In this document: piece by piece, positions 1 to 64,000 of the stretch
How positions within the stretch are numbered: the stretch's first letter is position 1
Layout: each line of letters opens with the position of its first letter
Assembly: GCF_003334355.1 (NCBI RefSeq)
Contig: NZ_QOWP01000009.1
Direction: 5' to 3' (one strand)
DNA: 64,000 bases
Source: Escherichia coli
Lineage (GTDB): Bacteria; Pseudomonadota; Gammaproteobacteria; Enterobacterales; Enterobacteriaceae
Notes under the pieces: model-generated
Databases searched by the model: none
What the model was told of the DNA's origin: nothing
Seen by the model: only the letters and a program-made list of their open reading frames with translations
Program-made: the position numbers and the translations under genes

Positions 1-585
1 CCGTCGCGTGATCTGGCGTACTTTATGGAAAGTACGGAATACTTTGATGATTACCTGAAAGCCGTGGCCTGGGCGCAGCTTTTTGCCAGCCTTAACCGCG
101 ATGCGATGATGGAAAACGTGGTAACGGCATTGCAGAGCATTACGCAGAAAACGGTCAGACAGCCACAAACGCTGGCGATGGAAGAGATCAACTGTCACCA
201 CAACTATGTGCAAAAAGAACAGCACTTTGGTGAAGAGATCTACGTGACGCGTAAAGGCGCGGTGTCTGCGCGTGCTGGTCAATATGGAATTATTCCCGGT
301 TCGATGGGAGCGAAAAGCTTTATCGTCCGTGGGTTGGGAAATGAAGAGTCGTTCTGTTCGTGCAGCCACGGTGCCGGGCGGGTAATGAGCCGTACTAAAG
401 CGAAAAAACTGTTCAGCGTGGAAGATCAAATTCGTGCCACCGCGCATGTGGAATGCCGTAAAGATGCCGAAGTGATCGACGAAATCCCGATGGCGTATAA
501 AGATATTGATGCGGTGATGGCGGCACAAAGCGATCTGGTGGAAGTTATCTACACCCTGCGTCAGGTGGTGTGCGTAAAAGGATAA
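1..585 (+). CDS. rtcB: RNA-splicing ligase RtcB, C-terminal part (5' end lies outside the window)
   Basis: Frame 1 is open from base 1 to the TAA at 583-585; the ORF-track fragment 25-585 is the same frame. Followed directly by rtcA as in the rtcBA operon. Confidence 0.85.
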   Translation, partial: PSRDLAYFMESTEYFDDYLKAVAWAQLFASLNRDAMMENVVTALQSITQKTVRQPQTLAMEEINCHHNYVQKEQHFGEEIYVTRKGAVSARAGQYGIIPGSMGAKSFIVRGLGNEESFCSCSHGAGRVMSRTKAKKLFSVEDQIRATAHVECRKDAEVIDEIPMAYKDIDAVMAAQSDLVEVIYTLRQVVCVKG

Positions 586-1605
<1,020 letters not shown>

Positions 1606-1618
1606 TGCAGAGATGTAA

Positions 1619-1642
1619 GCCGGATCTGGCGCGTTATCCGGC
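1619..1642. repeat. REP-like palindrome between rtcA and malT
   Basis: GCCGGATCTGGCGCGTTATCCGGC. Confidence 0.5.
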
Positions 1643-1647
1643 TAAAC

Positions 1648-4359
<2,712 letters not shown>

Positions 4360-4850
4360 TCACTTCACTGTGGAAAATGAGGAAATATTATTTTTTTTGC
4401 GCTTCGTAATTAATGGTTATAAGGTCGGCCAGAAACCTTTCTAATGCAAGCGATGACGTTTTTTTATGTGTCTGAATTTGCACTGTGTCACAATTCCAAA
4501 TCTTTATTAACAACTCACCTAAAACGACGCTGATCCAGCGTGAATACTGGTTTCCCTTATGTTCATCAGATTCATTTAAGCAAGGGTTTCTTCTTCATTC
4601 CTGATGAAAGTGCCATCTAAAAAGATGATCTTAATAAATCTATTAAGAATGAGATGGAGCACACTGGATATTTTACTTATGAAACTGTTTCACTCCTTTA
4701 CTTAATTTATAGAGTTACCTTTCGCTTTTTGAAAATACGCAACGGCCATTTTTTGCACTTAGATACAGATTTTCTGCGCTGTATTGCATTGATTTGCTGC
4801 TAATCCTGTGGTTTGCACTAGCTTTAAGTGGTTGAGATCACATTTCCTTG

Positions 4851-4897
4851 CTCATCCCCGCAACTCCTCCCTGCCTAATCCCCCGCAGGATGAGGAA
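4851..4897 (+). promoter_or_regulatory. malPQ promoter region with three MalT-box-like motifs
   Basis: CTCATCCCC (4851-4859, reverse of GGGGATGAG), CTCCTCCC (4865-4872), GGATGAGGA (4888-4896), about 70-110 bp upstream of the malP ATG; matches the MalT box consensus GGGGA(T/G)GAGG. Confidence 0.7.
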
Positions 4898-4940
4898 GGT
4901 CAACATCGAGCCTGGCAAACTAGCGATAACGTTGTGTTGA

Positions 4941-7358
<2,418 letters not shown>

Positions 7359-7367
7359 GGAAGCTCG

Positions 7368-9452
7368 ATGGAAAGCAAACGTCTGGATAATGCCGCGCTG
7401 GCGGCGGGGATTAGCCCCAATTACATCAATGCCCACGGTAAACCGCAGTCGATTAGCGCCGAAACCAAACGGCGTTTGCTTGACGCGATGCATCAACGTA
7501 CCGCCACGAAAGTGGCGGTAACGCCAGTCCCGAATGTCATGGTTTATACCAGCGGCAAAAAAATGCCGATGGTGGTGGAGGGCAGCGGCGAATATAGCTG
7601 GCTGCTGACCACCGAAGAAGGAACACAGTACAAAGGCCATGTAACGGGGGGCAAAGCGTTCAATCTACCGACGAAGCTGCCGGAAGGTTATCACACGCTG
7701 ACACTCACCCAGGACGACCAGCGCGCGCATTGCCGGGTGATTGTCGCCCCGAAGCGCTGTTACGAACCGCAGGCGTTGCTGAATAAACAAAAGCTGTGGG
7801 GTGCCTGCGTCCAGCTTTATACGCTGCGATCGGAAAAAAACTGGGGTATTGGGGATTTTGGCGATCTCAAAGCGATGCTGGTGGATGTGGCAAAACGTGG
7901 CGGGTCGTTCATCGGCCTGAACCCGATTCATGCGCTCTATCCGGCAAATCCGGAGAGTGCCAGCCCATACAGCCCGTCTTCTCGCCGTTGGCTGAATGTG
8001 ATTTATATCGACGTTAACGCCGTTGAAGATTTCCATCTTAGCGAAGAGGCTCAGGCCTGGTGGCAGTTGCCGACCACGCAACAGACGCTGCAACAGGCGC
8101 GCGATGCCGACTGGGTCGATTACTCCACGGTTACCGCCCTAAAAATGACAGCATTACGAATGGCGTGGAAAGGTTTCGCGCAACGTGATGATGAGCAGAT
8201 GACCGCGTTTCGCCAGTTTGTTGCAGATCAAGGCGACAGCCTGTTCTGGCAGGCAGCCTTTGATGCGCTACATGCCCAGCAAGTGAAAGAGGACGAAATG
8301 CGCTGGGGCTGGCCTGCATGGCCAGAGATGTATCAGAACGTGGATTCACCAGAAGTGCGTCAGTTCTGCGAAGAACATCGTGATGACGTCGATTTTTATC
8401 TCTGGTTGCAGTGGCTGGCTTACAGCCAGTTTGCCGCCTGCTGGGAGATAAGCCAGGGCTATGAAATGCCGATTGGCTTGTATCGTGATCTGGCGGTTGG
8501 CGTAGCGGAAGGTGGGGCGGAAACCTGGTGCGACCGTGAACTGTATTGCCTGAAAGCGTCGGTTGGCGCGCCGCCGGATATCCTCGGCCCGTTGGGGCAG
8601 AACTGGGGATTACCGCCAATGGACCCGCATATCATCACCGCGCGTGCCTATGAACCGTTTATCGAGCTGTTGCGTGCCAATATGCAAAACTGCGGCGCAT
8701 TACGAATTGACCATGTGATGTCGATGCTGCGTTTGTGGTGGATACCGTATGGCGAGACGGCAGATCAGGGCGCGTATGTTCACTATCCGGTGGATGATCT
8801 GCTCTCGATTCTGGCACTCGAAAGTAAACGTCATCGCTGTATGGTGATTGGTGAAGATCTCGGTACCGTACCGGTAGAGATTGTCGGTAAGCTGCGCAGC
8901 AGCGGTGTGTACTCCTACAAAGTGCTCTATTTCGAAAACGACCACGAGAAGACGTTCCGTGCACCGAAAGCGTATCCGGAGCAGTCGATGGCGGTTGCGG
9001 CGACACATGACCTGCCTACGCTACGCGGTTACTGGGAGAGCGGGGATCTAACGCTGGGCAAAACCCTGGGGCTGTATCCGGATGAAGTGGTACTGCGCGG
9101 TCTGTATCAGGATCGCGAACTGGCGAAGCAAGGGCTGCTGGATGCACTGCATAAATATGGTTGTCTGCCAAAACGTGCCGGGCATAAGGCATCGTTGATG
9201 TCGATGACGCCGACGCTGAACCGTGGTTTGCAGCGCTACATTGCCGACAGTAACAGTGCTCTGTTAGGACTACAGCCGGAAGACTGGCTGGATATGGCCG
9301 AACCGGTGAATATTCCTGGCACCAGTTACCAGTATAAAAACTGGCGACGCAAGCTTTCCGCAACGCTTGAGACGATGTTTGCCGATGATGGCGTGAACAA
9401 GTTGCTGAAGGATTTGGACAGACGGCGCAGAGCTGCAGCGAAGAAGAAGTAG
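7368..9452 (+). CDS. malQ: 4-alpha-glucanotransferase (amylomaltase)
   Basis: 694 aa ORF 9 bp after malP; classic malPQ arrangement. Confidence 0.95.
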   Translation: MESKRLDNAALAAGISPNYINAHGKPQSISAETKRRLLDAMHQRTATKVAVTPVPNVMVYTSGKKMPMVVEGSGEYSWLLTTEEGTQYKGHVTGGKAFNLPTKLPEGYHTLTLTQDDQRAHCRVIVAPKRCYEPQALLNKQKLWGACVQLYTLRSEKNWGIGDFGDLKAMLVDVAKRGGSFIGLNPIHALYPANPESASPYSPSSRRWLNVIYIDVNAVEDFHLSEEAQAWWQLPTTQQTLQQARDADWVDYSTVTALKMTALRMAWKGFAQRDDEQMTAFRQFVADQGDSLFWQAAFDALHAQQVKEDEMRWGWPAWPEMYQNVDSPEVRQFCEEHRDDVDFYLWLQWLAYSQFAACWEISQGYEMPIGLYRDLAVGVAEGGAETWCDRELYCLKASVGAPPDILGPLGQNWGLPPMDPHIITARAYEPFIELLRANMQNCGALRIDHVMSMLRLWWIPYGETADQGAYVHYPVDDLLSILALESKRHRCMVIGEDLGTVPVEIVGKLRSSGVYSYKVLYFENDHEKTFRAPKAYPEQSMAVAATHDLPTLRGYWESGDLTLGKTLGLYPDEVVLRGLYQDRELAKQGLLDALHKYGCLPKRAGHKASLMSMTPTLNRGLQRYIADSNSALLGLQPEDWLDMAEPVNIPGTSYQYKNWRRKLSATLETMFADDGVNKLLKDLDRRRRAAAKKK

Positions 9453-9463
9453 AGTGCGGTTGA

Positions 9464-9486
9464 TGCCGGATGCGATGCATCCGGCA
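9464..9486. repeat. REP-like palindrome / bidirectional terminator between malQ and gntT
   Basis: TGCCGGATGCGATGCATCCGGCA, a perfect palindrome. Confidence 0.6.
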
Positions 9487-9496
9487 GTCAGTGTTA

Positions 9497-10813
9497 TCAA
9501 ATCACCATATTCAGCAGCAGACAGCCTACCAGACCGCACACCGAGATAATGGTTTCCAGCATCGACCAGGATTTGATGGTCTCGCCGATAGTCAGGTTAA
9601 AGTACTCTTTGAACAGCCAGAAGCCCGGATCGTTCACATGAGAGAAAATCACACTACCGGAACCAACCGCAATAACCATCAGCTCCGGGCTAACACCCGT
9701 CGTTGCAATCAGCGGTGCCGCGATACCACCCGCAGTGATTGCCGCAACGGTTGCGGAACCCAGCGCGATACGCAGTACGGCAGCAATCGACCAGGCCATC
9801 AGCAGCGGAGAAATGTTGGTTTCGTGCATCATGGAAGCAATGTATTTGTCCACGCCGCTGTCTACCAGCACCTGCTTGAACGCACCGCCACCACCGATGA
9901 TCAACAGCATCATCGCAATGATTTTGATGGAAGAAACCAGCGTGTCGTTAATCTGATCCATTGAACGACCACGGTTTAGACCAAAGGTGAACATCGCAAT
10001 CAGCACGGCAATCAGCGTAGCCATTACCGGGTCACCGAGGAACTCCGCTACCGGCAGGAAAGCGTGACCTTTCGGCAGGATCATTTCGGCAATCGCACGC
10101 ATCGCCATCAGTACTACCGGCACCAGAGAGGTCCAGACGCTGACGCCAAAGCTCGGCATCTCTTCTTCGCTGAAGGTTTTCGCGCTGTAGAGACCTTCCG
10201 GGATTGGCTTATCGATACCTTTCAACACGCGAGCGTAAACCGGACCGGCGAGAATCACGGTCGGGATTGCCAGAATAGTACCGTACAGCAGGGTTTTACC
10301 CATGTCGGCATTGAAAATGGTGGCAATCGCAGTCGGGCCCGGATGCGGTGGCAGGAAGCCGTGGGTCACAGACAGTGCAGCCGCCATTGGTACACCAACA
10401 TACAGCAGTGGAATATTCGCAGAAGCCGCGATGGTAAACACCAGCGGCAGCATCAGCACAAAGCCCACTTCATAGAACAGGGCAAAACCAACGGTAAAAC
10501 CGGTCAGTACCACCGCCCACTGGATGTGTTTTTTACCAAATTTGGCAATCAGCGTGGTGGCGATACGTTGTGCGCCACCGCAGTCTGCCAGCATTTTGCC
10601 CAGCATTGCGCCAAAACCCATGATCAGGGCAAGGCTACCGAGCGTCCCGCCGACACCGGCTTTGATGGAGCCAATAACTTTATCCAGCGGCATTCCTTGC
10701 ATTAATCCAACAGCAAGCGCCACGAGGACGAGAGCGATGAAGCCGTTCATTTTGAAGCGGATCATCAGGAGCAACAACAAGATTACACCGATAGCAACAA
10801 TGACTAATGGCAT
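9497..10813 (-). CDS. gntT: High-affinity gluconate permease (GntP family)
   Basis: 438 aa, strongly hydrophobic polytopic membrane protein; convergent with malQ. Confidence 0.93.
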   Translation of the reverse strand: MPLVIVAIGVILLLLLMIRFKMNGFIALVLVALAVGLMQGMPLDKVIGSIKAGVGGTLGSLALIMGFGAMLGKMLADCGGAQRIATTLIAKFGKKHIQWAVVLTGFTVGFALFYEVGFVLMLPLVFTIAASANIPLLYVGVPMAAALSVTHGFLPPHPGPTAIATIFNADMGKTLLYGTILAIPTVILAGPVYARVLKGIDKPIPEGLYSAKTFSEEEMPSFGVSVWTSLVPVVLMAMRAIAEMILPKGHAFLPVAEFLGDPVMATLIAVLIAMFTFGLNRGRSMDQINDTLVSSIKIIAMMLLIIGGGGAFKQVLVDSGVDKYIASMMHETNISPLLMAWSIAAVLRIALGSATVAAITAGGIAAPLIATTGVSPELMVIAVGSGSVIFSHVNDPGFWLFKEYFNLTIGETIKSWSMLETIISVCGLVGCLLLNMVI

Positions 10814-10975
10814 GATTTACCTGGCCTTTCATTTGTTATGGGTAACGTCAATTTTCTGACGACAAACTCTAATTATCCCAATCGGGAACAGAGATATTGC
10901 GGCACCACGACTGATACCCACTAAAACTAATTATTGTAGTCAGATGTCAGGAGTATGTTTGGTACCCATGTGAAT

Positions 10976-10989
10976 GATACGGGTAACAT
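10976..10989 (-). promoter_or_regulatory. GntR-operator-like palindrome upstream of gntT
   Basis: Reads ATGTTACCCGTATC on the gntT strand, about 165 bp upstream of the gntT start. Confidence 0.4.
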
Positions 10990-11117
10990 CTGGCGTTTGA
11001 GAATCACCAGAGCGGGGTAAATTTAAATTATGAGAGGTTGGTCATATTATCGCGGGGAAACGAAGGGAGGGATTTGCCAAAGCAATGCTGCGCCAACGTC
11101 TGGCACATGTTCAATGT

Positions 11118-11173
<56 letters not shown>

Positions 11174-11749
11174 TTAGTAGTAGGAGTGTTCGCCGCGCTG
11201 GTGTTCGGTGAGATCGCGCACACCTTTCAGCTCCGGGAATTCGTTTAGCAGCTGCTTCTCGATCCCTTCTTTCAGCGTCACATCCACCATGGAACAACCG
11301 TTACAGCCGCCGCCAAATTGCAGAATGGCGTAACCGTCTTCGGTGATTTCCATCAGCGAAACGCGACCACCGTGACCAGCAAGTTGCGGGTTGATCTGCG
11401 ACTGTAGCATATACTCCACGCGCTCCATCAGCGGTGCATCGTCTGCCACTTTACGCATTTTGGCGTTCGGGGCTTTCAGCGTTAACTGGGAACCCAACTG
11501 GTCGGTAACAAAATCGATCTCTGCATCTTCCAGGTATGGTGCGCTTAACTCATCAACATACGCGGTCAGCAGGTCAAATTTCAGGGCGGTGTCGGTGGCT
11601 TCCACGGCATCCGGCGGACAATAAGAAACACCACATTCAGCGTTAGGCGTGCCAGGGTTAATCACAAATACGCGGATTTGTGTCCCTTCTTCCTGATTTG
11701 CCAGCAGTTTGGCAAAGTGCGCTTGTGCAGCATCGGAAATACGGATCAT
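11174..11749 (-). CDS. nfuA: Fe-S cluster carrier protein NfuA
   Basis: 191 aa; C-terminal Nfu domain with 'CNGC' motif. Confidence 0.95.
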
Positions 11750-11807
11750 AGTAATGGCCTAATAGTTGACTATTTTAGTTGGTTATAATACGCCCATCAT
11801 CGAGGCT

Positions 11808-13299
<1,492 letters not shown>

Positions 13300-13325
13300 G
13301 CACTTTTGAATGGCGAGACAGAACT

Positions 13326-14204
13326 TTACTGACTCGCCGCAGCCAACTCTTCTTCTGACAGCCCGGTAAAGCGCATGATGTCTGCAAGAGGGACTCCGGA
13401 TTCAAGCATTATTTTGGCTATATGCAAGGCTTTGGATTGTTCCCCCTCCTGCCGCAATCTTTCCGCAATAGTCATTAAACTCTCCTTGTGTTTCGGTGAA
13501 CGTTCGGCAACGCCGTCGATAAAATCGTTAAAACGTACCGCATCGCCGGTTTGCAAGATGTAATTAAACAGCCCTTTGATTTGTCTGTCATTAGCGTATC
13601 CACTACTTAATAAGCAGGCCATTTGTTCTACCAGCCCCATCAGATCGCGTTGACGAATATGTTTTTGAATTAACTCCAGCAGCGCCATACGTCGGTGCTG
13701 CATGATTTCATCATCAGGCATGACGGTGACATCAATCAGCGGAAATGCGGAGGCATAAAGCTGCCTTGCCAGTTTGGGATCGGCGAAACAATCCAGCCAA
13801 CACAGCGAATAGGGATAGGGGCTTTCAATACCGTGGTAAAACAACAATGGCACCACCATCGGCAACGTTTTGTATCCGGCATCAAGGTGATTTTGCATTG
13901 CGGCAATAGCGTAACGCATCATGCGAAATGCGATCAGTTTGTTTGAGGTGCTTTGATGTTCAATCAGACAATAGATGTATCCTGGTCCTTGTTCTGTTTT
14001 CACCGACCACAGCACATCGGAATAGCTTTCACGCAGATCGTCATCAATAAAGCTGCTCGACTCCAGCTTGAGGGTTTTCATATCACAGAGCGCGTGAATG
14101 GGTGCCGGTAAATGAAACGCAAGAAAATCGCGTGCCGTCTCCGGTTGGCGTAAAAAGAGTTTGAACAGCGCATCGTGTGGGGTGGAACTCTGCTTTTTGC
14201 TCAT
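13326..14204 (-). CDS. rpnA: Recombination-promoting nuclease RpnA (YhgA-like, transposase-related PD-(D/E)XK family)
   Basis: 292 aa; translation matches the YhgA/Rpn family as I recall it; stands alone between bioH and feoC. Confidence 0.85.
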
Positions 14205-14349
14205 GGCGTTCCTTCACCTGTTGTTTGAATGCCGCGACTCTACGCGCCACTCCACACCTGTGCATTAGCCAGTTTTCATCCCTGCGAGACGCTTTCAGAG
14301 GAACTTACGTCGCGCTGCAAGAATTGCATTTTTATGGAAAGCCGCACGC

Positions 14350-14380
14350 AAAAAAGCCCGGATGCAGACGCATACCGGGC
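14350..14380 (-). terminator. Intrinsic terminator downstream of feoC
   Basis: Hairpin AGCCCGG-(13 nt loop)-CCGGGCT followed on the minus strand by TTTTTT. Confidence 0.7.
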
Positions 14381-14406
14381 TTTTCAAAACAGGCGATGGA
14401 GTATGG

Positions 14407-14643
14407 TTAACGCAGCGCCCACCACTCGCGCAGACAGGCTTTTCCTTCCGGGCAGCTTTTACAACTGCCGGAGAGGCAGCCGTCAGGTTCTTCCTGAATC
14501 CGCACGGCTTTGCCCATACTTTCCAGTTGTTGCAGCATGGCGTTAATCATTGGCTGCGGAGTGTGCAATGTCTGGCTTATCTGGGCCGCTTCCATACGGC
14601 CCCGTAACGCCAGCAAATCACGCACCTGAATAAGTGAAGCCAT
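14407..14643 (-). CDS. feoC: Ferrous iron transport protein C
   Basis: 78 aa from the ATG at 14641-14643 (ORF track starts 3 codons earlier); Cys cluster '[15 protein letters not shown]'; start overlaps the feoB stop (TAATG). Confidence 0.9.
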
Positions 14644-16964
14644 TAATGGCAATCACCGGTGGTGCTGGCTGCGCAGCAACTACTTACCGACTTGCGGGTT
14701 GCCAGCAGTTCGATATCCACCCGGCTACGCGCGCGGCGCAGCAGACCGATAACCACGATGTTAAACAGGATAACCGCCAGAATGCACACCAGGCTGTAAG
14801 TTGGGTGCTGACTGTAGCTGGCGACCTGATAGAACAATGTTGCCAGCGAGTAAGCGATATTCAGCCCCCACAGGATGGAGAAGCCCATCCAGCCACGGCT
14901 TGATTCACGGGCGATGGCTCCCATCACCGAGATACATGGTACATACAGCAGGACGAAAATCAGGTAGCTGTAAGCTGCTGCTGCGCTACCGAATTTCTGA
15001 TCCATCACGCCCATCGCCCCGGTACCCATTTCGCCGTCGCCTTTGCTGGCTTCAATGGGGTTCATCAGTACGCTAAGGCTGAAGGTGTCTTTCAGGCTCT
15101 GCCAGGTTTCATCTATCGCACTGAACAGCTCTTCACCGAGGTTAAACTCTGCCGGATTGAACTCTTCGTCCTGAATATTTTCTGCGGTGTAGAGGGTGTT
15201 GAGCGTACCCACTACCACTTCTTTCGCCATGGCACCTGTAAACAGGCCAACCGTTGCCTGCCAGTTATCTTCATGCACGCCAATTGGCTTGAAGACCGGG
15301 GTGATCACCCGGCTGACGGACGCCAGCGCCGAGTCGTTGATGTTATCGACGATTTTCCCGCTCAGCGAGAAGCTGTTGAAAGCGCTCAGGAAAATGCTGA
15401 CGATGATGATCACTTTACCAGCACGCAGAACGAAGCCTTTCAGACGCTGCCAGGTCTGGATAATCAGGCTTTTAACGTGTGGTACATGATAGACCGGCAA
15501 CTCCATGACAAACGGCGTCGCTTCACCGCGCATGATGGTGTACTTGAGCATCAGGCCAGTCAGCACCGCCATCACAATACCCAGCATATACAGCGAGAAG
15601 ACCGCCAGCGCACCGTTCTGCCCGAAGAAGGCAGCCGCGAATACTGCGAAGATAGCCAGACGCGCGCCGCAGGACATAAACGGTGCCATCATGATGGTCA
15701 TCAGACGTTCACGCGGTGCATCAAGCGTACGTGCACCCATTACCGACGGTACGTTACAACCGAAACCGACGATCAGCGGCACAAAGGATTTCCCCGGCAA
15801 GCCCAGCGCCTGCATCAGACGGTCCATCACAAACGCCGCACGCGCCATATACCCGGAGTCCTCAAGGAAGGAGAGGAACAGGTACATCATGCCAATCTGC
15901 GGCACCAGTGGCAGCACGGTGTTAATGCCGCCACCCAGGCCCTGGGCGAGGAAGATAGTCAGCCAGTCCGGGAAGTGGAGCGTGTAGCCAATCCATTGAA
16001 TACCATGCACAAATAGCGCCACGGAGCCGACGTCAAACAGCGGCTGTAACGCCCCGCCGATGTTGATAGCCAGCAGGAACATCAGGTACATCACAAAGAG
16101 GAAAATCGGCAGACCGAGGAAACGGTTGAGCACGATTTTATCTACCGCAGTGGTGAAACGGCTGGGTTCTGCCGTCAGGGTGTTGCTTACCACATCACAG
16201 ATGGCAGCAATGCACTGGTAACGCGCATCGGCAATGTGCAGCGCCGGATCGTCCATCTCATTACGCAGACGGGCGAGGGCGGCATCCAGATGCTGCGACG
16301 CTTCACCGGCGTAGGCGCGGCTGTAGATATCGCCTTCCAGCATTTGCAGGCCCAGCCAGCGACGTTGTTTCAGCGGGATGTCGGAAGGCATCACTTTTGC
16401 CAGTGAATCTGCTTCGTTGAGCAGCGGCTGTGCGTAATGCACCAGTTCCACATTCTCGTTAGCTTTATAGCGATCAATCGCCAGCTTGAGCGCTTCAATA
16501 CCGCGACCACGGGTTGAAACCAGCGGGATCACCGGACAGCCCAGACGCGCCGACAGAGCATCAATTTCAATACGAATATTTTGCTTCTCGGCAATGTCGA
16601 GCATGTTCAGTGCCACAATGCAGGGAATGCCGAGTTCCAGCAGTTGTAGCGTCAGGTACAGGTTACGCTCAAGGTTAGACGCATCCACCACGTTAATCAG
16701 CAGGTCGGCGTCGCCACTCAAAATGTAGTGACAGGCGATTTGCTCATCGAGCGAGGTCTGCGATGAGATGGTGGTCAGAGAATAGGTGCCGGGCAGGTCC
16801 ACCAGCGTGACCTGATGATCGGTGGTGGAGAATTGCCCTTCTTTACGTTCGACGGTAACGCCAGCCCAGTTACCTACACGCTGACGTGCGCCAGTGAGCT
16901 GGTTAAATAAGGTTGTCTTGCCAGAATTTGGATTACCAATTAAGCCTATGGTTAATTTTTTCAT
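14643..16964 (-). CDS. feoB: Ferrous iron transporter FeoB (GTPase plus permease)
   Basis: 773 aa from [18 protein letters not shown] (G1 motif); ATG confirmed at 16962-16964; long hydrophobic C-terminal domain. Confidence 0.97.
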
Positions 16965-16980
16965 TGTTGTTATCACCGTA

Positions 16981-17208
16981 TTAACAGGAAACCGCTTCCA
17001 CTTCTAATAAGGCCAGATCTTTTTTGCGTAATACCAGGCTCACACGACGGGTTTCGATATGAATGGGGTCGCCGAGTGGAGCGACGCGCACCACATTAAA
17101 AGAGGAGCCAGGTAACATGCCAAGAGAAAGCAGTTTTTGGCGATATGCCGGGCTGATTTCACGGGAAAAGCCAGTGATTTTCCACGCAGTATCTGGAGTG
17201 TATTGCAT
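16981..17208 (-). CDS. feoA: Ferrous iron transport protein A
   Basis: 75 aa small ORF immediately upstream of feoB. Confidence 0.93.
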
Positions 17209-17318
17209 AGGTGCCTACTTGTTTCTCATTAACTGGATAACTACCTCATGGGGCGTTTGACAGCGACATGAGACCAGATGATTTGCCAACAAAGGAGAGA
17301 TTAAATAATCAACAACAC

Positions 17319-17337
17319 AATGATAATGAGAATGGTT
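17319..17337. promoter_or_regulatory. Fur-box-like AT-rich motif upstream of feoA
   Basis: AATGATAATGAGAATGGTT, partial match to the Fur box consensus GATAATGATAATCATTATC, about 110 bp upstream of feoA. Confidence 0.45.
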
Positions 17338-17397
17338 TCTATCAGCAATACTTAAAATGTGTGCGAATGTTGGTTTGAATAATAATCTGACTCAATG

Positions 17398-17411
17398 TTG
17401 ATGTGGCTCAA
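17398..17411. promoter_or_regulatory. FNR-like site upstream of feoA
   Basis: TTGATgtggCTCAA, one mismatch to TTGAT-N4-ATCAA. Confidence 0.4.
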
Positions 17412-17536
17412 GGTTATATCGCAGCGAAAATATAATTCGAATAGTGAATTACCCGGACTGGCTAATGTTTAATTAAGGTTTCAGTTGTTAATGAAGTGAT
17501 AAATATTGCCGGAATATATTATGAGTTTGGTTGTGG

Positions 17537-17564
17537 AATAAAAAGGCCGGAGATATTCTCCGGC
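17537..17564 (-). terminator. Intrinsic terminator downstream of tex
   Basis: GCCGGAGATATTCTCCGGC hairpin followed on the minus strand by CTTTTTATT. Confidence 0.7.
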
Positions 17565-17590
17565 ACTTTTATGTCAGGCAAAGCGTTCGT

Positions 17591-17625
17591 TGCCAGATGC
17601 GGCGTGAACGCCTTATCGCGCAGGT
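17591..17625. repeat. REP-like element downstream of tex
   Basis: TGCCAGATGCGGCGTGAACGCCTTATCGCGCAGG resembles the REP consensus. Confidence 0.5.
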
Positions 17626-17645
17626 TTAGGGGCCAGTCCGGGCGT

Positions 17646-19967
17646 TTAACGTTTTTTGCCCATTGCCGCCGCCAGCGCATCCATCATCGCGCTATTACCG
17701 GCAGGCTGCGCTTCACGACCGCGTGGTTTGGCTGCCGGGCGGTTGTTTTGCGGGCGTTCATTACCGCCGCCGCGACGGGCGTTGGTTTCGCCAGGCTGCT
17801 CGTCCAGACGCATAGTCAGGGCGATACGTTTACGCTGAAGATCCACTTCCAGCACTTTCACCTTCACAATGTCGCCCGCTTTCACCACGGTATGCGGATC
17901 TTCCACAAACTTGTTCGACAATGAAGAGATGTGAACCAGGCCGTCCTGATGCACGCCGATATCGACAAACGCGCCAAAGTTGGTGACGTTGGTCACCGCA
18001 CCTTCGAGGATCATACCCGGTTGCAGGTCGTTCATTGTCTCGACGCCATCGGCAAACTGAGCGGTTTTAAATTCCGGACGCGGATCGCGACCCGGTTTTT
18101 CCAGCTCTTTGATGATGTCAGTTACTGTCGGCACACCGAATTTTTCATCAGTAAAGTCAGACGCTTTCAGGTTACGCAGTTCGCTGCTGTTACCCATCAG
18201 ATCTTTCAGTGCCTGCTGTGTTGCTGCCAGAATGCGTTCCACCACCGGATAGGCTTCCGGGTGGACGGTAGAAGCATCCAGCGGGTTATCACCGTGGTTA
18301 ATGCGCAAGAAGCCCGCGCACTGCTCGAAGGCTTTCGGCCCCAGACGGCTGACTTTCAGCAGTTGCTGACGGTTCTGGAACTGGCCGTTCTCATCGCGCC
18401 AGGCCACGATGTTTTGCGCCATCATGCGCGTCAGGCCCGCCACGCGGGTTAACAGCGGAACAGAAGCAGTGTTGAGATCGACGCCAACGGCGTTTACGCA
18501 GTCTTCTACTACTGCGTCCAGTTTGCGGGCCAGTTGCGTCTGGCTGACGTCATGCTGATACTGACCTACGCCGATAGATTTCGGATCGATTTTCACCAGC
18601 TCCGCCAGCGGATCCTGCAAACGGCGGGCGATAGACACCGCGCCACGCAGCGAAACGTCGAGATCCGGGAACTCCTGCGCTGCCAGCTCGGAAGCTGAGT
18701 AAACCGACGCGCCAGCTTCGCTGACGATCACTTTCTGTGCGGTCACTTTCGGGAACTGCTTCTGCACGTCGAGATAGAAACGTTCAGTTTCGCGGGAAGC
18801 TGTACCGTTGCCGATCGCCACCAGTTCAACGTTATGTTTTTCACACAAGGCAGCAACGGTCATCGCTGCTTTTGCGGCTTGTCCGGTGTGCGGGTAAATG
18901 GTATCGGTCGCTACCAGTTTGCCAGTGGCATCGACCACCGCCACTTTTACCCCAGTACGCAGACCCGGATCGAGGCCCATCGTTGCACGCAGTCCGGCAG
19001 GGGCCGCCATCAGCAGATCGTGCAGGTTACGGGCAAAGACGTTGATTGCTTCATCTTCCGCGCGTTCGCGCACGGTACCCATCAGTTCGGTTTCCAGATG
19101 CATCAGCACCTTGATGCGCCAGGTCCAGCTCACTACGCCTTTGCGCCAGCTATCCGCCGGGGCATTGTTCAGGCGCAGGCCAAGGTGATCCATGATGATT
19201 TGCTCGCAATAGCTCTCTTTGGGCGGCTCATCGAACTGCGGATCGGCATTCAGCGAAAGCTGGAGTACGCCTTCGTTACGCCCACGGAACATCGCCAGCG
19301 CGCGGTGAGAAGGCACCGTGGACAACGGTTCGTGATGATCGAAATAGTCGCGGAATTTCGCCCCTTCCTCTTCTTTACCGCTCACCACCGTAGAAACCAA
19401 ATGCGCGTTCTTCCACAGATAATCACGCACTTTCGCCAGCAGCGCGGCATCTTCGGCAAACCGTTCCATCAGGATATAGCGCGCGCCATCCAGCGCGGCT
19501 TTGGTATCTGCCACGCCTTTATCGGCATCAACATATTGTGCAGCGGCGACTTCTGGCGTGTGTGACGGATCGCTCCACAGCAGGTCAGCCAACGGCTCAA
19601 GCCCTGCTTCAATGGCGATTTGCCCGCGGGTGCGGCGTTTAGGTTTGTAGGGCAGGTAGAGGTCTTCGAGTTCGGTTTTGCTTAGGGTGGCGTTGATGGC
19701 CTTCGCCAGATCATCGGTGAGTTTGCCTTGCTCGGAAATGGACTTGAGGATCGCCTGACGTCTCTCTTCCAGCTCGCGCAGATAGCTCAGACGCGTTTCC
19801 AGATTACGCAGCTGCGTGTCATCCAGACCGCCGGTGATTTCCTTACGATAACGTGCGATAAACGGCACGGTATTCCCTTCGTCAAGCAGGCGAACGGCAG
19901 CGTCAACCTGTTCCGGGCGCGCCTGAATTTCACCCGCAATAATGCGGCAGAACGAATCATTCATCAT
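17646..19967 (-). CDS. tex: Transcription accessory protein Tex (YhgF)
   Basis: 773 aa; C-terminal S1 RNA-binding domain region; followed by a hairpin terminator. Confidence 0.93.
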
Positions 19968-20063
19968 GGTTTGAGTTCATCTTTTCGGATCAAAAATCAG
20001 GGGATAGTTATACGGACTGGCTGGCAAAAATGCCAGCCATCGGCAGGAGGTTAAGACTCTTCC

Positions 20064-20540
20064 TTACGGTTTCACGTACTCGATAGCATTAACATACCAG
20101 CTCGCTTCCCCGGCAGGGGTATTCACCACCGCCAGATCGCCGACTTCTTTTTTCAGCAATGCGCGGGCCATCGGGGAATCGATAGAGATGTAATCTTTAC
20201 GGCCAAAAATTTCATCGTAGCCGACAATACGGAAACGGTGAGTCACGCCATCGTCGTTTTCAATCTCCACCCACGCGCCAAAAAAGACTTTGCCTTCCTG
20301 CTGAGGGGAGTAATCGACGATTTTGAGATTTTCCAGGCATTTAGTGAGATAGCGCACGCGACGGTCGATTTCACGCAGACGCTTTTTATTATACTGATAG
20401 TCAGCATTTTCGCTGCGGTCGCCCAGACTTGCGGCCCAGGTCACCTTTTTTGTGACCTCCGGGCGTTCTTCACGCCAGAGATAATTAAGCTCTTGTTTGA
20501 GTTTTTCATACCCTTCCCGGGTAACCAGGGGCGTTTTCAT
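20064..20540 (-). CDS. greB: Transcript cleavage factor GreB
   Basis: 158 aa from the ATG at 20538-20540 (MKTPLVTREGYEKL...); ORF track starts 12 codons upstream. Confidence 0.93.
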   Translation of the reverse strand: MKTPLVTREGYEKLKQELNYLWREERPEVTKKVTWAASLGDRSENADYQYNKKRLREIDRRVRYLTKCLENLKIVDYSPQQEGKVFFGAWVEIENDDGVTHRFRIVGYDEIFGRKDYISIDSPMARALLKKEVGDLAVVNTPAGEASWYVNAIEYVKP

Positions 20541-20767
20541 CTCGTTGATTCCCTTTGTCTGTTTGATAATGCGCACATTGGGTATAACGTGATCATATCA
20601 ACAGAATCAATAATGTTTCGCCGAATAAATTGTATACTTAAGCTGCTGTTTAATATGCTTTGTAACAATTTAGGCTGAAATTCATACCAGATTTAGCTGG
20701 TGACGAACGTGAGCTTTTTTAAGAATACACGCTTACAAATTGTTGCGAACCTTTGGGAGTACAAACA

Positions 20768-22836
<2,069 letters not shown>

Positions 22837-22841
22837 ATAAA

Positions 22842-22870
22842 CGGGAGGCGAAGGTGCCTCCCGTTTTGCT
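22842..22870 (+). terminator. Terminator between convergent envZ and pck
   Basis: CGGGAGGCGAAGGTGCCTCCCG hairpin followed by TTTTGCTTT; AT-rich on the opposite side as well. Confidence 0.7.
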
Positions 22871-22911
22871 TTCTATAAGATACTGGATAGATATTCTCCA
22901 GCTTCAAATCA

Positions 22912-24534
22912 TTACAGTTTCGGACCAGCCGCTACCAGCGCGGCACCCGCAGGGGTGTCGGTGTATTTATCGAAGTTGTCGATAAACAGTTTCGCCAGGG
23001 TTTCGGCTTTTTCCTGCCACTGTTCCGGAGAAGCGTAGGTGTTACGCGGATCGAGAATCTTCGTGTCTACGCCCGGCAGTTCGGTTGGGATCGCCAGGTT
23101 AAACATCGGCAGAGTGAAGGTTTCTGCATTATCCAGCGAACCGTTGAGGATGGCGTCGATAATGGCGCGGGTATCTTTAATCGAGATACGTTTGCCAGTG
23201 CCGTTCCAGCCAGTGTTAACCAGATAAGCCTGCGCGCCCGCCGCCTGCATACGTTTCACCAGCACTTCTGCGTACTGAGTCGGGTGCAGCGACAGGAATG
23301 CCGCGCCGAAGCAAGCGGAGAAGGTTGGCGTCGGTTCGGTGATGCCACGCTCAGTACCGGCCAGTTTGGCGGTGAAGCCAGAGAGGAAGTGATACTGGGT
23401 TTGATCGGCAGTCAGGCGAGAAACCGGCGGCAACACGCCGAAAGCATCAGCAGTCAGGAAGATAACCTTAGTCGCGTGGCCCGCTTTGGAAACCGGCTTA
23501 ACAATGTTATCGATGTGATAGATCGGATAAGAAACGCGGGTGTTCTCGGTTTTTGAACCATCATCAAAGTCGATAGTGCCATCTTCACGCACGGTGACGT
23601 TTTCCAGCAACGCATCACGACGGATAGCGTTGTAGATTTCAGGTTCCGCTTCTTTCGACAGCTTGATAGTTTTTGCGTAGCAGCCGCCTTCGAAGTTAAA
23701 CACGCCGTCATCGTCCCAGCCGTGTTCGTCATCGCCAATCAGGCGACGTTTCGGGTCGGTGGAAAGGGTGGTTTTACCGGTGCCGGAAAGGCCGAAGAAC
23801 ACCGCAACATCGCCTTTCTCACCAACGTTGGCGGAGCAGTGCATAGAAGCGATACCTTTCAGCGGCAGCAGGTAGTTCATCATCGAGAACATCCCTTTCT
23901 TCATTTCGCCGCCGTACCAGGTGCCGCCAATCAGCTGCATGCGCTCGGTCAGGTTAAACGCCACGAAGTTTTCGGAGTTGAGACCCTGTTCTTTCCACTG
24001 CGGGTTAGTGCACTTCGCGCCGTTCATAACGATAAAGTCTGGTTTGAAACCTGCCAGTTCTTCATCGCTCGGGCGAATAAACATGTTTTTGACAAAATGC
24101 GCCTGCCAGGCCACTTCGGTGATGAAACGGACGGAAAGACGAGTATCCGGGTTCGCACCACAGAAAGCGTCGACAACGAACAGACGTTTGCCGGAAAGCT
24201 GCCTGGTCACCAGGCCTTTCAGATGCTGCCAGGTTTCCGGAGAGAGAGGTTTGTTGTCGTTCTTACCTTTGCCTTTGTCTGCCCACCAGAAAGTATCGCG
24301 AGTGGTATCGTCACGGACGATATACTTATCTTTTGGTGAACGACCGGTGAAGATCCCGGTATCGACGGCAACGGCACCCAGATTAGTTAACACCCCGCGC
24401 TCATAACCTGTCAGGCTCGGATCGAGCTCTTCCTGATACAGCAGGTCGTAGCTTGGGTTGTAAACGATATCATGTACGTCACTGATACCATAAGCCTCGA
24501 GTTCTTGCGGGGTCAAACCATTGTTAACGCGCAT
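22912..24534 (-). CDS. pck: Phosphoenolpyruvate carboxykinase (ATP)
   Basis: 540 aa from the ATG at 24532-24534 ([16 protein letters not shown]...); kinase motif 'GLSGTGKTT'. Confidence 0.96.
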
Positions 24535-24912
24535 TTCACTGCTCCTTAGCCAATATGTATTGCCTGAATAGTAAAGTCTTTTTGGGGGTGTTAACCGCGA
24601 CAAGGCTCATAGATTTACGTATCTGGAGAAATTCATATTTGACAAAAAACTCCGTGATTCCTGTCACGAAACGGTTGCTATTATCGCAGAAATAGCATTT
24701 TAGGTGTGGAAAATGTTCTCAAAAGGTTAAATCTTGGTTTATATGGCGGGAATATTGTGAGTGGAATCGCATTCCTGAATGAAATTGATGCAAATTCAAC
24801 CGGTAAAGTATCGATTCACCACGCTAACTTTTTTTGATTATTTTCTGAAAAAAGCAAAATACTACTGCCCGGATGCGATAATTAACCCACCTTTTGATTC
24901 TGGATAACCAAC

Positions 24913-26637
24913 ATGGATAACGTTGAACTTTCACCCGCAACACGCTGGGGGATGATTGCTACCGGATTACTTCAGGGTCTGGTTTGCTACCTGCTGATCG
25001 CCTGGCTTTCCGGAAAAAATCACAGTTGGATTGTTTATGGCGTGCCTGCGACCGTCGCGTTTTCATCCGTTTTACTCTTCTCCGTGATCTCTTTTAAACA
25101 GAAGCGCCTTTGGGGATGGCTGGCGCTAGTGTTTATTGCCACGCTGGGGATGAGCGGCTGGCTGAAGTGGCAAACTGATGGCATGAACCCCTGGAGAGCT
25201 GAAAAGGCGCTTTGGGATTTTGGTTGCTATCTGCTGTTGATGGCAATGTTGTTGCTACCGTGGATACAACAAAGCCTTCGCATCCGCAATGACAGTAGCC
25301 GCTATCGCTATTTTTACCAGTCAGTATGGCATAACGTACTTATATTACTGGTGATTTTTCTCGCCAATGGCTTGACGTGGCTGGTGCTTTTACTGTGGAG
25401 TGAGTTGTTTAAACTTGTTGGCATCACGTTTTTCAATACGCTCTTTTTTGCAACCGACTGGTTTATTTATCTCACGTTAGGTCTGGTTACCGCGCTGGCG
25501 GTGATCCTCGCGCGAACACAGTCACGTTTAATCGACTCTATTCAAAAGTTGTTCACGTTAATCGCCACGGGGTTGCTGCCGTTAGTATCATTGCTAACCC
25601 TGATGTTTATCATCACCCTGCCGTTTACGGGCCTGAGCGCGATTTCTCGCCACATCTCCGCCGCCGGGTTGCTGTTGACGCTGGCCTTTTTGCAATTGAT
25701 CTTAATGGCTATTGTCCGCGATCCGCAAAAAGCGTCACTTCCCTGGACAGGGCCGTTGCGTTGCCTGATTAAAACCGCTTTGCTGGTTGCTCCGCTGTAT
25801 GTGTTCGTCGCCGCCTGGGCGTTATGGCTGCGGGTCGCTCAGTACGGCTGGACTGTCGACCGCTTGCAGGGCGTGCTGGCGGTGCTGGTGTTACTGGTGT
25901 GGTCGCTGGGGTATTTTGTCAGCATCGTCTGGCGTAAAGGGCAAAATCCCGTTGTTCTTCAGGGCAAAGTGAACCTTGCGGTTTCGTTATTGGTGTTGGT
26001 GATACTGGTGCTTCTTAATTCGCCGGTGCTGGACAGTATGCGCATTAGCGTGAACAGCCATATGGCGCGTTATCAGAGCGGCAAAAACACGTCAGACCAG
26101 GTAACTATCTACATGCTCGAGCAGAGCGGTCGCTATGGACGTGCTGCGCTTGAGTCGCTGAAAAGCGATGCCGGGTTTATGAAAGACCCGAAACGCGCGC
26201 GGGATCTGCTGATGGCGTTAGATGGAGAGCAACATCTTCAGCAACAGGTATCGGAAAAAGTATTAGCCGATAATGTGTTAATTGCCCCTGGTTCTGTTAA
26301 ACCTGATGCGACATTCTGGTCGGCCTTAATCCAGGATCGCTATAACGTGATGACCTGTATTGAAAAAGACGCCTGCGTCCTGGTCGAGCAAGATCTGAAT
26401 AGTGATGGTCAGGCGGAGCGGATCCTGTTTGCTTTTAATGATGACAGAGTCATTGTCTATGGCTTTGACTCAGACAGAAAAGAATGGGACGCGCTTGATA
26501 TGAGTTTACTTCCGAACGAAATAACGAAAGAAAAATTACTCACAGCTGCGAAGGATGGAAAACTGGGGACGAAGCCTAAAGCGTGGCGCGATCTTGTAGT
26601 GGATGGTGAAAGGCTGAATGTGAATCTGAATGAGTGA
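24913..26637 (+). CDS. yhgE: Uncharacterized polytopic inner-membrane protein YhgE
   Basis: 574 aa; about 430 aa of repeated hydrophobic helices, then a hydrophilic C-terminal domain of about 140 aa; no catalytic motif recognised. Confidence 0.8.
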
Positions 26638-26663
26638 CAAAGCGCATCAGGTGTATTAGTCGT

Positions 26664-26690
26664 AAAATCCGGCAGAGCCCTCTCTGCCGG
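26664..26690 (-). terminator. Hairpin between convergent yhgE and hslO
   Basis: CCGGCAGAGCCCTCTCTGCCGG hairpin; minus strand continues ATTTTACG. Confidence 0.5.
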
Positions 26691-26699
26691 ACATACTCA

Positions 26700-27578
26700 T
26701 TAATGAACTTGCGGATCTGCCGGAGACGCGTTGTTGCGGATTTCAGCAATATCCATCGCATTGAACAGATAGTGGTTACCGCAGTAATCACAATGCATGT
26801 CAATTTCGCCATCTTCCGCCAGGATGCTATCAACTTCTTCATCAGGCAGCGTTTTCAGCGCATCGGCGCAACGTTCACGCGAGCAGGTGCATTTGAACTC
26901 CACATCCTGCGGATCGTAAACCGTCACCTCTTCTTCGTGATACAAACGCCACAACACTTCGTTTGCCGGTAAGGTCAGCAGTTCTTCGGTTTTGATGGTT
27001 TCGGTTAGCGTCGCCAGGTGGTCAAAGTCGTCCTGCTGGGCATTTTGCGCAGGCATTACCTGCAACAACATACCGCCTGCAGCCGGTTTGCCGTCTACGT
27101 CGCCGGTGCGAATAAACAGGCGCGTCGGCAGCTGTTCAGAACGCATAAAGTAATCTTCCAGGCAGGCCGCCAGGGTATCACCTTCCAGACCAACTACGCC
27201 CTGATAGCGTTCGCCTTCGCTCGGGGTAATGGTGATCACCACGTAACCATTGCCGACCAGCGTTTTCAGGTCGGCATTTTCTGGAATTTCGCCCTGCACG
27301 CGCGCCACACCGCGCATCTGCTGGTTATTGTTACCGTTAATAACCGCCAGATTCATCGGACCGTCGCCCTGCAGCTGTACGGTGATATCACCATCAAACT
27401 TCAGCGTAGCGGTTAACAGGCTGGTCGCAACCAGCAGTTCTGCCAGCACGTTTTTAACGGGCTGCGGATAATCGTGGTTCTCAAGGATCTGTTGCAGGGT
27501 TTCCGAAACGGTTACCAGTTCGCCGCGCACGGCAAAGTTTTCAAACAGATAGCGATGTAATTGGTCATGTTGCGGCAT
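26700..27578 (-). CDS. hslO: Redox-regulated chaperone Hsp33
   Basis: 292 aa from the ATG at 27576-27578; C-terminal zinc centre CxC...CxxC ('CTCSRERC', 'CDYCGNHY'). Confidence 0.95.
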
Positions 27579-27602
27579 AATCATCTCTCTTGCAGGTGAC
27601 AG

Positions 27603-28004
27603 TTATTCACTGTCGCCGTGTTTAAATCGTAACAGGTCGCGGCGCTCTTTTTTGTCCGGGCGTCGGTCCGGGTGCGGCATGGTTAAGGCATTAAGTTTAC
27701 GTGCCAGCGCCATTTTTTCGCGTTTCTCTACACTTTCCGCAGTCTCTTCATACAGCAAGGCTGCCTCGCTGGCGGGGCGACGCTGTTCAGTAATCGCCTT
27801 TACAATCACCGTGCGTTCGTCATTTCCCTGGCGCAGAGTGAGCGTGGCATTCAGCTCGACGATTTTGCTCGGCTTGCTGCGCTGCCCGTTGTAATGCACC
27901 TTACCGCCTTCAATCATTTCACGGGCCAGCGCGCGGGTTTTATAAAAACGGGCAGCCCATAGCCATTTATCCAGTCGAACCTCAACAGCAGGTTTTTCTT
28001 TCAT
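27603..28004 (-). CDS. hslR: Heat shock protein Hsp15 (S4-domain ribosome-associated protein)
   Basis: 133 aa, basic; immediately upstream of hslO. Confidence 0.93.
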   Translation of the reverse strand: MKEKPAVEVRLDKWLWAARFYKTRALAREMIEGGKVHYNGQRSKPSKIVELNATLTLRQGNDERTVIVKAITEQRRPASEAALLYEETAESVEKREKMALARKLNALTMPHPDRRPDKKERRDLLRFKHGDSE

Positions 28005-28014
28005 GGCGTCTCCT

Positions 28015-28683
28015 TCACATTAGCGAGGGGATCAGGCGGCGGTAGTCATTCAGTGACGGATGGCGTTGATACTGTTTCTCGGCAATCCCGGAATCAGGAT
28101 TAGTCACGCCGAGGCAGTAACGAATACCAAATTGCGCGGCAGCATCGAGAATCGCTTCGCTGTCATCAATAAACAGCGTTCTTTCAGCTTTCAGACCCGT
28201 AGCTTCGGCCACTGCATGCCATAACCGCTGATCCTCTTTCGGATAACCAAATGTGTGGGTGGAAAGTAATAAATCAAGGTGTGCGTCCAGACCCGTATGC
28301 TCAAGTTTTACCGACAGGTTGTGCGGATGCGCATTGGTGAGCAAAATTCGCTGCTTACCGCTGGCTTTCAGTGCCTCAAGAAACGGAATGGTATCTTCAC
28401 GCAGTACGGCACGCGGTCCCATCTCGGTGGTCATCGCACAGATATCCAGACCCAGTTGCTCACTCCAGTAATCAAGACAGTACCAGTTTAGCGTATGCTG
28501 TACGTCGTGATATTGCTGGCGCATATATTCCATCGCTTCCTGTGGCGTAACCCCGTTTTTCGCGCCCCATGTTTCAGGCACCAGCTTTTGCCAGAAATAG
28601 TTATCGAAGGCGAGGTCGAGCAACGTGCCGTCCATATCCAGCAGAACGGTATCTACGTCCTGCCAGGCAATGTTGATATGCAT
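28015..28683 (-). CDS. yrfG: HAD-superfamily nucleotidase YrfG
   Basis: 222 aa from the ATG at 28681-28683; HAD motif I 'DMDGTLLD'. Confidence 0.88.
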   Translation of the reverse strand: MHINIAWQDVDTVLLDMDGTLLDLAFDNYFWQKLVPETWGAKNGVTPQEAMEYMRQQYHDVQHTLNWYCLDYWSEQLGLDICAMTTEMGPRAVLREDTIPFLEALKASGKQRILLTNAHPHNLSVKLEHTGLDAHLDLLLSTHTFGYPKEDQRLWHAVAEATGLKAERTLFIDDSEAILDAAAQFGIRYCLGVTNPDSGIAEKQYQRHPSLNDYRRLIPSLM

Positions 28684-28747
28684 GAGGGAAATCTCCAGAG
28701 TGAAGCAATTTGCGCGACAGGGTAGCATAACCTGCCGCGCAAACGTG

Positions 28748-30883
28748 TTATTCGATAAGGCTTTCTGAAGGGGTGATCAGTTGCGGGTTCAGGCAGCTTT
28801 CATAATAGGCCTGAATCTCCATCATGCGAGTGCGATGACGCTGGTAACGACGCCAGGCCTGTACGCCATTGTAAATGGCGCTACCCAGCATCGTCAGTAG
28901 CAGCAATGTGGTGCTGAGATAGCGCCACAGGCCGGAACGATCCGGGATCGGATGAAGGCCAATATGCTGCGTACCATTGGCGTCAGTGAAGATTTTTGTG
29001 ACGATACCCTCGGCGTTAAACGGCGTATGCATCAGCATTTGTGCCAGTTTCTGGAAAGCGTTCCACTGTTCTTGCGGCGGGTAGTCGTAAAGTGATGCCG
29101 AAGGCCAGGGCTGATCAACAAAATCGCTGCCTTCGTCGCTGACAATCAGGAATCCGCCGGGGGCCGGACTGTTTAGTGATTGTGCCGCTCGCGCCGTTTC
29201 ATGCGTGATAAACGGCGCGGTGGAGGTTGCCACCAGGTTATCCAGCGATTCCGCACTCACCGGGCGTAATAACACATTCACGCCATCGAGCTTCCCGGCG
29301 TTGGCGCGTTTTACCAGCGCGTCCCAGTCTTTACTGTTGCCGAGATTGACCAGCGCATTTTTCAGTCGCACACAGTCATCTTTGGCAGAACATAAATCCG
29401 CTGTCTTCAGTACAATGTCGCCAAAATCATCAAGCAATACCATGCCGGATTTTTGAATTGCTGAACGTAATGAGGCACTGACGCGAGATTCATCTTCCGG
29501 TTTAGGGTGCAGCTGGCGATTAACTGCTTCAGTCAATGCCGTCGCTTTGTTGACCAGTTCAGATTCTGGTAATGGCAATGAGCGGGCGTCGTTCCAGATG
29601 ATCTGCGAGCAGTCAAACGGTAAAAAAGGTGAATTGGTTTTCGCGCTCCAGGTTCCGGAAGTTCGAATATTACACATTCCCGTACCGCTAATACGCAATG
29701 TATCGCCTACCCGCACGCCAGCGTCAGCCAGTTGTTTTACGCTGGTGGCTTCAATGGTCTGCGCGCCTTTCATCCATGAGAGAGTGAATTTCAGCGGCAT
29801 ATCCAGCGGGATCCAGAATAACAGCATAAACAGCACCAGCAGCGAGCCCGCAGCGATAATCGTACTGCGCAGCCAGTGCTGTAACGGAAAGTTTTTTACT
29901 TCATCATGCAGCGAAAGATATCGTCCCTGACGCACTACATGGCGGTCGAGATAGATATCGATATCGGTTTGTTGACCGAGATCCTGAGCAATGTATGGCT
30001 GCCAGTGTGCGGGATAGACCAAGTCGATAATACCGAGTGAAATATTGTTGATCTGTTCCTGATCGTTTTCGCCAAACAATCCCCAACGACGGGGTGTACC
30101 GCGCAGACAATGAATTTCCCGCAGGGAGGATTTTGCCGGGGGCGCGAATAGCCCCCACAGACCTGCGCCCAGCAGCAGTAACGCGCCGCCTGCCAGCCAC
30201 GGAACAAATACATCCGGGGTAATCAGGCAGAAAAAGAACATCAGGAAGGAGGCGACGATCAGCAACGCTTCACGCAGCCCGCGCGGACGACTCAGCGCAT
30301 ATTCTTCATGCGTTTCTTTGCGAATATTGAGTAGCTCGATTTGCTCACTCTCTTCCCCGCGAATCGACGCCTGCGTTGACGGAACAGGTTGCAAGGCATA
30401 GCTGCGAGTTTCCTGCATGTACTCCTGCAGCGTATGACCGTTGAGTGAAATAACCAGCGGCAGCGAATCGGTATGAATCAGTTCAACGGTATTCTCATCG
30501 TTGATGTACTGTTCCCAGAAAGGGGGCAGGTGGACTTCTACCGAATCGAGGTAGTAACGCCATTTATTCGGATCGTCGGTAGAGATGCCGTAACGCGTGA
30601 TAGCGTGTGTCAGCATCATGACGTTGTTGCTTTCGGCATTCAGCGCCAGAGAGATCGGTGCCGCGCTGGCTCCCGTTGGGCCAGGCACCTGTAATACCTG
30701 CGTCAGGCTCTCAAGATAATTTTCAACGGCGCTACGTTCTTCAGGTGTGAGTTTACGCGTTTGCGCATCCGCGAAGGCGTTGGTCCAGGGCAGCTGACGC
30801 CGTCTGGATCGCACTTTTATCAGCCATCCCGCAAGTAGTGAGCAGGCCAGCAAAGCAGCTAAAAAAATCACAATGGTGCTCAT
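28748..30883 (-). CDS. igaA: Inner-membrane regulator of the Rcs phosphorelay, IgaA (YrfF)
   Basis: 711 aa; N-terminal TM segment, large cytoplasmic and periplasmic domains. Confidence 0.92.
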   Translation of the reverse strand: MSTIVIFLAALLACSLLAGWLIKVRSRRRQLPWTNAFADAQTRKLTPEERSAVENYLESLTQVLQVPGPTGASAAPISLALNAESNNVMMLTHAITRYGISTDDPNKWRYYLDSVEVHLPPFWEQYINDENTVELIHTDSLPLVISLNGHTLQEYMQETRSYALQPVPSTQASIRGEESEQIELLNIRKETHEEYALSRPRGLREALLIVASFLMFFFCLITPDVFVPWLAGGALLLLGAGLWGLFAPPAKSSLREIHCLRGTPRRWGLFGENDQEQINNISLGIIDLVYPAHWQPYIAQDLGQQTDIDIYLDRHVVRQGRYLSLHDEVKNFPLQHWLRSTIIAAGSLLVLFMLLFWIPLDMPLKFTLSWMKGAQTIEATSVKQLADAGVRVGDTLRISGTGMCNIRTSGTWSAKTNSPFLPFDCSQIIWNDARSLPLPESELVNKATALTEAVNRQLHPKPEDESRVSASLRSAIQKSGMVLLDDFGDIVLKTADLCSAKDDCVRLKNALVNLGNSKDWDALVKRANAGKLDGVNVLLRPVSAESLDNLVATSTAPFITHETARAAQSLNSPAPGGFLIVSDEGSDFVDQPWPSASLYDYPPQEQWNAFQKLAQMLMHTPFNAEGIVTKIFTDANGTQHIGLHPIPDRSGLWRYLSTTLLLLTMLGSAIYNGVQAWRRYQRHRTRMMEIQAYYESCLNPQLITPSESLIE

Positions 30884-31202
30884 GCTTTCCCCATCTTACT
30901 TAGTCTGTCAGGCGTGGTCAGTCGCACCGGACACAATACATGATTCTGCGGTTGGCTATCGGCAAGCGTGGAGTTTAACTTGAGCATCATTAAGCACATC
31001 ACAGTAACCGCTGATCATAGCAAACCCTCTGAAGGCGGAATATCAGCAAATTCCTGGAGTTATTTCAACCTATTGACTTTTAATTTGATTTGAGGACGAT
31101 TATTTATTAAGTTACATAAATGTAAATAACATGCAATTCACATTGCCGAAAGCGTGTCCGATATCGCACAATAACCGCTGATTTCACAGCATAGATCCCA
31201 CG

Positions 31203-31763
31203 ATGAGCAAATCATTACAAAAACCCACCATTCTGAATGTTGAAACTGTAGCCCGTTCCCGACTGTTTACCGTCGAGAGCGTGGATCTGGAGTTCAGCAA
31301 TGGCGTGCGGCGTGTTTATGAACGAATGCGTCCAACCAACCGGGAAGCAGTGATGATTGTGCCGATTGTGGACGATCACCTGATCCTGATCCGCGAATAC
31401 GCAGTGGGAACTGAATCCTACGAATTAGGTTTTTCGAAAGGATTAATTGATCCGGGTGAAAGCGTCTACGAAGCCGCTAACCGCGAGCTAAAAGAAGAGG
31501 TTGGATTTGGAGCGAACGATCTGACTTTTTTGAAGAAGCTCAGCATGGCACCGTCTTACTTTTCCAGCAAAATGAATATCGTGGTAGCGCAAGATCTCTA
31601 CCCGGAATCACTGGAAGGCGATGAGCCAGAGCCGCTACCACAGGTGCGCTGGCCGCTGGCGCATATGATGGATTTGCTGGAAGACCCTGACTTCAATGAA
31701 GCGCGCAATGTCAGTGCGCTGTTCCTCGTGCGCGAATGGTTGAAAGGGCAGGGGCGAGTGTAA
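31203..31763 (+). CDS. nudE: ADP-compounds hydrolase NudE (Nudix)
   Basis: 186 aa; Nudix box 'GLIDPGESVYEAANRELKEEVG'. Confidence 0.93.
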   Translation: MSKSLQKPTILNVETVARSRLFTVESVDLEFSNGVRRVYERMRPTNREAVMIVPIVDDHLILIREYAVGTESYELGFSKGLIDPGESVYEAANRELKEEVGFGANDLTFLKKLSMAPSYFSSKMNIVVAQDLYPESLEGDEPEPLPQVRWPLAHMMDLLEDPDFNEARNVSALFLVREWLKGQGRV

Positions 31764-31844
31764 ATGCGTGAAGTTTGCCTGATGCACAATGTTTATCAGG
31801 CTTATGGGGTTTCTGCAATTTATTGAGTTTTCACGATTTTGTTA

Positions 31845-31874
31845 GCCGGATAACGCGTTCACGCCGTATCCGGC
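31845..31874. repeat. REP element between nudE and mrcA
   Basis: GCCGGATAACGCGTTCACGCCGTATCCGGC. Confidence 0.65.
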
Positions 31875-31902
31875 ATAAACAAGTGCACTTTGTCAGCAAA
31901 CT

Positions 31903-31927
31903 GAAAAGGCGCCGAAGCGCCTTTTTA
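31903..31927. terminator. Bidirectional terminator between nudE and mrcA
   Basis: AGGCGCCGAAGCGCCT hairpin flanked by AAAA on one side and TTTTT on the other. Confidence 0.7.
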
Positions 31928-31928
31928 A

Positions 31929-34481
31929 TCAGAACAATTCCTGTGCCTCGCCATTATCGATAATGGTCGTTCCCACCTCGTGCACTGCCTGTTGTGTCGG
32001 CTGCGTACCTTCGATGAAATACTCTTCGCGGCTGTTGCCACCATTAGCTAACTGCCCGGTGCTGCGATCGATATTCACCGTCACAATACCCGGTGGCGGC
32101 GTCAGCGGCTGCTCCGGCACACCTTCAAGAACGGCTTTCATATAAGCGTCCCATGCAGGCTGGGCACTCTTGGCACCGCCTTCGTAACCTGAGATCTGAT
32201 CTTTAATCGCTCCGGAAGCCGTTGTATGACCGAGATTACGACGGTGATCATCAAAGCCAATCCAGACCGAGGTCACAACGCCCGGACCGTAACCCGAGAA
32301 CCACGCATCTTTCGAACTGTTAGTGGTCCCGGTTTTCCCGCCGATATCGCGACGCTGCAAATCACGACCTGCACGCCAGCCAGTACCCTGCCAGCCTGGC
32401 TCACCAAAGATATTGGTGTTCAAAGCACTCTTAATCAGGAATGCCAGCGGAGTGTTGATGACGTGCGGTGCGTACTCCTGCGCGCCAGTCTTCGCCACTA
32501 ACGCCTGATTTGCCTGCTCCAGCTGCGGCATTGGTACAGAAACATTCTGCTGCTCGCGGGAGATAGCGACATCTTCAACATCGTTATTTTCCAGCACGTT
32601 CGATTTCTGCGTATCACCGTAAATCACCGGAATATCGCATTCCGGGCAGGCTACTTTCGGTTTCGCTTCGAAAATCACGCCGCCCTGATCGTTTTCAATT
32701 TTGCTGATAAACCACGGGTCCACCAGGAAGCCGCCGTTCGCCATGACCGCGTAGCCGCGCGCCACCTGCATTGGGGTGAAGGACGCTGAACCCAGCGCCA
32801 GCGATTCGGTGTGGACAATGTTTTGTGCCGGGAAGCCGAAGCGTTGCAGATATTCTGCAGCGTAGTCGACGCCCATCGCCCGCATTGCGCGTACCATCAC
32901 CACGTTTTTCGACTGACCCAGCCCCTGACGTAAGCGAATTGGACCGGCATATTGTGGCGGCGAGTTCTTCGGCTGCCAGTCAGAACCGGCACCTGCATCC
33001 CAGCGGGAAATTGGCACATCGTTCAACATACTTGCCAGCGTCAGACCTTTATCCATCGCCGCGGTGTAGAGGAACGGTTTGATGTTGGAACCCACCTGAC
33101 GCAGTGCCTGGGTGGCGCGGTTAAACTTGCTCTGATTGAAATCAAAGCCACCGACCAGCGCCATAACGGCACCATTTTGCGGATTGATCGACACCAGCGC
33201 CGAGTTCACTTCCGGCACTTGTGCCAGCCACCATGCATCGCCGACCTGACGAACCCAGATTTGCTGTCCCGTTTGCAGAACATCGGTCACTTTACGCGGC
33301 GTCGGTCCCTGCTGAGTATCCGAACGGTAAGGACGCGCCCAGCGAACGCCGTCCATACTCAATGCGACAGTCGACCCGTCCGCCAGCATTGCCGTCGCTT
33401 CCTGAGGATTGGCGCTGGTGACTGCGGCAGGCAGCAGCGGACCATAGGTCGGCAGCGCCTTCAGCGTATCGGTAATCTTGTTGTTATCCCACGCCGACTC
33501 GCCCACTTTCCACAGCACATTTGCCGGGCCGCGATAGCCGTGGCGCATGTCGTAGTCCAGCACGTTATTACGTACCGCCTGCTGCGCGGCCTGCTGCACT
33601 TTGCGGGTGATGGTGGTGTAAATGCGATAACCGTCTTCATAGGCACTTTCGCCATAACGGTTATACATCTCCTGGCGCACCATTTCGCTCAGGTACGGCG
33701 CAGAGAAAGCAATCTCCGGCGCGTGATAGTTAGCGTTAATCGCCTCAGTGCGTGTCTGATCGAACTGTTGTTGGGTGATATACCCTTCATCCAGCATCCG
33801 CGACAGCACGACGTTACGCCGCGCGACGGCACGATCCATCGAGTAGAGCGGGTTGAAGGTGGAAGGCGCTTTCGGCAGCCCGGCTATCACCGCCATTTCG
33901 TTCAGCGTCAGTTGGTCGACCGTTTTTCCGAAATAGACTTGTGCCGCAGCACCGACACCATAGGCGCGGTAACCAAGGTAAATCTTGTTCAGATAAAGCT
34001 CGAGGATCTCGTCTTTCGTCAGCAGCTGTTCAATGCGAATCGCGAGGAAGACTTCCTTAATCTTACGCATCAGCGTGCGTTCTGGACTGAGGAAGAAGTT
34101 TCTCGCCAGCTGCTGGGTAATGGTACTTGCCCCTTGTGACGCGTGACCGGAGAACAGCGCCACGCTTGCTGCACGGAAGATCCCCACCGGGTCAACGCCG
34201 TGATGCTCGTAGAAGCGGCTGTCTTCTGTCGCGATAAAGGCTTTCACCATCTCCGGTGGGATTTGATCCAACGTAACCGGAATACGACGTTTCTCACCGT
34301 ATTGAGCAATCAGCTCGCCATCGGCGCTGTAAATCTGCATCGGAATTTGCAGGCGAACATCTTTTAATGTCGCCACATCCGGCAGTTGTGGCTCGATGTA
34401 GCGGTATAGGCCATAAATCGAGCCTGCTCCCAGCAGAATGCAACAGACTGCAAGGATCAAAAAATACTTTACGAACTTCAC
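31929..34481 (-). CDS. mrcA: Penicillin-binding protein 1A (bifunctional transglycosylase/transpeptidase)
   Basis: Glycosyltransferase motif 'EDSRFYEHHGVD', transpeptidase 'KTGT'. The 850-aa form as I recall it starts at the GTG at 34479-34481; an in-frame ATG lies 8 codons upstream at 34505. Confidence 0.93.
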   Translation of the reverse strand: MKFVKYFLILAVCCILLGAGSIYGLYRYIEPQLPDVATLKDVRLQIPMQIYSADGELIAQYGEKRRIPVTLDQIPPEMVKAFIATEDSRFYEHHGVDPVGIFRAASVALFSGHASQGASTITQQLARNFFLSPERTLMRKIKEVFLAIRIEQLLTKDEILELYLNKIYLGYRAYGVGAAAQVYFGKTVDQLTLNEMAVIAGLPKAPSTFNPLYSMDRAVARRNVVLSRMLDEGYITQQQFDQTRTEAINANYHAPEIAFSAPYLSEMVRQEMYNRYGESAYEDGYRIYTTITRKVQQAAQQAVRNNVLDYDMRHGYRGPANVLWKVGESAWDNNKITDTLKALPTYGPLLPAAVTSANPQEATAMLADGSTVALSMDGVRWARPYRSDTQQGPTPRKVTDVLQTGQQIWVRQVGDAWWLAQVPEVNSALVSINPQNGAVMALVGGFDFNQSKFNRATQALRQVGSNIKPFLYTAAMDKGLTLASMLNDVPISRWDAGAGSDWQPKNSPPQYAGPIRLRQGLGQSKNVVMVRAMRAMGVDYAAEYLQRFGFPAQNIVHTESLALGSASFTPMQVARGYAVMANGGFLVDPWFISKIENDQGGVIFEAKPKVACPECDIPVIYGDTQKSNVLENNDVEDVAISREQQNVSVPMPQLEQANQALVAKTGAQEYAPHVINTPLAFLIKSALNTNIFGEPGWQGTGWRAGRDLQRRDIGGKTGTTNSSKDAWFSGYGPGVVTSVWIGFDDHRRNLGHTTASGAIKDQISGYEGGAKSAQPAWDAYMKAVLEGVPEQPLTPPPGIVTVNIDRSTGQLANGGNSREEYFIEGTQPTQQAVHEVGTTIIDNGEAQELF

Positions 34482-34600
34482 TGGAAATTTCCCATTTAGT
34501 TTCATTTGGGCAGTTTATAAACAAACGCGCGGTAGTATAAAGGCAAGCCAGACGCATTGATATACCCGTCAGAGTGACGGGTGATAAGGAGATCATCACA

Positions 34601-35380
34601 ATGGCATTTAAGATCTGGCAAATTGGTTTGCATTTACAACAGCAAGAAGCGGTAGCGGTTGCGATCGTGCGGGGCGCAAAAGAATGCTTTTTGCAACGCT
34701 GGTGGCGGTTGCCGCTGGAGAACGACATTATCAAAGATGGGCGGATTGTTGATGCGCAGCAGCTGGCTAAAACGTTGTTACCGTGGAGTCGCGAACTGCC
34801 GCAGCGTCATCACATTATGTTGGCGTTTCCCGCCAGTCGCACATTACAGCGGTCATTTCCGCGCCCGTCGATGTCCCTTGGTGAGCGGGAGCAAACGGCC
34901 TGGCTGTCAGGGACGATGGCCCGCGAGCTGGATATGGATCCGGACTCCCTGCGCTTCGATTACAGCGAAGACTCACTCAGTCCCGCCTATAACGTGACTG
35001 CCGCGCAAAGCAAAGAGCTGGCAACGCTGCTTACTCTGGCAGAAAGGTTGCGTGTTCATGTGAGCGCGATCACCCCGGATGCCAGTGCATTACAGCGATT
35101 CCTGCCTTTTTTACCTTCTCATCAGCAATGTCTGGCCTGGCGTGATAACGAACAGTGGCTGTGGGCGACGCGCTATAGCTGGGGGCGCAAACTGGCGGTG
35201 GGGATGACTAGCGCGAAGGAGCTGGCGGCAGCGTTATCCGTTGATCCCGAAAGCGTCGCGATATGTGGCGAAGGCGGATTTGATCCCTGGGAGGCCGTTT
35301 CTGTTCGTCAGCCGCCGCTACCGCCGCCAGGTGGAGACTTTGCCATCGCGCTGGGGCTGGCGCTTGGGAAGGCGTACTGA
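34601..35380 (+). CDS. hofM: Type IV pilus / DNA-uptake assembly protein HofM (PilM-like)
   Basis: 259 aa from the ATG at 34601 (MAFKIWQIGLHL...); stop overlaps the hofN start (TGATG). Confidence 0.88.
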   Translation: MAFKIWQIGLHLQQQEAVAVAIVRGAKECFLQRWWRLPLENDIIKDGRIVDAQQLAKTLLPWSRELPQRHHIMLAFPASRTLQRSFPRPSMSLGEREQTAWLSGTMARELDMDPDSLRFDYSEDSLSPAYNVTAAQSKELATLLTLAERLRVHVSAITPDASALQRFLPFLPSHQQCLAWRDNEQWLWATRYSWGRKLAVGMTSAKELAAALSVDPESVAICGEGGFDPWEAVSVRQPPLPPPGGDFAIALGLALGKAY

Positions 35381-35919
35381 TGAACCCGCCAATTAATTTT
35401 TTGCCCTGGCGACAGCAACGCCGGACCGCTTTTCTGCGTTTCTGGTTGCTGATGTTCGTTGCGCCTCTGCTGCTGGCCGTCGGGATAACGCTAATACTGC
35501 GTCTGACAGGCAGCGCCGAAGCGCGCATAGACGCCGTTTTGCTTCAGGCGGAACAACAACTCGCCCGCAGCTTACAGATAACGAAGCCACGTTTGCTGGA
35601 GCAACAGCAGTTACGCGAACAGCGTTCGCAACGGCAGCGCCAGCGACAATTTACCCGCGACTGGCAATCTGCGCTGGAAGCACTGGCGGCGCTTTTACCC
35701 GAGCACGCCTGGCTGACAACGATAAGCTGGCAGCAGGGAACGCTGGAGATCAAGGGGCTGACAACAAGCATTACCGCGTTAAACGCACTAGAAACGTCAC
35801 TCCGCCAGGATGCATCTTTTCATCTCAATCAGCGGGGAGCCACGCAGCAGGATGCGCAGGGACGCTGGCAATTTGAGTATCAGTTAACAAGGAAGGTTAG
35901 CGATGAACATGTTCTTTGA
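35380..35919 (+). CDS. hofN: HofN (PilN-like)
   Basis: 179 aa; N-terminal TM helix; overlaps hofO by 17 nt. Confidence 0.85.
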   Translation: MNPPINFLPWRQQRRTAFLRFWLLMFVAPLLLAVGITLILRLTGSAEARIDAVLLQAEQQLARSLQITKPRLLEQQQLREQRSQRQRQRQFTRDWQSALEALAALLPEHAWLTTISWQQGTLEIKGLTTSITALNALETSLRQDASFHLNQRGATQQDAQGRWQFEYQLTRKVSDEHVL

Positions 35920-36343
35920 CTGGTGGTTCGCCACATCACCCCGCCTCCGCCAGCTTTGCTGGGCATTCTGGTTGCTGATGTTAGTTACGCTCATTTTTCT
36001 GTCATCGACACACCATGAAGAGCGCGACGCATTAATTCGACTACGGGCAAGTCATCACCAGCAGTGGGCCGCACTGTATCGCCTGGTAGACACCACTCCC
36101 TTCAGCGAGGAAAAAACGCTGCCCTTTTCGCCACTGGATTTTCAGTTATCCGGCGCGCAACTGGTTTCCTGGCATCCATCCGCGCAGGGAGGCGAGTTGG
36201 CGTTGAAAACGCTGTGGGAAGCAGTGCCGTCGGCATTTACACGGCTGGCAGAGCGCAACGTCAGCGTGAGCCGTTTTTCGTTAAGCGTGGAAGGTGATGA
36301 TCTTTTGTTCACGCTACAACTGGAGACGCCGCATGAGGGTTAA
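35903..36343 (+). CDS. hofO: HofO (PilO-like)
   Basis: 146 aa; N-terminal TM helix. Confidence 0.85.
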   Translation: MNMFFDWWFATSPRLRQLCWAFWLLMLVTLIFLSSTHHEERDALIRLRASHHQQWAALYRLVDTTPFSEEKTLPFSPLDFQLSGAQLVSWHPSAQGGELALKTLWEAVPSAFTRLAERNVSVSRFSLSVEGDDLLFTLQLETPHEG

Positions 36344-36737
36344 ACGCTGGTTGTTGGCAGGTATTGCATTGTGCCTTTTAACCGGTATGCGTGACCCTTT
36401 TAAACCGCCGGAAGATCTATGCCGGATTAGCGAACTTAGCCAGTGGCGCTATCAGGGGATGGTAGGGCGAGGCGAGCGCATCATCGGTGTAATAAAAGAC
36501 GGGCAAAAGAAATGGCGACGGGTGCAGCAAAACGATGTGCTGGAAAACGGCTGGACAATTTTACAGCTGACGCCAGACGTACTAACGCTGGGTACCGGGA
36601 CAAACTGCGAACCGCCACAATGGTTGTGGCAACGGCAAGGAGATACAAATGAAGCAATGGATAGCCGCACTACTGTTGATGCTGATACCCGGCGTACAGG
36701 CGGCAAAGCCGCAAAAAGTGACGCTGATGGTGGATGA
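36333..36737 (+). CDS. hofP: HofP (PilP-like lipoprotein)
   Basis: 134 aa from the ATG at 36333 (MRVKRWLLAGIALCLLTGM...); 3' end overlaps hofQ by 89 nt in another frame. Confidence 0.8.
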   Translation: MRVKRWLLAGIALCLLTGMRDPFKPPEDLCRISELSQWRYQGMVGRGERIIGVIKDGQKKWRRVQQNDVLENGWTILQLTPDVLTLGTGTNCEPPQWLWQRQGDTNEAMDSRTTVDADTRRTGGKAAKSDADGG

Positions 36738-37887
36738 CGTTCCGGTAGCTCAGGTGTTGCAGGCGCTGGCTGAACAGGAGAAGTTGAACCTGGTCGTGTC
36801 GCCAGACGTCAGCGGTACGGTGTCGTTACATCTAACAGATGTTCCCTGGAAGCAGGCACTACAAACTGTAGTGAAAAGCGCCGGACTGATAACGCGGCAG
36901 GAAGGCAACATTCTCTCAGTGCATTCCATTGCCTGGCAGAATAACAATATCGCCCGCCAGGAGGCGGAGCAGGCGCGGGCGCAGGCAAATCTGCCGCTGG
37001 AAAATCGCAGTATAACCCTGCAATACGCCGACGCGGGAGAACTGGCGAAAGCGGGGGAGAAGCTACTGAGTGCCAAAGGGAGTATGACCGTCGATAAACG
37101 CACCAATCGCCTTTTGCTACGAGATAACAAAACGGCGTTAAGCGCGCTTGAACAGTGGGTAGCGCAAATGGATCTGCCGGTCGGGCAGGTTGAGCTGTCG
37201 GCGCATATTGTCACCATTAATGAAAAAAGTTTGCGTGAGTTAGGCGTGAAATGGACGCTGGCCGATGCGCAACACGCTGGTGGCGTTGGGCAAGTCACCA
37301 CGCTTGGTAGCGACCTCTCCGTAGCGACGGCGACAACGCATGTCGGTTTTAACATTGGGCGCATCAACGGACGCTTGCTGGATCTTGAGCTTTCCGCGCT
37401 CGAACAAAAACAGCAGCTGGATATTATCGCCAGTCCGCGTCTGCTGGCCTCACATCTTCAGCCTGCCAGCATTAAACAGGGGAGCGAAATTCCATATCAG
37501 GTTTCCAGCGGGGAAAGTGGCGCGACGTCGGTGGAATTTAAAGAGGCCGTCCTGGGGATGGAGGTCACGCCCACGGTGTTACAAAAAGGTCGCATCCGGC
37601 TGAAATTACACATCAGCCAGAACGTTCCGGGGCAGGTGCTACAGCAGGCCGATGGCGAAGTGCTGGCGATTGATAAGCAGGAGATCGAAACGCAGGTCGA
37701 GGTCAAAAGCGGAGAAACGTTGGCGCTGGGCGGCATTTTTACCCGTAAAAATAAATCGGGTCAGGATAGCGTACCGTTGCTTGGCGACATTCCCTGGTTC
37801 GGGCAATTATTTCGTCATGACGGAAAAGAAGATGAACGACGCGAGTTAGTGGTGTTTATCACGCCACGACTGGTTTCCAGTGAGTAA
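36649..37887 (+). CDS. hofQ: Secretin HofQ (PilQ/ComE-like outer-membrane channel)
   Basis: 412 aa; signal peptide 'MKQWIAALLLMLIPGVQA'; secretin C-terminal domain. Confidence 0.9.
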   Translation: MKQWIAALLLMLIPGVQAAKPQKVTLMVDDVPVAQVLQALAEQEKLNLVVSPDVSGTVSLHLTDVPWKQALQTVVKSAGLITRQEGNILSVHSIAWQNNNIARQEAEQARAQANLPLENRSITLQYADAGELAKAGEKLLSAKGSMTVDKRTNRLLLRDNKTALSALEQWVAQMDLPVGQVELSAHIVTINEKSLRELGVKWTLADAQHAGGVGQVTTLGSDLSVATATTHVGFNIGRINGRLLDLELSALEQKQQLDIIASPRLLASHLQPASIKQGSEIPYQVSSGESGATSVEFKEAVLGMEVTPTVLQKGRIRLKLHISQNVPGQVLQQADGEVLAIDKQEIETQVEVKSGETLALGGIFTRKNKSGQDSVPLLGDIPWFGQLFRHDGKEDERRELVVFITPRLVSSE

Positions 37888-38287
37888 ACAGCCGTAAAAG
37901 CGGTAATGTTTTTACGCTGAACGTGTTTCATCTATTTGACGCGCGCAGGTATTTAGCATACAAGGAGTACCGATTTGAGAGTTGGTGCTCTTCGCTGCCT
38001 GCGTTCCATGATGATGATTTATCATTCAGGCGGCATTTTGCTGTCTTTTTTACGCTAATCTTACCCGGTGATTTATCGCCAGAGCGGTGGTAGCAAGGCA
38101 GCGCGCTTGCAGCGACCAGATATGCAGAGGGATGGGTGATTTATTCAGTTGCCAAACCCGCTGGAGTATTGAGATAATTTTCAGTCTGACTCTCGCAATA
38201 TCTTATGAGGTTTCAGTTCATGTCCTGCGGCGCTCTCTGAGCGAAGCGGGTTTATCATTAACGAATAGTCTTAGTAGTACCGAAAAA

Positions 38288-38809
38288 ATGGCAGAGAAAC
38301 GCAATATCTTTCTGGTTGGGCCTATGGGTGCCGGAAAAAGCACTATTGGGCGCCAGTTAGCTCAACAACTCAATATGGAATTTTACGATTCCGATCAAGA
38401 GATTGAGAAACGAACCGGAGCTGATGTGGGCTGGGTTTTCGATTTAGAAGGCGAAGAAGGCTTCCGCGATCGCGAAGAAAAGGTCATCAATGAGTTGACC
38501 GAGAAACAGGGTATTGTGCTGGCTACTGGCGGCGGCTCTGTGAAATCCCGTGAAACGCGTAACCGTCTTTCCGCTCGTGGCGTTGTCGTTTATCTTGAAA
38601 CGACCATCGAAAAGCAACTTGCACGCACGCAGCGTGATAAAAAACGCCCGTTGCTGCACGTTGAAACACCGCCGCGTGAAGTTCTGGAAGCGTTGGCCAA
38701 TGAACGCAATCCGCTGTATGAAGAGATTGCCGACGTGACCATTCGTACTGATGATCAAAGCGCTAAAGTGGTTGCAAACCAGATTATTCACATGCTGGAA
38801 AGCAACTAA
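38288..38809 (+). CDS. aroK: Shikimate kinase I
   Basis: 173 aa from the ATG at 38288 ([22 protein letters not shown], Walker A); the ORF track extends 67 codons upstream in frame. Confidence 0.96.
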
Positions 38810-38865
38810 TTCTGGCTTTATATACACTCGTCTGCGGGTACAGTAATTAAGGTGGATGTCGCGTT

Positions 38866-39954
38866 ATGGAGAGGATTGTCGTTACTCTCGGGGAACGTAG
38901 TTACCCAATTACCATCGCATCTGGTTTGTTTAATGAACCAGCTTCATTCTTACCGCTGAAATCGGGCGAGCAGGTCATGTTGGTCACCAACGAAACCCTG
39001 GCTCCTCTGTATCTCGATAAGGTCCGCGGCGTACTTGAACAGGCGGGTGTTAACGTCGATAGCGTTATCCTCCCTGACGGCGAGCAGTATAAAAGCCTGG
39101 CTGTACTCGATACCGTCTTTACGGCGTTGTTACAAAAACCGCATGGTCGCGATACTACGCTGGTGGCGCTTGGCGGCGGCGTAGTGGGCGATCTGACCGG
39201 CTTCGCGGCGGCGAGTTATCAGCGCGGTGTCCGTTTCATTCAAGTCCCGACGACATTACTGTCGCAGGTCGATTCCTCCGTTGGCGGCAAAACTGCGGTC
39301 AACCATCCCCTCGGTAAAAACATGATTGGCGCGTTCTACCAACCTGCTTCAGTGGTGGTGGATCTCGACTGTCTGAAAACGCTTCCCCCGCGTGAGTTAG
39401 CGTCGGGGCTGGCAGAAGTCATCAAATACGGCATTATTCTTGACGGTGCGTTTTTCAACTGGCTGGAAGAGAATCTGGATGCGTTGTTGCGTCTGGACGG
39501 TCCGGCAATGGCGTACTGTATTCGCCGTTGTTGTGAACTGAAGGCAGAAGTTGTCGCCGCCGACGAGCGCGAAACCGGGTTACGTGCTTTACTGAATCTG
39601 GGACACACCTTTGGTCATGCCATTGAAGCTGAAATGGGGTATGGCAATTGGTTACATGGTGAAGCGGTCGCTGCGGGTATGGTGATGGCGGCGCGGACGT
39701 CGGAACGTCTCGGGCAGTTTAGTTCTGCCGAAACGCAGCGTATTATAACCCTGCTCACGCGGGCTGGGTTACCGGTCAATGGGCCGCGCGAAATGTCCGC
39801 GCAGGCGTATTTACCGCATATGCTGCGTGACAAGAAAGTCCTTGCGGGAGAGATGCGCTTAATTCTTCCGTTGGCAATTGGTAAGAGTGAAGTTCGCAGC
39901 GGCGTTTCGCACGAGCTTGTTCTTAACGCCATTGCCGATTGTCAATCAGCGTAA
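38866..39954 (+). CDS. aroB: 3-dehydroquinate synthase
   Basis: 362 aa; downstream of aroK in the aroKB operon. Confidence 0.96.
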
Positions 39955-40045
39955 CAACAAGAAAGGTCAGGCCGCTTATCAAGCGGTCTATTAGCTTCAG
40001 GTTAATTGCAACGTGGTAAGCATTAACCTTTTAGTGGGGTGTTAA

Positions 40046-41332
40046 ATGGATGAATTCAAACCAGAAGACGAGCTGAAACCCGATCCCAGCGATCGTCGTA
40101 CTGGTCGTTCTCGTCAATCTTCTGAACGTTCTGAGCGTACTGAACGTGGCGAACCGCAGATCAATTTTGATGATATTGAACTTGATGACACTGACGATCG
40201 CCGTCCGACTCGTGCGCAAAAAGAGCGCAATGAGGAACCGGAAATCGAAGAAGAAATTGACGAATCCGAAGATGAAACCGTGGATGAAGAGCGCGTAGAG
40301 CGTCGTCCGCGTAAGCGCAAAAAAGCAGCCAGTAAACCCGCTTCTCGTCAGTATATGATGATGGGCGTCGGCATTCTGGTTCTACTGCTGTTGATCATCG
40401 GTATCGGTTCTGCGCTAAAAGCCCCCTCGACCTCTTCCAGCGATCAAACCGCGTCTGGCGAGAAGAGTATTGATCTTGCAGGCAATGCGACCGATCAGGC
40501 GAATGGGGTGCAGCCAGCGCCGGGAACCACGTCTGCGGAAAATACTCAGCAGGATGTTTCTCTGCCACCGATCTCTTCTACGCCGACTCAAGGGCAAACC
40601 CCGGCGGCAACGGATGGTCAACAACGTGTTGAAGTGCAGGGTGACCTGAACAATGCGCTGACCCAGCCACAAAATCAGCAACAGTTGAACAATGTGGCGG
40701 TCAATTCCACATTGCCGACCGAACCCGCGACTGTCGCGCCTGTTCGCAATGGCAATGCATCGCGTGACACGGCGAAAACGCAAACCGCTGAACGTCCGGC
40801 CACTACGCGCCCAGCTCGTCAGCAGGCGGTGATTGAACCGAAAAAACCGCAAGCAACCGTGAAAACGGAGCCGAAGCCGGTAGCACAGACGCCGAAGCGT
40901 ACTGAACCAGCTGCCCCTGTGGCGAGCACGAAGGCACCGGCTGCGACTTCTACGCCAGCACCAAAAGAGACGGCGACTACGGCTCCAGTACAGACGGCAT
41001 CCCCGGCGCAAACCACGGCAACACCAGCCGCTGGAGGGAAGACCGCAGGTAATGTTGGTTCGTTGAAATCGGCACCGTCCAGCCATTACACTCTGCAGCT
41101 GAGCAGTTCCTCTAACTACGACAACCTGAACGGTTGGGCGAAGAAAGAGAATCTGAAAAACTACGTTGTCTATGAAACGACGCGTAATGGTCAGCCGTGG
41201 TATGTCCTGGTTTCTGGCGTGTACGCTTCGAAAGAAGAGGCGAAAAAAGCGGTATCTACATTGCCAGCAGATGTTCAGGCCAAAAACCCGTGGGCGAAAC
41301 CGCTGCGTCAGGTACAGGCCGATCTGAAGTAA
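40046..41332 (+). CDS. damX: Cell division protein DamX (SPOR domain)
   Basis: 428 aa; acidic N-terminus, one TM helix, long Pro/Thr/Ala/Gln-rich low-complexity linker, C-terminal SPOR-like domain. Confidence 0.93.
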
Positions 41333-41438
41333 TCAAGGTTATCTCCCGCAATGGTTTATCGTTGCGGGAGCTGCCTGAAGCGCTGGATGCTGTCGGAGCT
41401 TTCTCCACAGCCGGAGAAGGTGTAATTAGTTAGTCAGC

Positions 41439-42275
41439 ATGAAGAAAAATCGCGCTTTTTTGAAGTGGGCAGGGGGCAAGTATCCCCTGCTTGATGATAT
41501 TAAACGGCATTTGCCCAAGGGCGAATGTCTGGTTGAGCCTTTTGTAGGTGCCGGGTCGGTGTTTCTCAACACCGACTTTTCTCGTTATATCCTTGCCGAT
41601 ATCAATAGCGACCTGATCAGTCTCTATAACATTGTGAAGATGCGTACTGATGAGTACGTACAGGCCGCACGCGAGCTGTTTGTTCCCGAAACAAATTGCG
41701 CCGAGGTTTACTATCAGTTCCGCGAAGAGTTCAACAAAAGCCAGGATCCGTTCCGTCGGGCGGTACTGTTTTTATATTTGAACCGCTACGGTTACAACGG
41801 CCTGTGTCGTTACAATCTGCGCGGTGAGTTTAATGTGCCGTTTGGCCGCTACAAAAAACCCTATTTCCCGGAAGCAGAGTTGTATCACTTCGCTGAAAAA
41901 GCGCAGAATGCCTTTTTCTATTGTGAGTCTTACGCTGATAGCATGGCGCGCGCAGATGATGCATCTGTCGTCTATTGCGATCCGCCTTATGCACCGCTGT
42001 CTGCGACCGCCAACTTTACGGCGTATCACACAAACAGTTTTACGCTTGAACAACAAGCGCATCTGGCGGAGATCGCCGAAGGTCTGGTTGATCGCCATAT
42101 TCCAGTGCTGATCTCCAATCACGATACGATGTTAACGCGTGAGTGGTATCAGCGCGCAAAATTGCATGTCGTCAAAGTTCGACGCAGTATAAGCAGCAAC
42201 GGCGGCACACGTAAAAAGGTGGACGAACTGCTGGCTTTGTACAAACCAGGAGTCGTTTCACCCGCGAAAAAATAA
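41439..42275 (+). CDS. dam: DNA adenine methyltransferase (GATC)
   Basis: 278 aa; catalytic 'DPPY' motif ('CDPPYAPL'). Confidence 0.97.
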
Positions 42276-42292
42276 TTCTCAAGGAGAAGCGG

Positions 42293-53399: not shown

Positions 53400-54185
53400 C
53401 TACCAGGCACCGTGGTACTGAATGGTTTTCGCCGCGCACGCCGTTCCCTGCGCTATCGCCTGCGGTAATGTCATCCCCGCAGACCAGCCGCAAAGGAATC
53501 TGGCAATGAACGAATCTCCGGCACCCATGGTGTCGATAACCGTCACCGGTTCAGGAGCCTGACGCCAGAACTGCGCGCCATCCCAGGCAATGCTGCCGTT
53601 TTCACCCAGCGTGACAATCACTGTTCCTGCGCCACGGGCAACAATCGCTTTCATCTTCAGACGCAGCGTTTCGTCTTCTTGCGGTGCGGAGGCAAAGGCA
53701 AAATCGAGATGCGGCACCAGTGTCTGCCAGAGCGGGCTGTCCCACTTGTCGGAGAAGTCGAAAGCGGTAAGTTTGCCCGCAGCGTGCAGCTGTGGGAATG
53801 CGTCTTCCGCATGTCCCCAGATTGCCGCGTGCACAATGTCATACTGCGCCAGCCAGGCGTAATCCTCTTCACTCAGGGCAAAGTCGGCCATCACGCCTTC
53901 GGTGTAGTCGCCAAAAACGCGATCATTGTCGTGCAGTTCCACCTGAGTTTGTGCGGTAACGCCGTGTTTCGTATGGACATGGCTGATATCGACGCCCATG
54001 CGGGCGAGATCCTGCTTCAGCTTTGTGCCGTAGTCATCGTCACCCACCCAGGTAATGCATCCCGGCTGTATGCCGTAGCGAGTGCAGTACACCGCCACAT
54101 TGACCGCATTACCGCCAGAAAACGCTTTATTCAGTTGCGGGTAGATATCGACGCAGTTATCGCCGATTGTCGCCAGGGTTTTCAT
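53400..54185 (-). CDS. frlD: Fructoselysine 6-kinase (PfkB family)
   Basis: 261 aa; PfkB 'DTMGAGDSF' motif; start overlaps the frlC stop. Confidence 0.93.
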
Positions 54186-55012
54186 CTCTCATCCTCCGGC
54201 AGCAGCGCGCGAAAGCGTTCCAGCGCCTGGCGGGCATAGAGTCTGGGCTCGTTCATATACATCGTCACCAGCTCCACCGTACAGTAACCCTCATAGCCCC
54301 GCTCAATAATATCGCGCATCAGTTCCCGCAGCGGCATTTTGCCTTCTCCAGGAATGTAATGCGTGTCGCTGGCCCCGTCGCTGTCGACAATATGCAGATG
54401 ACGTAATTTATCGCCCAGTTTGTCGAAATAACTCATCACCGGTTCCGCCTGGACATACGGCGCGCAAATGTCGACCATGCTGAACAGGCGCGGCGAAGGC
54501 ACCAGCGCCAGCGCATGAAGCACATCATTAGCATTACACACGACGTTCGATTCATACGGCGTTAACGGTTCGAGGATTAGATCCATGCCGATGTTTTCCG
54601 CGTACTCACACAGTTCGCTTAGGTTCTCTGCCAGCCGTCCCCAGATAACATTAGGTGGCGTGAGATAGCCCGCGTGGGCCGCGGAAATCAGCGTATAACC
54701 CGCGTTCATCTCTTTTGCCATATCCATCGCCAGCTTGATCATGTCGAGGCTTTCGCGACGCATATGTTCATCGCCCAGCATCATGTTATACGGATAGCCG
54801 TTGGTTTCTGGCGTATAGCCGATAATCGGCATCTGATACGTCTGCGCCAGCGCCTTGATTTGTTTGATGCCGCCCGCTTTTAAGTCCGGCGCGAACGCGT
54901 GCGGGCGACCGCCCCAAATTTCGATGCCGTCGTAACCCAGCTCGCTTGCATCACGAAATGCGTGTTCAATAGGCAGCCGCTGGTGGCCGCAGGTAAACAT
55001 ACCTGTTTTCAT
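54182..55012 (-). CDS. frlC: Fructoselysine 3-epimerase (TIM-barrel sugar isomerase-like)
   Basis: 276 aa from the ATG at 55010-55012 ([13 protein letters not shown]...). Confidence 0.9.
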
Positions 55013-55061
55013 CGGGTAACTCCTTGCGTAAATCCGGCACGTTGCCGGGCCGGGAGAGGGA

Positions 55062-56084
55062 TTAATATTCCACCAGACCACCGTAATAGCGGCGTTCATC
55101 CGGGTTGTGATCTTTGTAAATAGACAGGTAGTAGCAGAGCCACTCCATTGGCACGAACATCAGGAACGGTGCCAGCCACGGGTGCAGCCCTTGCGAAATT
55201 TCGGCGTAATCGATGACGATCACGTTGTCAGTACGCTGTTTAACAAAGTTAATGGCGCGTTCGGTGGTGTGGCGACTTTCATCATTGCCGAGCAGGAACA
55301 GGAACGGAACGCCCGGTTCGACAATCTCCAGCGGGCCATGGCGGAACTCTCCGCTCTCAATCACGCAGCCGTGCGTCCAGGTAAATTCCATCAGCGTTAC
55401 AATGCCTTCTTTGTAACCCAGCGGACGCAGCGGACCCGCAGCAACGGTATAAATCATCGGCCACTGGCTGGCCAGTTCACCAAGCTGGCGGCCTTTTTCT
55501 TCCCAGGTGCGTACCAGATGACCGAGCGCATTCGGCAACTGCTTGAGATCGTTTTTGATCTTGCCGATTTCCGCGTTCGGCGCGAGGCGGGTGATCATCT
55601 CCAGCACCACGCTGTAGCAGAGCAGCAGGTGAATTTCCCAGATACAGTCGGCCTGATAATCAATGCTAAATTCCGCCGCCGAGGTAATCGGGCTATCCGC
55701 GCGTTTGGTGAACGCCGCAGTGAGTGCGCCGCAGGCCCGGCCCAGCTCCAGCGCTTTGATTACCTCTTCGGTTTTACCGTAGTCAGAAACGCCAATTACT
55801 GCGCAACGATCGTCGAGGCGATACGGGGTGTTATCGCAGAACTCCCAGCCGGAAATGGCGTAGACCTGAAGATCGGAAAAGCGATCCGCCAGATGTTTCG
55901 CCGTTTGCGCCGCGTTGAGTGGCGATCCGCAGGCAACGAAATAAATACGATCAATGTCGCGCTTCACCATCTCTTCCACGATGGCGTGCACCAGCGGAAC
56001 GTCATGGCTGAGAACTTTTTCCACTTCCTGAACCATATTTTCGGTGACCAGAAAGTCCACGGTGCTTTTATCAATATCCAACAT
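55062..56084 (-). CDS. frlB: Fructoselysine-6-phosphate deglycase (SIS domains)
   Basis: 340 aa from the ATG at 56082-56084 ([11 protein letters not shown]...). Confidence 0.9.
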
Positions 56085-56104
56085 TTTATTTTCTCCAGAT
56101 AACA

Positions 56105-57493
<1,389 letters not shown>

Positions 57494-57660
57494 TTAAAAG
57501 GTAACATGACAATGCATGATGAATATAACAACATATGATGTTATGTAATGTGGAGGAAGATCACAAAATTTCGCACAGGATCGCGCTGTGGCTAATGGAT
57601 GTAGTTATCAAATTGAATTTAAAGTGAAAATATTTTTACGGGCGGGGGCAAGAAGGACAT

Positions 57661-57696
57661 AGAAACAAATACGCCCTCGGAAAATCCAGAGGGCGT
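57661..57696 (-). terminator. Candidate terminator downstream of yhfL
   Basis: ACGCCCTC-(loop)-GAGGGCGT hairpin followed on the minus strand by ATTTGTTTCT. Confidence 0.5.
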
Positions 57697-57736
57697 CGGG
57701 CAATTAAACCGGTGTTAGCCGATTTCTGTCAGAGAC

Positions 57737-57904
57737 TTACTGTGCAGTAGGACCGCAACCGCCAATGATTTTAGAAATAGAAATTGCCGGGTGCAGCAGG
57801 TAGTCGTAAGAGCAGTTCTTATCACGGTTTTCAATATGACCAGTACATGCAGTTAACGTAGCCAGTACTGCACCTACCAGTGCAACTTTAATAAATTTGT
57901 TCAT
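57737..57904 (-). CDS. yhfL: Small putative lipoprotein YhfL
   Basis: 55-aa ORF below the ORF-track cutoff, translated by hand: MNKFIKVALVGAVLATLTACTGHIENRDKNCSYDYLLHPAISISKIIGGCGPTAQ; signal peptide with lipobox 'LTAC'. Confidence 0.7.
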   Translation of the reverse strand: MNKFIKVALVGAVLATLTACTGHIENRDKNCSYDYLLHPAISISKIIGGCGPTAQ

Positions 57905-58150
57905 TTACATTCCCTATGTATTATATATTAATTAATATTCATTGATTATATGAATATAAGCAGACTGCTCGTTAAGAACGATACAGGAATATTTAATTGG
58001 CGTCAGTGAGCGAATGACTTAATTTTGTAAGTCGCTGTAACGGTGAATATAACCCATTAGCAGATAATATTTATTAAGGGGCTATGTTTTATTTGCTGAA
58101 TATATAAAAAGAGTCATTAAGAAGGCCAGAATTCTCTGGCCCGGGTTAAA

Positions 58151-59524
58151 TTAATGGTTGGAGAACCAGTTCAGTTTATCGCGCAGGCCAACAACCCGAC
58201 CAATAATAATTAGCGATGGACTGTTCATTTGCTGCGCCAGTTCTCCCAGCTGTGTGAGCGTACCGTCAATCACGCGCTGCGTGACTGCCGTACCGTTTTC
58301 GACAATTGCCACCGGCATTTCGCCTGGCATTCCGTGTTCAATCAGCTTTTGCTGAATAGTCGCGGCCTGATTCAACCCCATATAGAACACCAGCGTCTGT
58401 TTTTCTGCCGCCAGGTTTTCCCAGTCCAGCTCGCCACCGGTTTTTAAGTGTCCGGTAATTAAGCGTACGCTCTGGGCATAATCGCGATGCGTGAGTGGAA
58501 TACCCGAATAGGCAGAGCAACCAGAAGCTGCGGTAATACCCGGAACCACCGAGAACGGAATACCCGCGTTGCACAGTGTTTCCAGCTCTTCGCCACCACG
58601 GCCAAAAATAAACGGATCGCCACCTTTCAGCCGCACCACGCGTTTGCCTTTTTGCGCTTCCCGCAGCAGGATCTGGTTAATCTCTTCCTGGGGTACGCAG
58701 TGGTATCCCGCGCGTTTGCCGACGAAAACACGGTCCGCATCGCGGCGTACCAGATTCATAATATCGTCAGAAACCAGACGGTCGTAGACCACCACATCTG
58801 CCTGCTGAATTTGTTGCAGTCCTTTCAGTGTCAGCAGCCCGGCATCGCCCGGACCTGCACCAACCAGCACCACTTCACCGCGATGGTCGAGCGGTTCGTT
58901 GATTAACTGTTCGGTCGTTTCAGTAATGGCTTTCTGATCGTTGTTTGCCAGCGACTGCGCCAGGCGGTCGTTAACGAACAATTTCTCCCAGAAACGGCGA
59001 CGCTCACCCATCGTGGCGAACTGTTGTTTCACTCGCCCGCGTAATTGCCCGGCGTATTTCGCTACCTGGCCCAGATGTAACGGCAGCAGTGATTCAAGTT
59101 TTTCGCGCAACAGGCGTGCCAGAACCGGAGAGGTGCCGCCAGAGGAGACCGCTACCATGAGCGGTGAGCGGTCAATAATCGACGGCATAATAAAGCTGGC
59201 GGCTTTCGGCGCATCGACCACGTTACAGAAGATGCGACGAGCTTCAGCGGCTTCGCTGACGCGCTGGTTAAGCGCGTCATCATCCGTCGCTGCAATCGCC
59301 AGCCAGCAGGTGTCGAGAAGGCTTTCATCAAATGGCCCTTCGACGAGGGTTAACATGCCTGCATCTGCCCATGCGGTGAACTGTGGAATAAACGCTAATG
59401 CATTCACCGTTAAGCGAGCGCCTGCGTCTAACAGCAACCTTGCTTTGCGTTCCGCGACATCACCACCGCCGACAATCAGACAGTCGCGATCGCGTAATTG
59501 GCAAAATATAGGCAAATGATCCAC
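58151..59524 (-). CDS. cysG: Siroheme synthase (multifunctional)
   Basis: 457 aa; methyltransferase motif '[15 protein letters not shown]' in the C-terminal half. Confidence 0.96.
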
Positions 59525-59542
59525 GTAAAAACCCCTTAGTAA

Positions 59543-60349
59543 TTAACCGGCAGCCGTTTCAGTTTGATTAAATTTGTCCGCAACCGGACGATTCGCTTTC
59601 GGCGTAGCATACCAATAACCCAATCCCATGAATACGGCACCTGATAAAGTATTACCCAGCGTCACCCACAGCAGGTTATGACCAATACCCGCCAGCGTGT
59701 AGGCTTCGCTGTGGTTGCCGAACCAGGAGAGCGCGAACAGCGTCATGTTAGCGATAGAGTGCTCGTAGCCGGACGCGATAAATGCCAGCAGACACCACCA
59801 GATAGCGATAAATTTCGCCGCCCCTTCAGTGCGCAGCGCCATCCAGATTGCCAGGCAAACCAGCCAGTTACACAATGCACCTTTGAAGAAGAGTACCATT
59901 GCCGGTGCAGTGGTTTTAGCCAGCGCGACGGAGTGAACGATGCTGGTATCTACCGGCAGCAGGCTACCGCCGCCCCAGCTATAGAGCATGGCAACGAAGA
60001 CGGAACCGACCAGGTTACCCAGCCAGGTTTGCGGCAGGATTGCCCACATTTGCCCGTGGCTGATGCTGCCCGCTTTTACCCCAAAGGTGAGGAACATGGT
60101 GTGTCCGGTGAACAGTTCAGAACCGGCGATAATCACCAGCGTTAAGGCGATACCAAAGGTCGCGCCCATCACCAAAGGGCGTACGGATGGATCGAGCAAA
60201 TTACCGAGCGTGAAAATCAGGATGATCCCAAGACCCACATACGCGCCCGCCATGGCGGAGCTGACCCAAAAGCCGAGCGGGTTATTTGCCGACAGGCGTG
60301 CAATGCGCGCAGCGTTAGCCGCACACTTATTAATAGTGTCTGTAAACAT
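59543..60349 (-). CDS. nirC: Nitrite transporter (formate/nitrite transporter family)
   Basis: 268 aa polytopic membrane protein between nirD and cysG. Confidence 0.95.
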   Translation of the reverse strand: MFTDTINKCAANAARIARLSANNPLGFWVSSAMAGAYVGLGIILIFTLGNLLDPSVRPLVMGATFGIALTLVIIAGSELFTGHTMFLTFGVKAGSISHGQMWAILPQTWLGNLVGSVFVAMLYSWGGGSLLPVDTSIVHSVALAKTTAPAMVLFFKGALCNWLVCLAIWMALRTEGAAKFIAIWWCLLAFIASGYEHSIANMTLFALSWFGNHSEAYTLAGIGHNLLWVTLGNTLSGAVFMGLGYWYATPKANRPVADKFNQTETAAG

Positions 60350-60435
60350 TTGATTATCCTTTAAAAAATAAAAACAAAAAATAAAACAAAAAGTTTAAAA
60401 AATGTCCTGCAATATACCGAAGATTATTACAGGAC

Positions 60436-60466
60436 CATGCAAAAAGGGGAGGCATTGCGCCTCCCG
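60436..60466 (-). terminator. Intra-operon hairpin with T-tract between nirD and nirC
   Basis: GGGAGGC-(5 nt)-GCCTCCC hairpin followed on the minus strand by TTTTTGC. Confidence 0.5.
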
Positions 60467-60474
60467 TTAAAACA

Positions 60475-60801
60475 TTAACCGCGCAGCTGCACCACGCCGT
60501 CTTTCACTCGCGCTTCGTAATGTTTGACGGAAAACTGTTCGTCTTCCATGCACAAGCCGTCGCTTAAGCGAAAACGCTGTTTTTTCAGCGGGCTGGCGAC
60601 CCACAGCTCGCCCTGGTGTTCCGCAATCAGTCCGCGTGACAGCACGCTGGACTCGAAGAACGGGTCGATGTTGCTGATCGCAAACACCTGATCGCTGTGA
60701 TACGGGCGGAAAATCGCGACCTGCTCGTCACCTAACAGCGCGCAGACGCCGGTTTCAGGCAGGATGTCATCGATTTTGCAGATGTCTTTCCACTGGCTCA
60801 T
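60475..60801 (-). CDS. nirD: Nitrite reductase (NADH) small subunit
   Basis: 108 aa; start overlaps the nirB stop (ATGA at 60798-60801). Confidence 0.95.
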   Translation of the reverse strand: MSQWKDICKIDDILPETGVCALLGDEQVAIFRPYHSDQVFAISNIDPFFESSVLSRGLIAEHQGELWVASPLKKQRFRLSDGLCMEDEQFSVKHYEARVKDGVVQLRG

Positions 60802-63341
60802 GCGTTGTCCTCCACCAGAGTTACTGGGATACGTTCATACGGCGTTGCCGGACGGTGCTGTTCGCGCTCTGGCACCATCTGCACGTTCGGGTCACGCTTG
60901 TCGCTGTTGATGAAGTGTTTGAAGCGAGTCTGCGCAGACGGCGTATTGACCGTTTCAGTCCACTCACACAGTACCGCTTCACGCAGGCGCGCCATCTCTT
61001 CTTCCAGATGTGCGTTCAGCCCCAGTTTGTCGTCAATGATCACTGCTTTCAGGTAATCGATGCCGCCTTCGAGGTTTTCTAACCACGGTGCGGTACGCGT
61101 CAGTTTGTCGGCAGTACGGATGTAGAACATCATGAAGCGGTCGAGATATTTGATCAGCGTTTCGCGATCGATATCCGCCGCCAGCAGATCCGCATGACGC
61201 GGTTTCATGCCGCCGTTACCGCAAACATACAGGTTCCAGCCTTTTTCAGTGGCGATAATACCCACGTCTTTACCCTGAGCTTCTGAACATTCACGGGTAC
61301 AGCCGGAGACACCGAACTTCATTTTGTGCGGCGTACGGATGCCTTTGTAGCGGTTTTCCAGTTCCACGCCGAGGCCGACGCTGTCGCCAACGCCGTAGCG
61401 GCACCAGGTGCTACCCACGCAGGTTTTCGCCATACGCAGTGCTTTCGCATAGGCATGACCGGTTTCGAAGCCGGCTTCAATCAGCTGACGCCAGATCTCC
61501 GGCAGATCGTCTTTCTGTGCGCCAAACATCGCCAGACGCTGGGAGCCAGTGATCTTGGTGTAGAGATTAAATTCACGCGCGATACGACCTACCGCCATCA
61601 GCCCTTCCGGGGTGATTTCACCGCCCGGAGAACGCGGGATCACCGAGTAGGTGCCGTCTTTCTGGATGTTAGCGAGGAAGTTGTCGTTAGAATCCTGCAG
61701 CGGAGTATGTTCCGGCTTCAGAATGTATTCGTTCCAGCAGGAGGCCAGCAGCGAACCGACGGTTGGTTTACAAACTTCACAACCGTAGCCTTTGCCGTGT
61801 TTCGCCAGCAGTTCTTCGAAGGTTTTAATGCCTTCAACGCGGATCAAATGGAACAGTTCCTGACGCGAATAAGCAAAGTGTTCGCACAGGTTGTTGTTAA
61901 CTTCGATGCCCTGTTTCGCCAGTTCCGCGTTCAGTACCTGAGTGACCAGCGGGATACAGCCACCGCAGCCAGTACCCGCTTTGGTTTCAGCTTTCAGCGC
62001 CGCAACTGTGTGGCAGCCTTTGTTGATGGCAGCAATCAGATCACCTTTGGTGACGTCGAAGCAGGAGCAGATTTGCGCGCTGTCCGGCAGTTTATCAACA
62101 CCGATAGACGGCTTGCCGCTACCCGAGTGTGCTGGCAGGATCAGGGAATCCGGGTTTTCCGGCAGTTCGATAGCGTTCAGCACCAGTTGCAGCAGGTTAC
62201 CGTAGTCGCTGGTATCGCCCACCAGTACCGCACCGAGCAGGGTTTTGTTGTCTTCGCTGACAATCAGGCGTTTGTAGATCTCTTTACTTTCGTCGAGGTA
62301 AACGTAGCTACGTGCGCCAGGCGTGCGACCGTGCGCATCACCAATACCGCCTACGTCTACGCCCAGCAGTTTCAGCTTGGCGCTAAGGTCAGCACCTTCA
62401 AAGGCGTTTTCGCTACCGAGAATATGGTCAACGGCGACCTGCGCCATTTTGTAGCCAGGTGCTACCAGACCAAATACACGGTTGTTCCAGCTTGCGCATT
62501 CACCGATGGCGTAGATATCCGGATCGGAAGTCTGGCAGGAATCATTAATGACAATACCCCCACGCGGAGCAACGTCCAGACCACACTGGGTTGCCAGCTT
62601 ATCGCGCGGACGGATACCGGTAGAGAAGACGATAAAGTCGACTTCCAGTTCGCTGCCGTCGGCAAAACGCATGGTTTTACGCGCTTCAACACCTTCCTGC
62701 ACAATCTCAAGGGTGTTTTTGCTGGTGTGAACGCGCACGCCCATACTTTCGATTTTGCGACGCAGCTGCTCGCCGCCCATCTGATCAAGCTGTTCTGCCA
62801 TCAGCATAGGGGCAAATTCGATAACGTGGGTTTCAATACCTAAGTTTTTCAGCGCGCCTGCGGCTTCCAGACCTAACAGGCCGCCACCAACAACGGCACC
62901 GCGTTTGCTGCGACGGGCGCAGGATTCAATGGCGTTGAGGTCTTCAATAGTGCGATAGACAAAGCAGTCCTGAGTATCAGAACCTTTGATTGGCGGGATC
63001 CACGGGTAGGAACCGGTTGCCATGATCAGCTTGTCATAAAAAACGGTACGTCCGGCGCTGGAGTGAATCACCTTCTCCTGACGGTTGATGGTGATAGCGC
63101 GTTCGCCGACCAGAACTTTGATGCCGTGTTTCTCGTAGAAGCCTTCGCGCACCAGCGACAGCTCTTCGGCGGTGTGGTGAGAGAAGTAAGACGAGAGGTG
63201 TACGCGGTCATAAGCGATGCGCGGTTCTTCACAGAAAACGGTAATATCAAAGTTGGCCGCATCAGATTTATCAAGAAGATCTTCGATAAAGCGATGGCCG
63301 ACCATACCGTTACCGATAATTGCGAGTCTGACTTTGCTCAT
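60798..63341 (-). CDS. nirB: Nitrite reductase (NADH) large subunit
   Basis: 847 aa; N-terminal dinucleotide-binding 'IIGNGMVG'; FNR site upstream. Confidence 0.97.
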   Translation of the reverse strand: MSKVRLAIIGNGMVGHRFIEDLLDKSDAANFDITVFCEEPRIAYDRVHLSSYFSHHTAEELSLVREGFYEKHGIKVLVGERAITINRQEKVIHSSAGRTVFYDKLIMATGSYPWIPPIKGSDTQDCFVYRTIEDLNAIESCARRSKRGAVVGGGLLGLEAAGALKNLGIETHVIEFAPMLMAEQLDQMGGEQLRRKIESMGVRVHTSKNTLEIVQEGVEARKTMRFADGSELEVDFIVFSTGIRPRDKLATQCGLDVAPRGGIVINDSCQTSDPDIYAIGECASWNNRVFGLVAPGYKMAQVAVDHILGSENAFEGADLSAKLKLLGVDVGGIGDAHGRTPGARSYVYLDESKEIYKRLIVSEDNKTLLGAVLVGDTSDYGNLLQLVLNAIELPENPDSLILPAHSGSGKPSIGVDKLPDSAQICSCFDVTKGDLIAAINKGCHTVAALKAETKAGTGCGGCIPLVTQVLNAELAKQGIEVNNNLCEHFAYSRQELFHLIRVEGIKTFEELLAKHGKGYGCEVCKPTVGSLLASCWNEYILKPEHTPLQDSNDNFLANIQKDGTYSVIPRSPGGEITPEGLMAVGRIAREFNLYTKITGSQRLAMFGAQKDDLPEIWRQLIEAGFETGHAYAKALRMAKTCVGSTWCRYGVGDSVGLGVELENRYKGIRTPHKMKFGVSGCTRECSEAQGKDVGIIATEKGWNLYVCGNGGMKPRHADLLAADIDRETLIKYLDRFMMFYIRTADKLTRTAPWLENLEGGIDYLKAVIIDDKLGLNAHLEEEMARLREAVLCEWTETVNTPSAQTRFKHFINSDKRDPNVQMVPEREQHRPATPYERIPVTLVEDNA

Positions 63342-63399
63342 TTTTGCCTCGATTTCTTTTCTATTACCGCCTACCTTAACGATTCAGCAACCCCGCTTA

Positions 63400-63413
63400 T
63401 TGATGTAAATCAA
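63400..63413 (-). promoter_or_regulatory. FNR binding site of the nirB promoter
   Basis: Perfect TTGATgtaaATCAA centred about 65 bp upstream of the nirB ATG. Confidence 0.8.
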
Positions 63414-63602
63414 ATTCACCTTTATATACTCCTTAAGGGGTATATTGCTGATTTGTATAAATTTTCTTAAGTCACGGAATTGTCTGATATTTCATGTTTG
63501 TGCAAAAAATAGACAAAATGAGCGGGTTTATAGAAATAGATGCACGTAGCGGGGGAAGAGAGGAAAAGGCCGGACGACGATAGTGCCGTCCGGCATGAGC
63601 AA

Positions 63603-64000
63603 TTAATGAGAGGTCAGGGTGTTATGCTGACGGTGACGGCTGACGAAACCTAACAGGAAGCACATCACAAAGACGACAGCGTACAGACCGTTTGCTGTAA
63701 GCAGTGCCGCCTGCGGACCGCTATGTTCAACGATCGGGCCGGTAACCACAAAGGTCAACATAGTACCGATGGTTCCGCAGGTCAGGACAAAGTTAACCAG
63801 TTTTGGCGACGGTACTTTGGTCTGCTGTGAACCCAGGGTGATGATGGTGGTATAGATCGCGCTGGAGAAGAAGCCCAGAGCGAGAATTGACCACGCCATA
63901 TGTGCTGGTGTTCCGGTGTTAAAGACGTACATCAGAATCGCAGCCAGACCAGCCAGTACGGTCAGAATGCGTTGCAAATCAAAGAAGCGAAGAATAAAGC
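63603..64000 (-). CDS. tsgA: MFS-type transporter TsgA, C-terminal part (5' end lies beyond the window end)
   Basis: Reading frame stays open from the stop at 63603-63605 to base 64000; hydrophobic MFS-like C-terminus; the ORF-track start at 63977 is a TTG, not the real start. Confidence 0.8.

Follow-up and report, generated by a model that had tools for sequence, protein, structure and literature searches.

The nirD-nirC spacer of the Escherichia coli nirBDC-cysG operon: an apparent ortholog of the Salmonella nirD terminator within a probable three-part control region

The 64,000-nt stretch of E. coli DNA analysed here (hereafter the window) carries in its last 7 kb, on the minus strand, the nirB-nirD-nirC-cysG operon. 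The open reading frames are those of nirB (63341-60798), nirD (60801-60475; 108 aa, 100% identical to E. coli NirD), nirC (60349-59543) and cysG (59524-58151). Between the TAA stop codon of nirD (60475-60477, minus strand) and the ATG start codon of nirC (60347-60349, minus strand; MG1655 coordinate 3,497,003) lies a spacer of 125 nt (60474-60350, minus strand). A window position p was converted to MG1655 as 3,496,877 + (60475 - p). A segment of 171 nt that takes in the spacer matches K-12-type strains at 100% identity and is found in single copy in each of 5,426 complete E. coli genomes. In coding-strand orientation the spacer is made up of UGUUUUAAC, a first hairpin (hairpin 1, 60465-60447), C UUUUU GCAUG, a second hairpin (hairpin 2, 60435-60404), the succession A U6 AAAC U5 G U4 A U6 G U5 A U6, and AAAGGAUAAUCAA, after which comes the AUG of nirC. 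The original prediction, made from the letters alone, had placed the genes, a 125-nt spacer and a hairpin at 60447-60465, all of which the reading frames and the sequence bear out, and the plus-strand string that it quoted is exact.

The spacer region (151 nt) folds at -41.4 kcal/mol, against -27.2 +/- 3.3 kcal/mol for shuffled sequences (z = -4.26). A scan of 2 kb against Rfam at permissive E-values returned no family at its gathering threshold, the top match being sroE (22 bits for a threshold of 51), and IsrM was discarded as a sub-threshold chance match on the AT-rich plus strand. No annotation of the nirD-nirC element was found in E. coli records. Elsewhere in the operon region, a strong terminator-like hairpin lies upstream of nirB at 63569-63594 on the minus strand (10 pairs, 8 of them GC, then CTTTTCCTCT); it presumably terminates transcription of the gene before nirB, which in MG1655 is tsgA.

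Hairpin 1 (GGGAGGC-GCAAU-GCCUCCC, 60447-60465, minus strand) begins 9 nt past the nirD stop codon and has a 7-bp stem with 6 GC pairs and a core folding energy of -13.6 kcal/mol. Its tail (60441-60446, minus strand) consists of a C and five U, the TTTTT standing at 60445-60441 and being followed by GC. It combines the features of an intrinsic terminator, namely a GC-rich stem of at least 5 bp, a short loop and a T-rich run within 0-2 nt, and a consensus scan, which read it as 8 pairs, 6 of them GC, with the tail CTTTTTGCAT, ranked it among the top two terminator-like sites of 6.5 kb. As the run holds 5 U and is set off from the stem by a C, a weak terminator is predicted. The TTTTTGC that the original prediction saw just after the hairpin is there; the later tracts, which it gave as T4 to T7, read T6, T5, T4, T6, T5 and T6 on the coding strand, with no T7 among them.

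We compared this spacer with its enterobacterial counterparts, starting from 80 fetched nirD loci, in 51 of which nirC comes after nirD, the same order as in the window; the comparison set holds 52 spacers in all, ranging from 67 to 402 nt. A homologue of hairpin 1 is present in 45 of the 52, beginning 3-10 nt past the nirD stop codon and folding at a median of -14.2 kcal/mol, and it has at least five T within the next 9 nt in 39 of these 45. In an alignment of 41 distinct sequences the stem is paired in 96.5% of cells, and at three of its seven pairs both partners have changed in a compensatory way (as in Leclercia, with GGGGGCGCAAUGCCCCC, and in Atlantibacter, with GGGCGAGG..CCUCGCCC); none of 500 column shuffles reached the covariation score, and slid-register controls all scored lower. 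The 19-nt sequence is identical at 18-19 of 19 positions between E. coli and Salmonella, Citrobacter and Klebsiella in most of the taxa compared, whereas four-fold degenerate sites of nirD and nirC are just 46-58% identical between E. coli and Salmonella, Citrobacter, Klebsiella or Kosakonia. Because its identity stands far above that of the degenerate sites and its stem covaries, hairpin 1 is, on the strength of these alignments, under strong purifying selection.

The loop of hairpin 1, GCAA(Y) (60458-60454), is itself at least 90% conserved in the 41 distinct enterobacterial sequences, even across compensatory changes in the stem, which exceeds what a terminator loop should need. It is a possibility that this loop serves as a sequence-specific binding site for some factor, beyond termination.

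REP/BIME or ERIC (IRU) identity of the E. coli hairpins was rejected for want of a core match: a core search found neither REP-like nor ERIC-like cores in any Escherichia nirD-nirC spacer, and each of the two hairpins is single-copy in the 64-kb window and in E. coli genomes. Outside Escherichia the same search identified REP-like cores in 10 spacers and ERIC-like cores in 6. At ten Citrobacter loci REP/BIME-type palindromes lie between the terminator hairpin and the Shine-Dalgarno sequence of nirC. An insert of ~130 nt, which we take to be ERIC/IRU-like, is present in six spacers, those of Salmonella arizonae and of some Citrobacter and Leclercia. In 29 of the 80 loci, among them those of Enterobacter cloacae (L034), Kluyvera (L030 and L054) and Lelliottia (L046), no nirC was found in the 1.5 kb that follow nirD; at many such loci the region past nirD leads into a GTGGATCAC... 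start that resembles cysG. Most nirC-less loci have no hairpin 1, although L028, L046, L065 and L076 keep a hairpin, and an apparent remnant of the nirC 3' end is seen in L021 and L028. This distribution suggests that nirC may have been lost repeatedly.

An "intra-operonic nirD terminator" has been studied in the nirBDC-cysG operon of Salmonella enterica by Wang, Chao, Matera, Gao and Vogel (NAR 2020; PMC7038943), where a stem-loop of -14.9 kcal/mol and a U track follow nirD. Deletion of the stem and U track (delta-sU) lowered nirBD RNA and raised nirC-cysG RNA, and with it the small RNA NarS repressed a nirDC-gfp fusion ~5-fold in place of ~30-fold; termination and 3'-end protection could not be separated in that work (PMC7038943). 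Our link to subspecies enterica goes through the subspecies arizonae and diarizonae, whose spacers both start with TTAATTTTGGGAGGCGCAACGCCTCCCCTTTTTTG (TTAATTTTGGGAGGCGCAACGCCTCCCCTTTTTTGTATTTTTTT) and match the published 'TTAATT' stop-codon region. Their hairpin folds here at -14.8 kcal/mol and shares 18 of 19 nt with hairpin 1 of E. coli, the one difference being a loop base (GCAAU in E. coli, GCAAC in Salmonella). The two hairpins occupy the same operon and the same position, 8-9 nt past the nirD stop, and in both a U run comes next and a NarS-targeted Shine-Dalgarno sequence, AAGGAUAAUCAA, lies downstream. Judged by sequence and position, hairpin 1 is to all appearances the E. coli ortholog of the Salmonella intra-operonic nirD terminator. 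The suggestion of a partial terminator, or of a processing or stability element, that sets nirBD against nirC-cysG is hence supported, and it is essentially the published Salmonella conclusion (PMC7038943). The element is already known from Salmonella, and the original prediction is correct but ordinary.

The second hairpin (GUCCUGUAAUAAUC-UUC-GGU(A)UAUUGCAGGAC, 60404-60435, minus strand), which had been missed in the first reading of the sequence, was found by folding between hairpin 1 and the T tracts. It has a 14-bp stem interrupted by one bulge and folds at -13.5 to -14.9 kcal/mol; the tail that follows is A and U6 in E. coli, and in the albertii clade it is UUAUUUAG. In the set of 52 spacers it is restricted to the genus Escherichia. 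Its lower stem is kept in all 12 aligned Escherichia sequences, with exchanges that are compatible with the structure (GC<->AU, GC/UA and UG<->CG), while the apical part is completely different between E. coli and the E. albertii clade. Folding energies across the genus go from -10.9 to -18.6 kcal/mol, the K-12 allele (AAUC) being weaker than the common AACC and GACC alleles. From its position and fold, we infer that hairpin 2 may be either a second weak terminator or the 5' cap, a terminal structure, of a processed nirC-cysG RNA.

Downstream of hairpin 2 comes the U-rich leader of nirC (60363-60402, minus strand), which reads T6 AAAC T5 G T4 A T6 G T5 A T6 and is a degenerate (T5R)n hexamer repeat. 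The 41 nt from 60403 to 60363 are 78% T; no other 41-mer on either strand of the 64-kb window is so dominated by one base, the runner-up reaching 54%. Tandem Repeats Finder assigned to the T tracts a period of 6 (4.8 copies) or of 12-13 (2.4 copies). Their length differs among strains: E. coli strain A4 (possum; L083, 159-217) has (TTTTTA) x9.8, which is an extra 30 nt in the region of window 60363-60392, other E. coli strains have one more T, and 30 sampled genomes fall into four length classes. The variation in tract length among strains, together with the period-6 repeat, makes replication slippage the best explanation of the repeated pattern. The tracts could be a neutral, slippage-made (T5R)n microsatellite without a specific function of their own, in a leader that need only be unstructured and U-rich, a reading to which we give appreciable weight, though short of preferring it. 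It is also consistent with the other genera, where the T-rich stretch varies in length and position or is broken by REP-like or ERIC-like inserts. T-richness somewhere in the spacer is nevertheless kept in nearly all genera of the 52-spacer set, and in Salmonella the removal of U track and stem takes away most of the NarS regulation (PMC7038943). The neutral reading touches the repeat pattern alone and is compatible with the control region that we favour. The conserved feature of the leader seems to be its U-richness and not the repeat.

One might also speculate that hairpin 2 and the length-variable (U5R)n act together as a tuning device particular to Escherichia, in which an attenuator or 5' cap is combined with slippage that, through the K-12, +1 T and +30-nt A4 alleles, would set a strain-specific NirC level or sensitivity to NarS and Hfq. 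Taken jointly with the separate option of a factor-binding loop in hairpin 1, this is a decidedly speculative reading to which we assign little probability.

The U-rich leader is a candidate substrate of RNase E, whose RN↓WUU consensus has 6 matches in the 41-nt stretch, compared with an operon-wide density of 0.014 per nt. Such a match is provided by each (G/A)U↓UUU unit; the enrichment follows trivially from base composition. In Salmonella, nirC has multiple 5' ends that lie in a uridine-rich region and depend on RNase E; all of them are processed, primary ends being found just for nirB and cysG (PMC7038943). This last observation argues against an AT-rich site in the spacer that would drive or silence nirC-cysG, whether as an internal promoter or UP element or through DNA curvature or a nucleoid protein. 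Extreme AT-richness with T tracts is what would recommend such a site. Yet a scan of the spacer found no sigma-70-like -35/-10 pair, the genomic SELEX promoter list has no internal promoter here, and the tracts are spaced by ~6 nt, out of phase with the DNA helical repeat, which makes this explanation very improbable.

The spacer can also be read as a small gene, since an ORF of 33 codons (MPPLFAWSCNNLRYIAGHFLNFLFYFLFLFFKG) spans it on the minus strand (60455-60354), from an ATG at 60455 to a TAA at 60356-60354, inside the Shine-Dalgarno sequence of nirC. This is probably, we assume, the historical 'nirE', a name for which a literature search returned nothing relevant. Its ATG, however, lies in the loop of hairpin 1 and lacks a Shine-Dalgarno sequence, 6 of 12 Escherichia sequences interrupt the frame with a frameshift or a stop codon, and the peptide is a mere translation of the T tracts into Phe and Leu. 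That the spacer encodes a small protein is hardly credible.

The 3' end of the spacer holds the predicted target of NarS, annotated in MG1655 as b4813 in the narK 3' UTR. The Shine-Dalgarno region of nirC, AAAGGAUAAUCAAAU (60348-60362, minus strand), which includes the first 2 nt of the AUG, is over its whole length (60362-60348) a perfect 15-nt complement of nt 144-158 of E. coli NarS, that is, of the seed UUUGAUUAUCCUUU and one further nucleotide. Perfect complementarity of at least 14 nt between the seed and the Shine-Dalgarno and start region of nirC is thus found in E. coli, and in an exact-complement search this was the longest complement of NarS on either strand of the 64-kb window. That search replaced one with RNAduplex, in which the 67-nt 3' part of NarS and long targets gave giant-loop structures no better than those of shuffles. 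The site is invariant in Escherichia and conserved across genera. In Salmonella, NarS pairs with positions -12 to +1 of nirC, and the 14-bp duplex has been probed there; Wang et al. also cite RIL-seq support in E. coli (PMC7038943). The ~130-nt insert of the S. arizonae spacer and of some Citrobacter and Leclercia spacers belongs to the same repeat family, in opposite orientation, as an insertion in an E. coli narK 3' UTR (L081, 3380-3470) that forms a long NarS precursor; as these copies belong to different species, no pairing within one cell is implied.

Published RNA data from E. coli bear directly on the junction. Adams et al. (eLife 2021, Supplementary file 2; PMC7815308) list a Rho termination region at MG1655 3,497,031(+), close to window position 60321, which is 28 nt past the A of the nirC ATG. 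[quoted passage not shown] There is thus a 24-fold drop across the nirD-nirC junction in aerobic LB, of which ~4-fold is Rho-dependent and ~6-fold is left when Rho is inhibited. The original prediction had staked itself on such a drop in coverage, which these counts supply. They also mean that nirD-nirC polarity in E. coli is partly Rho-dependent and not purely intrinsic; the Rho-dependent part would come from poorly translated RNA of the nirC leader and coding sequence. On the other strand, the same data place a Rho termination region at MG1655 3,496,855 (-), window ~60497 (+), for an antisense RNA running through the spacer and into nirD (262 and 12 reads without bicyclomycin, 405 and 66 with it; PMC7815308). 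This RNA may originate from a promoter-like site within nirC, at 59848-59876 on the plus strand.

The Rho region (Rho score 3.95, p = 6e-12; PMC7815308) could be taken to mean that the drop after nirD is in E. coli mainly the work of Rho, acting in the untranslated spacer or in early nirC, the hairpins being secondary. We consider this quite unlikely, as bicyclomycin leaves 149 downstream against 920 upstream reads, still a ~6-fold drop, the U-rich and C-poor spacer, with a single C in its 41-nt U-rich part, would be a poor loading site for Rho, and hairpin 1 is conserved far beyond the neutral expectation. 

Another account has hairpin 1 not terminating at all, but acting as a pure barrier to 3' exonucleases that stabilises nirBD after an RNase E cut in the leader. 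The shortness of the E. coli tail (C and U5) and the wealth of RNase E consensus sites in the leader are in keeping with it, as is the lack of any called Term-seq 3' end at hairpin 1 in aerobic cells: the curated set has none in MG1655 3,496,800-3,497,099 under three aerobic conditions, in which the operon is weakly expressed (PMC7815308). The TERMITe supplement likewise has no 3' end for the spacer, and in a preprint on HnrS nirD is mentioned solely as a non-target. Against a pure barrier stand the five or more T just after the stem in 39 of 45 homologues, a run that an exonuclease block would not need, and the rise of nirC-cysG RNA upon deletion in Salmonella, as expected from more read-through (PMC7038943). 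The ~6-fold drop that stays with Rho inhibited in E. coli points the same way, but differential decay could also give it. On balance, a pure barrier is unlikely in our judgement.

We therefore consider it highly probable that the nirD-nirC spacer acts within the nirBDC-cysG mRNA as a post-transcriptional control region of three parts. Its first part, hairpin 1 with its short U run, would act as a leaky intrinsic terminator, halting some of the polymerases after nirD, and would also shield the 3' end of nirBD from exonucleases on transcripts that end or are cut there. In the second part, the unstructured U-rich leader, RNase E would cut the read-through RNA into an nirBD and an nirC-cysG half, and this leader is probably a platform for Hfq, whose binding to the U stretch was proposed for Salmonella by Wang et al. 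(PMC7038943). The third part is the Shine-Dalgarno region with which the spacer ends; NarS, itself cut from the narK 3' UTR, would bind there and shut off nirC alone. The combined outcome would be more nirBD than nirC-cysG RNA, with nirC repressible without touching nirBD or cysG. The functional evidence, that is the terminator deletion, the RNase E dependence and the NarS pairing, is Salmonella work by others, and by analogy we infer the same mode of action for the E. coli element. Such an element would help to explain how a single operon yields much nitrite reductase (NirBD) and little nitrite importer (NirC), and how NarS can switch off NirC alone and so limit nitrite toxicity during nitrate respiration, a logic already published for Salmonella. 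What is added here is incremental: the constrained E. coli ortholog, hairpin 2, the polymorphic slippage repeat, the conserved loop and the Rho-dependent component.

The E. coli region differs from its Salmonella counterpart in several respects. Its U run is shorter and more interrupted, with U5 after a C where Salmonella has U6 and U7, and is also shorter than the U6-U7 of Citrobacter. The spacer is of 125 nt, against ~194 nt in the closest Salmonella sequence, and the distance from the U run to the NarS site is ~80 nt, against ~200 nt. E. coli has the genus-specific hairpin 2 and the hexamer T-repeat; the Salmonella spacer is without hairpin 2 and has an ERIC-like insert between the terminator and the Shine-Dalgarno sequence.

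Among other systems, the rplL-rpoB attenuator is the canonical case of an intrinsic terminator inside an operon. As in such intra-operon attenuators, a GC-rich stem-loop and U run stand here between cistrons, with partial read-through and graded expression; unlike in the canonical ones, the tail is weak in E. coli (C and U5), and the element is also needed, at least in Salmonella, for the regulation of the downstream gene by an sRNA. It differs too from REP-stabilised cistrons, since the protective structure after nirD is a terminator-type hairpin and not a REP element. The parallels named by Wang et al. are iscRSUA with RyhB and the RNase E-processed glmUS (PMC7038943), which are likewise discoordinate operons, where the upstream fragment is shielded by a structure at its 3' end and the downstream part is acted on by RNase E and an sRNA.
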